Source: an uncultured Alphaproteobacteria bacterium (GTDB taxonomy: Bacteria; Pseudomonadota; Alphaproteobacteria; Rhodobacterales; Rhodobacteraceae). Taken from it: a stretch of 64,000 nt of DNA. The notes below the pieces were generated by a model, which was not told the DNA's origin, did not search any database, and saw only the letters and a program-made list of their open reading frames with translations. Position numbers and translations under genes: made by a program. Below are positions 1 through 64,000 of this stretch, in pieces; within the stretch, counting starts at the first letter, position 1; each line of letters opens with the position of its first letter. The stretch is taken from assembly GCA_963710185.1 (NCBI GenBank), contig CAVPZE010000001.1, positions 94,831-158,830 of the forward strand, written 5' to 3'.

Positions 1-68
1 TGTAATCGCCCGCTCAAGATCAGAGACGCGCAGGTGGACATGGCCGACAGAGGCGTGAGGGGCAGGCA
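1..68 (-). CDS. VOC/glyoxalase-family protein, first 22 codons only (gene runs off the left edge)
   Basis: Minus-strand ATG at 68..66, then MPAPHASVGHVHLRVSDLERAIT, which resembles the N-terminal HVxLxVxDLxRA strand of VOC enzymes. The fragment is very short. Confidence 0.4.
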
Positions 69-163
69 TGGTAAATCCTTTTATGCGTTTGCGAAAAGAT
101 GTGGGTAGAGGCGAGAGTTGTCCAGCCTTGGCCGCGCAGAGGGTCTGTGCGCCGGTGCAGAAA

Positions 164-1399
164 TTAGGGCGCGTCAAACCCGCGCGACAATGCCCGCCAT
201 CCTGCAACGGCCAGTGCCAATGCCCCCAAGGCAGCAACGACAAAGGGCGCGGTCAGGGCGGCATCCCGCGCCAAAGGTCCGTCCGCCATGCGCACAATCA
301 GTCCGGACAACAGCAACCCCACAGGCATCATGCCCCATGCCAGCAGTCTGTACAGGCTATTCACCCGACCCAGCAAAACATCGGGAATTTTACGCTGGCG
401 ATAAGAAACGGAGACGGTATTCCAGACCAGTCCGGTAAATTCGAACGCGGCCAGCACAAGCGCCAGCGCAAACGGGCGGGGCGCATAGGCAATGCCAAGG
501 AAGGCTGGAAAAGACGCCAGCAACATCCATTGCGCTGTGCGCTTCGGCCCCAGCCGCGTGATGATTTTGTCGCCGCACCAGCCGCCTGCGATGCCGCCAA
601 TGGCCCCTGCGGCAAGGATTAGACCATAAGCCCGCGCATCTAGCCCGAGGTTTTCCTGCACATGCAGCACCAGTGCGATCATCACCATCTGGAACAGCAG
701 GTTCCACACCCCTGTGATCCAGGCCAGAGACCGCAGCAGCTTGGCATTCCACAGGAAATGAAAGCCCTCGCGCAGCTCTCGTTTCCAATTGCGGGTCTGT
801 GTTGCGGTTGGTTGAAACTCGCCTTTGATGGCAAGCACCAGTACCACGGCGACCACATAGGCCACCGCACCCACCGCGAACGGCAAGGGCAGGGCAGCAG
901 CAATCACGAACGCGCCCAAGGCCGGACCGAGCAAGGCGTTTCCGACCAATTCGACACTCCATAATCTGCCATTGGCTTTTTCGAGTTTATCTTGTGGCGC
1001 CAGACGGGGCAGCATGGTTTGCGCCGCATTGTCGCGAAACACTTCGGCGATGCCCACAACCGTGGCGGCGCCAAGGATGGCCGCGTAGAGACCGGGCTGG
1101 CTCAGTTCAATCCTTGCGGGGGGAAGCGGGAGCGTGATCCAGATCGCCACCGCCGCAAAGGCAAACGCCGCCCCGCGCAACATGTCCATCGCCAAGATCA
1201 ACAGGCGGCGGTCCACGCGGTCGGTGATCACGCCCGCGGGGATTGCAAACACGAACCAAGGCAGGCGCAGGGCTACCGCGACAAGTGCGATCAGCACCGG
1301 GTCATGGGTGAGCAGTGAGGCAAGCCATGCCCATGCTACCGTGGCGATGCCATCGGCGAGGTTCGTGAGGCCGGAGGCTGCGACAAAGCGGGTAATCAT
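164..1399 (-). CDS. MFS transporter (EntS/enterobactin-exporter-like subfamily)
   Basis: 411-aa ORF that is hydrophobic throughout with about 12 predicted helices. N-terminus FVAASGLTNLADGIATVAWAWLA and the loop DRVDRRLLI are typical of MFS_3-type exporters. Confidence 0.85.
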   Translation of the reverse strand: MITRFVAASGLTNLADGIATVAWAWLASLLTHDPVLIALVAVALRLPWFVFAIPAGVITDRVDRRLLILAMDMLRGAAFAFAAVAIWITLPLPPARIELSQPGLYAAILGAATVVGIAEVFRDNAAQTMLPRLAPQDKLEKANGRLWSVELVGNALLGPALGAFVIAAALPLPFAVGAVAYVVAVVLVLAIKGEFQPTATQTRNWKRELREGFHFLWNAKLLRSLAWITGVWNLLFQMVMIALVLHVQENLGLDARAYGLILAAGAIGGIAGGWCGDKIITRLGPKRTAQWMLLASFPAFLGIAYAPRPFALALVLAAFEFTGLVWNTVSVSYRQRKIPDVLLGRVNSLYRLLAWGMMPVGLLLSGLIVRMADGPLARDAALTAPFVVAALGALALAVAGWRALSRGFDAP

Positions 1400-1470
1400 T
1401 TAGTGTGGTGCCTGTCTTTTTGAAGGCTGTAAGGTGGTGCCCCAGGCTCTGGACCCATTGATCAGCTTGA

Positions 1471-2293
1471 GGCTCTCAGATCTCAATGATTCAATTGCCT
1501 CAAACTGAGGGGGAATTATGAGCAATCTTTACTGGGTTTGCAAAGATCAGATGGCGCGTCTCCGGCCTTATTCTCCGAAGAATCGAAGCCGAGCACGCGT
1601 AGATGCCCGGCGAGTTCTCGGCGGCATTATCTTCATAAATCGCGATTGGTTGCGGTGGTGCGATGCTCCCAAAGAGTATGGTCCCCCCAAGACGCTTCAC
1701 AAGCAATGGAAACGGTGGAGCGATATGGGGGTATTCGCGCGGATCATGACGGGACTGGCCGCCGAGGCACCTGATAATCGAACGATCTCGATCGACGCGA
1801 CCTATCTCAAAGCGCACCGCACGGCCTCGAGCCTGCGGTTAAAAAAGGGGGGTGTGAACGTCTGATCGGGCGAACGAAAGGCGGCATGAACACAAAGTTG
1901 CATGCCGTCACCGACACGATTGAAAGGCCGATCCGGTTCTTCATGACTGCCGGCCCGGTCAGCGATTACACGGGGGCCAGGGCCCTGATGAATAGCCTGC
2001 CAGCCGCCGACTGGTTGTTGGGAGACCGGCGGCTATGGCGCGGATTGGTTCCGCGAGGCCTTTGCGGATAAGGGAATGCCACCCTGTATCCCGGGACGGA
2101 AGTCGCGTGGTAAACCCGTCAAATATGACAAAGGTCGCTACCAACGACAGAACCGGATCGAGATCATGTTCGGGCGCCTGAAAGACTGGCGACGGATCGC
2201 CGCCAGATACGACCGATGCCCAAAGGTATTCCTGCCTGCAATCGCCCTCGCAGCAACCATTTTGTTCTGGTTATGAAACAATGAGTCTGGAGC
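1471..2293 (+). mobile_element. IS5-family (IS427-like) insertion sequence, decayed copy
   Basis: Imperfect terminal inverted repeats: ggctctcagatctcaatgattca at 1471 and ggctccagactcattgtttca (reverse complement) ending at 2293. They enclose a three-piece transposase reading frame. Confidence 0.7.
1518..2276 (+). pseudogene. IS5/IS427-group DDE transposase, split over three frames
   Basis: ORFs 1518-1865, 1886-2071 and 2076-2276 together read as one IS427-type transposase (…YLKAHRTASSLRLKKGG / MNTKLHAVTD… / …IEIMFGRLKDWRRIAARYDR). The first frame change is at the aaaaaagggggg run (1841-1852) and looks like the programmed slippery site. The second, near 2028-2032, needs removal of one nt (gaccggCggctatggc) to restore GDRGYGADWFREAF, so it is a mutation. 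Confidence 0.75.
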
Positions 2294-2392
2294 CTATGAT
2301 GGTGTGACCGCACCGCACGTTGCTCACCCAAGTGTGTTTCGTATTTCACTGCGCGTTATTGCAAGCTGTGCTCGAATAAGGAGACCTGTCCG

Positions 2393-2923
2393 ATGTTGCG
2401 TGCCCTTTGTTTGGCTTTGATACTGTTGCCGGGGATGGCCCTGTCGCAAGACTCCATCCCGACATCCGAGCCGGCGATGACGCTGGAGAGGATGGGTGAG
2501 ATCGTACTGGCGCTGGACCCAGAAACCGTTGTGCGAGGCCCGGCGCTGGAGTTTACGCTGGACGATATTCCGGTCGTGGTGATTGCGGATGCGGGCGCTG
2601 ACCGGATGCGCGCCATGGTTCCGATTGCCAGTGCGGAAGGGCTGACGGCTGATGATATGATGCGGATGATGCAGGCCAATTTCGACAGCGCGCTCGATGC
2701 ACGATATGCGGTGGCACACGGACGGCTCTGGGGGGTGTTTATCCATCCGCTGTCCGCGCTGGAAAAGGACCAGTTTTTGTCAGGGCTGGTGCAGACCATT
2801 ACAATCGCAAAAACTTATGGCGGTGCCTATACCGGCGGGGCTGCGATATTTGGCGGCGGTGACAGCAACGCCATTTATGAAGAGTTGCTTGAGGAATTGC
2901 GCAAAAAGGGCGAGGCGTTATAA
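2393..2923 (+). CDS. Secreted hypothetical protein (possible YbjN/type-III-chaperone-like fold)
   Basis: 176-aa ORF with SD aaggag upstream and signal-peptide-like MLRALCLALILLPGMALSQD. The fold assignment is only pattern resemblance. Confidence 0.55.
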   Translation: MLRALCLALILLPGMALSQDSIPTSEPAMTLERMGEIVLALDPETVVRGPALEFTLDDIPVVVIADAGADRMRAMVPIASAEGLTADDMMRMMQANFDSALDARYAVAHGRLWGVFIHPLSALEKDQFLSGLVQTITIAKTYGGAYTGGAAIFGGGDSNAIYEELLEELRKKGEAL

Positions 2924-2959
2924 GCGGGAGCGGAGTGTTTGAAAGACACCTTTGTGGAC

Positions 2960-3619
2960 CTAAAATTCTGTCCCATGTACAGTGGCCCACGCGCTGCGCA
3001 GCGCCTTTGACTGTCCTTTGAAATTTACGTCCAGCACCGCGCAGGACATCATCCGGTCGGCGCGGAAATGACGAAAATCATCGCGCATCTCGCACCACGC
3101 GGCAACGATGACCACGTCCGAATAATACACAATTGCGATGGGACAGATTGTGCGTTTGGTCACGCGGTCCTCGACATCGCGGTAGTGCAGCGCCAGCTTG
3201 ACCTCTTGCCGGATTGCGGTGCGGATATCGCCCAGACCTACATCGCTTGGCGCGGCACCCCAGCTTGACGAAAATAACGTCTCGCTCATCACCGTGGCAG
3301 CCGACAGTTTTTGCACCGCGCGCTTGGCGGCCTGCTCCAGCGTGCGGTCGCCAGTGCGGGCAATCATCGCAAGGCCGACCGAGATTGCCTCCGCTTCCTC
3401 CACATCAAAGTTGATGGGCGGAAGGTTGTAACCGGGGCGCATGATATATCCGATGCCCGCCGCACCCTCGATTGGGACGCGCATGGATTGCAAGGATGCG
3501 ATGTCGCGGTAGATCGTGCGTTTGGTCACCTCAAGCTGGTCTGCAATATCCTGCGCGCGCACGGGGGATTTTGCGCTGCGCAACAGCTGGATTATTTCAA
3601 ACATTCGCGAGGATCGCAT
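2960..3619 (-). CDS. YafY-family transcriptional regulator (HTH + WYL domain)
   Basis: N-terminal FEIIQLLRSAKSPVRAQDIADQLEVTKRTIYRDIASLQ is the DeoR/HTH_11 motif of YafY regulators. The C-terminal half is WYL-like (LALHYRD…RTICPIAIVYY). Confidence 0.85.
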   Translation of the reverse strand: MRSSRMFEIIQLLRSAKSPVRAQDIADQLEVTKRTIYRDIASLQSMRVPIEGAAGIGYIMRPGYNLPPINFDVEEAEAISVGLAMIARTGDRTLEQAAKRAVQKLSAATVMSETLFSSSWGAAPSDVGLGDIRTAIRQEVKLALHYRDVEDRVTKRTICPIAIVYYSDVVIVAAWCEMRDDFRHFRADRMMSCAVLDVNFKGQSKALRSAWATVHGTEF

Positions 3620-3728
3620 GGGTGTTTCCTTTCACGGGTTCAAAAGTCATACCACACCACTGCTGACAGATACATGTCAGCAGAGGTGCATTAGAGCGGA
3701 CGAATGAACCAGCAACAGGAACGCAACG

Positions 3729-4016
3729 ATGCGCCAGAATATTCTCAAGACCGGATTTGACACCCGTCCGATCATCATGGAACCGATGTGGTTGATCGCC
3801 TGTCAGGCACCTGTCGACGATGTGGACCGCATTTTTGAGGCCATCATCAATGTCACACCTTTGCAGCACCGTAAATCCGACCAAACGGCCTTTCGCTCAG
3901 GCAGCGGGGTTGAGTATTACCGTCCACTTGAGGGCAGCCCAACCGGTGCGGAAAACGGGACGCGGCGCAGACCGGAAGTTGATGAACCGCGGTTTTTCCT
4001 GCCGCGTGATGCGTGA
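3729..4016 (+). CDS. Small YqfO/Nif3 C-terminal-domain-like protein
   Basis: 95-aa ORF divergent from the YafY gene. The segment FRSGSGVEYYRPLEGSPTGAENG resembles the FRPLEG.P..G motif of stand-alone YqfO-like proteins. Confidence 0.45.
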   Translation: MRQNILKTGFDTRPIIMEPMWLIACQAPVDDVDRIFEAIINVTPLQHRKSDQTAFRSGSGVEYYRPLEGSPTGAENGTRRRPEVDEPRFFLPRDA

Positions 4017-4866
4017 CCGCGCGTCCCATTTGGGGTTGATACTGGTGACAGCATCGGCAGTGGCATGGTCGACGGCGGGCCTGTTTACCCGCATCATCGA
4101 GGTCGATACCGCGACAATGCTTGTCTGGCGCGGCGTGTTCGGCAGCTTGGGGATTTTGGCAATCATGCTTGCGATGTACGGTTGTGCGGCATTGCGCGGC
4201 TTTGCCAGATTGGGCCTGCCGGGCTGGATTTTTGTGATCATCTCGGCGTTGGGGATGTTGTGTTTCATAGCGTCCCTGCGCCTGACCACGGTCGCGCATG
4301 TGTCGTTTATCTATGCCACTGCGCCTTTGGTGGCGGCGGCCTTGGCGTGGCTGGCAATTGGCGAGCGACCGGGGCGGTCGGCGTTGACAGCGAGCTTTGC
4401 CGCGCTGCTGGGTGTCGGAATTATCGTCAGTTTGGGCGTCGAGGGAAATATATCGGGCGACCTTCTGGCGTTTGGCATGACGTTTTCCATGGCTGCGATC
4501 ATGGTGCTTTCGCGTAGATTTCAGGGTATTCCGATCATGCCCGCCGCTTGTCTGTCCGCCGTGCTCAGCGCTGCGATGGCGGTGCCGTTTGCGGATACTC
4601 TGGCAGTTGATCTGCCTGATCTGGGTTTACTTGCTGCATTTGGTTTGGTGAATTCTGCTGTCGGTCTGGCGCTGTTTGCTTTGGGGGCGCGGCTTTTGCC
4701 TGCGATTGAAACGGCGCTGATCGGTGCGATAGAGACGCCGCTTGCCCCTGTGTGGGTCTGGCTGGTCTTTGCCGAGACGCCGGGCGCTGCGACCCTGATC
4801 GGTGGAGGTATCGTGTTGGTGGCGGTGACGGGCCATATTTTGCGCCAAAACCGGCACGCGATGTGA
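4009..4866 (+). CDS. EamA/DMT-family transporter
   Basis: Start chosen at the internal ATG 4009, which overlaps the upstream stop (atgcgtga). The product is hydrophobic with about 10 helices and two EamA-like halves (AVAWSTAGLFTR…, LGLLAAFGLVNSAVGLALFALGARLLP). Confidence 0.8.
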   Translation: MRDRASHLGLILVTASAVAWSTAGLFTRIIEVDTATMLVWRGVFGSLGILAIMLAMYGCAALRGFARLGLPGWIFVIISALGMLCFIASLRLTTVAHVSFIYATAPLVAAALAWLAIGERPGRSALTASFAALLGVGIIVSLGVEGNISGDLLAFGMTFSMAAIMVLSRRFQGIPIMPAACLSAVLSAAMAVPFADTLAVDLPDLGLLAAFGLVNSAVGLALFALGARLLPAIETALIGAIETPLAPVWVWLVFAETPGAATLIGGGIVLVAVTGHILRQNRHAM

Positions 4867-4932
4867 CGAAGGGTAGTATTACGGCGCATCCGTCTTATGT
4901 ATTTCGGGTAATCAAATAGAAGGAGACCACAG

Positions 4933-5310
4933 ATGAAATCCGCAAAAGACTATCTGGAAGCTGCCAATGCGTCCGTGCCAAAGATGGATGTGAAAGACGC
5001 AATTGCGAAACATGCCGCTGGTGAGGGTACGTTTATCGACGTGCGTGACAGCGGCGATATTGCCAAAAGCGGCACGATTAAAGGCGCGCATCGCATTCCG
5101 CGTGGCATGATCGAATTTCGCGCTGATCCCGAGATGAAGGATTTTCATAATCCGGTGATGCAAAAGGATGCTGAGTTGTATCTGATCTGTGGTGCCGGCG
5201 GGCAAGCTGCGCTGTCCGGCAAGACGTTGCAGGACATGGGCTATACCAACGTGACAAACATTGGCGGATTTCCCGGGTGGAAAGACGCAGGCGGACCTGT
5301 CGAGGCCTGA
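4933..5310 (+). CDS. Rhodanese-like domain protein
   Basis: 125 aa with SD aggag upstream. Active-site loop LICGAGGQAAL and FIDVRD…G.I.GA motifs of single-domain rhodaneses are present. Confidence 0.85.
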   Translation: MKSAKDYLEAANASVPKMDVKDAIAKHAAGEGTFIDVRDSGDIAKSGTIKGAHRIPRGMIEFRADPEMKDFHNPVMQKDAELYLICGAGGQAALSGKTLQDMGYTNVTNIGGFPGWKDAGGPVEA

Positions 5311-5357
5311 CAAGACTGGCCGGCAATCATCGCGGGGCGGTGTTTGCCGAGGCTCTA

Positions 5358-5396
5358 GGCCAGTCTGATTTTAGTCAAGATTAAATCAGACTGGCC
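5358..5396. terminator. 14-bp perfect inverted repeat between convergent genes (possible bidirectional terminator)
   Basis: ggccagtctgattt (5358-5371) and aaatcagactggcc (5383-5396) with an 11-nt loop. The right arm covers the last codons and stop of the DUF1217 gene. There is no clear U-tract on either strand. Confidence 0.4.
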
Positions 5397-6982
5397 AAAA
5401 TAACCGATGCCGTGCTTGCGCCAGACGTGTTGACGGTGCCGACGACGGATTGTTGCAGCAAAAAACGATCCCTGATCGCGCTGATGTTTTCAGGAGTGCT
5501 CAGGTCAGCAAGTTGGGACGTGCCAAAGGTGACTTTGGCGCGGGCCTTGAAATCGACGAGTTGGCGGTCGATGTCGAGAGAGCCGAAGGATGCAGGCAAT
5601 TGAAACGCCGCCTCAAACGCTTTGCGCAGCGGCGGCGAGGCCAGCACAGCAAACCAGCGGCTGTCGTTGGATACCCCGCCTGCAACCGCGTCTTTCAGGT
5701 CGCGGTCCAGCGAGAGCGATATACGCAGGTCCGGGTCGCTTTCCCCGATCCGTATCTCGAACTGCCGCTCGACGTAATTGCGCGCGATGCCTTCTGCGAA
5801 GCCTGCCGGAAACACGCGGCCCGTCTGTTCGGGTGCAAATGCCAGTGCATCAGCGAGGGCCGTAAACCGCTTGTCCGAGATGATGTTGTAGGCGGAAAAC
5901 GGATCGTTACGGTCCGAGCCGATGACTTTGCCAAGCCTCTGGGTGCTTTCCTGCCCCTGCGACACGCCAAAGAATTCACTTGTCGCCAGAAGAAGTTTGA
6001 AATTGCCCATAAACGCTGAAGTTGTGTTCGGCTTTTCGGTCTGGCCCACAACCAGAGCGACATATTTTTGCAGTTTGGTCTGCTCGCCTGCGGGAAGGGG
6101 TGCGGGACTGCCGAAACCGAACACATTCGAGAATGCAGCATAGCGTTTGTCGTCTTGCTGATTGGCAAAGGATGCAGGATCAGACAGGTCGGAAGCCAGT
6201 ACTGAGGTCAGGAAACCGGTGCGATTGATATCCGCTTCGAGCCCGAAGAGTTTTAGTGTTGCATGCAGTAAATCGGGCGCGCCGAACAAACTGTCGGTGT
6301 CTGTCACGTTTTCCACAGTACCCACGAAGCGGCTGGCGAAACCGTAGATGCTGTTTTCCGAAGCAGACTTGGCTGCAAATTCAAACGCCGTGGCAAGTTC
6401 GAGGTAACGCGGATCGGACAGGCGATTTGCAAAGCTGTCGGGGTCGGTCACATCTGATTCCAACACACGCTGAAGAAAGTACGTGTTACCCACATCTTTT
6501 TCGAGACCGACCGAGGCCAGTGTTGCGCGCAGCAATTGCGTATCGGCAAGCAGCACGCGGGGGTCTGGGATGTCACGCAGTCGTGCCGCCACACTATTCT
6601 CGTCTTGTATCGGGCCCAAGCCGGGGCCGTTTGGATTGGCAAAATCAAAGGTCTTGGCCAACGCAAGATACCGTTTATCCGCGAGGCGGTTGGCAAAGGA
6701 TGTGCTGTCGGTAAGATCGGATTCCAGCGCTTTTTTCAGGAACGCGCGGTTGTTGATGTCATCGTCCAGCCCGACGGCACCAAGTGCGACCCGCAATAGC
6801 GTGCGGTCGTCGAGCAGGGCATCGGCACTGCCTACCTTTTCGATACGGTCCTTGAAGCCAGTGATATCGCGCTGCACCTGCGGCCCGTTTTCAAACAAAG
6901 CCTGCTGGGTCACGCGGGTGCGCACCAAAAAGGCGTGTCCTGCGATCCCGTTGCCAAAGATAATTGGCGAAAATGTCATCAT
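5381..6982 (-). CDS. DUF1217 domain-containing protein (flagellar-associated family in alphaproteobacteria)
   Basis: Start taken at ATGATG 6982 (SD ggag 7 nt upstream). There are four internal repeats of the DUF1217 unit, e.g. LLRVALGAVGLDDDINNRAFLKKALESDLTDSTSFANRLADKRYLALAKTFDFA. Confidence 0.8.
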   Translation of the reverse strand: MMTFSPIIFGNGIAGHAFLVRTRVTQQALFENGPQVQRDITGFKDRIEKVGSADALLDDRTLLRVALGAVGLDDDINNRAFLKKALESDLTDSTSFANRLADKRYLALAKTFDFANPNGPGLGPIQDENSVAARLRDIPDPRVLLADTQLLRATLASVGLEKDVGNTYFLQRVLESDVTDPDSFANRLSDPRYLELATAFEFAAKSASENSIYGFASRFVGTVENVTDTDSLFGAPDLLHATLKLFGLEADINRTGFLTSVLASDLSDPASFANQQDDKRYAAFSNVFGFGSPAPLPAGEQTKLQKYVALVVGQTEKPNTTSAFMGNFKLLLATSEFFGVSQGQESTQRLGKVIGSDRNDPFSAYNIISDKRFTALADALAFAPEQTGRVFPAGFAEGIARNYVERQFEIRIGESDPDLRISLSLDRDLKDAVAGGVSNDSRWFAVLASPPLRKAFEAAFQLPASFGSLDIDRQLVDFKARAKVTFGTSQLADLSTPENISAIRDRFLLQQSVVGTVNTSGASTASVILASLI

Positions 6983-7389
6983 GACCTGCTCCGTTCTGCA
7001 GACAGGCGTTGTGCACGATCGCTGCACCAATGGCATGCCATGGGCGCGGCTAAGGCTTTGTTAATGCCGGTCGGACATTTACGCAGGATTGTATTCAACC
7101 TGTCTTGCGGGGGCCTCCGGAAACCGCGAGCTGACCGCAATATCGGCGGGTTACAGCGCCGGACGCATATGCGCACAAACATCCTTGCCCTGAACCTGCA
7201 TCTCGCTTATACGCGGCCTGTCTAAGGGGCGGATACACGTGCCGGGACGCAGATACTCAGGCGGGGTCGGTTAAATCCGGCCCTCTTTCTTTTGCGTAAC
7301 GACCCAAGCCATCGGACCAATTCACACCCAAGACCGGCGGAGACAACCGCACGGCCCGTATAAAAAAACCAAAGGAAACGATAAACTAC

Positions 7390-9069
7390 ATGTCAAAAGC
7401 TATGGACGAATTTGAAGCACTACTGGAAGAAAGCTTTGAAATGGACACGCCCGAAGAGGGGTCAGTTGTCAAAGGTAAGGTCATCGCAATCGAAGCCGGC
7501 CAAGCCATCATCGACGTCGGCTACAAAATGGAAGGTCGCGTTGAATTAAAAGAATTTGCCGAACCGGGCGAAGCTCCCAAAGTTGAAGTTGGCGACGAGG
7601 TTGAAGTATTCCTTCGCCAGGTCGAAAACTCGCGTGGCGAAGCGGTTATCTCTCGCGAGATGGCGCGCCGCGAAGAAGCGTGGGACCGTCTGGAGAAAGC
7701 CTATGCTTCCGAAGAGCGCGTCGAAGGCGCAATCTTTGGCCGCGTCAAAGGTGGCTTTACTGTGGACCTTGGCGGCGCTGTTGCGTTCCTGCCCGGCTCG
7801 CAGGTCGATGTGCGCCCCGTGCGTGATGCAGGCCCGTTGATGGGTCTGAAACAGCCGTTTCAGGTTCTCAAGATGGACCGTCGCCGTGGCAACATCGTTG
7901 TGTCGCGCCGTGCGATTTTGGAAGAATCACGTGCTGAACAGCGCGCCGAAGTCATTGGCAATCTGGTCGAAGGTCAGGAAGTTGACGGCGTGGTCAAGAA
8001 CATCACCGAATACGGTGCGTTTGTCGATCTGGGCGGCGTTGACGGCTTGTTGCACGTCACGGACATGGCATGGCGCCGTGTAAACCACCCGTCGGAAATT
8101 CTGGCGATTGGCGAGACGATCAAGGTGCAGGTCATCAAGATCAACAAAGAAACCCATCGCATTTCCTTGGGCATGAAGCAGTTGCAAGAAGATCCATGGG
8201 ATCTGGTTGCTGCGAAATACGCGCTGGAATCATCGCACACGGGTCGCGTGACCAACATCACCGATTACGGCGCATTTGTTGAGCTGGAACCGGGCGTTGA
8301 AGGTCTGGTGCACGTGTCCGAGATGTCCTGGACCAAGAAAAACGTACACCCCGGCAAGATCGTTTCCACCAGCCAAGAAGTCGAAGTCATGGTTCTGGAA
8401 ATCGACGGTGCCAAGCGCCGCGTTTCCCTTGGTCTCAAGCAGACCATGCGCAACCCATGGGAAGTGTTTGCAGAAACCCACCCCGAGGGCACAGAAGTCG
8501 AAGGCGAAGTCAAAAACATCACCGAATTCGGTCTGTTTGTTGGTCTCGACGGCGACATCGACGGCATGGTTCACCTGTCCGACCTGTCATGGGACGAACG
8601 TGGCGAAGAAGCGATCCAGAACTACCGCAAAGGCGATATGGTTCAGGCCGTTGTGTCAGAAGTTGACGTTGAGAAAGAGCGTATTTCGCTTTCGATCAAA
8701 GGCGTTGGTGGCGACAAGTTTGCCGAAGCAGTGGGCGGCGTAAAGCGCGGCTCCGTTGTGACTGTGACTGTAACCTCCATTGAGGATGGCGGGATCGAAG
8801 TGGAATATGAAGGCATGAAAGCCTTTATCCGCCGCTCCGATCTGTCACGTGACCGTGCAGAGCAGCGCCCCGAGCGTTTCTCGGTTGGTGATAAAGTCGA
8901 TGTGCGGATCACAAACGTGGACGCAAAAGCCCACCGTTTGGGTGTGTCGATCAAAGCGCGCGAGATTGCCGAAGAAAAAGAAGCGGTTGAGCAGTATGGC
9001 TCAAGCGATTCAGGTGCATCCCTGGGCGATATCCTGGGTGCGGCGCTGAAGGGCGACGACGACAAGTAA
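7390..9069 (+). CDS. rpsA: 30S ribosomal protein S1
   Basis: 559 aa with six S1 repeats (e.g. VVKGKVIAIEAGQAIIDVGYK, DGVVKNITEYGAFVDLGGVDGLLHVTDM). Confidence 0.97.
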   Translation: MSKAMDEFEALLEESFEMDTPEEGSVVKGKVIAIEAGQAIIDVGYKMEGRVELKEFAEPGEAPKVEVGDEVEVFLRQVENSRGEAVISREMARREEAWDRLEKAYASEERVEGAIFGRVKGGFTVDLGGAVAFLPGSQVDVRPVRDAGPLMGLKQPFQVLKMDRRRGNIVVSRRAILEESRAEQRAEVIGNLVEGQEVDGVVKNITEYGAFVDLGGVDGLLHVTDMAWRRVNHPSEILAIGETIKVQVIKINKETHRISLGMKQLQEDPWDLVAAKYALESSHTGRVTNITDYGAFVELEPGVEGLVHVSEMSWTKKNVHPGKIVSTSQEVEVMVLEIDGAKRRVSLGLKQTMRNPWEVFAETHPEGTEVEGEVKNITEFGLFVGLDGDIDGMVHLSDLSWDERGEEAIQNYRKGDMVQAVVSEVDVEKERISLSIKGVGGDKFAEAVGGVKRGSVVTVTVTSIEDGGIEVEYEGMKAFIRRSDLSRDRAEQRPERFSVGDKVDVRITNVDAKAHRLGVSIKAREIAEEKEAVEQYGSSDSGASLGDILGAALKGDDDK

Positions 9070-9092
9070 GCTTTGATGCTTTGAAATTGAGA

Positions 9093-9127
9093 AGGCCCCG
9101 CGCAGCGATGCACGGGGCCTTTTTTGT
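9093..9127 (+). terminator. Rho-independent terminator of rpsA
   Basis: Stem aggccccg (9093-9100) pairs with cggggcct (9113-9120) and is followed by tttttg. Confidence 0.75.
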
Positions 9128-9344
9128 TGGGGTTCAGGGGGGCGAATCGGTGTGGGCGACCACTGCCAAGATTGAACGATCAGTGAAAAAACGGGCGAAG
9201 CTTTGCCGGAATTACGCGAAATACCCTTGGTTTCAGCATAAAAAACAGCATCTTGGACGCTGCGGGCGCTTTCCGGCAGACAGGTTTGTTTCTATAGTGA
9301 AGGGTGAGCCTTAGAAAATAGACACATCTCGGGGGGGATATAAG

Positions 9345-9629
9345 ATGATCCGATCAGAACTGATTCAGAAGATTGCGGATGATAATCCACATCTCTACCA
9401 GCGCGATGTGGAGCGGATTGTGAACACAATTTTTGACGAGATCACCAGTGCAATGGCGCAAGGTGACCGGGTCGAGTTGCGCGGGTTTGGCGCATTTTCG
9501 GTCAAGAAGCGCGATGCACGCGTAGGCCGTAATCCACGCACAGGCGCCTCTGTGAATGTCGATGAAAAACATGTACCCTTCTTCAAGACCGGCAAATTGT
9601 TGCGGGATCGGTTAAACGGGAAAAGCTGA
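9345..9629 (+). CDS. ihfB: Integration host factor subunit beta
   Basis: 94 aa: [11 protein letters not shown]…[25 protein letters not shown]…VPFFKTGK is the canonical IHF-beta/HU fold sequence. Confidence 0.95.
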
Positions 9630-9979
9630 TGCGTTATGTTCGCTATATCTGCATCGCCATCTTTGCGGTGGCGTTGATCTCTGTTGCTTTGGCGAACCGT
9701 GCCATCGTGACGCTCAAGATTTTGCCGAACGAAGTGTCTGGATGGTTCGCTGTGAACCCCGAGGTGGAATTGCCGCTGTTTCTGGTGATCCTTGGTAGTA
9801 TCGTTGTCGGTCTGCTGGTCGGTTTTGTCTGGGAGTGGATCCGCGAATACGGCGAGCGTGCCGAGGCCGCGAGACAGGCCCGCGAAATGCGCAGGCTCGA
9901 GCGCGAGATCGCGCGGCTGAAAGGCGAAAAGCATCAGGGCAAAGATGAAGTTCTGGCGCTGCTTGACGAGGCCAGCTGA
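9629..9979 (+). CDS. LapA/DUF1049-family inner-membrane protein
   Basis: Overlaps the ihfB stop by 1 nt. It has two TM helices, then a charged coiled tail (RRLEREIARLKGEK), which is the usual ihfB neighbour. Confidence 0.7.
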   Translation: MRYVRYICIAIFAVALISVALANRAIVTLKILPNEVSGWFAVNPEVELPLFLVILGSIVVGLLVGFVWEWIREYGERAEAARQAREMRRLEREIARLKGEKHQGKDEVLALLDEAS

Positions 9980-9988
9980 GGCGCGCCC

Positions 9989-10633
9989 ATGCCTTCAAAT
10001 GTAAATGTGAAAATCTGCGGGCTGCGCAGTGGTGCGGATGTTGCAGCGGCGGCTGAAGCAGGCGCGCGCTATGTCGGGTTTGTTTTTTTTGAAAAATCCC
10101 CGCGTCATGTGAGTTTTTCCGAGGCGGCAGCACTTGCGGCTTGCGTACCCGAGGGTGTCTGCAAAGTTGCGCTGGTTGTGAATGCGGATGATGATTTTCT
10201 TGATGGTCTGTTGCGTGATGTCGCGATTGATATGTTGCAATTACATGGCGCCGAACCCCCTGAGCGGGTGAGCGCGGTCAAGGCACGCTACGGCTTGCCG
10301 GTGATGAAGGCCGTGGGCGTTGCAGATGCGGATGATCTGGCGGCGCTGGAGGCATATGGACGTGTTGCGGATCAGATATTGGTTGATGCCAAGCCGCCAA
10401 CGGGGGCCGTCTTGCCCGGAGGCAACGGATTGGCGTTTGACTGGCGTTTGATCGCCGGGCGGCGCTGGCCTGTGCCGTGGATGCTTGCGGGAGGGTTGAC
10501 ACCTGACAATGTGGCACAGGCTATTGCGTTGACGGGAGCGCGCCAAGTGGATGTGTCGTCGGGTGTGGAAGCAGCGCCCGGCGTCAAGGATGCGGCGTTG
10601 ATTGATGCGTTTTGCAAGGCGGCGATGAAGTGA
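9989..10633 (+). CDS. trpF: Phosphoribosylanthranilate isomerase
   Basis: 214 aa: [35 protein letters not shown] and [10 protein letters not shown] motifs. Confidence 0.9.
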
Positions 10634-10659
10634 TGTCGCACCGCTTGTGCGGTGCGACA
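10634..10659 (+). terminator. Perfect 11-bp hairpin immediately after the trpF stop
   Basis: tgtcgcaccgc-ttgt-gcggtgcgaca. There is no U-tract, so terminator function is uncertain. Confidence 0.4.
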
Positions 10660-10663
10660 GACT

Positions 10664-10711
10664 GGGGGCTCTGCCCCCAGACCCCCGGGAATATTTAAGG
10701 CCAAAAAGAAA
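10664..10711 (+). repeat. REP-like intergenic repeat, copy A
   Basis: gggggctctgcccccagacccccgggaatatttaaggccaaaaagaaa. It contains a GGGGGC-tct-GCCCCC hairpin and is 47/48 identical to copy B at 18001. Confidence 0.85.
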
Positions 10712-10723
10712 TAGGCTGTTGGC

Positions 10724-12208
10724 CTAGATCGTTTGATCGTAATCGCCCACGCCGGGTTCCGTACGGATGATTGCGTCGAGGTCGGCGAATATCGTACGCA
10801 TTTCGGCCTCTGATGCGGAGCTTTCGCAGACAACGACAAGATTTGGGGTGTTGGATGAAGCGCGGACCAGACCCCAACTGCCGTTGTCGAGGATCACGCG
10901 CGCGCCGTTGACAGTGACGACTTCCTTGACAGTGCGGCCTGCAAGTTCGGTGAGGTTGCCCAATTTGTCCGCAATCCGTTCAAGGATTTCGTATTTTTCG
11001 GTATCCGGTGCGTAGGGTGACATGGTGGGCGTGGCCCATGTTTGCGGCAAGGCGCGGCGCAGGTCGGACATGCTCTTGTCCGGATTGCGGTCCATCAGTT
11101 TGCAGATTTCAACAGCGACCCGCATGCCGCAGTCATAGCCGCGACCAATCGGCTCAGCGAGGAAATAGTGGCCTGATTTCTCGAACCCTGCCAATGCGCC
11201 CAATTCCTTGACCCGCCGTTTCATATGGCTGTGGCCGGTTTTCCAATAGTCGGCTTTGATCCCGTATTTACGCAATTCAGGATCAGAGGCAAACAGCCCG
11301 GTTGATTTTACATCAGCAACGATCGTGCTGCCGGGGTAGAGTTTTGCAAGATCGCGGGCCATGATCACGCCAACTTTGTCCGCGAATATTTCCTCGCCCT
11401 CGTCGTCCACCACGCCGCAACGGTCGCCGTCGCCATCAAAGCCGAGCGCGAAATCTGCGCCAGATACTTTGACCGACGCGCTCATGTCGTGCAGCATTTC
11501 CATGGCTTCGGGGTTTGGGTTGTAATGCGGGAACGTGTAGTCGAGTTGATTGTGGCTTGCGACAACTTCGACACCAAGGCGTCTGAAAAGTTCAGGCGCA
11601 AAGGCCGACGCGGTGCCGTTGCCTGTGGCGCAGACCACCTTGAGGGGCCGTGTCATTTTGAAGTCACCCACCAGATCATCCAAATAGGCCTCGCGCACGC
11701 CATGAATGAATTCGTATTTGCCGCCGTCACTCATCTGGCCTTTGCCGTTCAACACGATGTCGCTCAGCTCGTTCATTTCGTCCGGGCCATGGGTAAGCGG
11801 GCGCTCGAACCCCATTTTTACGCCGGTCCAGCCGTTGGGATTGTGGCTGGCCGTGACCATGGCCACGGCGGGGGCATCCAGATGGAATTGCGCGAAATAC
11901 GCCATGGGGGACAGGGCAGGGCCGATATCTTTGACGTGGATGCCCGCCTGCATCAGGCCCAGCATCAGCGCATTTTTAATCGAAAGAGAATAGTCGCGGT
12001 AATCGTTGCCGACGGCGATGACGGGTTTAATGCCGCGCAATTGCATCTGCGTGCCAAGGCCCAGACCAAGTGCTGTGATACCCGGCAGGTTAATGTCGTC
12101 GGGGTATTTCCACCGCGCATCATATTCGCGAAAACCCGTCGGGGTGATCATCGCATCACGCAGGAATTCCCAGGTGTTCTGGGTCACGGTTGAGGCGGGT
12201 TTGGTCAT
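10724..12208 (-). CDS. Phosphomannomutase/phosphoglucomutase
   Basis: 494 aa with active-site loop VMVTASHNPNGWTGVKM and metal loop GFDGDGDRCGVVD. Confidence 0.9.
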   Translation of the reverse strand: MTKPASTVTQNTWEFLRDAMITPTGFREYDARWKYPDDINLPGITALGLGLGTQMQLRGIKPVIAVGNDYRDYSLSIKNALMLGLMQAGIHVKDIGPALSPMAYFAQFHLDAPAVAMVTASHNPNGWTGVKMGFERPLTHGPDEMNELSDIVLNGKGQMSDGGKYEFIHGVREAYLDDLVGDFKMTRPLKVVCATGNGTASAFAPELFRRLGVEVVASHNQLDYTFPHYNPNPEAMEMLHDMSASVKVSGADFALGFDGDGDRCGVVDDEGEEIFADKVGVIMARDLAKLYPGSTIVADVKSTGLFASDPELRKYGIKADYWKTGHSHMKRRVKELGALAGFEKSGHYFLAEPIGRGYDCGMRVAVEICKLMDRNPDKSMSDLRRALPQTWATPTMSPYAPDTEKYEILERIADKLGNLTELAGRTVKEVVTVNGARVILDNGSWGLVRASSNTPNLVVVCESSASEAEMRTIFADLDAIIRTEPGVGDYDQTI

Positions 12209-12236
12209 GCGCGTTACCCTTGCAGGTTTGGAAATA

Positions 12237-13070
12237 TCAGAAGGTCAACGGATGCGATTTGGCAAGCTTGTCGAACTGCATCAACACTTTGATCAGCGCA
12301 GGCATATGATCGAGGTAGATCATGTTGGGACCATCCGAGGGGGCGTTGTCGGGATCCTCGTGGGTTTCCATAAAGATCGCAGCGACGCCAATCGCTGCCG
12401 CCGCGCGCGCCATGACAGGGGCAAATTCACGCTGGCCGCCCGATGATCCACCTTTGCCGCCCGGTTGGGCGACAGAGTGCGTTGCATCCATCACCACGGG
12501 ATATCCGGTTTGGGCCATCTGCGGCAGGCTGCGCATGTCGGCGACAAGCGTGTTGTAGCCAAAAGATGTGCCGCGTTCGGTCAGCATGATGCGCTTGTTG
12601 CCCGTGCTTTCGATCTTGGTGACGATATTGCCCATTTCCCAAGGGGCAAGCCATTGACCCTTTTTGACGTTCACGACCTTACCAGTGTTGCCAGCCGCCA
12701 AAAGCATATCAGTCTGGCGGCATAGGAACGCGGGGATTTGTAGGATATCGACAGCATCAGCCGCTATGGCGCATTGATCTTCGGTATGTACATCTGTCAA
12801 CACAGGCACGCCGTTGGCGTTGCCGATGGATTGGAGGATTTTCAGACCCTCATCAATGCCAAGGCCGCGTTTTCCCGCCAGCGAGGTGCGGTTGGCTTTG
12901 TCATAACTCGCTTTGAACACATATTGCGCGCCCGCCGCAGCGCAGGCTTCTTTCATAACCCCAGCGATCATCTGCGCGTGATCCGCGCCTTCCAGCTGGC
13001 AGGGCCCCGCAATAATGGTGAGCGGGCGGTCATTGCCGATGATCACATCGCCGACTGTTATTTGGGTCAT
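12237..13070 (-). CDS. kdsA: 3-deoxy-8-phosphooctulonate (KDO8P) synthase
   Basis: 277 aa: IIAGPCQLEG…FKASYDKANRTS…DATHSVQ-type motifs (DATHSVAQPGG). Confidence 0.92.
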   Translation of the reverse strand: MTQITVGDVIIGNDRPLTIIAGPCQLEGADHAQMIAGVMKEACAAAGAQYVFKASYDKANRTSLAGKRGLGIDEGLKILQSIGNANGVPVLTDVHTEDQCAIAADAVDILQIPAFLCRQTDMLLAAGNTGKVVNVKKGQWLAPWEMGNIVTKIESTGNKRIMLTERGTSFGYNTLVADMRSLPQMAQTGYPVVMDATHSVAQPGGKGGSSGGQREFAPVMARAAAAIGVAAIFMETHEDPDNAPSDGPNMIYLDHMPALIKVLMQFDKLAKSHPLTF

Positions 13071-14752
13071 GAGGTTACCTGTTCTCTGAGGATGGACGCG
13101 GTGAGCGACAACATCAGGTAGATGCCTGCAAAGACCAGAAATGCCAAGATCGTGTTTTCAAATTTGCGTGGATAGGTCGCCTCTTGCGGGGCGACGGGCC
13201 GCACAGCGACGGTCAGATATCGCACCTGACGGCTGGCCTCGTTGCGAGCGGCTTCCATGCCGGTCAGGGCCAGTTGCAGGTTGGTATCGGCGGCCACCAG
13301 ATCGGCTTGGGCCAGTTGCATGGTAACGGCTTTTTTCGCCAGCGAATTGTCGCCCACCACGGCTGAATTAAGCTTGTCGCGCAGCTTGTCCAACTGTTCA
13401 TTCAAGCGCCGCACATCGCCTTGCGCGCCGTCCACCTTGGCACTGTTCGGGCGGGTGTTGTCGAGCAGGGCGGCAAGTTCTAGCTCTTTTTCGATCAGCA
13501 AACCTTCGTAGGTGGTGATCTGGGCGCGGATGGCGATGATTTCGGCTTCGGGGTCAACACCGTTTTCGACCTGCATGGTGATCAAGGCTTCTTGTGCCTC
13601 GCGGCGCTTGAGCTGGGCGGTTTCCAGCCCCGATACGGCGTCCGCCATCCCGTCTTCACGCTTTTGCTGTGACAACCCGTTGATGCGCTCTTCGGCATAT
13701 TTCAGCAGGCTTTCGGAAAAGTTGGCCGAGATCGTCGGATCGGCGGCGATCACTTCCATACGGATCACACCTTCGGTCGGATCATAGCCGATTTTGACGT
13801 TCTTTTTATAGGATTTGAATGCTTCCTCGTTGGTGGGGTCCGACGTCAGGCGCTGGATCGGGTCAATGTTCGGGTTCGAGAAATGCGCTTTGAACCCTTC
13901 ATCCTCGTCCAGACGCAACATCGCATCTTTGGACTGCAAATAGGCTTGGGTTGCGATGCTGTCGGCGCTGTTGGCAAATTGCGTGGGCAACAACCCGCCA
14001 AAGGGGCTGGTTGATGACCCTTCGCTCTGGATGATCAGGAACTGGCTGTTTGTGGCATACATCGGTGTCGCCATATTGTAGAAATAATAGCCCGCAACGA
14101 ACGTCGGCAACATCACGAAAAACGCCAGCCGCACCATGAGCAGGCCCATCTTGCGACGGCGACGGCGCGAGATATCGCGTTGAATGTCGCCTATTTCGCG
14201 CTTGCGGCGCTCGGACGGGCTAATCTCGGTCGAGGGAAGGGTGTTGCCACGTGCAGGAACGGTTTGCGGTAATTGCACACGTCCGATTGCGGAACCTGCA
14301 CCACCGGCTTGCGCGGGCAGGCCCGCCATCGCGTCGCCGGGGCCGCCGTCGCGCTGTTCGCCGCCCGCTTGGGGGACCACAAGTTCAAGCATGTTCGAGC
14401 GCTGGAAAGGATCAATACCGTTGGTGCGCAACAAACGTACCGCATCAAAATCCGAGGTCGGAGCGAGATCGTGTTTTTGCGCGACACGCCGTGCCATGCG
14501 CAACTGCCGCCCCGTCAGACCCTCGCGGCGGATTGCATCCATGTCGGTTTCACCCGCGACCTCGGCGGCTGACGATACCTGACCGGCGCGCAAATCCTCG
14601 TCGTCTCTTGACGAGGGCACAGGGCGCAGGCCGGGCGGTGGCGTTGCAGCCACGTAAGCGGCATCAGCGCTGCCTGTGGCAGTGCTGGTGGATGATGAGG
14701 TGGGCGTGCTCCGCTTGATGCGGAACTTTCTAGCCTTGGGTTTCGTAATCAT
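13067..14752 (-). CDS. kpsE: KpsE-like capsule polysaccharide export inner-membrane protein with a long N-terminal extension
   Basis: Start set at ATG 14752 (MITKPKARKF), which overlaps the kpsT 3' end by 23 nt. The stop overlaps the kdsA start (ATGA). The C-terminal ~330 aa have the KpsE/Wzz-like layout: TM, long coiled region, C-terminal TM LAFLVFAGIYLMLSL. Confidence 0.75.
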   Translation of the reverse strand: MITKPKARKFRIKRSTPTSSSTSTATGSADAAYVAATPPPGLRPVPSSRDDEDLRAGQVSSAAEVAGETDMDAIRREGLTGRQLRMARRVAQKHDLAPTSDFDAVRLLRTNGIDPFQRSNMLELVVPQAGGEQRDGGPGDAMAGLPAQAGGAGSAIGRVQLPQTVPARGNTLPSTEISPSERRKREIGDIQRDISRRRRRKMGLLMVRLAFFVMLPTFVAGYYFYNMATPMYATNSQFLIIQSEGSSTSPFGGLLPTQFANSADSIATQAYLQSKDAMLRLDEDEGFKAHFSNPNIDPIQRLTSDPTNEEAFKSYKKNVKIGYDPTEGVIRMEVIAADPTISANFSESLLKYAEERINGLSQQKREDGMADAVSGLETAQLKRREAQEALITMQVENGVDPEAEIIAIRAQITTYEGLLIEKELELAALLDNTRPNSAKVDGAQGDVRRLNEQLDKLRDKLNSAVVGDNSLAKKAVTMQLAQADLVAADTNLQLALTGMEAARNEASRQVRYLTVAVRPVAPQEATYPRKFENTILAFLVFAGIYLMLSLTASILREQVTS

Positions 14753-15389
14753 AGAGCTGTTTCGCTTCTTCCAAGGTGTCAAACATATGCAATTGCCCGT
14801 CCAGCAGAACCGCTGCCGAGCGCGCAAATTTTTCGAGGGTTTGTGGCTGGTGTGACACAATAATAATCGTTGTTGTCCGCAGCCGTTCTTGCAGGATTTC
14901 ACCTGCCTTGCGGTTGAATTCAACGTCTGTGGTGGCGGGCATACCCTCGTCAATCAGGTACATGTCGAAATCAAGCGCCAGCATCAGCGCGAATGAAAAC
15001 CGCGCGCGCATGCCCGAAGAATAGGTGCCAAGCGGCTGGTCGAAATATTCGCCCAAGCCACAGAGCCAGCGACAGAAGCTTTCGACATAGTCAGGGTCAA
15101 GGCCGTAAAGCCGGGCGATGTAGCGCGCGTTTTCCATTGCAGATACTTTGCCGACAACACCGCCCATAAACCCCAGCGGGAACGAGATGTTGCAGCCGCG
15201 CCGGATCTCGCCATCATCCGGTTTTTCCAAACCCGCCATCATGTTGATCAACGTGGTTTTGCCTGTGCCGTTCGGGGCCAGAATACCCAGGGAATTGCCC
15301 AGTTCCACACGGAAAGAAACCCGGTCAAGAATGATCTTGTGCTGGCTTCCGGTCCAGAAGGACTTGGATACATTTTCAAATTCCAGCAT
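14730..15389 (-). CDS. kpsT: Capsule polysaccharide export ABC transporter, ATP-binding protein
   Basis: 219 aa with Walker A GILAPNGTGKTT, signature YSSGMRARF and Walker B MYLIDE. SD ggagcagg lies upstream. Confidence 0.88.
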   Translation of the reverse strand: MLEFENVSKSFWTGSQHKIILDRVSFRVELGNSLGILAPNGTGKTTLINMMAGLEKPDDGEIRRGCNISFPLGFMGGVVGKVSAMENARYIARLYGLDPDYVESFCRWLCGLGEYFDQPLGTYSSGMRARFSFALMLALDFDMYLIDEGMPATTDVEFNRKAGEILQERLRTTTIIIVSHQPQTLEKFARSAAVLLDGQLHMFDTLEEAKQLYDYETQG

Positions 15390-15626
15390 TCCCTGCTCCG
15401 GTTGGTGCTGTGAGGTGGTGTTCGCGCCCCATTATCAGAGGTATATTAACGGCTTATCCTCTGAATTTGACCATATTATGTCCTATATCGAAACAAATGT
15501 ACAATGTGTTGGATGCCGTATTGGCGGTATCCAATGCATTTGTGATGGGATGGGGTGGCGGGTCCGTTGAAATGAAAAACCAACGCCGGAGCGCTGGATT
15601 TTCGTCTTAAATGCGGGTGGCGGATA

Positions 15627-16643
15627 TTACGCGACCGCTTGCCACAACACGCCCGCAATGATGGCACCTGTTACCGCAAACCCCAGATAGGCCGCAAAGA
15701 CACGCGGTTTGACCAATGCCCAGACCGCGATGGCGGCGGGAATACAGCTGACACCCCCCGCGATCACGAACGACATGGCAGCCCCTTGGGTCATGCCCTG
15801 TGCCAGCAATGCATCTACCAAAGGCACGGCGGCGTAGCCATTCAGATAGGCTGGTGCGCCGATCAAGGCACCCATCAGGATCGGCTTGATACCCTCGCCG
15901 CCAAGAAGGCCCGCGATCATTTCCGCAGGGACATATTGCAACATCAAGGCTTCGATCACATAGGCTAAGGTCAGCCATTTCGTCAGGAATAGCGCATTTT
16001 CAAACGCCGTGCTGCGAAACACCTCGCGGCGCGGTGCTTGGGTCCAGAATTTCCAGACAGGTTGTCCCGAGAACGGTTTTTTCACGCCGCAGCATCCGCT
16101 GATTGCGGGCCGTTCCCGCAACGGGTCGGCAAACAGCGGTGTGTTGGCGGCAAGCATCACGCCAAAGCCGCCGAACATGCCAAGCCCGATGGCGGCCAGC
16201 GTCTTGGCCAGGGCAAAATCCCATCTCAGCGTGCCGGACGTGATGGCGAACATGGCCGGATCCATCAGCGGGGAGGCGAGCCAGAACGCCATGACGGCCC
16301 CCAAGGGTGCGCCAACAGCAAGCAAGGCGGCGATGAAGGGAATGACCTCGCAAGAGCAGAACGGCGACAGACCGCCCAGCAACGCAGCCATGACCACCAT
16401 ACGCGCGGGATTGCCCTCGAACGCGCGGGCCAGCAAGGTCTCTGCACCGCTTGCCTTGAGATAGGCGACCGCGAGCACGGCAAACGCGATGAACGGTGCG
16501 GTGCCTGCCAAGGCCTTTGCGACGAAAATCACGGTGGGCATGAACTGCGGCAAGTCTAAAAAGGCAATTGCCAGCAGAATAAAGAATGTCGCTCCCCAAG
16601 CACCGCCAAATCTAAGAGTCCGATTCAAAATGAGCTGAGGCAT
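15627..16643 (-). CDS. ArsP/DUF318-type permease; native 5' end displaced by an IS, present start codon supplied by the IS terminal repeat
   Basis: 338-aa polytopic membrane ORF with CxC-type motifs (SPFCSCEVIP). The first 10 codons (MPQLILNRTL) lie inside the IS inverted repeat. The native start ATG is at 17589 (see findings). Confidence 0.7.
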   Translation of the reverse strand: MPQLILNRTLRFGGAWGATFFILLAIAFLDLPQFMPTVIFVAKALAGTAPFIAFAVLAVAYLKASGAETLLARAFEGNPARMVVMAALLGGLSPFCSCEVIPFIAALLAVGAPLGAVMAFWLASPLMDPAMFAITSGTLRWDFALAKTLAAIGLGMFGGFGVMLAANTPLFADPLRERPAISGCCGVKKPFSGQPVWKFWTQAPRREVFRSTAFENALFLTKWLTLAYVIEALMLQYVPAEMIAGLLGGEGIKPILMGALIGAPAYLNGYAAVPLVDALLAQGMTQGAAMSFVIAGGVSCIPAAIAVWALVKPRVFAAYLGFAVTGAIIAGVLWQAVA

Positions 16644-17546
16644 TTCAATCTCTTGCGAGCACCCTTGTCATACGCCTGATGTGAGCGATGAGAACCCATG
16701 CCTCGGCGCTTTCGATTGTTCTCTCCCAATCCTTTGCCAGACGGCGACATCTTCCGAGCCAGGCGAAAGTGCGTTCGACAACCCACCGACGGGGCAGAAC
16801 CTCGAAACCTTCGGCGGTGTCGGAGCGTTTCACGATCTGAATGACCCAGCGGCCAATACTGGTCAGAGCATCGCGCAGTTTCGGCCCGGCATAGCCTCCA
16901 TCCGCAAAAACATGGCGCAGCTTTGGAGCCTCCCGGGCCAGTTGATGGAACACCGCCGGTGCGCCGTCACGGTCCTGAATGCTGGCGGAATGAACGCGGA
17001 GTGCAATCAAATGCCCGCAGGTGTCGGTCATGATGTGACGTTTGCGGCCCTTGATACGTTTGCCAGCATCATAGCCGCATATCCCGCCATTTTCAGTGGT
17101 TTTCACGCTTTGGCTATCAATCACACCCGCTGCTGGCTGGCGGTTCCGACCTTCAGTTTCACGCGCCAGTGCAACCAGTTCCCGATTAATCTCGGCCAGC
17201 AGACCGTTGTCGCGCCAACCGTAGAAATAGTATCGAACCGTCGATACTGGCGGGAAGTCTTTTGGCAAAAGCGACCATGCGCACCCCGCCGATGCGATGT
17301 ACTGGATCGCATTCCACACACCGCGCAGTTCAACTTCGCGCGGCCTGCCAAGATGGTTGGGGCTGGGCAGAAATGGCGCTATTATCGACCACTCCACATC
17401 CGTTACATCACTTGAATATCGGGGCGTATCGCGCTCATGTAGTTTTCGGGTGAATTCAGTCCAGGCCATTTTGATCTCCGTTCAGCTTCCAACCGAACAG
17501 AATCACAACCTACTGAATTCACTCAACTCATTTCCGATCAGAACTC
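16616..17546 (-). mobile_element. IS5-family insertion sequence (IS1031-like, 931 bp)
   Basis: Imperfect terminal inverted repeats gagtccgattcaaaatgagctgag (16616→) and gagttctgatcggaaatgagttgag (reverse complement of 17546←). It is flanked by taa (16613-15) and tga (17547-49), both fitting TNA. Confidence 0.8.
16645..17469 (-). CDS. IS5-family DDE transposase (intact, 274 aa)
   Basis: N-terminal DUF4096-like SDVTDVEWSIIAPFLP… and DDE_Tnp_1 core IDSQSVKTT…ADGGYAG…VVERTFAWLGRCRRLAKDWE. Confidence 0.9.
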   Translation of the reverse strand: MAWTEFTRKLHERDTPRYSSDVTDVEWSIIAPFLPSPNHLGRPREVELRGVWNAIQYIASAGCAWSLLPKDFPPVSTVRYYFYGWRDNGLLAEINRELVALARETEGRNRQPAAGVIDSQSVKTTENGGICGYDAGKRIKGRKRHIMTDTCGHLIALRVHSASIQDRDGAPAVFHQLAREAPKLRHVFADGGYAGPKLRDALTSIGRWVIQIVKRSDTAEGFEVLPRRWVVERTFAWLGRCRRLAKDWERTIESAEAWVLIAHIRRMTRVLARD

Positions 17547-17581
17547 TGAGACGTGATGCGGGGGCGGGGGCAGCGTTGGTT

Positions 17582-17926
17582 TCAACCATGGTCGTGATCC
17601 TCGCAGGGTGTGGGCGCATCGGCGCAACATTCGGTTATCAGAAAATGCGCAAGTGCCTGAATTTCTTCGTAGGCGACAGCGGCGCAAATGGTACTGCGGC
17701 CGATGCGTTCCTGTTTCACAAGGCCGGTTGCGGCCAAAAGTTTCAAATGGTGGGTCAGGGTCGATCCAGTGACGCCCGTGCGGTCGCCAAGATCGCCGAT
17801 GCTGAGGCCCTTTGGCCCGGCGCGGACAAGACTGCGCAGGACGGACAGTCGTTGCTCTGACCCAAGCGCTGCAAAGCTCGCAGCGGCAAGGGTGAGGGGC
17901 GGGGTGTTGGGCGATTCTATTTTCAT
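17582..17926 (-). CDS. ArsR/SmtB-family metalloregulator
   Basis: 114 aa: FAALGSEQRLSVLRSLV…LSIGDLGDRTGVTGSTLTHHLKLLAATGLV (winged HTH), plus a Cys/His-rich tail ECCADAPTPCEDHDHG. Confidence 0.88.
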   Translation of the reverse strand: MKIESPNTPPLTLAAASFAALGSEQRLSVLRSLVRAGPKGLSIGDLGDRTGVTGSTLTHHLKLLAATGLVKQERIGRSTICAAVAYEEIQALAHFLITECCADAPTPCEDHDHG

Positions 17927-17934
17927 ATTTCTAG

Positions 17935-17987
17935 AAACATCGAAATGTTTACGCCATGCAAGATATATTTCGATAATTGTCGAAATG
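17935..17987. promoter_or_regulatory. Candidate ArsR operator/promoter region (two palindromes sharing a tcgaaatg core)
   Basis: aaacat-cgaa-atgttt (17935-17950) and atttcga-taattg-tcgaaat (17967-17986) lie 9-60 nt upstream of the arsR ATG in an AT-rich stretch. Confidence 0.35.
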
Positions 17988-18000
17988 AATTGACGTATAT

Positions 18001-18048
18001 GGGGGCTCTGCCCCCAAACCCCCGGGAATATTTAAGGCCAAAAAGAAA
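18001..18048 (+). repeat. REP-like intergenic repeat, copy B
   Basis: gggggctctgcccccaaacccccgggaatatttaaggccaaaaagaaa, with one mismatch to copy A and the same orientation. Confidence 0.85.
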
Positions 18049-18091
18049 GGTGCGGGTTGGAATATGGGCTGCGAGGTGTATCTGGTTTGGT

Positions 18092-18679
18092 ATGAAGGAC
18101 ATCCGTGACGAATTGAGGAGCTGTGTGATTTGTGCGGACAGGTTTGCTGTGACTGCGACGGCGCACCGGCCCAATCCTGTTGTGTGGTTTGCGCCCCAAG
18201 CGCGATTGTTGATTGCGTCACAGGCACCCGGATTGAAGGTACATAATGCAAATACCCCGTTCTGGGATGCATCGGGCGTGCGGTTACGTGCGTGGCTGGG
18301 GCTGGACGAGGCACAGTTTTACGACCGCTCGAAGGTGGCGATTGTCCCGATGGCGTTTTGTTTTCCGGGCTATGATGCCAAAGGCAGTGACCTGCCACCG
18401 CCGCCGGTTTGCGCCCGGACATGGCGCGCCTCGGCGTTGAATATGCTGCCGGATGTGCAACTGACGGTGCTGATTGGCGGCCATGCGATGAAGTACCATT
18501 TACCCGGATTCACCACGGTGACAGCTGCCGTTGCCGCGTGGCGGGATCATCCGAAGGGCGTCTTTGCCTTGCCACATCCCTCGTGGCGCAATACCGGATG
18601 GTTAAAGAAACATCCGTGGTTCGAGGCAGAGGTTTTGCCCGAACTGCGGGCACAGGTTGCGAAGGTGATGCATGACTGA
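18092..18679 (+). CDS. Uracil-DNA glycosylase superfamily protein
   Basis: Start moved to ATG 18092, because the longer ORF reads through the repeat. Motifs LLIASQAPG and FCFPG…HPSWRN are typical of UDG family 4-6-like proteins. Confidence 0.78.
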   Translation: MKDIRDELRSCVICADRFAVTATAHRPNPVVWFAPQARLLIASQAPGLKVHNANTPFWDASGVRLRAWLGLDEAQFYDRSKVAIVPMAFCFPGYDAKGSDLPPPPVCARTWRASALNMLPDVQLTVLIGGHAMKYHLPGFTTVTAAVAAWRDHPKGVFALPHPSWRNTGWLKKHPWFEAEVLPELRAQVAKVMHD

Positions 18680-19454
18680 ATTGACCCCGCTTGATCAGGC
18701 GCATGCCGCGATGATGGCCGCGCCTGACGATGATGCCGCGCGCTTGCGGTTTTACGAGCGTATCGCGGATGTCGAATTATTTGTGCTGCTGGAGGCGGAA
18801 CCGGCGGGCGACCAGATCAATCCGGTGGTGTTGGACGATGCCTATGTCGTGGTGTTTGACCGGTCTGCGCGACTGGCGGCTTATGTCGGGAATGCGGCCC
18901 CCTATGTCGCACTGTCGGGCCGTGCGGTTGCGCAGATGTTGGATGGTCAACCGCTTGGTATGGCGGTGAATATCGGTGTAGCACCGTCGGAGATTTTGCT
19001 GCCAGATACTGCAATGGCATGGCTGCGCGAGACGCTGGCGCATCAGGCGGGTGCGGTCGAGGCAAAGATCGAACAGGTGTTTCCGCCCAAGGGTTTGCCA
19101 GAGAGCCTTATCGCTGCGATTGATGCGAAACTCGCGACCGCGACCGGCATGGCGGCGGGCGCGTGGCTGGTCGGTGTCGCATATGCGGGCGGCGGGCGTG
19201 GGCATTTGCTGGCGTTCATCGGGGCCATTCCACGCGCACAGGATGCGCTGGTGCGGGCGGCATCCGAGGCGCTGACGTTTTCGGGGATCGAGGCGGGCGC
19301 GATGGATGTAGGGTTTTTTGAACCCGGCGATGCAACGGTGGCAAAGCTGGCCAAGGTTGGTCTGCGCTTTGACCTGCCGCAGACCCAAGGGCTGCAACAT
19401 ACACCGCGCATGCCACCTGGCAGTGACCCGTCAAAACCGCCCATTCTGAAATAA
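18672..19454 (+). CDS. SseB-family protein
   Basis: 260 aa. The start overlaps the UDG stop by 8 nt. The N-terminal pattern LRFYERIADVELFVLLE…VVFDRSARLAAY is SseB-like. Confidence 0.65.
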   Translation: MTELTPLDQAHAAMMAAPDDDAARLRFYERIADVELFVLLEAEPAGDQINPVVLDDAYVVVFDRSARLAAYVGNAAPYVALSGRAVAQMLDGQPLGMAVNIGVAPSEILLPDTAMAWLRETLAHQAGAVEAKIEQVFPPKGLPESLIAAIDAKLATATGMAAGAWLVGVAYAGGGRGHLLAFIGAIPRAQDALVRAASEALTFSGIEAGAMDVGFFEPGDATVAKLAKVGLRFDLPQTQGLQHTPRMPPGSDPSKPPILK

Positions 19455-19581
19455 GGATCGCGATTTTCGGGCGAGTTGGTAGCGCCGCGTCACATCGCCG
19501 CGAGGTCACGGGGTCGTGGGATGCAATGGGCCTTATCGTCCTCTAGCTTTAGATCATAACGCAGCAATCAAGGGAGTTTTC

Positions 19582-20106
19582 ATGAACCGTTTTACATGCG
19601 CCATCGCCGCCGCAGCGACCGCACTTACCTTTGCAGGGCAGGCTTATGCCGGGGATCAATACGTCGACGAAACAGGCTTTGCCGTGTCCGGCTATGATGT
19701 TGTGGCCTATTTCTCGTTGTCGCAAAGCCCGGTCGGCACGTCGCAGCCCGAGGGTGTACCGGGCAACAAAGCCATCACCAGCGAGTATAACGGATCCACC
19801 TTTGCTTTCTCGAGCGCCGGGAACAAGGCGCTGTTTGATGCTGATCCCGCAAAATACGCGCCGCAGTATGACGGCCATTGCGCATATGGCGTGTCCAAAG
19901 GTGGCAAAGTGCCGGGCAATCCGAACCTGTGGCGGGTTGTGGATGACAAACTTTATCTCAACATCACAAAGAATGTTGTGGGTTTCTGGGAAGAAGACAT
20001 TCCCGGCAATCTGACGTTGTCAGAAAAGAAATGGGTCTCGATTGAGTCAGCGGAAAAATCAACTGCGACCATTCCGCAGTTTTCCAGCGCGGCACCCACA
20101 AACTGA
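19582..20106 (+). CDS. YHS-domain-containing periplasmic protein
   Basis: Start at ATG 19582 (SD agggag). It has a signal peptide …TFAGQAYA, then FAVSGYDVVAYF…FAFSSAGNKALFDADPAKYAPQYDGHCAYGV, typical of the YHS-domain (seleno)protein family, Cys form. Confidence 0.72.
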   Translation: MNRFTCAIAAAATALTFAGQAYAGDQYVDETGFAVSGYDVVAYFSLSQSPVGTSQPEGVPGNKAITSEYNGSTFAFSSAGNKALFDADPAKYAPQYDGHCAYGVSKGGKVPGNPNLWRVVDDKLYLNITKNVVGFWEEDIPGNLTLSEKKWVSIESAEKSTATIPQFSSAAPTN

Positions 20107-20177
20107 CGCTGTCCCCCGGCTCCCCTCGGCCGGAACGGCCTAGGACCTCGTCGCGCAGTGCGCGGCGGGGTTTTGTC

Positions 20178-20597
20178 GTGGGCGGATTGGGGGTGCTGGC
20201 ATTGGGCGGAATTGGTGCCGCGCGCTGGTTCAATGTTGGCGCGACGATTGACAGTGAGAGTCTGAGTGCGCCGGATGCCTTTGCCGCCGCGCAAGCCGGT
20301 CAAATCGTATTGATCGATATCCGCCGTCCCGATGAATGGGCGCGCAGCGGTGTGCCGCAAGGCGCGGTGCCGATTGATATGCGACGGGAAGATTTTGTGC
20401 GTGCGCTAACGGCGGCGGGGGCGGATAAAAACCATCCGATAGCCCTGATTTGCGCACGGGGTGTGCGGTCGCGGACATTGTCGGGTAAATTGCGGGATGC
20501 AGGGTTCACGCGCATCATTGACGTGCCCGAAGGCATGTTGGGGTCAGGTGCGGGACCGGGCTGGGTTGCGCAAGGACTGCCCGTGATCCAGCCCTAG
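20178..20597 (+). CDS. Rhodanese-like domain protein with N-terminal membrane/Tat-like segment
   Basis: 139 aa: LIDIRRPDEW and active-site loop LICARGVRS. Confidence 0.8.
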   Translation: MGGLGVLALGGIGAARWFNVGATIDSESLSAPDAFAAAQAGQIVLIDIRRPDEWARSGVPQGAVPIDMRREDFVRALTAAGADKNHPIALICARGVRSRTLSGKLRDAGFTRIIDVPEGMLGSGAGPGWVAQGLPVIQP

Positions 20598-20598
20598 A

Positions 20599-22485
20599 TT
20601 ATTCTGCCGGAACTCCTTTGCCAGCCTTTAACTGCCCTTTCATATACGCGCGCTCGACACGGGCGCGGGTCACGATGCCCGGTTCGCGCAGGGTGTGCGG
20701 GCTGTCCATGCGCAAGCCTTCGGGCGCGCGGCGGGCGATGTTCACCGATGACAGGGCCGACAGCGGCACAGACAGCACAAGGCTGAACACAATCGGCACC
20801 AGCCAGAACGAGATCAGCCCTGCGATAAGGCCCGCCAGCAACAGCAGGCCAAACAGGGTTTCGACCCAGTGGAATTTGATCAAGGTCTTCAACGGATATC
20901 CGCGTGCGTCGCGCTTTTGCGGTGCCCAAGGCTCGCTTCCCGAGAACATCGCACCCAGTACAGCTTTGGTCTGCTGGATCATCAGGATCGGCGCATAAGC
21001 GATGGACAGGATGACCTCGACGGCGAAGGCGGTCAGGAATGCGGTCCGCCCGCCAAACACCCGCGTGGCTTTGGGGTAGGCGGCGATTATGCCTGCGCCC
21101 GCAATTTTCGGGGTCAGCAACATGGCGTACATGATCACGAGGAACACAGCGGAATCGATATGGCTCATTGCGGGGGGCCAGTCGGGGAAAAACGGATTGG
21201 CCTCGCTGAAGTAGCGAATGACATTGGTGTCGGCGTCGCGGCCCAGCAGCGACCAGATCACCAGCAACACGAACCATGCGGGCGACAACAGATAGCTGAC
21301 CGCGCCGTGAAACAGGTGGAACCGTGACACAGGATGCAGCCCTGCGGTGCCCAGCAAGCGCAGATGTTGCAGGTTGCCACGGCACCAGCGACGGTCGCGC
21401 ACGACGTAATCCACCAGCGTGCCGGGGGTTTCCTCAAAGCTGCCGGACACACGCGGCAGGAAACGCACCCGCCAACCGGCGCGGCGCAAAAGCCCTGCCT
21501 CGACAAAATCGTGGCTCAGGATCAGGTCGTCGCGGCCGCGCCCTGTCAGATGCGGCAGACCGGCGCTTGCGGCGAATGCCCGCGTGCGGATGATGGCGTT
21601 ATGGCCCCAATAATTGCCCTCGTGGCGCGCCCACATGGCAAGTCCCTCGGCCAGCAGCCAGCCATAGGCTACGTTGGAAAACTGTTGCAGGCGGGCAAAT
21701 AATGTATCGGCCCCGATCAGCATCGGAAAGGTCTGGATCAGGCCCGCGTCGGGGTCGGCGCTAAGTTCGGATGCCAGCCGCTCGATCGCGCGCCCTGTCA
21801 TCAGGCTGTCGGCGTCCAGCACCACCATGCCTTCATAGGCGGCACCCCATCCGGTGATCCAGTCCAGCAGGTTGCCGACCTTTTTATCGGTGTTGTCGGC
21901 ACGGCGGCGGTAATGCACGGCAAAACCATCGGGCGCTTGTTTCTTGAGAGCCTGGAACGCCTGCAATTCCTGATCCGCAATCGTATCATCGCGGGTGTCG
22001 GACAGCACAAACAGCGTGTAGCTATGAGGCCCGTTGCGGCGCGCCAGATCATCCAGCATGGCAGAGGCGTTGCCGAATACATCCCACGGCACTTCGTTAT
22101 AAACAGGGACCAGCAAAGCCACATCAATCGCTTTGACGCGCATTGGCGGGCGATCGTCGGCGTCTTCACGTGCAAGAATACCTGCAATGGCGACGCCGAC
22201 GGTGCTGACTGACAAAGTCACCCAAACGAATGTTGCCCCGATCATGGTCAGCAAAGCCCATTCAAGTCCGGTCATGCCACTGCCCGCTAGCCAGCCGTAC
22301 AAGCCATAAAGCAACAACGCCGTGCCGATCAACGCAGGCCCGAACACCGCCAGCCGCCAGCCCAATGAGCGTTGCGGCGCGATGTTCTGCGAGCGTGCAA
22401 CCGGTGCATGTGCAAAATCCTGCGCATGCATCGCAAGCGGTGCGCTGGCTGGCATATGTTGATAATTTTCGCCCATCGTCGTCAT
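20599..22485 (-). CDS. opgH: Glucans biosynthesis glucosyltransferase H
   Basis: Start set at ATG 22485, which overlaps the opgG stop (ATGA). It has the GT2 core VPVYNE…VLSDT…VLDADS and QRxRW-type RDRRWCRGNLQH, flanked by multiple TM helices. Confidence 0.92.
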   Translation of the reverse strand: MTTMGENYQHMPASAPLAMHAQDFAHAPVARSQNIAPQRSLGWRLAVFGPALIGTALLLYGLYGWLAGSGMTGLEWALLTMIGATFVWVTLSVSTVGVAIAGILAREDADDRPPMRVKAIDVALLVPVYNEVPWDVFGNASAMLDDLARRNGPHSYTLFVLSDTRDDTIADQELQAFQALKKQAPDGFAVHYRRRADNTDKKVGNLLDWITGWGAAYEGMVVLDADSLMTGRAIERLASELSADPDAGLIQTFPMLIGADTLFARLQQFSNVAYGWLLAEGLAMWARHEGNYWGHNAIIRTRAFAASAGLPHLTGRGRDDLILSHDFVEAGLLRRAGWRVRFLPRVSGSFEETPGTLVDYVVRDRRWCRGNLQHLRLLGTAGLHPVSRFHLFHGAVSYLLSPAWFVLLVIWSLLGRDADTNVIRYFSEANPFFPDWPPAMSHIDSAVFLVIMYAMLLTPKIAGAGIIAAYPKATRVFGGRTAFLTAFAVEVILSIAYAPILMIQQTKAVLGAMFSGSEPWAPQKRDARGYPLKTLIKFHWVETLFGLLLLAGLIAGLISFWLVPIVFSLVLSVPLSALSSVNIARRAPEGLRMDSPHTLREPGIVTRARVERAYMKGQLKAGKGVPAE

Positions 22486-24011
22486 GCGGCCGTCCATCTG
22501 TAGAGCCATACTTCGCTTAAAGGATCGCCGCCGACACGCAATTGCGCACGGAATTCGGCCCATCTTGCGTCATCGGGCATGAAGGTGAACGCCAGTCGCG
22601 GCCCATTGGTTTCCGGGTTTCTTTGCAAGATCCCCGGCGTGATGGAACCGTTGTTGGCGCGCAGGATGATTTCGACCTCTGACAGGTCTTTTGGCACGTC
22701 CGGGCTATCGGCAAAGTCGATCACGATGATTTGTCCGCCCTCGGGGCGGCCCCCCATTGCGGTGTTGAGCACCTTGACAGGAACATCCGCTGTTACCGCC
22801 GCAGGGTTCGCACCCCAATGCAGGGTATAGGTCATCTGGTGTTCCGACCCTGCCGCCAGTTCGGCAGCGGGGCGCCAGTAGGCCACGATATTGTCGTAAA
22901 CTTCGAGATCGGCAGGGATTTCAACAAGTACAACAGTACCTTGCCCCCAATCTTCGCCCGGTGTGATCCAGACGGCGGGGCGGCTGTGATAAAGCGCCTC
23001 GAGATCGTTGTAATCGGAATAGTTGCGCTTGCGTTGCATCAGGCCAAAGCCGCGCGGGCTCACGTCGCCAAAGGCGCTGATCTGCAAGGTTGTGGGGTTC
23101 GCCAAAGGTCGCCATATTACCTCGCCACTACCATTGTGGATCAGCAAGCCGTCGCTGTCATGCACAGCGGGGCGGAAGTCGGAAAACCGCTGACGCATCG
23201 TATCATCGAACAGGAACATTGAGGTCAGCGGTGCGATCCCCATATGGCTGATGGTCTCGCGGGCAAAAATATGCGCGCTTACCTTCATTTCGAGCACACT
23301 GCCATGAGTGATGCGAAACCTGAACGCGCCGGAACACGACGGGCTGTCAAGCAAGGCATGCACGACAATTGTATCACTGTCAGGCTCTGGCGTTTCCAGC
23401 CAGAACGCGGTGAAGTCGGGAAATTCCTCGCCCATCGGGTCGCCGGTTTTAAGCGCAAGACCGCGTGCCGACAGACCGTAGGTTTCCCCCGTGCCAATGC
23501 CGCGGAAATAGCTGGCCCCCTGGAATACGGCGTATTCCTGAAAGATGCCCGGCTTTTCCAATTCGGCGCGCAGGCGCAGACCGGAATAACCCATCGTCTC
23601 GTCCACAGGCGGGTTGGGGAATTTATCTGTGGTGTCGAACACCGCCATATCAAAGGCCACAGGGCGCGACATACCTGCATCTACGACATTGAGGGCGACG
23701 GCCTGCGGAAAATACAGCCCGGCGGGAAACACATCGACGCGTTGCGGCGTGTCGGTGTTTTCCCACAGCGCATTGCGACCGTCGAACCAGATTTTGCGGT
23801 ATTCGTCATAGCTCAGATCGCGCCAGCCTGCGGGAACTTGCGGGCGCGGCACATATTTGTCGGCTGCCAGAGCGCGGGCCTTGGCGATAACCGTCCCGTC
23901 ATCAAATGGCGTTGGCGTATCTGCCAGCGTCAGGCCCGGTTCTTGGGCCTTTGCACCGTGTGGCAATGCTGCCAGCGCTGCCAGTGATGCGATAAATTCA
24001 CGACGTAACAT
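22482..24011 (-). CDS. opgG: Glucan biosynthesis protein G (periplasmic, Tat signal)
   Basis: Start at ATG 24011: MLRREFIASLAALAALPHGAKA. MdoG motifs include FRGIGTGETYGLSARGLA and EIPADLEVYDNIVAYW. Confidence 0.92.
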   Translation of the reverse strand: MLRREFIASLAALAALPHGAKAQEPGLTLADTPTPFDDGTVIAKARALAADKYVPRPQVPAGWRDLSYDEYRKIWFDGRNALWENTDTPQRVDVFPAGLYFPQAVALNVVDAGMSRPVAFDMAVFDTTDKFPNPPVDETMGYSGLRLRAELEKPGIFQEYAVFQGASYFRGIGTGETYGLSARGLALKTGDPMGEEFPDFTAFWLETPEPDSDTIVVHALLDSPSCSGAFRFRITHGSVLEMKVSAHIFARETISHMGIAPLTSMFLFDDTMRQRFSDFRPAVHDSDGLLIHNGSGEVIWRPLANPTTLQISAFGDVSPRGFGLMQRKRNYSDYNDLEALYHSRPAVWITPGEDWGQGTVVLVEIPADLEVYDNIVAYWRPAAELAAGSEHQMTYTLHWGANPAAVTADVPVKVLNTAMGGRPEGGQIIVIDFADSPDVPKDLSEVEIILRANNGSITPGILQRNPETNGPRLAFTFMPDDARWAEFRAQLRVGGDPLSEVWLYRWTAA

Positions 24012-25276
24012 TATGCCACCGCCTTTGTGCGCCACGGTTGCGATTTGAACCATCCGGCACCGTAAGCCACCGCGATCAAAACCAGCGCCCCGGCGAGATT
24101 AACCAATAAAACAGTCCCAACAGCACGGCCTGCGACATCCATCACAAAACCCATCAGGCGGGCGGCAAACATCGAGACCACAAACACCGCCAGTGACTGC
24201 TGGCCGACCTTGAGGATCACCTTGACGAGGCCGCCCCACGCAGCCGACAAAGCGCCCGTACCGCGCGCTATCAGGTTGGCACCTTTGTCACCCGCAATGA
24301 CCCACGCGAGATACGCCAGTGCCAGAAAATGCAGATAGCGGAACAGGCCAAAGTCGGATTTGTCGATCAAGCCCTTGATGGCGAGACGCGCGTCGATGAC
24401 GGGGTTGCCGTTCTCGGTGAAAAAGAACCAGTTTTGCGAAATCGCCCGTACGCCGATGTTTGAAACAGGGATGATCGCAATGACCACAAAGGCTGCAAGT
24501 CCAATCAGCAGCGGTGTCACCGGGGGCTTGGGCAGCCAGCCGCGCATAAAGGCAAAGCCGGTGAAGAAAATCAGTTGCCAGCCGAACGGGTTGAAAAACC
24601 ATGTGCGTTCCGACCACGGTTCTGCGGGCAGGGCGAGGTGCAAATGTCCCAGTCCCAAACGCTGCATCAGCGCATCCTGTGCCAGAAGCCAGACGGCAAT
24701 CACAAACGCCGCGACCAGACCGGGATGCACGCGGCTTAAGGCCATAACAATCGGCATCAACAGCAAAACCACCATATACATCGGTAAAACGTCGAAATAA
24801 TTCGGCACATAGGTAAGCGTCACGAGGCCCACCAACGGCACGGCAGGATCGTCAAAGAACTTCCACAGGTTCAGGGAGCCGATGTAGTTTTTGTCATAGC
24901 CGCCATAGTAATCAATCGCGGCGAGCAAGGCGGCCGTTGCCACAAACAGCCCGATATGCGCCCAGTAGACCTGCCAGACGCGAAAACCCACGCGAGCCGA
25001 TCCCAGACGCCAGCCTGCACGGTCAAATCCGCCACCGAATGCGATGGCGCTTGCCATGCCGGAGCAGAAAACAAATATCTCGGTTGCGTCGGAAAAGCCC
25101 CAGCGCGCGGGAATCCACGAGCTTAGGAAATTGCCCGGTGTGTGGGCGACAAGGATGATGAACATCGCAATGCCACGAAAGAAATCAAGACGCAGATCGC
25201 GCAAGCGCGCAGTTGATTGCGCACCAAGCGCGGTGACAGGGCGTGGCGGAATTGTGGTCGCATCGGCAAGGGTCAT
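24011..25276 (-). CDS. opgC: OpgC-family membrane acyltransferase (OPG succinylation)
   Basis: 421 aa: RDLRLDFFRGIAMFIILVAHTPGN…FSDATEIFVFCSGM is the OpgC signature. The stop overlaps the opgG start (TAATG). Confidence 0.85.
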   Translation of the reverse strand: MTLADATTIPPRPVTALGAQSTARLRDLRLDFFRGIAMFIILVAHTPGNFLSSWIPARWGFSDATEIFVFCSGMASAIAFGGGFDRAGWRLGSARVGFRVWQVYWAHIGLFVATAALLAAIDYYGGYDKNYIGSLNLWKFFDDPAVPLVGLVTLTYVPNYFDVLPMYMVVLLLMPIVMALSRVHPGLVAAFVIAVWLLAQDALMQRLGLGHLHLALPAEPWSERTWFFNPFGWQLIFFTGFAFMRGWLPKPPVTPLLIGLAAFVVIAIIPVSNIGVRAISQNWFFFTENGNPVIDARLAIKGLIDKSDFGLFRYLHFLALAYLAWVIAGDKGANLIARGTGALSAAWGGLVKVILKVGQQSLAVFVVSMFAARLMGFVMDVAGRAVGTVLLVNLAGALVLIAVAYGAGWFKSQPWRTKAVA

Positions 25277-25304
25277 GGCCGCACTTTATCCAGTATTTTG
25301 AATG

Positions 25305-26654
25305 CTATTGCGCCGGAATGCTGCGCGCGCGCGACAAGCGGTCAAACCGGGTTGCGGTAAACCGATCTTCGTTGCCGGCGCGCAGGGCCAGACGATCAAG
25401 CAGAATCGTTTCAGTTGCGTCGAAATGGCCCGCACGCAGTCCGGCGTCAATGGTCATACGCTCGAAGACGTCGCGTTGCGCATGACTGCCGCCGATGCTT
25501 TGCATTTTTGGGCGTGCATCCGCCAGTTTCACAAAAGCATCGCCGTAACGCCCCTCGGCAAAGGCATTCAGTCCGGCCAATGCCATCACACCCGGATCAG
25601 CAACACGGTCGGCCATATCGCCGCGCTCGCGGGCATCGCGGGCAAACCGCGCCGTCATCGCCTGTTTCGCGGCACCCTTTTCGGCACCGGCAAGGGCGAG
25701 CATGTAATGCAGGTCGGCAAAAACCAGACAGCCATCCCCGACGCGGTTTTCGGAAAAGTCAGCGAGTTCTTCCCAGCGGTTGCCAACCTTGACGCCTTCA
25801 AGTTCGAGCCGCATCAGCAGGGACGTCGCGTTTGAAATATCGCGGTAGTCATCGGTTTTCTCGACGCGGATCTGGGTATCATAAAGCGCCAGTGCCACGT
25901 CCAGCTCGCCCCGGTCCAGATGCAGCAACGCCTTGTGCCACCAGACGTGATAGCGGAAATTGTTGGAGCGGTCCCATGCGGCTGAATGACCCTCGATCAG
26001 GGCAATCCCCGCATCGGGTTCGGCGCGCATATCATGTACATGCGCGACTGCGTGCAAGCCCCATGCGTCATCCGGCGCATAGGTCAATCCGGTACGGCCC
26101 GCATGCTCTGCTGCCGTGTAATCGCCAGTTTCTTCCAGAGTAAAGGCATGACAACCCATCACGTAGCCACGCAAGGGATGGTCCGGCCCATGTGCGTCCA
26201 ACACCCGTTCAATCGAGGCGCGCATGCCCTTTGCGTCGCCCAGAATAAACCGGATCGCATGGCTGACCTTGACGGATAATGTGTCATTCGGATGCGCGGC
26301 AAGCACGTCTTCAATTGCGGCGATTGCACCTGTCGGGCTGTCGGCCAGCCAACGGTCAAGGGCGGTAAGCCAGCCTTGCTCGCGCGCGGTGATCGACCCG
26401 GCGGCATGGGCGGCATGGGCTGCGGTGCGGGCATCCTCGGCCACTTGCCACAACTCGGAGCGGCCCATCATCAGCGAAAACAATCCGCGTGCGGCATGAC
26501 CCATGACAAAATCAGGCTCAGCCGCGAGTACTGCCCCCAGATGTTGCGGGGTCGCCGCCTGATGTGCCAGAAAAGCGCGGATCATGCTGTTCCATGACGC
26601 CAAAGCGTTAGCGGTTTTCAACGATACAGGGGCGTTGCAAATGTCGGTGGTCAT
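25305..26654 (-). CDS. Tetratricopeptide-repeat protein (TTC38-like)
   Basis: 449 aa, all-helical TPR-like repeats with no catalytic motifs seen. Confidence 0.65.
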   Translation of the reverse strand: MTTDICNAPVSLKTANALASWNSMIRAFLAHQAATPQHLGAVLAAEPDFVMGHAARGLFSLMMGRSELWQVAEDARTAAHAAHAAGSITAREQGWLTALDRWLADSPTGAIAAIEDVLAAHPNDTLSVKVSHAIRFILGDAKGMRASIERVLDAHGPDHPLRGYVMGCHAFTLEETGDYTAAEHAGRTGLTYAPDDAWGLHAVAHVHDMRAEPDAGIALIEGHSAAWDRSNNFRYHVWWHKALLHLDRGELDVALALYDTQIRVEKTDDYRDISNATSLLMRLELEGVKVGNRWEELADFSENRVGDGCLVFADLHYMLALAGAEKGAAKQAMTARFARDARERGDMADRVADPGVMALAGLNAFAEGRYGDAFVKLADARPKMQSIGGSHAQRDVFERMTIDAGLRAGHFDATETILLDRLALRAGNEDRFTATRFDRLSRARSIPAQ

Positions 26655-26847
26655 TGATGAAGCCTTTCGATGTCACGCAGATCGCTTTGTGGTCATACCT
26701 GAATTTAGGCCGTTTTATACGTTGACGCCGGACGCCACACGGCAACGTGAAGCGCATTAGATGAATTGTGAGGCAATGTGTCAAAAATTATGCAGCCCGC
26801 AAAATAATGCGCGGGTTATCGCGCAAAATCAGTGGGGTAGCGGGGAA

Positions 26848-28062
26848 TTAACTGTCCCGATGGGCAGCTTTCGGACCCCATGTTTCAAGAACCTCATCGG
26901 TGTCCTGCCCGAAACGCGGCGGTGCGCGGTCATAACGGATCGGTGTGCGCGAAAATTTAAGGGGATTCCCCAATAGCGAGAGTGCGCCGCCCGCGATATC
27001 CTCGCGCGCGATCTGCACCACAGACCCGCGCGCTTGCGCCTGACCGGAGGTCAGCGCCTCGCCCACGGTATTGATCGGCCCGCAGGGAACTTTGACGGCG
27101 GCCAGTCGCTCAAGGATGTCAGCTTTGGTGATCTGGCGCAGGGCAGGGCGGATCAGGTCCATCAGAGCGGCGCGGTTGTCGATGCGCAGCTGGTTGGTGG
27201 TAAACCGTCTTTCACCGGACAGGTCATGCAATCCGATTGCATCGCAAAAGCGCACAAACTGGGCGTCGTTGCCCACGGCCAGCAGGAAATGACCGTCGGC
27301 ACATTCAAACGCATCATAGGGTACAATGTTGGGATGTGCATTGCCGCGGCGCACAGGTTCCGCGCCCGAGGTCAGGAAATTGGTGCCCTCATTGACCAGC
27401 CACGCCATCTGGCTGTCGACCAGTGACAGATCAATATGCTGGCCTTCGCCGGTGCCATCACGGTGACGCAGGGCGGCGAGAATCCCGATGGTCGCATACA
27501 TGCCGCACATCACATCGGCGATGCCAACGCCGACCTTGGTGGGCATGCCGGCGGGGTCACCTGTCAGCGACATGATGCCACCGAACCCTTGGGCCATCAG
27601 GTCATAACCCGGTTTGCTGCTGTTTGGCCCCGACTGGCCGTAGCCCGAGATCGAGCAATACACCAGCGAGGGATGTGCCGCACAGAGCGTTACATGATCC
27701 AGCCCGTATTTCACCAAGCCGCCGGGTTTGAAGTTTTCAATCACCACATCGGCGCGGGCGGCGAGGTGGCGCAATGTGGCTTGGCCTTGGTCGGATGCGA
27801 TATCGACAGCGATAGAGCGTTTGTTGCGGTTTGCGGCCATGAAATAGGCGCTGAGGTCGGTGCGGTTGCCGCCTTTGTCCAGCGCATAGTTCGGCCCCCA
27901 ACCGCGCGTATCATCGCCTTTGGTCGCTGGGTTTTCGACCTTGATCACGGTGGCCCCCAGATCACCCAGCAATTGCGTGCAGGTGGGACCGGCAAGGATA
28001 CGGGTCAGATCAAGGATGAACAGACCGTCCAGCGCGCCTTTGGTATCAGATGCGGCCATCAT
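26848..28062 (-). CDS. CaiB/BaiF family III CoA-transferase
   Basis: 404 aa: LDGLFILDLTRILAGPTCTQLLGDLGATVIKVE and the DLxxxD-type loop (HIDLSLVDSQ). Confidence 0.88.
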   Translation of the reverse strand: MMAASDTKGALDGLFILDLTRILAGPTCTQLLGDLGATVIKVENPATKGDDTRGWGPNYALDKGGNRTDLSAYFMAANRNKRSIAVDIASDQGQATLRHLAARADVVIENFKPGGLVKYGLDHVTLCAAHPSLVYCSISGYGQSGPNSSKPGYDLMAQGFGGIMSLTGDPAGMPTKVGVGIADVMCGMYATIGILAALRHRDGTGEGQHIDLSLVDSQMAWLVNEGTNFLTSGAEPVRRGNAHPNIVPYDAFECADGHFLLAVGNDAQFVRFCDAIGLHDLSGERRFTTNQLRIDNRAALMDLIRPALRQITKADILERLAAVKVPCGPINTVGEALTSGQAQARGSVVQIAREDIAGGALSLLGNPLKFSRTPIRYDRAPPRFGQDTDEVLETWGPKAAHRDS

Positions 28063-29662
28063 AGGCCCCCCTGTCGATCACGGCGGCAATCACGGTGAAT
28101 GTGTCTGCGGTGATGGCGTCTTTTAACGCAGTCTCAAGCGCAGCACGGCTGCGCACTGTCATACCCGCCCCGCCAAAGGCCACACCCATCGCGGCAAAAT
28201 TATGCTGGGCAAAATCAACGCCAAAGTTGGATAGCTGCCGTTCGCGTTGCTTTTTCTCGATCAGGGCCAATGACGCATCGACAAAGACCACAAAGATCGG
28301 TGCGAGGTTCAGTTCGGCTGCGGTGGCCAATTCGCCCGCCACCATCAGAAACCCTGCGTCGCCTGAAAACGACACAACCGTGCGCTCGGGCGAGGCGAGT
28401 TTTGCCCCGATGGCCATCGGCACGGCACAGCCCATGGTGCACAGCGCCGAGGATTGCATCAGCGCGCGCGGCGCGTAACATTCCCACATCTGGCTCAGTA
28501 GAATCCGGTGCGCGCCACTGTCAGCCGACGCAATCGCATCGCGCGGCAACACTTTGCGACAGGTGTCGATGATGGCGGCAGGCCCCCAGTCCCCGTCATG
28601 GGGAAACGCTTGAGCGAGCGCGGATTTCAATTTGTAAATTTCGCCGTTCCCCCATGTTTCCATTACGTCAAGACCGTCGCTTAAAACAGCCAGGGTCGCG
28701 GCACAGTCGGTGACAAAGTTGAGCGAGGACTGGTGCATGTAATGGTGGTTCGGCACCGCCGTGATGTCGATCACATGATGGCTGTCAGGTGTCCAGACAT
28801 CGCGCCATCCGGGTCGCATCTCGATGGGGTCATAGCCGACACAAATAATCAGATCGGCAGATTTCACAAAAGGCAGCAAGTGCTTATCGGCCAAGGGTGA
28901 CAAGCCCGCCGCACCCAAGGCCAGCGCGTGATCCTCGGGCAGCATGCCCTTGGCCTTATAGGTCGTGATGACGGGGATATTGTGGTCCTCGGCAAATTCG
29001 ACAATCGCAGTCTCGGCACTTTGGTTCATAGCGTCCACACCAACGATCATCACGGGGCGCTGCGCGATTTCAAGCCAGCCGCGTGCCGTGGCAAGGTCAG
29101 CACCGCCAGGCACGGATACCGAGGCAGGGACGCGCGGGGCAGGCGGCTTTGCGGCGATCTGCGCATCCGCCACAGAGATCGGCACGTCGATGTGCACAGG
29201 GCCGGGCCGGCCTTCGGTCGCAATTGCGATGGCCTTGTCCGCAATGGTATGCGCGGCCCCTGCGGTCAGTGCAAACGTCGCCTTGGTAATGGGGCGGAAC
29301 ACCGCCTGCTGGTCAACCACCTGATGGGTATAGCGCGCAGCCTCGTCCGCATCCATGCAGCCGGAGATCACGATCATGGGAACCTGATCCTGCAAAGCGT
29401 TAGCCACGGTATTCACCCCGTTGAGCGTGCCGGGACCGATGGTGCCGACCAGAATAGCAGGCGCATGATCGCGGTGATGGACCCCTTCGGCAATAAACCC
29501 GGCAGCGTTTTCATGTTTGGCGAGGATGAACCGAATGCCTGCCTTTTCCAGCGCGTCAATCACAGTCAGCACTTCACCCCCCGGCATCCCGAAAGCGGTA
29601 CGACATCCGGCGGCATAAAGCCTGCGGGCAAGGGCATCGGCGGCGCGGATGGTGTCGGTCAT
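28046..29662 (-). CDS. Thiamine-diphosphate-dependent enzyme (acetolactate-synthase-like)
   Basis: Start at ATG 29662. N-terminal FGMPGGEVLTVIDAL…HENAAGFIAEG and C-terminal ThDP motif GDAGFLMVAGELATA…FVVFVD. The 3' end overlaps the CoA-transferase start by 17 nt. Confidence 0.88.
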   Translation of the reverse strand: MTDTIRAADALARRLYAAGCRTAFGMPGGEVLTVIDALEKAGIRFILAKHENAAGFIAEGVHHRDHAPAILVGTIGPGTLNGVNTVANALQDQVPMIVISGCMDADEAARYTHQVVDQQAVFRPITKATFALTAGAAHTIADKAIAIATEGRPGPVHIDVPISVADAQIAAKPPAPRVPASVSVPGGADLATARGWLEIAQRPVMIVGVDAMNQSAETAIVEFAEDHNIPVITTYKAKGMLPEDHALALGAAGLSPLADKHLLPFVKSADLIICVGYDPIEMRPGWRDVWTPDSHHVIDITAVPNHHYMHQSSLNFVTDCAATLAVLSDGLDVMETWGNGEIYKLKSALAQAFPHDGDWGPAAIIDTCRKVLPRDAIASADSGAHRILLSQMWECYAPRALMQSSALCTMGCAVPMAIGAKLASPERTVVSFSGDAGFLMVAGELATAAELNLAPIFVVFVDASLALIEKKQRERQLSNFGVDFAQHNFAAMGVAFGGAGMTVRSRAALETALKDAITADTFTVIAAVIDRGAYDGRI

Positions 29663-29821
29663 GTGGCGGGGCCTTTTGTGGGTAGCAGGTTTGCGGCACA
29701 CAATCATGCGGTGTCGTGACGCACAACTCAAAGTTTCGTATGGTATTGCAACATATCGCTTGAGTGTAGCAAGCCCGCTGATTTAGAACATTAAGTGAAC
29801 ATATCCACAGTGGAGCAGGTG

Positions 29822-30298
29822 ATGAGCGCAATAAACGGAAGCGGAGATTTCGATTTTGAAATCGGAAGTTGGACTCTAAAGCATAGCCGGTTAAAAGAAC
29901 GGCTGACAGGCTGTACAGAATGGGAAACGTTTGAGGGTACAGCAGACATGCGCCCGGTTCTGGGCGGCAAGGGCAATATCGAAGACAATGTCTTGCATTT
30001 TCCCAGCGGCAGCTACCGCGCCATCGCAATCAGGTCTTATGATGGGCGAACTGGAGATTGGGCGGTCTGGTGGCTTGCCTCAGACAATCCGCACCAGCTG
30101 GATGTTCCAGTCATCGGGCGCTTTAAAGAAGGTAGGGGCAGCTTCATCGCGCAGGATACCTTGCGCGATCAACCAGTTCTTGTGCGGTTTTTGTGGCTAA
30201 ACACGACCACTGACACACCACGGTGGGAACAAGCGATGTCGTCCGACAACGGAACTACTTGGGAAACCAATTGGACAATGGATTTCACCCACACCTAA
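29822..30298 (+). CDS. Conserved hypothetical protein (beta-rich, DUF1579-like pattern)
   Basis: Start at ATG 29822 (SD ggag 6 nt upstream). FDFEIGSWTLKHSRL…RWEQAMSSDNGTTWETNW is a widely conserved uncharacterised pattern. Confidence 0.55.
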   Translation: MSAINGSGDFDFEIGSWTLKHSRLKERLTGCTEWETFEGTADMRPVLGGKGNIEDNVLHFPSGSYRAIAIRSYDGRTGDWAVWWLASDNPHQLDVPVIGRFKEGRGSFIAQDTLRDQPVLVRFLWLNTTTDTPRWEQAMSSDNGTTWETNWTMDFTHT

Positions 30299-30299
30299 T

Positions 30300-30884
30300 C
30301 TACCGACGCCGATCACGCCTTGCGCTCATCGGCTGGAATGCCACGCCGACATGCGCCTCGCAGTACGGCTTGCCCTGTTTCACAGGCAATCCGCAGAACC
30401 AGAAATCCTCGGTCGCGGGGTCGCCAACGGGCCATTTGCAGGTCCGCTCGGTCAAATCCATCAAGCCGATCTTTTTGGCCTTCTTCTCGATCTCGTTGAC
30501 CTTGGCCAGCGCCTCGGGGCTGATTTCGTTCGCTGACGGTTGCGGTGGCAAGGGTTGTCCCGCCGGAATGATCTGGCGGCGCGCGGCGGCACTTTGCTTG
30601 GGCGGTGTGGCCGATTGGGTCTGCATGATCGGGCCTTCGGGTTTGTCCGGCACGACAGGTGCCGTGACCTTGGCCTTTGCTTCCGCCTTTGGTGCTGCTT
30701 TGGCTTTGGTTTCCGCCTTTGCTGCGGTGCCGGTTGTCGCACGGTTGGACAGGCCCAAACGGTGCACCTTGCCAATGACAGCATTTCGGGTCACGCCGCC
30801 AAGTTCCTTGGCGATCTGGCTTGCGGACTGGCCTTCGCCCCACATCTTTTTCAAAATCTCTACGCGGTCATCGGTCCAGGACAT
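30300..30884 (-). CDS. gcrA: GcrA cell-cycle regulator
   Basis: MSWTDDRVEILKKMWGEGQSASQIAKELGGVTRNAVIGKVHRLGL and C-terminal CKWPVGDP…FCG…PYCEAH. Confidence 0.92.
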   Translation of the reverse strand: MSWTDDRVEILKKMWGEGQSASQIAKELGGVTRNAVIGKVHRLGLSNRATTGTAAKAETKAKAAPKAEAKAKVTAPVVPDKPEGPIMQTQSATPPKQSAAARRQIIPAGQPLPPQPSANEISPEALAKVNEIEKKAKKIGLMDLTERTCKWPVGDPATEDFWFCGLPVKQGKPYCEAHVGVAFQPMSARRDRRR

Positions 30885-31335
30885 GCGGGGTTCCCCAAGT
30901 TAAAAAGCGGCCCTGTTTGGCTGGACCGCCTTGTCATAATTCAAACGCCATTTTACCTCTCTGACCGGTGGGCGCAAGCAGTGATCCGTCAGACGCCGTT
31001 TCAGCGACAGACCAGGCACGAAATTTGCAGTGGTCCGCGTGCTGTTCCGGCTGTGGAAATGGACCTGATCACGCTCAATTGCCAAAGCCTGTGGCGTGTG
31101 CAACCGCGAACTTACCGCTTTACGCGACCCGGCTTTGCCCGTTAAGCAGTGGTTATGGATATGCTCAAACACACCAACACCCGACGACGCTCCCGCTAAC
31201 GTCGCCCGCACGGCCCCTGATTTGGGGCTGATCCATATGCCACGCTTTCGGCAACTTATCCCGAACCCCATTGACCCTTCGCTGCCCTCATGGCCTTCTG
31301 ATGCCTTGATGTAGCTTTATCACAGGATTTACCCG

Positions 31336-32508
31336 ATGATCCCTTCCGTTCTGCCGACCTACACCCGTGCCCCTATGAGCTTTGTCAAAGGCGAAGGGTC
31401 TTGGATCATCGAGGCGGATGGCCGACGGTTTCTGGACCTTGGTGCAGGTATTGCGGTGAATTCCCTTGGTCATGCGCACCCCAAACTGGTCGAGGCCCTG
31501 ACCACACAGGCGCAGGCACTGTGGCATACGTCGAACCTGTACCAAATCCCGCAGCAGCAGGCTTTGGCGGACCGTCTGGTCGAACACACCTTTGCCGACA
31601 CGGTGTTTTTTACCAATTCCGGCACGGAGGCCTGTGAGTTGGCGGTGAAAATGGCGCGCAAGCATTTCTATGACAAGGGACAGCCCGACCGGACCGATAT
31701 CATTACCTTCTCTGGCTCGTTCCACGGGCGGTCCTCGGCGGGTATCGCGGCGGCAGGGTCCGAGAAAATGATCAAGGGCTTTGGCCCGCTGCTGCCCGGT
31801 TTTGTGCATCTCGAGTTTGGCGATCACGACGCGTTGACGGCTGCGATCACCGACACGACATGCGCGATCATGGTGGAACCCGTGCAAGGCGAGGGCGGTA
31901 TTCGCCCGCTGCCTGATGCGTGCCTCAAAGGTCTGCGCGATCTGTGTGATGAACATGGTATCCTGATGATCCTGGATGAGGTGCAATGTGGCGTTGGCCG
32001 CACCGGCAAGCTGTTTGCGCATGAATGGGCGGGGGTCACACCTGATATCATGATGGTCGCCAAGGGCATTGGCGGCGGCTTTCCCTTGGGCGCGGTCCTT
32101 GCCACCGAAAACGCCGCAAGCGGTATGACGGCGGGCACTCATGGCTCGACCTATGGCGGCAATCCTCTGGGCTGTGCGGTGGGCTGTGCGGTGATGGACA
32201 TCATCGCCGACCCTGCGTTTCTGGCCGATGTGAACCGCAAAGCCAGCCTGATGCGTCAGAAGCTTGAAGGGTTGATCGCGGCACACCCCGATGTGTTCGA
32301 GGGGATGCGCGGTTCGGGGCTAATGCTGGGTCTGAAATGCAAGGCGGTAAACAGCGATATCGTTGCCGCTGGCTATGCCCATGAGGTCATCACGGTCCCG
32401 GCCGCCGATAACGTGATCCGCCTGCTGCCGCCGCTTACCATCACCGATGACGAGATCACTGAGGCTGTTCGACGTCTGGACGCCGCCGCTTCCAGCATAT
32501 CCTCCTAA
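31336..32508 (+). CDS. argD: Acetylornithine/succinylornithine aminotransferase
   Basis: 390 aa class-III aminotransferase: FFTNSGTEA, LDEVQCGVGRTGK, MVAKGIGGGFP. Confidence 0.9.
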   Translation: MIPSVLPTYTRAPMSFVKGEGSWIIEADGRRFLDLGAGIAVNSLGHAHPKLVEALTTQAQALWHTSNLYQIPQQQALADRLVEHTFADTVFFTNSGTEACELAVKMARKHFYDKGQPDRTDIITFSGSFHGRSSAGIAAAGSEKMIKGFGPLLPGFVHLEFGDHDALTAAITDTTCAIMVEPVQGEGGIRPLPDACLKGLRDLCDEHGILMILDEVQCGVGRTGKLFAHEWAGVTPDIMMVAKGIGGGFPLGAVLATENAASGMTAGTHGSTYGGNPLGCAVGCAVMDIIADPAFLADVNRKASLMRQKLEGLIAAHPDVFEGMRGSGLMLGLKCKAVNSDIVAAGYAHEVITVPAADNVIRLLPPLTITDDEITEAVRRLDAAASSISS

Positions 32509-32510
32509 CC

Positions 32511-32562
32511 CTCTTTTTGGCCTGAAATATTCCTCGGGGGTCCGGGGGCAGACAGCCCCCGG
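32511..32562 (-). repeat. REP-like intergenic repeat, copy C (inverted, diverged)
   Basis: The reverse complement reads gggggctgtctgcccccggacccccgaggaatatttcaggccaaaaagag. This is the same element with small indels, directly after the argD stop. Confidence 0.75.
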
Positions 32563-32586
32563 CGGCCTCCTAAGCAGAGACATTCT

Positions 32587-33492
32587 ATGACGCATTTCCT
32601 TGACATTCACCAAACATCACCCGCCGACCTGCGCGGCATCATCGACAGTGCTGCCGCGATGAAATCGGCGCGCGCGGGCCGTCCCAAAGGCGCACCTGAC
32701 GATGATCAACCGCTCAAGGATCACATGGTCGCACTGATCTTTGAAAAACCCTCGACCCGCACCCGCGTGTCATTTGACGTGGGCGTGCGCCAGATGGGGG
32801 GGCAAACCATGGTGCTTTCGGGCACGGATATGCAACTCGGCCACGGTGAAACCATCGCCGATACGGCCCGCGTTTTGTCACGCTACGTCGATCTGATCAT
32901 GATCCGCACCTTCGAGGAACAGACTTTGCTCGATATGGCCGAATATGCCACCGTGCCGGTGATCAACGGTCTGACCAACCGCACACACCCGTGCCAGATC
33001 ATGGCCGACATCATGACGTTTGAGGAACACAACGGCCCGATCAAAGGCAAAAAGGTGGTGTGGTCCGGCGATGGCAACAATGTCTTTGCGAGCTTTGCCC
33101 ATGCCGCCAAACAGTTTGATTTTGAGATGGTCTTCACCGGCCCGCCGCCGCTGGACCCCGAGGCGGGGCTGGAGGGGCTATATACGATTGAGCGTGATCC
33201 GCACAAAGCCGTGCAGGGTGCTGATCTGGTGGTCACGGATACATGGGTGTCCATGCACGATCCACAATCGGCCCGCGAACGCCGCCACAATCAGCTGCGC
33301 GGCTATCAGGTCAACGATGCGCTGATGGCACAGGCCAAGCCGGATGCGCTGTTCATGCATTGCCTGCCTGCGCACCGTGATGACGAGGTATCCAGTTCGG
33401 TGATGGATGGGCCAAACTCTGTGATCTGGGATGAGGCCGAAAACCGTCTGCACGCGCAAAAAGCCGTCATGCGCTTTTGCCTTGGAAAATAG
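32587..33492 (+). CDS. argF: Ornithine carbamoyltransferase
   Basis: 301 aa: [21 protein letters not shown] motifs. Confidence 0.93.
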
Positions 33493-34504
33493 CCCCAGCC
33501 TAGATGCCCCCCGCATCGTAGTTGCGGGCGCGGGGGCGGTCGGATGTTATGTCGGCGGATTGCTGAGCGCGGCTGGACACAACGTGATCTTGTTGGCGCG
33601 TACGCGCATTGCCCATGAGCTGCGCGCGCACGGGCTGACCCTGACCGGATTTGACGGCGCGGCGCACAGGGTTGATACGGATGCGATCTCCCTATCAGAG
33701 CGGCCCACCTGTCTTGGGGACGCGGATATTATTCTGGTCACGGTCAAATCCGGCGATACCGAGATCATGGCCCGGACGATCGCAGACCATGCCGCCCCGC
33801 ATGCAATTGTCGTCAGCCTGCAAAACGGCACCGATAACGCCGGTATCCTGCGAACCGTTTTGCCACAAACGGATGTGCGCGCGGGCATTGTGGCGTTCAA
33901 TGTGGTGCCGATGGGGCAGGGTTGTTTTCACCGTGCCACCAGCGGTGATATCATTGTCGAAGCTGGACCCGTCAGCGTTGCAAAGACGCTCAATTCGGAT
34001 CTGCTGACCATTCATGAAAGCAACCAGATCACCCGCCTGCAATGGGGCAAGTTCTTGTTCAACCTCAACAATGGCCTCAATGCGCTCAGCGGTTTGCCCT
34101 TGCACGATCAATTGCGTGATCCTGCATGGCGCAGGTTGATGGCAGACCAATGGGCAGAGGCACTGCGTGTCTTAAGGGCCAACGGGGTGCGCCCGTTGTC
34201 CGCGGCACCCGTGCCGGTTGGGTTTGTGCCGACGCTGATGCGTCTGCCGGCGCCGATTTTCATGCGCATTGCGGGTTCGATCCTGCGTATGGACGCGCAG
34301 GCGCGGACCTCGATGTCATATGACCTGATGGCGCACCGCAAAACGGAAATTGATGCCTTTCAGGGGCAAGTCGTGCGGATGGGCGCGCAGGTGGGCCGCG
34401 CCACGCCGATCAGCGCAATGGTGGTTGATGTGATCAAAACAGTGGAAATCGCGAACCAAGGCCTGCCGAACCTGCCTGTCGCCGCCCTGCGCCGTGAAAT
34501 TTGA
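33482..34504 (+). CDS. 2-dehydropantoate 2-reductase family protein (ApbA/PanE-like)
   Basis: Rossmann motif [17 protein letters not shown]. No ATG lies downstream of the argF stop, so the in-frame TTG at 33482 is proposed and the start is uncertain. Confidence 0.7.
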
Positions 34505-34577
34505 AAGCGATGTCTTTTCAATAAACCTGCGGCACGGTAGCTCTATTGCAATCACTGCCACATCAAAGGACAGACCC

Positions 34578-35489
34578 ATGCCGCTTACCATGAACTCGGA
34601 CGTTTTTATCACCTGCGCTGTCACCGGATCGGGCGGCACGCAAGACCGCAGTCCGCATGTGCCCCGCTCGCCCGCGCAGATCGCTGACAGTGCCATTGCA
34701 GCCGCCAAGGCGGGGGCAGCGATTGTGCATTGCCATGTGCGTGACCCCGAGACGGGTAAGCCTAGCAGGGACTTGGCGTTGTACCGTGAAGTCACCGAGC
34801 GAATCCGTGAAAGCGAAACCGATGTGGTGTTGAACCTGACTGCGGGCATGGGGGGCGATATCATCTTTGGCCCGACCGAGCGTCCGATGCCGCCGATTGC
34901 AGGCACCGACATGATTGGCGCGTCTGCGCGGGTCCAGCATATCGCGGAATGTCTGCCGGAAATCTGTACGCTTGATTGCGGCACGATGAACTTTGCCGAG
35001 GCCGATTATGTGATGACCAACACCCCCGGCATGTTGACTGCGATGGGCAGCATGATGACGGCGCTGGGTGTGAAGCCCGAAATTGAAGCGTTTGATACCG
35101 GGCATCTTTGGTATGCAAAACAACTGGTTAAGGATGGCGTTCTGGACAGCCCCGCCTTGGTGCAGCTTTGCATGGGCGTGCCATGGGGCGCGCCGGATGA
35201 CCTCAATACGTTTATGGCGATGGTCAATAATGTGCCACAGGACTGGACGTTTTCGGCGTTTGGTCTGGGGCGCAACCAGATGGCCTATGTGGCAGCTGCT
35301 GTTCTTGCGGGCGGCAATGTGCGGGTCGGGCTGGAGGACAATCTGTGGCTCGGCAAAGGTCAGTTGGCCGAGAATTGGCAGTTGGTTGAGCGCGCGGGGA
35401 CCATTATCGAAAACATGGGTGCGCGCGTGATCGGGCCGGCGGAAGTGCGTGAAAAGCTGGGATTGGTCAAGCGCAGCGCGTCTGTATGA
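34578..35489 (+). CDS. 3-keto-5-aminohexanoate cleavage (BKACE/DUF849) family enzyme, probable dehydrocarnitine cleavage enzyme
   Basis: Start at ATG 34578 (SD aaagga). ITCAVTGSGGTQ…HCHVRDPETGKP… is the BKACE signature. The context with carnitine dehydrogenase supports the call. Confidence 0.82.
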   Translation: MPLTMNSDVFITCAVTGSGGTQDRSPHVPRSPAQIADSAIAAAKAGAAIVHCHVRDPETGKPSRDLALYREVTERIRESETDVVLNLTAGMGGDIIFGPTERPMPPIAGTDMIGASARVQHIAECLPEICTLDCGTMNFAEADYVMTNTPGMLTAMGSMMTALGVKPEIEAFDTGHLWYAKQLVKDGVLDSPALVQLCMGVPWGAPDDLNTFMAMVNNVPQDWTFSAFGLGRNQMAYVAAAVLAGGNVRVGLEDNLWLGKGQLAENWQLVERAGTIIENMGARVIGPAEVREKLGLVKRSASV

Positions 35490-35983
35490 CGTCTGTATTG
35501 CGTCGGTATTGTACCTGTTTTTTGCTGATAACCTTGGTGGGATGTGCGGCGGAAAAAACCGCCAACTCTGGTTCAAGCGCTGGCTACCGCAACCCGAGCG
35601 CAATCATCGGCGGCACCACGCGGTTTGACGTGAGCCAATTTGCGGGTGACTGGGTGACCATCTTGTGTCTCGGTCCCTGTGTGCCCTCGGAACGGTATCA
35701 AGAAGCAACTGACGGTGTGTATCTGCGCACGGTCGCGGGCAAGACCGAGGATTACGTGGTCACGGCCCCCGGCGTTCTGCGCCGCCAAGGCAGTACCGAC
35801 AGGCTGGTTGTGATGTGGGTCGATACCGGATTTCGCACAGCTGTGATCGGCGATGCCGATGGACGCTGGGCAGCCATTCTGGACCGAAGCGCCACGCCCG
35901 CACACGACCGCATCGCAGCAGCGATCGAGATATTGGATTTCAACGGCTGGGATACATCCCGCCTGCATGAGGTGAGAAAATGA
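35486..35983 (+). CDS. Lipocalin-family lipoprotein (Blc-like)
   Basis: Lipobox LITLVGC, the GxW lipocalin motif FAGDWVTI, and AILDRSATP…FNGWDTSRL resembling the Blc C-terminus. It overlaps both neighbours (ATGA at each end). Confidence 0.68.
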   Translation: MTSVLRRYCTCFLLITLVGCAAEKTANSGSSAGYRNPSAIIGGTTRFDVSQFAGDWVTILCLGPCVPSERYQEATDGVYLRTVAGKTEDYVVTAPGVLRRQGSTDRLVVMWVDTGFRTAVIGDADGRWAAILDRSATPAHDRIAAAIEILDFNGWDTSRLHEVRK

Positions 35984-37452
35984 CCAAGACAGCAGCGATT
36001 ATTGGTGGCGGTGTAATCGGTGGCGGCTGGGCCGCGCGGTTTGTGTTGAACGGGTGGAACTGCCGTGTGTTTGACCCCGACCCAGAGGCGGAGCGTAAGA
36101 TTGCCGAAGTCATGGGCAATGCGCGCAGGTCGCTGCCGGGGCTGACGGATGTGGCGTTGCCCAGCGAAGGCGCAATCAGCTTTCATGACAGCATTCAGGA
36201 GGCGGTTGAGGGCGCGAGTTGGATACAAGAAAGCGTGCCGGAGCGGTTGGATATCAAGCACAAAACCTTTGGCGCGATCCAGCAGGCCTGTGACCCGGAG
36301 GCGATAATTGGTTCGTCCACGTCCGGTTTCAAACCCAGCCAGTTGCAGGAAGGCATGGCGCGGCCCGATCAGATCATGGTGGCACACCCCTTTAATCCGG
36401 TTTACCTGCTGCCACTGGTTGAACTGGTCCCGGCGGAAGGGTTTGACGGGCCATTGATTGACCGCGCCAAGGAAACACTTGCGTCCTTGGGTATGTATGC
36501 GCTGCATCTGAAAAAAGAGATCGACGCGCATGTCGCGGACCGGTTTTTGGAGGCGGTCTGGCGCGAGGCGCTGTGGCTGGTCAAGGACGGCATTGCCACC
36601 ACCGAGGAAATCGACAATGCGATCCGCTATGGCTTTGGCATCCGCTGGGCGCAGATGGGATTGTTTGAAACCTACCGCGTCGCAGGTGGCGAAGCGGGCA
36701 TGAAACATTTTATGGAGCAGTTCGGTCCGTGCCTGAGCTGGCCATGGACCAAGCTGATGGATGTGCCGGAGTTTACGGACGAGTTGGTTGACCTAATCGC
36801 GGGTCAGTCGGACGCGCAGTCAGGGCATCATTCGATCCGCGAATTGGAGCGGATCAGAGACAACAACCTTGTGGTGATGATGCGCGGGCTAAAGACCCAA
36901 AACTGGGGCGCAGGTGCGTTGATCAATGCGCAAGAAAAGATCATGCGGGCGGGTACGCCGATGGGGGCCATGGCGGATGATATCGCAGCCGACCAACCCG
37001 TGCTGACCGCACACCGTACCGTGCCCTTGGATTGGACAGATTATAACGGCCATATGACAGAGGCGCGGTATCTGCATGCGTTTGCCGATGCGACGGATCG
37101 GTTCATGGAAATCATTGGCTGCGATGCGGCGTATATTTCCAGCGGTGGCAGTTATTTCACGGCTGAAACCCACATTCGCCATCTCGATGAGGTGCATGCG
37201 GGTGCCGTGATCACCATCACCACGCAAGTGATCGAGGGCGCGGGCAAGAAAATGCACCTGTTCCATGAGATGCGGGAGGGCGCACGCGTTCTGGCAACAG
37301 GCGAGCATTTCTTGCTCCATGTGTCGCTTGAGACGCGCAAACCAACGGTGCCTAACCCAGCAATCGAAGCGGCGTTGGGACGGTTTGCGGCTGGCCATGC
37401 GGGATTGCCGAAACCCGACGATCTGGGCCGCGCCATTGGGGCACCACGGTGA
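35980..37452 (+). CDS. L-carnitine dehydrogenase fused to a C-terminal thioesterase-like domain
   Basis: 490 aa with 3-hydroxyacyl-CoA-dehydrogenase fold (AAIIGGGVIGGGWAARF…SSTSG…) and a ~150-aa hotdog-like tail (YNGHMTEARYLHAF). Confidence 0.78.
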   Translation: MTKTAAIIGGGVIGGGWAARFVLNGWNCRVFDPDPEAERKIAEVMGNARRSLPGLTDVALPSEGAISFHDSIQEAVEGASWIQESVPERLDIKHKTFGAIQQACDPEAIIGSSTSGFKPSQLQEGMARPDQIMVAHPFNPVYLLPLVELVPAEGFDGPLIDRAKETLASLGMYALHLKKEIDAHVADRFLEAVWREALWLVKDGIATTEEIDNAIRYGFGIRWAQMGLFETYRVAGGEAGMKHFMEQFGPCLSWPWTKLMDVPEFTDELVDLIAGQSDAQSGHHSIRELERIRDNNLVVMMRGLKTQNWGAGALINAQEKIMRAGTPMGAMADDIAADQPVLTAHRTVPLDWTDYNGHMTEARYLHAFADATDRFMEIIGCDAAYISSGGSYFTAETHIRHLDEVHAGAVITITTQVIEGAGKKMHLFHEMREGARVLATGEHFLLHVSLETRKPTVPNPAIEAALGRFAAGHAGLPKPDDLGRAIGAPR

Positions 37453-38195
37453 AACGGGTTCTGATCACGGCGGGTGCATCGGGCATTGGGCGTGCCATGG
37501 GTGTGGCGTTTGATGCGGGAGGCTTCGAGGTCGCGGTGACAGATGTCGATGCCAAAGCGCTTGAGGATTGCCCCGATCATTGGCACCGGATGCGCGCCAA
37601 TGCGGCGGATGAAGACGACATGCGCGCGGTTTTTGCAACGCTTGAGGGGCTGGATGTGCTCTGCGCCAATGCCGGGATCGCGGGGCCGACCGCGTTGGTC
37701 GAAGATGTGGCGCTGGACGATTGGCGGGCTTGCGTCAGTGTTAATTTGGAAGGCGCGTTTTTGGCTGCGAAATATGCAGCCCCGTTGATGAAGGCGGCGC
37801 ATAGCGGTTCCATCATTGTGACCTCGTCCACGGCGGGCCTGTTTGGCTATCCCAACCGCGCACCCTATGCGGCGGCGAAATGGGGGATGATCGGGTTAAT
37901 GAAAACACTGGCGATGGAACTGGGGCCGTTTGGCATCCGCGCCAATGCGATCTGCCCCGGTTCAGTCGAAGGGCCGCGCATGGAAGGCGTGCTGGCGCGC
38001 GAGGCGGCGGCCAAGGGCATGACGCGCGATCAGGTCTATCAGGGCTATGCATCCGGCACGTCGATGCGGTCGTTTGTGGAGGCAAGCGACATTGCGAATA
38101 TGGCGGTATTTCTGGGGTCCGATGCCGCGCGGCTGGTGTCGGGGCAGGTGATTGCGGTGGACGGCCATACCGAGAACCCCGACCCGAAGATTTAA
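37449..38195 (+). CDS. SDR-family oxidoreductase
   Basis: 248 aa: TAGASGIGRA, NAGIAG, YAAAK catalytic motif. The start overlaps the upstream stop (GTGA). Confidence 0.88.
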   Translation: MKRVLITAGASGIGRAMGVAFDAGGFEVAVTDVDAKALEDCPDHWHRMRANAADEDDMRAVFATLEGLDVLCANAGIAGPTALVEDVALDDWRACVSVNLEGAFLAAKYAAPLMKAAHSGSIIVTSSTAGLFGYPNRAPYAAAKWGMIGLMKTLAMELGPFGIRANAICPGSVEGPRMEGVLAREAAAKGMTRDQVYQGYASGTSMRSFVEASDIANMAVFLGSDAARLVSGQVIAVDGHTENPDPKI

Positions 38196-39052
38196 CGGAT
38201 CAGGCTGCGCATGTCGCCGAGGAAATCGGGAAAGTCGCGGGCGGTCTGCTGCGCCTCGCGCACCAATACGTCAAAGTCCGAGGTAAAGGTTTCGATCCGT
38301 TCGCGGTCGCGGAACGCCATGTAATGGCCGCCCGTGTAAAGCACGGCAAGCAACGGGCCAAAGATCGTGACCGGCGCGGAATAGAGGCGGCGCGCGTCGA
38401 ACTGGTAGAGGCGCAGGCGCGGGTAAAGCTGACGCGACAAGGTGATCAGGTGTTCGGTTTGCGCGAGGCGGATCGCGGTCGGCAGGCCAGTGTAATATCC
38501 GGTAGCGCCGATGAAGCTGTCGATTTCACAAAGCGGCATGGCGATTTCGTATTCCGAGCGGGTGTTGCGTAGCCACTCCAGTCGGTCTTGCGAGGCATTG
38601 ATCGCCTGTTGCGTGGTGCGGCCCAGATGGGGCCCATATTCCCATTCCAGCATCGCATCGGTTTTCAACATGTCCGGCAGGGTCGCGGGGACGTGGCGAA
38701 TTTTGTATCCCAGTGCCTCGCGGTGCCAGTCAAAGATTTGCTCATCAACATGGGCACGCGGGGCATGGGACACCTCGAAGCTGTTTGACAACAGATCAGC
38801 GGCGGATTCAGGGCGGTCCGAAAGGCCGAGCAGCCAGTCGGATGAGACACCCAAAACACTGGCGCAGGCCCCGATCATATGGGCACTGGGCAGGCGGGTG
38901 CCATCGTCTTTTAGGGCTTGGGACAGGGTTGAACGGTCAGCATTGATGGCACGGGCGAGTGCGCTTTGGGTGGTGTTTGACTGGCTCATGGCGAGTGACA
39001 GCCGCGAACGGAACTGACTTGCGCGGGCCTGTTTGGTGAGTTTTTCTGACAT
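38192..39052 (-). CDS. XRE-family HTH transcriptional regulator with uncharacterised C-terminal domain
   Basis: HTH segment MSQSNTTQSALARAINADRSTLSQAL. It is divergent from the desaturase gene. Confidence 0.68.
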   Translation of the reverse strand: MSEKLTKQARASQFRSRLSLAMSQSNTTQSALARAINADRSTLSQALKDDGTRLPSAHMIGACASVLGVSSDWLLGLSDRPESAADLLSNSFEVSHAPRAHVDEQIFDWHREALGYKIRHVPATLPDMLKTDAMLEWEYGPHLGRTTQQAINASQDRLEWLRNTRSEYEIAMPLCEIDSFIGATGYYTGLPTAIRLAQTEHLITLSRQLYPRLRLYQFDARRLYSAPVTIFGPLLAVLYTGGHYMAFRDRERIETFTSDFDVLVREAQQTARDFPDFLGDMRSLIR

Positions 39053-39144
39053 ATGGTGATTATTATCACGCTTTGTCGGTTTTGTTAATCATTATCGGAA
39101 TGGTTTGAAGGGATGAAAGCACGGTATCACACACGAGTGACATT

Positions 39145-40098
39145 TTGCATACCAAGGCTTTGATGAATTCCGGACTGCACCCGACCGTGAGGTCCACCCT
39201 TAAACGCCGCATTCTTGATTGGGACTGGCCGACGCTATTTCTAATGCTCGGGTGTTTGGGCCTTTGGGGAGCAGCGGTTTTTCTGCCCAGTGACTGGGCC
39301 TTGCCCGGCTTTGTGATGCTGGTCTTTGCCCTGACATTGCATTCGTCGCTGAGCCACGAGATTTTGCACGGCCATCCATTCCGGTCCGAGCCTGCTACAA
39401 CCGCGCTGGGCCTGATCCAGCCGGGGTTGTTTGTGCCGTATCTTCGGTTCAAACGCCTGCATCTTGCACACCATATGGATGCGAACCTGACCGATCCTTA
39501 TGATGATCCCGAGACCAATTACCTGGACCCGAAGGTGTGGAACGGCTTGCCGCGCAGGATGCAGATGGTGCTGGGCGCGAACAACACGCTTTTGGGGCGG
39601 ATCGTGATCGGGCCGCTGATTGGCATGGCGGGGTTTATCCGGAGCGATTTGCGGCTGATCATCTCGGGCGACCGCCAGGTGCTGCTCGACTGGCTGGCGC
39701 ATCTGCCAGGTGTGGTATTGATTTTATGGGTTGTTTCGCTGTCGCCAATGCCGCTCTGGGTCTATCTGGTCGCGTGTTACTGCGCCCTGTCGATCCTGAA
39801 AATCCGCACGTTTCTGGAGCACCAAGCGCACGACCGCGCATCGGGCCGCAGTGCCATTGTCGAGGGTCGCGGCGTGCTGGCGTTCTTGTTTCTCAACAAC
39901 AACCTGCATGTGGTTCATCACATGCATCCCACGGTGTCATGGTATCATCTGCCCGCGCTCTACCAAGCGCATAAGGCGCGGTATCTGCGCCGCAACCATG
40001 GCTATATGTACCGGTCTTACGGTCAGGTATTCGCGCAATTTTTGTGGCGGCGCAAAGATCCGGTGGCACATCCGCTCTGGCAGGCGCGCAAAGAATAG
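39145..40098 (+). CDS. Membrane fatty-acid desaturase family protein
   Basis: Three His boxes: HEILHGH, HLAHHMD, HVVHHMH. Confidence 0.85.
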   Translation: MHTKALMNSGLHPTVRSTLKRRILDWDWPTLFLMLGCLGLWGAAVFLPSDWALPGFVMLVFALTLHSSLSHEILHGHPFRSEPATTALGLIQPGLFVPYLRFKRLHLAHHMDANLTDPYDDPETNYLDPKVWNGLPRRMQMVLGANNTLLGRIVIGPLIGMAGFIRSDLRLIISGDRQVLLDWLAHLPGVVLILWVVSLSPMPLWVYLVACYCALSILKIRTFLEHQAHDRASGRSAIVEGRGVLAFLFLNNNLHVVHHMHPTVSWYHLPALYQAHKARYLRRNHGYMYRSYGQVFAQFLWRRKDPVAHPLWQARKE

Positions 40099-40113
40099 GC
40101 GTATGCACGGGAT

Positions 40114-41031
40114 ATGAATATCCCGATGCCTGATCTGTGGATCATTGTCACAATTGCTGCTGCCGTGTTCCAGACGGGCCGGTTCATGCTGCAAAAGCAT
40201 TTGGCGACAGCAACCTTGTCGGCGGGCGGGGCGACGTTTTCGCGGTTCTTGTATTCCGCGCCATTCATTCTGGCGCTGCTGGCGGGCTATCTGAGCGCGA
40301 CGGGCAAACCGATGCCTGCGTTGTCGCCATCGTTCTGGGTGTACGGGCTTTTCGGGGCCACCGCACAGATTATGGCGACCGTCTGTGTGGTGCTGTTGTT
40401 TAAGGAACGCAACTTTGCGGTGGGGATTACCTTCAAAAAAACCGAAGTGATCCAGACGGTTCTGATGGGCTGGATTGTGCTGGGCGAGGGGGTCACACCG
40501 CTGGGCTTTGCCGCGATTGCGCTGGGGATTGTGGGGCTGTTGCTGCTGTCGGGCGGCGCTGATGCACAGGGCTGGCACATTGGGCATATCAACAAGCGGG
40601 CGGCGGGATTGGGCATTGCGTCGGGTTTTCTGTTCTCGATTTCGGCAGTGACGTACCGCGGTGCGAGCCTGACGGTGATGGAGGATGATCCGGTCTTGCG
40701 GGCGACTGTGACGCTTGCCGCCGTGGTGCTGATGCAGACGCTGATCATGGTGGCTTGGTTGCGGCTGCGTGAGCCGGGTCAGATGCGCGCCGTATGGGCT
40801 GCGCGGCGGGTGGCGGTGTGGATCGGGCTGACGTCAATGGGCGGCAGCCTGTGCTGGTTCATTGCATTCACCTTGCAGAACGCGGCTTATGTCAAAGCAC
40901 TGGGGCAGGTGGAGTTGATCCTGAGCGTTGCGGCATCCACCCTGTTTTTCCGCGAGAAGATCACGGGGCGCGAGTGGGCGGGCATGACGGTGCTGGTGGC
41001 GTCGATCCTGATGCTGGTTGTGGTGATCTAG
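40114..41031 (+). CDS. EamA/DMT-family transporter
   Basis: 305 aa, 10 hydrophobic helices in two EamA-like halves. Confidence 0.78.
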   Translation: MNIPMPDLWIIVTIAAAVFQTGRFMLQKHLATATLSAGGATFSRFLYSAPFILALLAGYLSATGKPMPALSPSFWVYGLFGATAQIMATVCVVLLFKERNFAVGITFKKTEVIQTVLMGWIVLGEGVTPLGFAAIALGIVGLLLLSGGADAQGWHIGHINKRAAGLGIASGFLFSISAVTYRGASLTVMEDDPVLRATVTLAAVVLMQTLIMVAWLRLREPGQMRAVWAARRVAVWIGLTSMGGSLCWFIAFTLQNAAYVKALGQVELILSVAASTLFFREKITGREWAGMTVLVASILMLVVVI

Positions 41032-41034
41032 CGC

Positions 41035-42516
41035 CTAGCCCGCGACAGAATTCAGCACCCAGAATACAATCGCCGACATGGTCGCGGCAGCGGGCACGGT
41101 GATCACCCACGCAGCAACGATGGTCATGAAATGCGAACGGCGCACCAGTTTGCGGCGGCGGCGTTCTTCGGGGGCGATGCGTTTGACTTCGCTGGCTTGC
41201 ACATCGGGGCGGCGCAACCGGCGTTCCATGTGCCATTCGCGGTAGAACCCGACGCCAAAGATGCCGCCCACAGCGATGTGGGTGGAACTGACAGGCAGGC
41301 CCAGCCAGCTTGCGATGATCACGGTGATTGCCGCCGACAGGGCCACGCAATAGGCGCGCATCGGATTGAGTTTGGTGATCTGGCTGCCGACCATGCGGAT
41401 CAGTTTGGGGCCGAACAGGAACAGCCCGAACGAGATACCGAATGCGCCGATGACCATGACCCAAAGCGGGATGACAACCTTGGCCCCGGACACACCAAAT
41501 TCGGTTGCGTGCACGATTGCGGCCAGCGGCCCGACGGCGTTCGCCACATCATTCGCCCCGTGCGCAAAGCTGAGCAGGGCGGCAGAGAATACCAGTGGCA
41601 GGCCGAACAGGACTTTGACCGATTTGTTGCGATTTTCCATGCCTTGCGATTTGCGCCGGACCAGCGGGGCGGAGCCGGCATAGGCAACGGCCCCGACACC
41701 GACGCCCACCATAAGTGCGACAGGCATTGTGATGTCGAGGACTTTGTTCAGACCCTTGAGCGCCAGATAGGTCGCGAATACGCCCGCCATGATGCCGACC
41801 AGCACCGGAACCCATGTGCGGGCAGCGGCGATTTTATCGTCCTGATAGGTGATGCGCGCCTTGATGAAGGCAAGAAACAGCGCGGCCACAGCCCCGCCCA
41901 TCACAGGCGAAATCACCCAGCTTGCCGCGATCAGGCTCATCGAGGACCAGTTCACAGCCCCCAGCCCCGCCGCCGCGATGCCCGCACCCATCACACCGCC
42001 GACAACCGAATGGGTGGTGGACACAGGCGCGCCAACCCATGTGGCAAGGTTGACCCACATGGCCGACGATATCAGTGCCGCCATCATCGCCCAGATGAAC
42101 ACCTGGGTATCGGCAATCGCCGCCGGATCAATGATGCCCTTCGAGATGGTCGAAACCACATCGCCGCCCGCCAGCAGCGCGCCTGCGGTTTCGCAAAGTG
42201 CAGCAATCACAATCGCGCCGCCCATGGTCAGGGCATTGGCCCCGACGGCAGGCCCCATGTTGTTGGCAACGTCATTGGCCCCGATGTTCACAGCCATGTA
42301 CGCCCCGAAAATCGCGGCTACGACCACAACAAAGCTGACAGGTTGCTGGCCAAAGAACACGGCAGCCATGACACCCGCGACCACGATAAACGCCAGTGCC
42401 AGACCCAGACCCACCATCGGGCGCGCGACATAGGCCGCAGCATGTTCCACCTGAGAGATGCGGTTCAGGTCGGTGTCCAGCGTTTTCCACTGGCTGCCTT
42501 GCGGTTGATTGGCCAT
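41035..42516 (-). CDS. Inorganic phosphate transporter, PiT family
   Basis: Start at ATG 42516 (SD aggggg). The duplicated GANDVAN signature is present (IGANDVANNMGP and HGANDVANAVGP). Confidence 0.9.
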   Translation of the reverse strand: MANQPQGSQWKTLDTDLNRISQVEHAAAYVARPMVGLGLALAFIVVAGVMAAVFFGQQPVSFVVVVAAIFGAYMAVNIGANDVANNMGPAVGANALTMGGAIVIAALCETAGALLAGGDVVSTISKGIIDPAAIADTQVFIWAMMAALISSAMWVNLATWVGAPVSTTHSVVGGVMGAGIAAAGLGAVNWSSMSLIAASWVISPVMGGAVAALFLAFIKARITYQDDKIAAARTWVPVLVGIMAGVFATYLALKGLNKVLDITMPVALMVGVGVGAVAYAGSAPLVRRKSQGMENRNKSVKVLFGLPLVFSAALLSFAHGANDVANAVGPLAAIVHATEFGVSGAKVVIPLWVMVIGAFGISFGLFLFGPKLIRMVGSQITKLNPMRAYCVALSAAITVIIASWLGLPVSSTHIAVGGIFGVGFYREWHMERRLRRPDVQASEVKRIAPEERRRRKLVRRSHFMTIVAAWVITVPAAATMSAIVFWVLNSVAG

Positions 42517-42632
42517 GCGGTATTGCCCCCTGTGGAAACAGATTGGTTTTGGAGGGGGTGACATAGACCTGTAGGCCGCGCAAGCGCGTGATCACCAGGT
42601 TGTCATAAATCTGTTACAAATGGGTGACGGCC

Positions 42633-43091
42633 CTAAAGCGCGCGCAGGATTGCCTTGAGGTCAGGCTCGTCCACCAGATCAGCGGCGTCTTGCGGGGCGA
42701 ACCACGCGCGTTTACGCTCGTTTGCTTCGGGGTATTCTTCGCGCAGGTCGCGCACGCGGGTCAGATAGACGCGCGCCTCGACGGGCACGGTCAAACCGTC
42801 CCCCAAGCCTTTGTCATATCCATAAAGTCCGACGGGCTCGCTTTCGATATCGGCCTGTTTCACACCGGCTTCTTCCCAGGCTTCCTGCAAGGCGGCACCG
42901 GGGCCGTCAAGGCCGTCAATCGGCCAGCCTTTTGGCACGATCCAGCGTCCGGTGTCGCGGCTGGTGATCAACAGCACGCGTTTGCCTTCGTCCGTGTCGC
43001 GAAAGCACAGGGCTGCGACCTGCACCCGTTTGGGGCGGCGCAAGATTGGCATGAACATATCTGTCCATGCGCGTTTGAAGACGTGCATCAT
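42633..43091 (-). CDS. NUDIX hydrolase
   Basis: Nudix box GWPIDGLDGPGAALQEAWEEAGV. Confidence 0.85.
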   Translation of the reverse strand: MMHVFKRAWTDMFMPILRRPKRVQVAALCFRDTDEGKRVLLITSRDTGRWIVPKGWPIDGLDGPGAALQEAWEEAGVKQADIESEPVGLYGYDKGLGDGLTVPVEARVYLTRVRDLREEYPEANERKRAWFAPQDAADLVDEPDLKAILRAL

Positions 43092-43275
43092 ATTCTTGAT
43101 CCAGTTTGCCTCGGTCCGGTTGTTCCGGACATTTGTCTATTCTTGCGGTCGTTTATTATTCTTAACGCCTGTGTATAACTTATTTTTTAATCAATTTCAA
43201 TTGTCTATGGGGGACTTGCGCCCAAGGGGCGGTCGTATCACTCTTGATCAGGCAGGATCAGGGACAGGATTTGAT

Positions 43276-44724
43276 ATGACCAAAGCGAAAAGCGGCGCAG
43301 ATATCGGTGTGTACGGGCTGGGCACGATGGGGTCGGCACTGGCCCTGAACTTTGCCGATCATGGGTTTGATGTCGCGGTGTGCAACCGCGAGGCCGATTG
43401 GGTGGATGCATTTATAAACGAGGCGGGGACGCTTGGGGCAAAGCTGACCGGCACGCAGACGCTTGAGGAATTCGTCGCAGCAATCGCACGGCCGCGCAGT
43501 ATTTTGTTCATGATCCCGTCGGGCGCACCCATGGACGCGATGATCGAGGCGATCACGCCGCTGCTGGACGCGGGTGATACCCTGATCGACGGCGGCAATG
43601 CCGATTTCAACGACACGCGCCGCAGGTCCGAGGCAATCGTGGGCACAGGCCTGCATTTTGTTGGCATGGGTGTGTCGGGCGGCGAAGAAGGCGCGCGGCA
43701 CGGGCCGTCGATGATGGTCGGCGGGACCGAACATTCATGGGCCAACCTGCGTCCCTTGCTCGAGGCGATTGCCGCGAAGTACGAGGGCGATCCGTGCGTC
43801 GCACATCTGGGGCCGGATGGCGCGGGGCATTTTGTAAAGACGGTGCATAACGGAATTGAATATGCCGATATGCAAATGATATCAGAAGTTTATGGGATGC
43901 TGCGCGATGCCGGCGGGCAGGGCGCATACGAGATAGGCGCGCTGTTCGAGCGTTGGCAGAGCGGGCCGCTGGCGTCCTATCTGATCGAGGTTTCAGCCGC
44001 TGCACTGCAATCGACCGACAGCAAAACCGGCCAGCCGATGGTCGATGTGATCCGCGATCAGGCGGGGCAGAAAGGCACGGGGCGCTGGACCTTGATCGAG
44101 GCGCTCAAGATGGGCATGTCGGCAAGTGCGATCGAGGCGGCGGTGGGCGCGCGCGGCTGGTCGTCGCAAAAAGACATCCGTGTGTTGGCCGAGCCGTTGT
44201 TGCCGGCGGGGGTGCAGGATGTGGATATGCCTGGCGACGATGATCTGGAAATGGCGCTGTTGGCCGGCCGTATTCTGGCCCATGCGCAAGGGTTTCGGGT
44301 GCTGTGGGCAGCAGCCGAGGAGTTCAAATGGGATCTGGACATGGCGCGGATATCGGAGATCTGGCGCGCGGGATGTATCATACGGTCTGCCCTGTTGGAT
44401 GAATTTGCAGAAGCGTTTCGCAGCGAATTGCCTGCCGGTCATCTGATCCTTGCACCGGCAATGCGTGCGCGGCTTGACGATAGCATCGGCCCCTTGCGCC
44501 GTGTGGTTGCAGCGGGCGTATCGCTGGGCACGGCGATCCCTGCGCTATCGGCATCATTGGCGTGGTACGACACCATGCGGCGCGGGCGCGGGACCGCGAA
44601 CCTGATACAGGCACAGCGCGATTTCTTTGGCGCGCACGGGTTTGACAGGGTCGAGGAGACGGGCAAGTTTCACGGCGACTGGAACCCGCTTGCGAGCGTT
44701 TATGAGAACGGATCGACTTCGTAA
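43276..44724 (+). CDS. gnd: 6-phosphogluconate dehydrogenase (decarboxylating)
   Basis: Start at ATG 43276. [43 protein letters not shown]. Confidence 0.9.
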
Positions 44725-45467
44725 TTTACGCCCGCCAGATACAGACCATGCGGTGGGCTGACAGTGCCACAGGCGGCGCGGTCGCGGGCATCCAACGCGG
44801 TTTGCACATCTGCGGGTGTCCATGATCCTGATCCGACCTGTTCCAGCGTGCCCACGAAACTGCGCACCTGGTTGTGCAGGAATGACCGCGCGCGGACGTG
44901 AAAATGCACTTCGGGCCCTGCATCGGTTTCAACCTCTTCGATGCGCAGCTCATCAAGGGTTTTCACCGGGCTGGGCGACTGGCAAATGGTTGAGCGGAAC
45001 GTGGTAAAGTCGTGCTGGCCGATCAGGATGTCGGCCCCGGCCCGCATCGCGGCGACATCAAGATCGTGCCGGACCTGCCAGACCAGTCCGGCTTGATGGG
45101 TTGCAGGGGGGCGGCGGCACAGGATGCGAAACAGATACTCACGCTCAAGCGCCCAGAACCGTGCGTGGAAATCGCCAGGCACTTTTGCGCAGGCAATGAT
45201 GGCGATGGGATGCGGTTTGAGGTGGTAATTCAACGCCTCCCAAAGACGAAATTCCTCCCAATCGCGCGTCATGTCGCAATGTGCGACTTGCGCCAAGCCG
45301 TGCACGCCTTTGTCGGTGCGCCCGGCGGCGGCAATTTCGTGCGTGCGAGGTTCGAGTTTCGCAAGCGCATCCTCGATCGCGCCCTGCACCGACGGCAGCG
45401 ATGTCTGGCGCTGCCACCCCACATAAGGGGCACCGTTATATTCGACTTTCAGGGCATATCTGGGCAT
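44700..45467 (-). CDS. truA: tRNA pseudouridine(38-40) synthase
   Basis: [21 protein letters not shown]…[10 protein letters not shown] catalytic Asp motif. Confidence 0.92.
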
Positions 45468-45557
45468 ATGCAGCGTCTAGCGGGGCGGCCTCTGTCTGGC
45501 AATCCCTGTGCCGTGCCCTTATGTTACTCAAAGGTTCATTTTGAGGCAGGTGCAGTT

Positions 45558-46973
45558 TTGGTTATCTCGCGTATTGCCGATGGCATCTGGCGACAGGTTG
45601 AGGCGGTGCAGGACACCCTGTCGGAGACATTCTTTGAACCTGTGATCAGGCTGGGTGTGACGGGTCTTGCGCGGTCGGGCAAGACGGTTTTCATTACATC
45701 GCTGGTGGCGAACCTGCTGGATCGCGGGCGGATGCCGGGGCTGTTGGCCGCGAATGAAGGCCGCATTGAAGCGGCGTTTTTGCAGCCGCAGCCGGACGAT
45801 ACAATTCCAAGGTTTGATTACGAGGCGCATCTTGGGGCGCTCACGGGCAAAACGCCGCATTGGCCTGATAGCACGCGGGCGATATCGGAGCTGCGGCTGT
45901 CGCTCAAGGTGCGGCCAAGCGGGTTGCTCGCGGGGTTTCAGGGGCCGCGCACAATACATTTGGATATTGTCGATTACCCCGGTGAATGGCTGCTTGATCT
46001 GGCATTGATGGACATCAGCTATACCGATTGGTCGGCACAGGTGCTGGCGCGGATCGCGAATAGGGAAGAGGCGGCGGCGTACCGCGACTTGGTCAAGGCG
46101 ACGGACCCTGAGACCAAGCTGGAAGAGACCGATGCGCAGGCCTTGGCGGCCTGCTTTGCCGGGTATTTGAAAACAGCCCGCGCCAATGGCTATTCCGATT
46201 GCACACCGGGGCGGTTTTTGCTGCCCGGTGATCTGGCGGGATCGCCCGTGCTGACCTTTGCGCCTTTGCCGGGCGGCGATACCGGACCGCGCAAGTCGCT
46301 GATCCGCGAAATGGCACGGCGGTTCGAGGCGTATAAACGGCAGGTTGTTCAACCGTTTTTTCGGGATCATTTTGCGCGGATTGATCGACAGGTGGTGCTG
46401 GTCGATGCGTTGGGGGCGATCAACCAAGGGCCACGCGCGGTCGAGGATTTGCGCGCCGCGATGGGCGATATCCTGAGCGCGTTCCGGCCCGGACGAAATG
46501 GGTTTCTGAGCAATCTTTTGGGCGGCAAACGGGTCGAGAAAATCCTGTTCGCTGCGACCAAGGCTGATCATTTGCATCATGTGCAACATCCACGCCTGAC
46601 CGCGATTATGGAGGCGCTGACCCGCGAGGCCCGCGACAAGGCGCAATATGCGGGCGCAGGCACGGCGGCGATGGCGATTGCGTCACTGCGCGCCACGACC
46701 GAGGCCACGATGGAGCATGATGGCGAAACCTTGGAAGTGGTGCGCGGGACGTTGTTGGAGACCGGTAAGCAGGCCGCATTCTATCCCGGTGATCTGCCAT
46801 CGGATGCGGCGCATTTGCTGAACCCTGCCCGCAAGGGGGCCGAAAAATGGCTGGATGGCGATTATCAGGTCATGCGGTTTGCCCCAGCGCCGCTCAATCT
46901 GCGTCCCGGAGACGGGCCGCCGCATATCCGGCTGGACCGGGTGGCGGAGTTTTTGATCGGGGACCGGTTGTGA
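45558..46973 (+). CDS. ycjX: YcjX-family P-loop NTPase
   Basis: In-frame TTG at 45558 is proposed, because the longer ORF is antisense to truA. RLGVTGLARSGKTVFITSLVANLL is the YcjX Walker A region. Confidence 0.83.
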   Translation: MVISRIADGIWRQVEAVQDTLSETFFEPVIRLGVTGLARSGKTVFITSLVANLLDRGRMPGLLAANEGRIEAAFLQPQPDDTIPRFDYEAHLGALTGKTPHWPDSTRAISELRLSLKVRPSGLLAGFQGPRTIHLDIVDYPGEWLLDLALMDISYTDWSAQVLARIANREEAAAYRDLVKATDPETKLEETDAQALAACFAGYLKTARANGYSDCTPGRFLLPGDLAGSPVLTFAPLPGGDTGPRKSLIREMARRFEAYKRQVVQPFFRDHFARIDRQVVLVDALGAINQGPRAVEDLRAAMGDILSAFRPGRNGFLSNLLGGKRVEKILFAATKADHLHHVQHPRLTAIMEALTREARDKAQYAGAGTAAMAIASLRATTEATMEHDGETLEVVRGTLLETGKQAAFYPGDLPSDAAHLLNPARKGAEKWLDGDYQVMRFAPAPLNLRPGDGPPHIRLDRVAEFLIGDRL

Positions 46974-47413
46974 CAGAATTGCGCGCCGCGCGGTCGACAG
47001 ATGCGGGCAGCGTCGGCGCGATTTTGTCCGAGTTTGTGCAGACCTCGGACTGGATGCCACAGTTGCACACGGGAGCAGAGGATATCGCGCATGCGGGCGC
47101 GCTTATTGATCAGGGCTATGTGACGGTTGCGGTGCGTGAACGTGCCGTGATCGGATTTATCGCCTGTGACGGTGCCGAGATTGACGCGCTCTATGTTGCG
47201 CGGCGCGAGCGGGGCAAGGGTGTCGGGACGGCTTTGTTGGTCGAGGTTTGTGCGCAGGCCGAGAAGTTGAGCCTGTGGACGTTTCAGGCCAACACACCGG
47301 CCATCGCGTTTTACGCGCGCCACGGATTTGTCGAGATAGCGCGCACGGACGGGGCCGACAGTGATGAACAGCTGCCCGATGTGCAATTTGAATGGCAAAG
47401 GGAGGGTGCATGA
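46970..47413 (+). CDS. GNAT-family N-acetyltransferase
   Basis: GTG start overlaps the ycjX stop (GTGA). Acetyl-CoA motif RRERGKGVGTALL. Confidence 0.72.
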   Translation: MTELRAARSTDAGSVGAILSEFVQTSDWMPQLHTGAEDIAHAGALIDQGYVTVAVRERAVIGFIACDGAEIDALYVARRERGKGVGTALLVEVCAQAEKLSLWTFQANTPAIAFYARHGFVEIARTDGADSDEQLPDVQFEWQREGA

Positions 47414-48420
47414 TGGCTAAAGGTCCGATACTTTTTGATCTTGAGCAAGACAGCAAGCCGCGCCCTGCTGTGACAGAAGCGCCCCCTGTGCCGGACGTGA
47501 TGATGCCAGCCCCGCAAGGTCAGGCGATGCAGGTCGCGGCGCGCCTGGCGGCCCGCAAGCCGTCGATGCTGGGGCGATTGTTCTGGTGGTTGGCGACAGT
47601 GCTGATTGGCGCATTGGTGTCGATTGCGGCGTGGAATTTCGTGACCGGACTGATTGTCCAATATCCATTGGTCGGTTGGGCGATGACGGTACTGATCGGT
47701 GTGTTCCTGCTGGTGCTGGCGCTGATCTGCCTGCGTGAAGTTGCGGCCTTCGGGCGGTTGGCGCGGCTCGACGGGTTACGCCATGATGCAGGTCAGGCAC
47801 TGGCGCAGGGTGATCTGAACGCGGCGCGGGATGTGACGGACCGGTTGGTCGGGCTGTACAAAGGCCGCGAGGATACGCGGTGGGGACGTGACCGTTTGGC
47901 CGAATTGCGCGGCGACCAGTTGGATGCGGCGGGGTTGCTGGCGTTGGCGGAGGCGGAGTTGCTGGGCCCGCTGGATGTGGCAGCCAGCCGCGAGGTTGAA
48001 GCGGCAGCGCGGCAGGTGGCGACGGTGACGGCCTTGGTCCCGATTGCGCTTGCGGATGTGGCGGCGGCGTTGACCAGCAACTTGCGGATGATCCGGCGGA
48101 TTGCCGAAGTCTACGGCGGTCGGTCGGGGTTCTTTGGCTCGTGGCGTTTGACCCGTGCTGTGCTGTCACATTTGGTGGCGACAGGCGCGGTCGCCGTGGG
48201 TGACGATATGCTTGAGCCGATATTGGGCGGGTCGCTGTTGGGCAAGTTGAGCCGCCGGTTTGGCGAGGGCTTGGTCAATGGCGCGTTGACCGCGCGCGTG
48301 GGTGTCGCCGCGATCGAGGTGTGCAGGCCGTTGCCGTTTGCGGCGGGCAAGAGACCAAAGGTGCGTGGCATTATTCAGCGCAGTTTGGGTGGGCTGTTTG
48401 GTGGAAGTAAGGGCGGCTGA
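47410..48420 (+). CDS. ycjF: YcjF-family (DUF697/TIGR01620) membrane protein
   Basis: ATG overlaps the GNAT stop (ATGA). It has two central TM helices and the conserved C-terminal LTARVG..A...CRP motif. Confidence 0.8.
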   Translation: MMAKGPILFDLEQDSKPRPAVTEAPPVPDVMMPAPQGQAMQVAARLAARKPSMLGRLFWWLATVLIGALVSIAAWNFVTGLIVQYPLVGWAMTVLIGVFLLVLALICLREVAAFGRLARLDGLRHDAGQALAQGDLNAARDVTDRLVGLYKGREDTRWGRDRLAELRGDQLDAAGLLALAEAELLGPLDVAASREVEAAARQVATVTALVPIALADVAAALTSNLRMIRRIAEVYGGRSGFFGSWRLTRAVLSHLVATGAVAVGDDMLEPILGGSLLGKLSRRFGEGLVNGALTARVGVAAIEVCRPLPFAAGKRPKVRGIIQRSLGGLFGGSKGG

Positions 48421-48454
48421 CCACAAGGGGCGGCCAAGGCCGCGCGCGACCTTA

Positions 48455-48546
48455 TTTTGCTGATGAAGGGGCTTTGCCCCCTCAAACTCGTACCTTTTGA
48501 TGAAGGGGCTTTGCCCCCTCAAACTCCCCCGGTATTTATGAAAGGG
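48455..48546 (+). repeat. Variant REP-like element with a 40-bp-period tandem duplication
   Basis: ttttgCtgatgaaggggctttgccccctcaaactc (48455-48489) and ttttgatgaaggggctttgccccctcaaactc (48495-48526), then ccccggtatttatgaaaggg. The core ggggctttgccccc…cccccggtattta parallels copies A-C. Confidence 0.75.
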
Positions 48547-48741
48547 TGAATGGAAAGGCTTGGGGCTTGTGGGCGCTTGGGTCGCTGCTTATAAGCACGA
48601 TATGACCCGTTTTATCGCGATCATCATTCGAATTATATCCCCGGCGCTCTGATAGATTGAGACGCCGGGCATTTGGTGTTTGAGCCGCTCGCACCCCCCC
48701 GACCACCTTTCCCTGATACGACAATCCAAAGGACGCCCGCC

Positions 48742-51714
48742 ATGTGCGCCGATATGCCAGAAACTCACGATTATAAATCAACACTGAACCTGCCACGCAC
48801 GGATTTTCCTATGCGTGCGGGCCTGCCCAAGCGCGAGCCGGAATGGCTGGCGAAGTGGGAGAAGATCGGGGTGTATGATCGGTTGCGTGAGAAAGCCCTC
48901 GCCGGGACAGGCGAAAATGGAAAGTCTCGTGAGCCGTTCACGCTGCATGATGGACCACCCTATGCCAACGGGCATCTGCACATCGGGCATGCGTTGAACA
49001 AGACGATCAAGGACATGATTGTGCGGTCCCATCAGATGATGGGGTTTGATGCGCGCTATATTCCCGGTTGGGATTGTCACGGGTTGCCGATTGAATGGAA
49101 GATCGAAGAGCAGTACCGCAAGAAGGGTCGCGACAAGGATCAGGTGCCGATCAATGAATTTCGTGGCGAATGTCGCGAGTTTGCCCGCGGTTGGGTGGAT
49201 GTGCAGCGTGAGGAATTCAAGCGGTTGGGCATCACGGGCAATTGGGCTGATCCGTATCTGACGATGGATTTCCATGCAGAGCGGGTGATTGCCGAGGAAT
49301 TTATGAAATTCCTGATGAACGGGACTTTGTATCAGGGGTCAAAGCCGGTGATGTGGTCGCCGGTGGAGCAGACGGCGCTGGCTGAGGCTGAGGTGGAGTA
49401 TCACGACAAGGAGAGTTTCACGGTTTGGGTGAAGTTTAAGGTGGTGGGTGCTGCGGTTAGTGGATCGCTCACGCAACCCGGCGACTCAGACCTTTTGGGT
49501 GCAAGTGTCGTTATTTGGACGACTACGCCTTGGACGATGCCGTCAAATAAAGCTGTCGTGTATGGACGTGAAATTTCTTATGGGCTTTATGAGGTCACCA
49601 AAACGCCGGAAGAGTGTTGGGCGTCGGGTGGCGAAAAATTCTTGTTAGCTGACAATCTAGCAGCAGATGTTTTCACACGTGCGCGTTTGGAAGACGACAT
49701 GTGGACGAGGTTGAGGGATGTTTCGGAGCACGAACTCTCAATGATTGATTTGAAGCATCCTTTGTCAGGCGCAGATGGATCAGACGGTGAATGGGACGAC
49801 CTGCGTGATTTCCGCGCGGCTGACTTCGTCACTGACACCGAAGGCACCGGATTTGTCCACTGCGCGCCTTCCCACGGCCTTGAGGAATACGAACTCTACC
49901 GCGATCTGGGCATGCTCGAACAGGTGATCACCTATAACGTGAACCCCGATGGGCGCTTCCGTGATGACCTGCCGTTCTTTGGCGGCAAGGCAATCCTCAA
50001 GCCGAATGGCAAAGAGGGCAACGCCAACACGGCCGTAATCGACAAGCTGATCGAGGTTGGCGGATTGCTGGCGCGGGGCAAGATCAAGCACAGCTATCCG
50101 CATTCTTGGCGCTCCAAAGCGCCCGTGATCTACCGCAACACGCCGCAGTGGTTTGCGGCGATTGACAAGGTCGTGGGTGATGGGCTGGATATGCATGGCA
50201 AAACCATCCGAGAACGGGCGTTGACAGAGATCGACAATGTGAACTGGGTGCCGAAATCTGGGCGCAACCGTCTTTATTCGATGATGGAGGCGCGGCCCGA
50301 TTGGGTGTTGTCGCGTCAACGGGCGTGGGGCGTGCCGCTGACGTGCTTTACGCGTAAGGGCGTGCTGCCGACGGATGAGGGTTTCCTGCTGCGCAACGCG
50401 CAAGTGAACCAACGGATTGTGGATGCGTTTGAGGCAGATGGTGCGGATGTTTGGTATGCAGAGGGCGCGAAAGAGCGGTTCCTGTCCGGTATCGTGAACC
50501 CGGATGAGTATGACCAAGTCACCGACATTCTGGATGTGTGGTTCGACAGTGGCTCGACCCACGCCTTTACTCTGCGTGACCGTGCGGATGGATCCGAGGA
50601 TGGCATCGCGGATGTCTATATGGAAGGCACCGACCAGCATCGCGGGTGGTTTCATTCCTCGCTTTTGCAATCGGTTGGCACCACGGGGCATGCGCCGTAC
50701 CGCAATGTCGTAACGCATGGTTTCACGCTGGATGCCAAGGGCATGAAGATGTCCAAAAGTATCGGCAATACCATCGTGCCGCAAAAGATTGTCGACCAAT
50801 ACGGCGCGGATATTCTGCGGCTTTGGGTGGCGCAGACGGATTATACGGCGGACCAGCGGATCGGCGATGAGATCCTGAAAGGTGTCGCTGACAGCTATCG
50901 TCGGTTGCGCAATACCATGCGCTATATGCTGGGGTCTTTGCCCGATTTTGATGAGTCCAAGGCGGTCGCGGTCGAGGATATGCCGGAGCTGGAGCGGTTG
51001 ATGATGCACAAGCTGACCGTGTTGGACGGCGTTGTGCGAACGGGCTATGTCAAGTTCGATTTTCAGGGTGTGTTCCGCGCAATCTTCGATTTTTCCACTC
51101 TGGATCTTTCGTCGTTCTATTTCGATATCCGCAAGGATGTGCTGTATTGTGACGGCGATACGCCGCGCCGTTTGGCGGCTTTGACGGTTCTGGATCATCT
51201 CTATGCGCGCTTGACCACATGGCTGGCACCGATCCTGCCGTTTACGATGGAGGAAGTCTGGCTGGAGCGGCATGGCGCCGACACTTCGGTGCATCTGGTG
51301 GATTTCCCGCAGACGCCCGCAAGCTGGCGCGATGATGCGCTGGCTGTGCGGTCCGAGACGGTGCGCGCGGTACGCCGTATTGTCACGGGTGCGTTGGAAG
51401 AACAGCGCACAGCCAAGGTCATCGGCTCGTCATTGGAGGCGGCGCCGACAGTGTATTTGTCGCCGGAACTGGCCGCGATCATTACCAATCCCGAAACCTT
51501 TGCGGACCTGTGTATCACCAGCCAAATCACGATTGTTGAGGGTGTCGCCCCCGAGGGTGCTTTCAAGCACAGCGATGTGGCGGGTGTTGGCGTAGTGTTT
51601 GCCAAGGCCGAGGGCGCGAAATGCGCGCGGTGTTGGAAGGTGCTGCCCGATGTGGGCACCCATGCGCATGACGACGTGTGCGGGCGGTGCGATGCGGCGG
51701 TGGGTGAGGTTTAG
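48742..51714 (+). CDS. ileS: Isoleucine--tRNA ligase
   Basis: Start at ATG 48742 (SD aagga). HIGH (PYANGHLHIGHA) and KMSKS motifs, plus a C-terminal Zn-finger CARCW…CGRC. Confidence 0.96.
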   Translation: MCADMPETHDYKSTLNLPRTDFPMRAGLPKREPEWLAKWEKIGVYDRLREKALAGTGENGKSREPFTLHDGPPYANGHLHIGHALNKTIKDMIVRSHQMMGFDARYIPGWDCHGLPIEWKIEEQYRKKGRDKDQVPINEFRGECREFARGWVDVQREEFKRLGITGNWADPYLTMDFHAERVIAEEFMKFLMNGTLYQGSKPVMWSPVEQTALAEAEVEYHDKESFTVWVKFKVVGAAVSGSLTQPGDSDLLGASVVIWTTTPWTMPSNKAVVYGREISYGLYEVTKTPEECWASGGEKFLLADNLAADVFTRARLEDDMWTRLRDVSEHELSMIDLKHPLSGADGSDGEWDDLRDFRAADFVTDTEGTGFVHCAPSHGLEEYELYRDLGMLEQVITYNVNPDGRFRDDLPFFGGKAILKPNGKEGNANTAVIDKLIEVGGLLARGKIKHSYPHSWRSKAPVIYRNTPQWFAAIDKVVGDGLDMHGKTIRERALTEIDNVNWVPKSGRNRLYSMMEARPDWVLSRQRAWGVPLTCFTRKGVLPTDEGFLLRNAQVNQRIVDAFEADGADVWYAEGAKERFLSGIVNPDEYDQVTDILDVWFDSGSTHAFTLRDRADGSEDGIADVYMEGTDQHRGWFHSSLLQSVGTTGHAPYRNVVTHGFTLDAKGMKMSKSIGNTIVPQKIVDQYGADILRLWVAQTDYTADQRIGDEILKGVADSYRRLRNTMRYMLGSLPDFDESKAVAVEDMPELERLMMHKLTVLDGVVRTGYVKFDFQGVFRAIFDFSTLDLSSFYFDIRKDVLYCDGDTPRRLAALTVLDHLYARLTTWLAPILPFTMEEVWLERHGADTSVHLVDFPQTPASWRDDALAVRSETVRAVRRIVTGALEEQRTAKVIGSSLEAAPTVYLSPELAAIITNPETFADLCITSQITIVEGVAPEGAFKHSDVAGVGVVFAKAEGAKCARCWKVLPDVGTHAHDDVCGRCDAAVGEV

Positions 51715-51770
51715 GTCGGGGTGATCCCCGACCTGCCAACATACCGTAGGGCGGGTTTGAATCCGCCTCC
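51713..51770. repeat. Two GC-rich hairpins after the ileS stop (second REP-like class)
   Basis: aggtcgggg-tgat-ccccgacct (51713-51734), followed by gtagggcgggtttgaatccgcctc. Neither has a U-tract. Confidence 0.5.
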
Positions 51771-51818
51771 CGCAGCTTTGGGATTGAGTGGGGGCATCGC
51801 AACGTGCAAGATGCCCCC

Positions 51819-52274
51819 ATGAAATACCGCACCGTTCCCACACAATTTGGTGATCTGACCCTGACCGAACAGGATGGGGCAATCACGGATTTGAAGTGGA
51901 CTCGTGTGGTGCAACAAGATGCGTCCGACCTGCTGGACGAGGCCGCCGCACAACTGGCGGCTTATGCGGCAGGCACGCGCGAGAAATTTAACCTGCCCTT
52001 GCGCGTCAAAGGCACGGACTTTCAACGAAACGTTTGTGCCGCAATGTCCGCCATTCCGTTCGGCTACACCCTGACCTATGGTGAAATTGCCAAGCAATTG
52101 GATGTGCCAGCCCAAGCGGTGGGAGGGGCCTGTGGCGGCAATCCGATTCCGATCATCATCCCGTGCCACCGCGTTATGGGGGCCAAGGGGCTGACAGGAT
52201 TTTCAGGGGCAGGTGGGGTCGAGACCAAGGTGGCATTGCTGCGGCACGAGGGTGCGGCGGGCCTGCTGATCTAG
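51819..52274 (+). CDS. ogt: Methylated-DNA--protein-cysteine methyltransferase
   Basis: Active site IPCHRV. An alternative GTG start lies at 51804. Confidence 0.85.
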   Translation: MKYRTVPTQFGDLTLTEQDGAITDLKWTRVVQQDASDLLDEAAAQLAAYAAGTREKFNLPLRVKGTDFQRNVCAAMSAIPFGYTLTYGEIAKQLDVPAQAVGGACGGNPIPIIIPCHRVMGAKGLTGFSGAGGVETKVALLRHEGAAGLLI

Positions 52275-52969
52275 AGGTCGCGGCCGTCATACAGGATTTG
52301 CTGCACCAATCCGGCGAACAGCAGATAGACGGACGTTACAACCAAGCCCCAGGCCGCCCAGCTTTCGGGATGGAAATTCACCCAAGCCGCCCAGCCTGCA
52401 AAGAACGTCCATGCCAGCGCCATTGGTAAGGTTACAAAGCGCCAGCGCATCGTGCGCACGGGGTGTACGAATTTTATCGGCACGAACATGGTGATGGCGA
52501 GGAAAGTCACCAGCACAAGGCTGACATACCACGGGATGCCAAGCGCAAAGATCACCAGCACCAGCATGTTCCAGCAGCCAGGAAAGCCAGAGAACGAATT
52601 ATCCTTTGTTTTCATGCGGGTGTCGGCGAAATAGAGCGCGGAAGTAAAGGTGATGATGATGATCATCGCCCATCCGCTCCACCCGTCCATCAGGCCTGAT
52701 TTGAACAGGGCGAAGGCCGGTATGAACACGTATGTCAGGTAGTCGATGATCAGATCAAGCAGCACGCCGTCAAATTCCGGCGCGTTGGTTTTGACATCGT
52801 ATTTACGCGCGAGGGGGCCATCGATGCCATCCACAAAGAAGGCGACGACCAGCCAGAGAAACATCAAATCCCATTCGCCCTCCACTGCCGCGAGCATAGC
52901 CAACATGGCAAACACGGCACCCGTGGCGGTGAAGAGGTGAACAAACAGGGCGCGCATTTGAATAGTCAT
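52271..52969 (-). CDS. pcs: Phosphatidylcholine synthase (CDP-alcohol phosphatidyltransferase family)
   Basis: Start at ATG 52969. HLFTATGAVFAMLAML…FFVDGIDGPLARKY matches the Pcs-type D-G-x2-A-R motif. Confidence 0.85.
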   Translation of the reverse strand: MTIQMRALFVHLFTATGAVFAMLAMLAAVEGEWDLMFLWLVVAFFVDGIDGPLARKYDVKTNAPEFDGVLLDLIIDYLTYVFIPAFALFKSGLMDGWSGWAMIIIITFTSALYFADTRMKTKDNSFSGFPGCWNMLVLVIFALGIPWYVSLVLVTFLAITMFVPIKFVHPVRTMRWRFVTLPMALAWTFFAGWAAWVNFHPESWAAWGLVVTSVYLLFAGLVQQILYDGRDL

Positions 52970-53404
52970 AGGCGTAGCTTTGCCAAATAAGGGCAGGGGA
53001 TGCAAAAGGAAATCCGGCGCTTTGACATATCCGTGACAGGTCTGGGACAGAAACGATACTTTCCAACACATTGTTCCTATTGCAATGTGACGTATGATCA
53101 GGTTGCTTTTCCATCTTTTTCTCATCCTTACCCTGACGGTGATCACACAGACAGGCGGGCTGGCTTGGGGGTTTGCGTTGCTGTTCCGCGCGCCGTATTT
53201 TGGCCGCGTCCCGATTTCTTGCCTGTCCACCGCGGCATCAAACAGATAACGCGTCGAAACGCCCGTGTTCGTACCTCCCATGGCTTGACGGCCCAGCCGA
53301 TTCCAATTAAAGCCTGCGAACCAATTTCAGGGTTGCCCGTGTGCGGCCCCCCTAAAGTGTTGTGCCGGATCGCTGGCAGGATGCAAAACCAAAAGGATAA
53401 ACCC

Positions 53405-53704
53405 ATGTCACGCGTTTGCGAATTGACCGGAAAAGGCCCCATGTCGGGCAACAACGTAAGCCATGCGAACAACAAGACGCGTCGCCGTTTCCTGCCGAAC
53501 CTGAATGACACCACTTTGCAGTCCGAATCGCTGGGCCGTGGTTTCAAACTGCGGATTTCAGCAGCCGCTTTGCGCAGTGTTGATCACCGTGGCGGTCTCG
53601 ATGCATTTCTTGCCAAGGAAAAAGACGTGAACTTGTCGCCGAACGCGCTCAAGATCAAAAAAGCGATTGCGAAATCAAGCGCAACAGCCGACGCGTTGAG
53701 CTAA
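53405..53704 (+). CDS. rpmB: 50S ribosomal protein L28
   Basis: [33 protein letters not shown]. Confidence 0.95.
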
Positions 53705-53730
53705 TCCTGCTTTCAGCTTTGTAGAGTTTA

Positions 53731-53772
53731 ACCACAACCCCGGCCCGCAACGGCCGGGGTTGTGGTGTTTTT
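53731..53772 (+). terminator. Rho-independent terminator of rpmB
   Basis: 15-bp stem accacaaccccggcc / ggccggggttgtggt with a 6-nt loop, followed by gttttt. Confidence 0.85.
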
Positions 53773-53887
53773 ACGCCTCGCCCTGCGGCGTGCTGTTTGC
53801 CAACGCTTGCACATGGTCATGCGCCGTATCTTGTTTGTCCTGTTGGTTACTATATTTCCCAGTTCAGACACGCACAGGATAAAACCA

Positions 53888-54358
53888 ATGACATCTATAC
53901 GCTTAGTCGGCACAGCCCTTGCAGCGACCTTTCTTGCAACCAGCGTCTTTGCGGGCGAGATCATGATTGACGATCCCTATGTGCGGACCTCGACGCCCAC
54001 CTCGAAAACCGGCGCGGCGTTCATGACGGTGATGAACCACGGTGACATCGACGACCGCCTGATCGCGGCCTCGTCCAATATTGCGGGGCGGGTCGAGTTG
54101 CACAGCCACACCGAGGACGCCAACAGTGTGATGAAAATGGGCGAGATCGAGGGCGGTATCGCGATTGCTGCGGGCGAAATGCACGTTCTCGAACGTGGCG
54201 GCGATCATATGATGTTCATGGGCCTGACAGAGCCGCTTGAGCAGGGGTCAGAAATCACCGTCACGCTGACATTCGAGAAAGCAGGCGATATTGTTGTGCA
54301 GATCCCCGTCGATAACGCGCGCAAGGCGGATCACGGCGCGATGACGCAGTCAAACTAG
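53888..54358 (+). CDS. Periplasmic copper chaperone PCu(A)C
   Basis: Signal peptide, then the H(M)x10Mx21HxM-type motif: AAFMTVMNHG…VELHSH…MKM…HMMFMGL. Confidence 0.85.
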   Translation: MTSIRLVGTALAATFLATSVFAGEIMIDDPYVRTSTPTSKTGAAFMTVMNHGDIDDRLIAASSNIAGRVELHSHTEDANSVMKMGEIEGGIAIAAGEMHVLERGGDHMMFMGLTEPLEQGSEITVTLTFEKAGDIVVQIPVDNARKADHGAMTQSN

Positions 54359-55089
54359 AAAGGCAGGCTGGGCCGCGTGCCCACCTTACCGGTTAGAACT
54401 TCCTCTACCCATGCGGTGACGGTTTGCGATGCGGGGCCTGTACGGTGCTCGGCAAACTGGTTTCCCACGGACGAGCGTTCGAGATTGAACTCTATGGTTT
54501 GCGCGCCCGCGCGCCGCGCTTCGGCGACAAAACCAGCCGCCGGATAAACATTGCCGGATGTGCCGATGGCGGCAAAAATGCCGGCGCTGGCGAGATGATC
54601 GAACAGCGCATCCATGTCGTACGGCATTTCGCCAAACCAGACGATATCGGGGCGCGCGGCAGGGGCTGCGCATTTGGGGCAGGCATCGCGCGGGGCCATC
54701 ACCATTGGCGCAGGCCAGCGATGGTCGCACGTTGCACATAGTGCGCCTTTGAGGTGCCCGTGCATGTGCATCACGGTTTTTGACCCACCACGTTCATGCA
54801 GGTCATCGACGTTTTGCGTAATCACGATCACCTCGCCGCCGTGCTCTGCCTCCAGCCGCGCCAGTGCTTTGTGGGCGGCGTTTGGATCTACGCTCGCCGC
54901 CTGCGCACGGCGGGCATTGTAGAAATCCACCACCAGCTTGGGGTCACGCGCGAACCCCTCGGGCGTTGCCACATCTTCGACGCGGTGTTGCGCCCACAAC
55001 CCGTCCTCGGCGCGAAAGGTTTCCAGCCCGCTTTCGGCGGAAATGCCGGCACCGGTGAGGATCACAATTTTGCGGGTATCAGTGGCCAT
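54355..55089 (-). CDS. cobB: NAD-dependent protein deacylase (Sir2 family)
   Basis: ILTGAGISAESGLETFR, QNVDDLHERGG, Zn ribbon CATC…CPKC. Confidence 0.9.
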   Translation of the reverse strand: MATDTRKIVILTGAGISAESGLETFRAEDGLWAQHRVEDVATPEGFARDPKLVVDFYNARRAQAASVDPNAAHKALARLEAEHGGEVIVITQNVDDLHERGGSKTVMHMHGHLKGALCATCDHRWPAPMVMAPRDACPKCAAPAARPDIVWFGEMPYDMDALFDHLASAGIFAAIGTSGNVYPAAGFVAEARRAGAQTIEFNLERSSVGNQFAEHRTGPASQTVTAWVEEVLTGKVGTRPSLPF

Positions 55090-55183
55090 CGGCTTTTTCC
55101 TTTGCGGATTTGAGATGCGGCATCGCCTTGCAGCGCGGTGTAATCAGGCGCAGAATATGGGTGATGCTGACCGGAGTTTACAG

Positions 55184-56059
55184 ATGAAAATTGCCACCGC
55201 TGCCTATCCGCTTGATGTTTTGTCGTCTTGGGCGGCGTATGAGGATAAACTTGCGCGCTGGGTCGGGGATGCCGCGCAGAACGGTGCGGATTTGCTGGTG
55301 TTTCCCGAATACGGCGCAATGGAACTGGCAACATTGGCAGGACTTGAGGTGGCGGGTGATATGGAGGCGTCGTTGCACGCGGTGTCAGAGCGTTTGGAGG
55401 ATGCCGATAAAGTGCATGTCAAACTGGCGGCTGAGTACCGCGTGCATATTGTTGCGGCGTCCGGTCCGGCAGACACAGATACGCGGCCCGTGAACCGCGC
55501 GCGTCTGATCACGCCTGCGGGGCAGATCGGGGTGCAGGACAAACAGATCATGACACGGTTTGAAGCCGAGGTCTGGGATGTGATTGGCGGCAACAACTTG
55601 CAGGTGTTCGATACGACGCTGGGCAAGATCGGTATTCTTATTTGCTATGACAGCGAATTTCCCTTGCTGGGCCGTGCTTTGACGGAATGTGATGTGATTG
55701 CCGTGCCCTCCGTGACGGAGGCGCTGGCAGGTTACTGGCGGGTGCGCATCGGGTCGATGGCGCGGGCACTTGAAAACCAGTGCATTACGGCGATGTCGTC
55801 GGTTGTGGGCGATGCCGCGTGGTCAGAGGCGCTGGGCACATCGTTCGGGGCAGGCGGCGTATTTTGCCCGCCTGATATCGGTTTTCCGGCAACGGGTGTT
55901 GTGGCTGTGGGTGAATTGAATGTCCCCGGCTGGACCTATGCCGACGTTGATCTGGCACAGGTGGCACATGTCCGCGCTGACGGCGTTGTGTTGAACCGTA
56001 AACACTGGACACAGCAACACGGGCGCGACACTGCTGCGATAAACGTCCGCCTGCGCTGA
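55184..56059 (+). CDS. Carbon-nitrogen hydrolase family protein
   Basis: Start at ATG 55184. Catalytic E-K-C pattern (LLVFPEYG…, GILICYDSEFP). Confidence 0.85.
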   Translation: MKIATAAYPLDVLSSWAAYEDKLARWVGDAAQNGADLLVFPEYGAMELATLAGLEVAGDMEASLHAVSERLEDADKVHVKLAAEYRVHIVAASGPADTDTRPVNRARLITPAGQIGVQDKQIMTRFEAEVWDVIGGNNLQVFDTTLGKIGILICYDSEFPLLGRALTECDVIAVPSVTEALAGYWRVRIGSMARALENQCITAMSSVVGDAAWSEALGTSFGAGGVFCPPDIGFPATGVVAVGELNVPGWTYADVDLAQVAHVRADGVVLNRKHWTQQHGRDTAAINVRLR

Positions 56060-56188
56060 ATCCCCCTTGAAAAAGGAAACATTTGCGCCCATTTAAGCCT
56101 GCGCCTTCAATTTGGAGGTTTTTATTCTGTTTCCTAACGGGAACGACATCTGTTTCGCCCTTTGGGGGAACGTAACTAAGGAGACAAC

Positions 56189-56407
56189 ATGGCCAAGGAA
56201 GAATTGCTCGAATTCCCCGGTGTCGTAAGAGAACTCTTGCCGAATGCGACGTTTCGGGTCGAGCTTGAAAACGGCCATGAGATCATCGCGCACACGGCAG
56301 GCAAGATGCGCAAGAACCGCATCCGTGTTCTTGCAGGTGATAAAGTTCAGGTGGAAATGACACCGTATGATCTGACCAAGGGTCGGATTAACTACCGGTT
56401 CAAATAA
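56189..56407 (+). CDS. infA: Translation initiation factor IF-1
   Basis: [52 protein letters not shown]. Confidence 0.96.
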
Positions 56408-56411
56408 ACCA

Positions 56412-56987
56412 TTGTTTATTCTGGGGTCAGGCTCACCGCGCCGCAAGGAATTGCTGGCGCAAATTGGCGTTGTGCCGGATGCGGTCTGCGCGCCTGACAT
56501 AGATGAGACGGCTTTGAAGGCCGAGTTGCCACGCCCCTATTGTGCCCGCATGGCACGTGAAAAGGTGGCGGCCGTTGAGGCGGATGCAGATGACATTGTC
56601 TTGTGTGCTGATACCACAGTGGCGCTTGGGCGGCGCATTCTGGGCAAGCCTGCGGATGTCACCGAGGCCGAAGCGTTTTTGCGGCTGATGTCGGGGCGTC
56701 GGCACAAGGTGATCACTGCCGTTGCTGTCAAACGCGGTGACAGGATCTGGCAGCGCGATGTACAAAGCACGGTCAAGATGAAAGTCCTGTCGGATGCGGA
56801 GTTGCGCGCCTACCTCGCAACGGGCGACTGGCAGGGCAAGGCGGGCGGCTATGGCATCCAAGGCCCTGCCGGCAAGTTGATTCCCTGGATTTCCGGTTCA
56901 TTTACCGGCATCGTCGGACTGCCACTGGCAGAGACTGCAAACCTGCTGCGCGCCGCAGGATACCCCATAGACGGAGGTGAGCCATGA
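56412..56987 (+). CDS. maf: Maf-family nucleoside-triphosphate pyrophosphatase
   Basis: TTG start. [13 protein letters not shown]…[10 protein letters not shown]. Confidence 0.9.
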
Positions 56988-58006
56988 AAGGCCGCACAAT
57001 CATTCTGGGCCATCTGGGCGAGGTCGAGGCCGCTGCATTGATGGTGGACGGCAAGCTGGACGACCTGCTGGTCGACAGCGATGCGCCGAACCCCGGCACA
57101 ATCTACCGTGCGATTGCGGACCGGCCCGTCAAAGGGCAGGGGGGGATGTTCCTGAAAACGCCAGACGGGTCCGCGTTTTTGCGCCAGATCAAAGGTTTGG
57201 CACCCGGTCAGGCGATTTTGGTACAGGTGTCCGGCTTTGCCGAACCCGGCAAGGCTATTCCGGTTGTATCCAAGGTCTTGTTCAAAAGCCGCTATGCGAT
57301 TGTGACGCCGGATGCGCCGGGTCTGAACATTTCACGCAGCATCAAGGACGAAGGTGAGCGCGACCGCCTGCTCGAGATTGCCCATGATGTCGCGGGCGAG
57401 GCGGGTCACGGCCTGATCCTACGCTCGTCCTGTGCCGGTGCGGACGCCGATGCAATTTCCGATGATATTGAAGCGATGCTGACGCTCGCAGATACGGTGA
57501 TGCAAGACGACGGGTCAGAAATGGACGTGCTTGTCGAAGGTGACGGCCCGCATTTGCTGGCATGGCGCGACTGGACCGATCCGGCAGAAGTGATCACCGA
57601 CAATGATGGCTTTGAAACGCACGGAGTTCTGGACGCTTTGGAAGCCGCAAAAGGCATTCAGGTGGGTCTTGGCGGTGCTGCTTCGATGTTTATTGAGGCC
57701 ACCCGTGCGCTGATCGCCGTCGATGTGAATACCGGAAGCGATGCCTCGCTTGCGGCGGGGATCAAAGCCAACATGGCCTGCGCGCGCATGTTGCCGCGCG
57801 CCTTGCGGGTGCGCGGATTGGGTGGCCAGATCACCCTTGATCTGGCCCCGATGCCCAAAAAAGACCGCCGCGCGTTTGAAACAGCATTGCGCCAAGCCTT
57901 TCGCGGCGATGACGTTGAGACAACGCTGGTCGGCTGGACCCCTCTGGGTCATTTCGAGCTGCAACGCAAACGGGCGCGTGTGGCACTCGCCGAGGTGCTG
58001 AAATGA
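56984..58006 (+). CDS. Ribonuclease E/G family protein (short form)
   Basis: 340 aa: [20 protein letters not shown]… and IAVDVNTG…[14 protein letters not shown] catalytic core. ATGA overlap with maf. Confidence 0.8.
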
Positions 58007-58188
58007 GCTGTCCGATCTGCGGGGCCGAGGTCATTGCCAAGTTTCGACCGTTCTGTTCAGGTCGCTGTGCCGATCTTGATCTGGCGAAATGGTTCAACGG
58101 CACATACGCCGCCCCGTCGCGCGATCCCGATGATATCGAAGCCGCAGTTGAAGCCGCTCAGGCCGCGCAAAACGATGTCGATAAGTAG
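58003..58188 (+). CDS. yacG: DNA gyrase inhibitor YacG (zinc finger)
   Basis: CPICG…FRPFCSGRCADLDLAKW. Confidence 0.85.
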   Translation: MSCPICGAEVIAKFRPFCSGRCADLDLAKWFNGTYAAPSRDPDDIEAAVEAAQAAQNDVDK

Positions 58189-58298
58189 CATTAATGCATG
58201 CTTAACATTTCGCGTGGATCAGGCCCAAAAAGGCACTGGACAGCCCCAGCCTGACACCCTAAGACGCAGGCACCCTACCATTGATGTGGTAAACCCGT

Positions 58299-58373
58299 GC
58301 CTGGGTAGCTCAGGGGTAGAGCAGTGGATTGAAAATCCTCGTGTCGGTGGTTCGATTCCGCCCCCGGGCACCA
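58299..58373 (+). tRNA. tRNA-Phe (GAA)
   Basis: Acceptor gcctggg/cccgggc (one G-U pair), D arm gctcaggggtagagc, anticodon stem-loop gtggattGAAaatcc(t)c, T arm ggtggttcgattccgcc, and encoded CCA. Confidence 0.9.
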
Positions 58374-58515
58374 TTTAAAGTTCCTTTGTATCCAGTATGT
58401 TGCTTCGTCTGCCGCAAGAGGAATTTACCTTCGGTTTTCAGTGTTTTTGGCTCCGTGGGACACTGGTGGGACAGAGCACTTCGGCTAGAACCAACTATTT
58501 CATGTTTCTACTAGG

Positions 58516-58815
58516 CTAAATCGGCTGTTCGAGCCCGACTTTCTCCGTGTCTATCATGTCAAACTGTTTCGTCCAATCCGCTTGCCGCCGTTCGACCGCC
58601 TCGATGTAGGCGTTCAACTCCGGGACGATGAAGCGCGTGCTACAATTTTCATTGAATGGATTGCCAAATTTATGCTTGCGCGGAAACCTTGGGTTTTCGC
58701 GGTGCCACCGGTGAATGGTTGCTCGGGAAACCTCGAAGAGCCGCATAAGATCGCTGATGGAGCAGTAGCGGCGGTGCGCGAGCCATTTTGGAAGGGAGGC
58801 GTTCGTGTCTGACAT
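58516..58815 (-). CDS. AlpA-family phage/island regulatory protein (excisionase-like HTH)
   Basis: Start at ATG 58815. YCSISDLMRLFEVSRATIHRWHRENPRFPRKHKFG is the AlpA/MerR-type HTH pattern. It is the first gene after tRNA-Phe. Confidence 0.72.
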   Translation of the reverse strand: MSDTNASLPKWLAHRRYCSISDLMRLFEVSRATIHRWHRENPRFPRKHKFGNPFNENCSTRFIVPELNAYIEAVERRQADWTKQFDMIDTEKVGLEQPI

Positions 58816-59218
58816 GGGTCTATCCTTTGGTTGTTTCTTGTTCCGCGCCGCCTCTCTTTCTAGATCAGGCAAATTTCTTGGTCCGGGACACAGCAGCACT
58901 CCATTATTGTAGGGGAGTAACTTCTCAGGATCACCCAATGCATAGGTGAATTAGGGGCGATCACATGCGAATTCTGTGGACGGGAGGTCGAAATGTGGGC
59001 CCTGAACCCCTTATGACGTCGGTTGGTATCGGTCTTGGACGCATGGCAACGTCTCGCTTTCAAAAATCCGGATTTTTTCTCTCGGTCCCTGCAATTTTGC
59101 CAAGGGGCGGCTCCTTTGTGTGGCTATGATGATCGTCTTGCAGCCCGGCCTGTTGGGGCGGCCTGTTCGTGCGTCACCTGCGGTGTCGCGTCTGGTGGCG
59201 CAGGTGCGCAGGATAGAG

Positions 59219-59249
59219 GCGGGGGCCGACGCCCCCGCTGCTTCTTTTA
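59219..59249 (+). terminator. Intrinsic-terminator-like hairpin with no assigned plus-strand gene
   Basis: gcgggggc-cgac-gcccccgc followed by tgcttctttta. The orientation (U-rich tail) fits the plus strand only. Confidence 0.4.
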
Positions 59250-59325
59250 TGGTCTTTATGGTGTGTAGTGGTGGGGTGTGTTCTTTCTGGAGAGGGCAGG
59301 AAGGTGGTGGCAGTGGTATGCTGTA

Positions 59326-61251
59326 TTAAGGCGGAATGTTTTCGAGGCTCAGGTCAGCAAGATTGGACGTCACGCCGTCTAGAAGTCGCGCGATCGTCTG
59401 CCTCTTGATGGTCCTGTGTTCAACCAGATGGCGTGCCAGAAGTTCTACATAGTGGCGGTTCTGCCGGAGGATTTTACCAGCTCGGGTTTCGGCGCGGGTG
59501 ATGCGCTGAAGGACGCGGTCACGGATGGCAGGGACCGCCAGATGGGCCGAGTCGGAGCCCTGATGCCAGATCGGCCCCTGTATGCCCAAGCCGTAGGTGG
59601 TCTCGATCGCGATGGCCCTGCCGGTTGCGAGCGCGAGGTCGGAATATGCGGGACCGCCTGCGCCTGCCGAGATTTCACCGAGGACCAGCCGCTCTGCCGC
59701 CCTTCCCGCCATCGAGTATGCGATCTCGTTCTCGATATCCGACAGTCGGCATTCATTCTGATAGATGCGGCAGGCGACATTGCCTCCGTCGCGGGTGATC
59801 ATGATCGAGCTGAGTTCACCGATCTTCAGCGCCTTTGCAACAACGGCATGTCCGGCTTCGTGGATGGCAACCCGCCACGTGCGGTCCCGATTTTCGTCAT
59901 CCGGGCGGATGTTCAACTTCGCCTCCAGCATCCCGACCGACAGCATTTTTCGCGCGTGCCGGGCATCAGACCGCGCGGCACGGATCGCCGCGTCAATGTC
60001 CGCCGCGGTCTTGCCAGCCGCCCGACGTGACAGGCTGCGCAGATCGTGTTCCGCAATGTCACTGGACAAATGGAAGCGCAGGATTTCCAGGATCGCGTCG
60101 GCATCGGGCAAGTGAACCTCGATTTTGAGGTCCATTCGGCCGGGTCGGATCGCCGCAGGGTCAATTCTGTCGAAGTGGTTGCAGGTTGCCACAACGATCA
60201 CACCCGGCTCATGGCTTATCCGGTCAAGTTCGGTGAGGACCGTGGTGATCACCTGGGTGCGATAATTCGATGCATGGCGTTCCGGATCAATGCGCGAACC
60301 GACAGCGTCAGATTCGTCGATGATCAAAACACATGGTGACTTTCGTCGAGCCTCCGCAAAGGTGGCAGTCAGTTCGCGCAGCATGTCTCCCAAATGGCCG
60401 GCCGACTGCCACTGCCCGAAGTTGCCTGTCACCAGATTGAAACCGGCGCTGTTTGCGATTGCCTTTGCGAGCCAGGATTTGCCGGTCCCGGGAGCACCAT
60501 AAAGCAACATAGAATGGCTGATTTCATGCCATTCCGCCGCGCCTGCTTTCCACGCTTGCAAGTCAGCTACGATGCGCCGTGCGGCGTTGAGAGCCGCACT
60601 TTCCCCGTTCATGTCCTCGAGGCGCGGGCCGGCAACATTGACATTGCGATATGCGATTTTCCCCAACCGGTCGACGGCGTCATGAAGCATCGGCCCGCGC
60701 AGTGCGGCGCAGATGTCAACGGTGCTCAAGTCACTCAGCTCCGCCTCAGATGGCAAGGCCGCGCGCAGATTTCCAGCTTCCGAAACCTGCTCGGCGAGAT
60801 GTCCGGCCCTAAGGAATATCATCAGGATATCATGCGTTATGGGCGCCAGATCGAACGGCTCAGGCACAGCGATCCGCAGCGCCTGCGGCAACACGATGCC
60901 GTCGGTTTGCAGGATCATGAGCGGCTCAGTTCCGTCCATGTGCTCGTTGACGGAGCGCGTGAAACGGCTCTGGGTGGTCTTTGCCACCTGACCTTCGATC
61001 AAGTCGGGATCTATGATCGTCCAGCGTGCTGGAAAAACATCCTTAATCGTCTCGCGGACCGTTGCAAGATCGTCAACGGGGACCCCCCTGATGACCGTGA
61101 TTGCACCCCTGTGAAATGCCGCGCTCTCGACTTCCGGGGTGGCAAGTGTGGCCGCAATCCGAATGACCGCCAGCAGTTTGCGGCCAGGAACCCTCCGGTT
61201 CAGAAGTTCCGCAGGCTCCGCGAAACGCTCGTCTGGTGCCATACCTTCCAT
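59326..61251 (-). CDS. Soluble FtsH-like AAA+ ATPase / M41 zinc metalloprotease with uncharacterised N-terminal region
   Basis: 641 aa. Walker A GAPGTGKS (nt 60475-60498), Walker B VLIIDESD, sensor/Arg finger AAIRPGRMD, protease motif HEAGH (nt 59848-59862) and a downstream GGPAYSDLALAT helix as in FtsH. No hydrophobic N-terminal helices. The frame stays open upstream to the IS3 edge. Confidence 0.8.
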   Translation of the reverse strand: MEGMAPDERFAEPAELLNRRVPGRKLLAVIRIAATLATPEVESAAFHRGAITVIRGVPVDDLATVRETIKDVFPARWTIIDPDLIEGQVAKTTQSRFTRSVNEHMDGTEPLMILQTDGIVLPQALRIAVPEPFDLAPITHDILMIFLRAGHLAEQVSEAGNLRAALPSEAELSDLSTVDICAALRGPMLHDAVDRLGKIAYRNVNVAGPRLEDMNGESAALNAARRIVADLQAWKAGAAEWHEISHSMLLYGAPGTGKSWLAKAIANSAGFNLVTGNFGQWQSAGHLGDMLRELTATFAEARRKSPCVLIIDESDAVGSRIDPERHASNYRTQVITTVLTELDRISHEPGVIVVATCNHFDRIDPAAIRPGRMDLKIEVHLPDADAILEILRFHLSSDIAEHDLRSLSRRAAGKTAADIDAAIRAARSDARHARKMLSVGMLEAKLNIRPDDENRDRTWRVAIHEAGHAVVAKALKIGELSSIMITRDGGNVACRIYQNECRLSDIENEIAYSMAGRAAERLVLGEISAGAGGPAYSDLALATGRAIAIETTYGLGIQGPIWHQGSDSAHLAVPAIRDRVLQRITRAETRAGKILRQNRHYVELLARHLVEHRTIKRQTIARLLDGVTSNLADLSLENIPP

Positions 61252-61374
61252 TTTTTGAAATAGAGTTTCGAGTTCGCTTGCCTCCTCGTCTTCGTCGAGA
61301 ACATGAACGCCATGGCTTTTGTGCAGGCGGTTGACTGAACCGCCCCGGGTTTGCCGGAGACCAATTAGTCCGTG

Positions 61375-62655
61375 TTACGCGACCATATCGAGTGTGTTCA
61401 AGGTTGCATAGAAGGCCTCCTCTGCTTCTGCGGGTGGTATGTTGCCAATGGGCTCAAGCAGGCGGCGGTTGTTGAACCAATCGACCCATTTGAGGGTTTC
61501 CAGCTCGACCTCCTCCATTGTTTTCCATGAACTGCGCCGCCGGATAACCTCGGTTTTGTAAAGGCCGTTGATGGTCTCGGCCAAGGCGTTGTCCATTGCC
61601 CGGCAATGCATGTTTACATGCATGAGAGGGATAGGCGTCCCCGACGCTGCCAACGGATGGCTCAATGCCCGCCTTTGCCAAGCGCTCGGTGTAGCGAATA
61701 GACACGTATTGCCCACCTCGGTCGCTATGGTGAACCAAACCAGCCTGATAGGCAGGGCGGCGGGCATAAAGCGCCTGTTCCAAAGCATCCAAGACAAAAT
61801 CTGTCTTGGCAGATCGCGACGCTTTCCAGCCGACGATGCGGTTGGCGAAGGTGTCGATCACGAAGGCGACGTAAACGAAGCCCTGCCATGTTGAGACATA
61901 TGTGAAGTCGCTGACCCACAGCATATTTGGCGCTGGTGCTCGGAACTTGCGGTTCACCTTATCGCGTGGACATGGCACTGACGTGTCGGGGATCGTTGTT
62001 TTCATGGCCTTTCCTCGAACGATTCCCCGTAAACCCATGCCTTTCATGAGGCGTGCCACGGTGCAGCGCGCGGTAGCCTCACCCTCGCGGCACAACTGCC
62101 GCCAGGCTTTGCGAACACCATAAACCTTCCAATTGTCATCCCAGACCTTCTGGATTTCAGGCCGTAAAGCCGCATCCCGCTGCTGGCGTGCCGAGGCTCT
62201 GGCCGGATCGGCACGCACTGCAAGGCAAGCATAGTAAGTGGATGGGGCAATCGGCAGCACCCTGCAGATCGACTCGACCCCATGAGCCACGCGATGATCG
62301 TCAATAAAGCCGATCATGGCCTGAACGGGCGGTCGAGTTCCGCCTGAGCAAAATAAGCTGACGCCTTGCGCAATATCTCATTTGCCTGTCGGAGCTGACG
62401 CACTTCCCGCTCCAGATCCCTGATCCGTTCGCGTTCAGCACTGGTCGCACCATCCCGTGCCCCGCTGTCCTTTTCCGCCTGCCGAACCCAGACCCTTAAT
62501 GTCTCCGGGATGCAGCCAATCCTCGGGGCAATCGCAGCGACCGCCGCAGATTGCGTTTCATAGGAGCCTTGATGCTCCAGCACCATGCGAACGGCACGCG
62601 CCCGCATCTCAGGTGAATAACGATTTGATGTCTTACTCTTTTCCATAGCCCTCAT
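61375..62655 (-). pseudogene. IS3 transposase orfA/orfB, with orfB disrupted
   Basis: orfA 62314-62655 (HTH, leucine-zipper tail). orfB 61454-62317 carries DDE residues (…WVSDFTY…HSDRGGQY…) but shifts frame after SVGSVGDAY. The proper continuation DNALAETINGLYKTEV… is in the frame of ORF 61375-61797. Confidence 0.88.
61594..61630. repeat. 37-bp palindromic insertion inside IS3 orfB
   Basis: cattgcccggcaatgcatgtttacatgcatgagaggg lies between codons TAT and GAC of the conserved GD.YDNA motif. It contains cattgcc-c-ggcaatg and atgcatgt-tt-acatgcat palindromes. Confidence 0.7.
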
Positions 62656-62698
62656 CCTTAGTCAGGTTGAAGGTCTCCAGCAAACCCGGGGCGGTTCA

Positions 62699-63552
62699 GT
62701 ATCCGCAACATCCAGCTGCGGCTGCTGCCCGACGATGAGCTACTGCCGCATGAGGTGTCGAAATACGACCAAAAGGTTGTGCTGGAAGCCCTGCACAACT
62801 GCATCGCCCATCAGGATTATACCCATAACCAGCGGATCATCGTGACCGAGAAGCCTGACCGACTGGTGTTTGAGAACGCAGGTCAGTTCTTTGAAGGTGC
62901 CCCCGAGGATTATGTGCGTGGCGACAAGACGCCGCGCGATTATCGCAACCCGTATCTGGTGCAAGCCATGGTCGAGATGGGCATGATCGACCAGATGGGT
63001 TGCGGCATTCAGCGGATGTATGAGACGCAGCGGGAACGCTACCTGCCGATGCCCGATTACGAGATGTCTGGCGATGCAGTGCTGATGACCATCTATGGCG
63101 GTGTCGTCGATCCGGCCTATACTCGGGTGCTGATGGAGAACGGTGGCTTGCAGCTGACCGATGTGCTGGCGCTGGACCGCGCGCAGAAAGGGCTGGAGGT
63201 GCCGGATGGCGCCATTCAGACGCTCAGACGCAAAGGGCTGATTGAAGGGCGAAAGCCACGGCTCCGTGTTTCGGCAGCGGTTGCTGCGGCTTCCTCCAAG
63301 CAAGCGGAATACATCAAAACCCGCGCTTTCGATGATCAGCATTATGCCGATCTGGTGCTGCAATATCTAAGTAAGTTCGGTAGTGCCTCAAGAAAGGAAA
63401 TCGATAAGCTGTTGTGGGATAAGTTGAGCGATGCGCTGGATGATGGACAGAAGAAAAGCAAAATTGGTAATGTTATCAGCAAGCTACGCGTGGATGGGGT
63501 GATCTTTAATGCTGCATCGCGGACTGCACCGGAATGGAAGAAATGCGAATGA
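62699..63552 (+). pseudogene. AlbA_2/HATPase_c_4-type ATP-binding putative regulator, 5'-truncated by the IS3
   Basis: The frame is open from 62701, directly at the IS end. EALHNCIAHQDY…RNPYLVQAMVEMGMIDQMGCGIQRMYE matches the HATPase_c_4 core (ALvNAvaHRDY…RNP.ia..f…G.ie..GsGI.ri). The N-terminal AlbA_2 part is absent. Confidence 0.65.
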
Positions 63553-63617
63553 AGCGGGAACAGCCTAAGAAAGAAATTACGAAAGAAGTGCTGGATTTAA
63601 GAAAGAAACTGCCATGA
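63549..63617 (+). CDS. 22-codon Lys/Glu-rich mini-ORF bridging the truncated gene and res (hypothetical)
   Basis: The ATG overlaps the upstream stop (gaATGAag) and the stop overlaps the res ATG (ccATGAag). Peptide: MKREQPKKEITKEVLDLRKKLP. Confidence 0.3.
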   Translation: MKREQPKKEITKEVLDLRKKLP

Positions 63618-64000
63618 AGATCAAGTTCAAGTCGCAGCTCTACCAGACGCAGGCGGTGGATGCGGTGGTCGATTGCTTTATCGGGCAGCCACGACAGGAT
63701 CCGCTTAAATACACGGTCGACCCCGGCGCGGATGCGCAGTCGCGTCTGGAAGTCGAAGGGTTCGGGAACGGTGCGATCAGGCTGACCGATGATGGAATTC
63801 TGGAGAACATCACTAAGGTCCAGCGACGCGCGATGTTGCCCGTCTCGGACAGCCTGACGTATTTTGCGGACGATCGAGGTATTAGAAAGCCAGCCAGCTA
63901 TAGGCCTGGAGCGGGAATCAATCTTGATGTCGAGATGGAGACGGGCACAGGCAAAACCTATGTCTACATCAAGACGATGTTCGAGATGCACAAGCGATAT
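63614..64000 (+). CDS. res: Type III restriction endonuclease Res subunit (helicase-like), N-terminal 129 codons; continues past the window
   Basis: MKIKFKSQLYQTQAVDAVVDCFIGQP… and helicase motif I LDVEMETGTGKTYVYIKTMFEMHKRY. There is no stop up to position 64000. Confidence 0.75.
   Translation, partial: MKIKFKSQLYQTQAVDAVVDCFIGQPRQDPLKYTVDPGADAQSRLEVEGFGNGAIRLTDDGILENITKVQRRAMLPVSDSLTYFADDRGIRKPASYRPGAGINLDVEMETGTGKTYVYIKTMFEMHKRY

Follow-up and report, generated by a model that had tools for sequence, protein, structure and literature searches.

A soluble FtsH-like AAA+/M41 protease gene truncated at an IS3-family element in a tRNA-Phe island, and the four-gene cassette of its intact relatives

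The FtsH-like gene and its surroundings

The window, the 64-kb stretch of DNA (64,000 nucleotides) analyzed here, holds at 59326..61335 on the reverse strand the 5'-truncated remnant of an FtsH-like gene, whose 669 codons are homologous to full-length relatives. On its downstream side lies a tRNA-Phe(GAA) gene (58299..58373, forward strand; detected with ARAGORN), the integration site of the island. In Sulfitobacter albidus and S. faviae, too, the intact islands adjoin the same tRNA-Phe gene and the same flanking chromosomal genes (YacG, RNase G, Maf, and InfA). The initial annotation was right in placing the gene in a tRNA-Phe island. Between the two, at 58516..58815 (reverse strand), is a gene for an AlpA-like HTH protein (excisionase/regulator class). 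Its earlier designation as an AlpA regulator is weak by Pfam (HTH, E value of 0.1) but agrees with a tblastn local match (58815-58549) of 79% identity to S. albidus p108, at the same position in a related island. This position is shared in six other loci of the tblastn scan and in S. faviae (L083), and the AlpA-like gene is a conserved downstream neighbor of the FtsH-like gene in tRNA-Phe islands.

Upstream of the remnant come an IS3-family element (61336..62698, reverse strand), a HATPase_c_4 gene that is 5'-truncated by the other IS end (62699..63552, forward strand; Pfam HATPase_c_4, E value of 4.6e-15), and a 161-aa open reading frame (ORF) (63506-63991) for which no family match was found. 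Neither the HATPase_c_4 gene nor this ORF had a homologue in the related islands. Restriction-system genes had been listed as neighbors, but none was found in the part of the island inside the window, and the gene beyond the IS is the HATPase_c_4 gene. The island had also been described as AT shifted, which holds for the segments at 58 to 59 kb and 63 to 64 kb, the only ones with a lower GC content (0.533 and 0.539, respectively), but not for the gene itself, which at 0.59 to 0.60 is like the whole window.

The ATG at 61251 is the first usable start codon of the gene and opens an ORF of 641 aa (59326..61251, reverse strand), which is present with all the motifs previously listed for it. The gene product has 70% identity over 99% of its length to an S. 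albidus protein, and the relatives are 686 to 710 aa long. Pfam AAA was matched at aa 248 to 380 (E value of 1.7e-29), in a classical AAA+ ATPase module (59932..60510, reverse strand) with Walker A (GAPGTGKS, aa 252 to 259) and Walker B (VLIIDESD, aa 308 to 315), a pore-loop-like WQSAGH with its tryptophan (aa 281 to 286), sensor-1 (TCN, aa 356 to 358), the second region of homology (DPAAIRPGRMD, aa 364 to 374), arginine fingers, and a lid; its best solved relatives are the ATPase domains of VAT, p97, and Cdc48 as well as FtsH. The M41 zinc-metalloprotease module follows (59386..59874, reverse strand; Pfam Peptidase_M41 at aa 460 to 622, E value of 1e-12, model positions 10 to 190 of 191), with HEAGH at aa 464 to 468 and GGPAYSDL at aa 532 to 539. 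HEAGH and SDL (aa 537 to 539) are invariant in the alignment of relatives, and Asp 538 of the latter is the likely third ligand. The structures of FtsH (2DHR and 4EIW, E values of about 3e-34) and YME1 (E value of 2.3e-33) were matched over both the AAA and the protease domains. Among the 114 relatives of at least 600 aa, HExGH is kept in 112 and a looser SDL third-ligand pattern in 90, while the ATPase and protease motifs are all kept in the window copy and in 111 to 114 of these relatives. No membrane anchor was detected in the 641-aa ORF (highest Kyte-Doolittle 19-residue mean, 1.31), nor did Pfam match the FtsH extracellular domain (FtsH_ext), in agreement with the absence of a hydrophobic segment noted before. 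Judged by its sequence, the gene encodes a soluble FtsH-like AAA+/M41 protein without a transmembrane segment.

The reading frame stays open upstream of 61251 for the 28 codons already annotated (to 61335), which include no ATG, GTG, or TTG, align to the N termini of relatives, and run exactly up to the inverted repeat of the IS3 element. In the nucleotide alignment, homology to the relatives sets in precisely at 61335, and the sequence from 61336 on is that of the IS. For 55 of 111 full-length relatives, the alignment starts no later than residue 5 of the extended frame, and 42 of these 55 have exactly 18 further residues at the N terminus. The relatives start with a conserved leader (MPxxTxxxPxWxxYADxLI) and GGAGGG-ATG, where the window has IS sequence instead. 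Full-length relatives exceed a protein begun at ATG 61251 by about 46 aa, of which 28 are still in frame here and 18 have been deleted. We rejected this ATG as the native start: its Met corresponds to Phe or Leu in the relatives and is not a conserved internal start. The doubts raised earlier about its Shine-Dalgarno (SD) sequence were justified, with no SD-like sequence before it, and a search for a promoter-like site serving the window copy found none.

The IS3-family element has terminal inverted repeats (TG...CA) of 29 nt with 97% complementarity (61334-61362 and 62672-62700), an orfA, and an orfB broken by a 37-nt insertion at 61594-61630, so that HTH_Tnp_1, rve, and rve_3 are found distributed between two reading frames. 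Its flanks show no target-site duplication (GAC versus GTA). It thus has neither the duplication nor the intact orfB of a simple recent insertion, and both flanking genes are truncated. The frame of the HATPase_c_4 gene is open up to the IS boundary, and given that this gene is also truncated at the IS end, the flanks of the IS are not contiguous and a deletion or rearrangement occurred. The deletion associated with the IS3-family element took away the first 18 codons of the FtsH-like gene together with its ribosome-binding site, its promoter region, and the genes upstream, and the feature in the window is the 3' 97% of the gene. That the gene is 5' truncated, as had been suspected, is almost certain. 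The copy has most likely lost its function, a loss that we infer, with its 641 codons still uninterrupted. At best, read-through from the IS might yield a protein from ATG 61251 without the 46-residue conserved leader. The proposal of a working candidate for a novel function is not supported: the homologues are consistently longer at the N terminus, which the initial annotation had itself named as the mark of a truncated remnant.

The intact cassette and its genomic context

In the intact relatives, the FtsH-like gene closes a four-gene cassette, in which a small divergent ribbon-helix-helix (RHH) gene (p63) lies upstream of and faces the operon p175-p310-FtsH-like. Among the 70 Rhodobacterales loci with at least 2.5 kb of upstream sequence, examined with tblastn and iterated HMMs, p175 was present in 58, p310 in 52, and p63 in 42, so that a conserved upstream partner, which the initial annotation had proposed to look for, does exist. 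The gene order was the same in annotated genomes and plasmids. The term "orphan" consequently holds for the damaged window copy only: p175, p310, and p63 are all absent from the whole 64-kb window (tblastn), in keeping with the suspicion that a partner had been lost. As a member of the family, this copy has the N-domain, the AAA+ module, and the M41 module and lacks the complete leader with its SD and ATG as well as the upstream partners.

The first gene of the operon encodes a helical protein of 175 aa, a bundle of five helices followed by an acidic, disordered tail with hydrophobic residues at its end. Foldseek of the p175 model returned generic helical bundles only, and searches of Pfam, PADLOC, and PDB profiles gave nothing specific for either p175 or p63. 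The p310 protein (310 aa) consists of three CxxC zinc ribbons and a GIY-YIG/T5orf172-like domain. T5orf172 or MUG113 was matched in 18 of 24 members, and PGAP named one homologue a "GIY-YIG nuclease family protein." Invariant Tyr, Arg, and Glu residues and six Cys pairs point, along with these matches, to a nuclease-like protein; a PDB profile search of p310 gave zinc-finger noise only. In PADLOC-DB v2, p63, p175, and p310 had no matches and the protease had generic AAA matches only, so that, together with Pfam, no described defense family is matched beyond generic AAA similarity; the initial annotation had likewise known of no defense system built on a cytosolic FtsH-like protease. A literature search found no publication or experiment on the function of the FtsH-like cassette family. 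The term "FtsH-like" came up only once, for an IetA domain described in a defensome paper.

The protease family, found at roughly 215 genome loci, is patchy, with several copies per genome, on islands and plasmids. In Rhodobacterales islands, which are integrative and often mobilizable, the cassette occupies the tRNA-proximal end, next to tRNA-Phe, -Met, -Ser, or -Arg genes, and it also occurs on some plasmids. Immediately downstream, among the 52 loci whose downstream sequence spans at least 3 kb, there was a serine recombinase in 19, an AlpA-like gene in 6, and neither in 27. The cassette accompanies two unrelated integration modules and is also present on repABC plasmids. Its neighbors include type I, type IIG, type ISP, and MmeI restriction-modification systems, Gabija, HerA, DpdF, and an HKD-Snf2 protein, and more distant relatives of the protease adjoin Iet-like, Kiwa-like, and CHAT genes. 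The mobile and defense context foreseen for the homologues is thus borne out by the relatives. The cassette is conserved while the cargo varies, and it is co-inherited with one serine-recombinase clade over a range of 54 to 100% identity. No family member was found in a phage collection or in IMG/VR, which gave generic AAA matches only, indicating that the family is not phage-borne. At the three loci inspected for direct repeats marking the island ends, none was convincing.

The N-terminal region and comparison with known AAA+ proteins

What remains of the N-terminal region in the window (60520..61335, reverse strand) comprises the rest of the flexible conserved leader, followed by an alpha/beta-plus-helical domain. 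A Pfam search with the first 272 aa of the extended frame (the region of about 240 aa plus the 28 upstream codons) gave no match, and the earlier observation that these roughly 240 residues contain no recognizable motif was reproduced. The AlphaFold2 model (pLDDT of 85), in which all the globular domains are retained, is confident for the N-terminal region. When the modeled N-domain was submitted to Foldseek, the top 50 PDB matches were all P-loop ATPases, nearly all of them AAA+, and the same was true of every named match among the top 50 in BFVD, all these matches being weak (E values of 1e-3 to 7e-2 and TM scores of about 0.3). The N-domain itself has no P-loop motif, and hhalign detected no similarity between its profile and the AAA profile of the family. 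The model suggests that the domain is probably a degenerate second AAA+ module without a P-loop, a reading that comes from structure only because the profile comparison was negative. Searched alone, the N-domain yielded 118 representative clusters, most of them with proteins of about 650 to 800 aa.

Like FtsH/HflB and YME1 (Thermus thermophilus 2DHR/4EIW and yeast 6AZ0), the window family has a classical AAA+ module followed by M41, with Walker A and B, an aromatic pore loop, the sensor-1 Asn, RxGRxD, HEXXH, and the downstream Asp in xDL, and by analogy the protein presumably forms a hexameric unfoldase-protease. Unlike FtsH, the family has neither the two N-terminal transmembrane helices nor the periplasmic domain; it carries a family-specific N-terminal region of about 290 aa, has W-Q-A/S-A-G in the pore loop in place of M-F-V-G, and is found on mobile elements in a four-gene cassette. 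The window protein also falls below the canonical FtsH cutoffs (164 versus 600 bits for TIGR01241 and 96 versus 1008 bits for PRK10733). The domain order may resemble that of tandem type II AAA+ proteins (D1-D2 of p97/Cdc48/VAT; the FtsHi/Ycf2 pseudo-proteases), in that an N-domain without a P-loop precedes an active AAA+ module, as in tandem AAA+ proteins with a degenerate ring. The resemblance of the modeled N-domain to AAA+ ATPase domains, including VCP D1 and FtsHi/Ycf2 subunits, is weak, with E values of 1e-3 or worse, TM scores of about 0.3, and a negative profile comparison. There is no N-terminal double-psi barrel, and, in contrast to p97, an M41 protease follows.

A second point of comparison is the anti-phage system IetAS, composed of the IetA AAA+ ATPase and the subtilisin-like protease IetS, which shares with the window family a classical-clade, FtsH-related AAA+ ATPase, a protease, and a mobile/defense context. 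The best PADLOC matches of the window protein were IetA models (E value of 2e-25), and one distant relative adjoins a pair formed by an S8 peptidase and an ATP-binding protein. The similarity to IetA, however, covers the AAA domain only (90.3 bits against a cutoff of 510 for NCBIfam IteA_antiphage), and the protease of the window family is M41 and fused, whereas IetS is a separate S8 enzyme. No IetS-type S8 partner gene was found in the window or beside close relatives, whose partners are p175 and p310. Membership in IetA was rejected on the score and the missing partner.

Possible roles of the cassette

The explanation that we consider best overall, with slightly more confidence than doubt, is that the window gene is an IS-made remnant and that the intact cassette is a regulated-proteolysis module with a conflict or element-maintenance outcome. 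The protease would be the switch of this element-carried module. It probably assembles as a hexamer in which an N-terminal tier, AAA+-like but degenerate, sits over the active AAA+ ring and the M41 chamber. This hexamer would unfold and degrade a cassette-encoded protein, by which the nuclease-like p310 would be either licensed or restrained. The best candidate substrate is p175, whose tail may be likened, as a resemblance only, to the non-polar degrons at the C termini of FtsH substrates. This would result in an addiction or abortive-type conflict or in the maintenance of the element, and this conflict or maintenance reading of the cassette is held with a little more doubt than confidence. 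It is doubtful that the cassette represents an undescribed conflict system of Rhodobacterales islands, anti-phage, anti-plasmid, or addiction, in which the protease would degrade a cassette-encoded inhibitor and thereby release or destroy the nuclease effector, the window holding a decayed copy. The defense genes next to the cassette could simply be island cargo, and the pattern of cassette conservation agrees with a backbone or life-cycle role at least as well as with defense.

Precedents exist in lambda, whose CII and Xis are under the control of host FtsH and Lon, and in ICEBs1, where ImmA controls ImmR. By analogy, a protease beside regulator, excisionase, and recombinase genes could set the state of the element by degrading a small regulator. 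The intact cassette might be a regulator of the island life cycle, in which proteolysis of the RHH repressor, of the AlpA-like or small directionality factor, or of the recombinase would set the decision on excision and integration or on transfer, with the window copy dead; we see this as the main rival, though a tentative and rather unlikely one. The cassette is always at the att-proximal end, constant amid variable cargo, co-directional with the AlpA-like gene or with a small ORF and a large serine recombinase, and in one case only 6 bp from the next gene; its divergent RHH regulator is typical of such switches, and it was found directly upstream in two of four recombinase homologues picked independently of the protease. 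Against this stand the 27 of 52 loci with no adjacent recombinase or AlpA-like gene, the presence of the cassette with two unrelated integration modules and on plasmids, and one close recombinase homologue that lacks the cassette but has an IS at the corresponding place. A zinc-ribbon/GIY-YIG-like partner is also unexpected in a pure regulatory switch. As for the comparison with ICEBs1, ImmA is a small ATP-independent metalloprotease of another family, and the cassette holds a nuclease-like protein besides its protease.

A still functional window ORF, translated from ATG 61251 after IS3 read-through and acting as a stand-alone soluble AAA+ protease in a new role, would agree with the 641 uninterrupted codons, the intact catalytic motifs, the globular domains retained in the model, and the co-oriented IS genes, with the orfB stop only 39 nt before the junction. 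We nevertheless consider it improbable, since the deletion took away the SD and start codon that the relatives share, no SD-like sequence or promoter-like site was found, the conserved 46-residue leader is lost or untranslated, Met 61251 is no conserved internal start, the three cassette partners are gone, and the IS itself is defective. Most improbable of all is a housekeeping FtsH paralogue for protein quality control, to which the order of AAA and M41 and the best full-length family match (FtsH_fam) would point; we rejected it on the scores (164 bits against a cutoff of 600), the missing membrane anchor, and the patchy, multicopy distribution on islands and plasmids, and the gene is in any case truncated in the window.

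The window ORF is thus a cautionary case, an apparent orphan that is an IS-made remnant and, as it stands, unsuitable for cloning; the intact loci of its relatives, such as those of S. albidus (CP073581.1, locus L001, 7953-12013) and S. faviae (CP177228.1, locus L083, 8004-12076), provide directly clonable starting material. What emerges from the comparison is a compact, conserved, and uncharacterized cassette built on a membrane-free FtsH-like protease, present in hundreds of islands and plasmids of marine and soil alphaproteobacteria. To our knowledge, FtsH has been described almost exclusively as a housekeeping and regulatory protease anchored in the membrane. A soluble version of it encoded by mobile elements and paired with a nuclease-like protein would represent a new use of this enzyme, whether in defense, addiction, or the control of excision.

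Domain architecture of the protease

The protease gene (59326 to 61251, minus strand; 641 aa in the ORF listing) encodes a full AAA domain (aa 248 to 380; Pfam, E 1.7e-29) followed by a Peptidase_M41 domain that is almost complete (aa 460 to 622; E 1e-12). A regular-expression check found the AAA+ and M41 motifs of the initial annotation where it had put them: GAPGTGKS at aa 252 to 259, VLIIDESD at aa 308 to 315, DPAAIRPGRMD at aa 364 to 374, HEAGH at aa 464 to 468, and GGPAYSDL at aa 532 to 539. The protein also carries a pore-loop-like WQSAGH (aa 281 to 286) and a sensor-1 TCN (aa 356 to 358), and the ATPase and protease residues are all conserved in the family. Given that the 19-residue hydropathy mean peaks at 1.31, there is no membrane helix, in line with the hydrophobic segment previously reported as absent. 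The nearest solved proteins spanning both modules were Thermus thermophilus FtsH and yeast YME1 (E 2e-33 to 3e-34), and the top full-length model was FtsH_fam (164 bits versus a cut-off of 600). With PADLOC, similarity was confined to the AAA domain (IetA and TRIP13). A GC-rich hairpin with a 9-bp stem (59218 to 59239), scanned as terminator-like on the plus strand, lies ca. 90 nt 3' of the stop codon.

The N-terminal region of ca. 240 aa, in which no motif had been recognized, indeed matched no Pfam model. A phmmer search against 1.84 billion representatives retrieved 118 clusters, most of them of ca. 650 to 800 aa, consistent with the same architecture; the domain therefore looks, by sequence, specific to this protease family. 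The AlphaFold2 model of the region (61 sequences; pLDDT 85) has a poorly ordered leader (residues 1 to 45, counted from the 28 in-frame codons upstream of the ORF), followed by an alpha/beta core and a helical bundle. The best 50 PDB matches in Foldseek, as well as the named matches among the best 50 BFVD hits, were all P-loop ATPases, nearly all of them AAA+ (among others, TRIP13, spastin, VCP D1, proteasomal Rpt subunits, RFC, and FtsH/Yme1), with weak scores (E 1e-3 to 7e-2; TM ca. 0.3). The region has no P-loop, and hhalign against the AAA profile of the family itself was negative. On balance, the model suggests a degenerate AAA+-like tier, which we consider somewhat probable.

Truncation at the IS3 element

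The gene in the window is decapitated. Nearly all relatives of the protease are 686 to 710 aa long, and in their alignment, the 28 upstream codons (VNRLHKSHGV...LFQK) match LIDRLRxRHGV...ELDILFQK of the relatives, beyond which these share a conserved MPxxTxxxPxWxxYADTL. When the frame extended by these codons was compared by BLASTP with 111 relatives of at least 650 aa, 71 covered part of the 28 codons and 55 aligned from residue 5 or earlier, 42 of the latter having exactly 18 additional residues. At the DNA level, the relatives have in common a GGAGGG Shine-Dalgarno sequence and an ATG-CCC start, and homology of the window to them starts exactly at GTCAAC (61335), the preceding bases being IS sequence. 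The closest homologue, from Sulfitobacter albidus (CP073581.1, locus L001, 9935 to 10001), has a deposited TTG start (670 aa), probably called ca. 18 codons too short, since the conserved GGAGGG-ATG-CCC start lies upstream, as in other relatives.

The IS3-family element (61336 to 62698) has 29-nt inverted repeats and no target-site duplication, and the HATPase_c_4 gene beyond its far end, on the plus strand, is open right to the boundary. We therefore place the element at a deletion or rearrangement joint and reject a simple insertion. The HATPase_c_4 gene (62699 to 63552) is thus 5' truncated as well; in PADLOC, it weakly resembled SIR2/pAgo-associated models (PNTD1-PNTD2 architectures; E 7e-7), and no homologue of it was found in any related island. 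Within orfB of the element, a 37-nt insertion with a palindromic core (61594 to 61630; minus-strand reading, ccctctcatgcatgtaaacatgcattgccgggcaatg) lies between the codons for ...GDAY and DNALAETING and splits the transposase into two frames (61454 to 62317 and 61375 to 61797); the alignment of ISDsh1-like relatives ends at this point. The orfB stop TAA (61375 to 61377) is in frame with the protease remnant, 13 codons upstream of the junction, with no start codon in between.

There is no ATG, GTG, or TTG between the IS3 end and 61251, the Met at 61251 is replaced by Phe or Leu in relatives, and no promoter-like site was found for the remnant. Together, these features argue against its expression, and the window copy is quite likely an inactivated remnant.

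The cassette and its islands

Scanning one genome per species, we obtained 215 protease loci, nearly all from Rhodobacterales, and kept 80, among which Martelella was the exception. The neighbors of the S. albidus protease gene were used as queries (tblastn and iterated HMMs), and partners were counted in those loci, 70 in all, that extend 2.5 kb or more upstream. A 175-aa protein (p175) was present in 58 of them, a 310-aa protein (p310) in 52, and a divergent 63-aa ribbon-helix-helix (RHH) protein (p63) in 42. In every case, p175, p310, and the protease follow one another in this order, with the RHH gene ahead of them on the opposite strand, in agreement with gene calls in public assemblies and plasmid records. 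None of the three partners was detected in the window (tblastn). Of the initial reading, the caution that the gene might be 5' truncated and its partners lost was thus the correct view of the locus; the orphan status was not.

p310 has six invariant Cys pairs that make up three zinc-ribbon or treble-clef units, and a C-terminal domain with invariant Tyr, Lys-Gly-Tyr/Phe-Ser, Arg, and Glu. T5orf172 was weakly matched by 14 of 24 members and MUG113 by 4 of 24, both of which we take to be members of the GIY-YIG superfamily; PGAP names the Antarctobacter homologue "GIY-YIG nuclease family protein." p175 had no family or PDB-sequence match; its model (pLDDT 84) is a five-helix bundle with a disordered tail, for which Foldseek retrieved nothing specific. 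The last ca. 25 residues are acidic and disordered and finish in nonpolar residues (...TFDF, ...WAAF, ...LAPAA, and ...AAPGV), a resemblance, and only that, to C-terminal degrons of FtsH and ClpXP substrates. PADLOC has no model for any cassette protein.

The cassette lies 0.9 to 4.5 kb from a tRNA gene (Phe, Met adjoining an rRNA operon, Ser, or Arg), the 3' end of which points toward it. In tRNA-Phe islands, such as those of S. albidus and S. faviae, an AlpA-like gene lies between the protease gene and the tRNA. Their chromosomal flank (YacG, RNase G, Maf, InfA, CN-hydrolase, and Sir2) is the same as that in the window, which makes the island in the window a decayed representative of this type. 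The tRNA-Phe islands of S. albidus (L001, 5909 to 7931) and S. faviae (L083, 4462 to 7980) conserve, besides the cassette, a GerE/LuxR-type regulator, a 197-aa protein with a signal-peptide-like N terminus, and a 192-aa protein with hydrophobic segments, with no integrase within the 22 kb read; some tRNA-Phe islands add a 457-aa protein without a family match. Other islands have a small ORF and a large serine recombinase downstream of the protease gene. Where 3 kb or more of downstream sequence was available (52 loci), the recombinase was found in 19 and an AlpA-like gene in 6; in the remainder, the downstream genes varied and included type I, type ISP, and MmeI restriction-modification (RM) systems. 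In an independent test begun from the recombinase, two of four homologues (62% and 54% identity) had the whole cassette directly upstream, one had an IS in its position, and one lay in a different element. In Paracoccus aminovorans (L085, 14359 to 16077), the recombinase gene 3' end (to 16044) overlaps tRNA-Met (16001 to 16077), as would be the case for an element that inserts into the tRNA and regenerates its end; the whole island is apparently only ca. 12 kb (DUF927, RHH, p178, p389, protease, p305, and recombinase).

The mobile and RM context anticipated for homologues was found. The 48 nonredundant large neighbors within 6 kb included type IIG and type I RM enzymes, GajA/GajB, HerA, DpdF, and an HKD-Snf2 protein; Relaxase- and Mob_Pre-family relaxases lie upstream in some loci, and the family occurs on 57 plasmid records, always annotated "AAA family ATPase." It was not found in phage collections. 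For the window itself, the neighboring restriction genes proposed earlier did not hold, nor did the AT shift for the protease gene: no restriction gene was found in the island portion within the window, and the protease gene has a GC content of 0.59 to 0.60.

Cassette decay through IS activity seems common, judging from an Albirhodobacter locus (sp. R86504, L086, 8954 to 9904) in which p310 is broken into two ORFs (219 and 77 aa) and IS fragments lie immediately upstream of the RHH gene, an Azospirillum plasmid copy preceded by IS630 (L138), and a close homologue of the recombinase with an IS where the cassette is expected (L140). Several genomes have two to five protease gene copies, e.g., a Rhodobacterales MAG (L018 to L020 and L024), Albirhodobacter (L009, L050, and L054), and Pacificibacter (L011 and L013, ca. 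42 kb apart on a single contig), and many loci are cut off by a contig break a short way downstream, in keeping with a site beside rRNA operons or repeats.

Possible roles of the cassette

The protease would be a soluble hexameric unfoldase-protease. It shares the cassette with a nuclease-like protein, a small helical protein, and a repressor-type regulator, so the most economical function would be the regulated breakdown of one of these. Tentatively, we favor a module for conflict or maintenance, in which p310 would be under proteolytic control: the cassette can be carried by two unrelated integration modules and by plasmids, its makeup is that of a typical conflict system, and the neighborhoods of even distant relatives are rich in defense genes. 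One such relative, in Rhizobium acidisoli (pRapFH23a, 59450 to 77009; 29% identity, 566 aa), has neither p175 nor p310 and neighbors a CHAT protein, an S8 peptidase and ATP-binding pair (Iet-like), a metallophosphoesterase, a KwaB-like protein, and a small GIY-YIG nuclease. The main rival, that the cassette controls excision, integration, or transfer, appears only slightly less likely; it draws on the fixed att-proximal position, the orientation shared with the AlpA-like or recombinase genes, and coinheritance with one recombinase clade.

The protease is predicted to work like FtsH, yet it lacks two defining features of FtsH, the membrane anchor and an equivalog score. IetA was also rejected, as the score was below its cut-off and there is no IetS partner. 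Given, in addition, the lack of PADLOC models and a literature search that found no description of the family, we file it as an AAA+ M41 protease of new architecture in a new genetic setting. The window copy, though a remnant, has led to a well-defined, uncharacterized, and experimentally tractable cassette.
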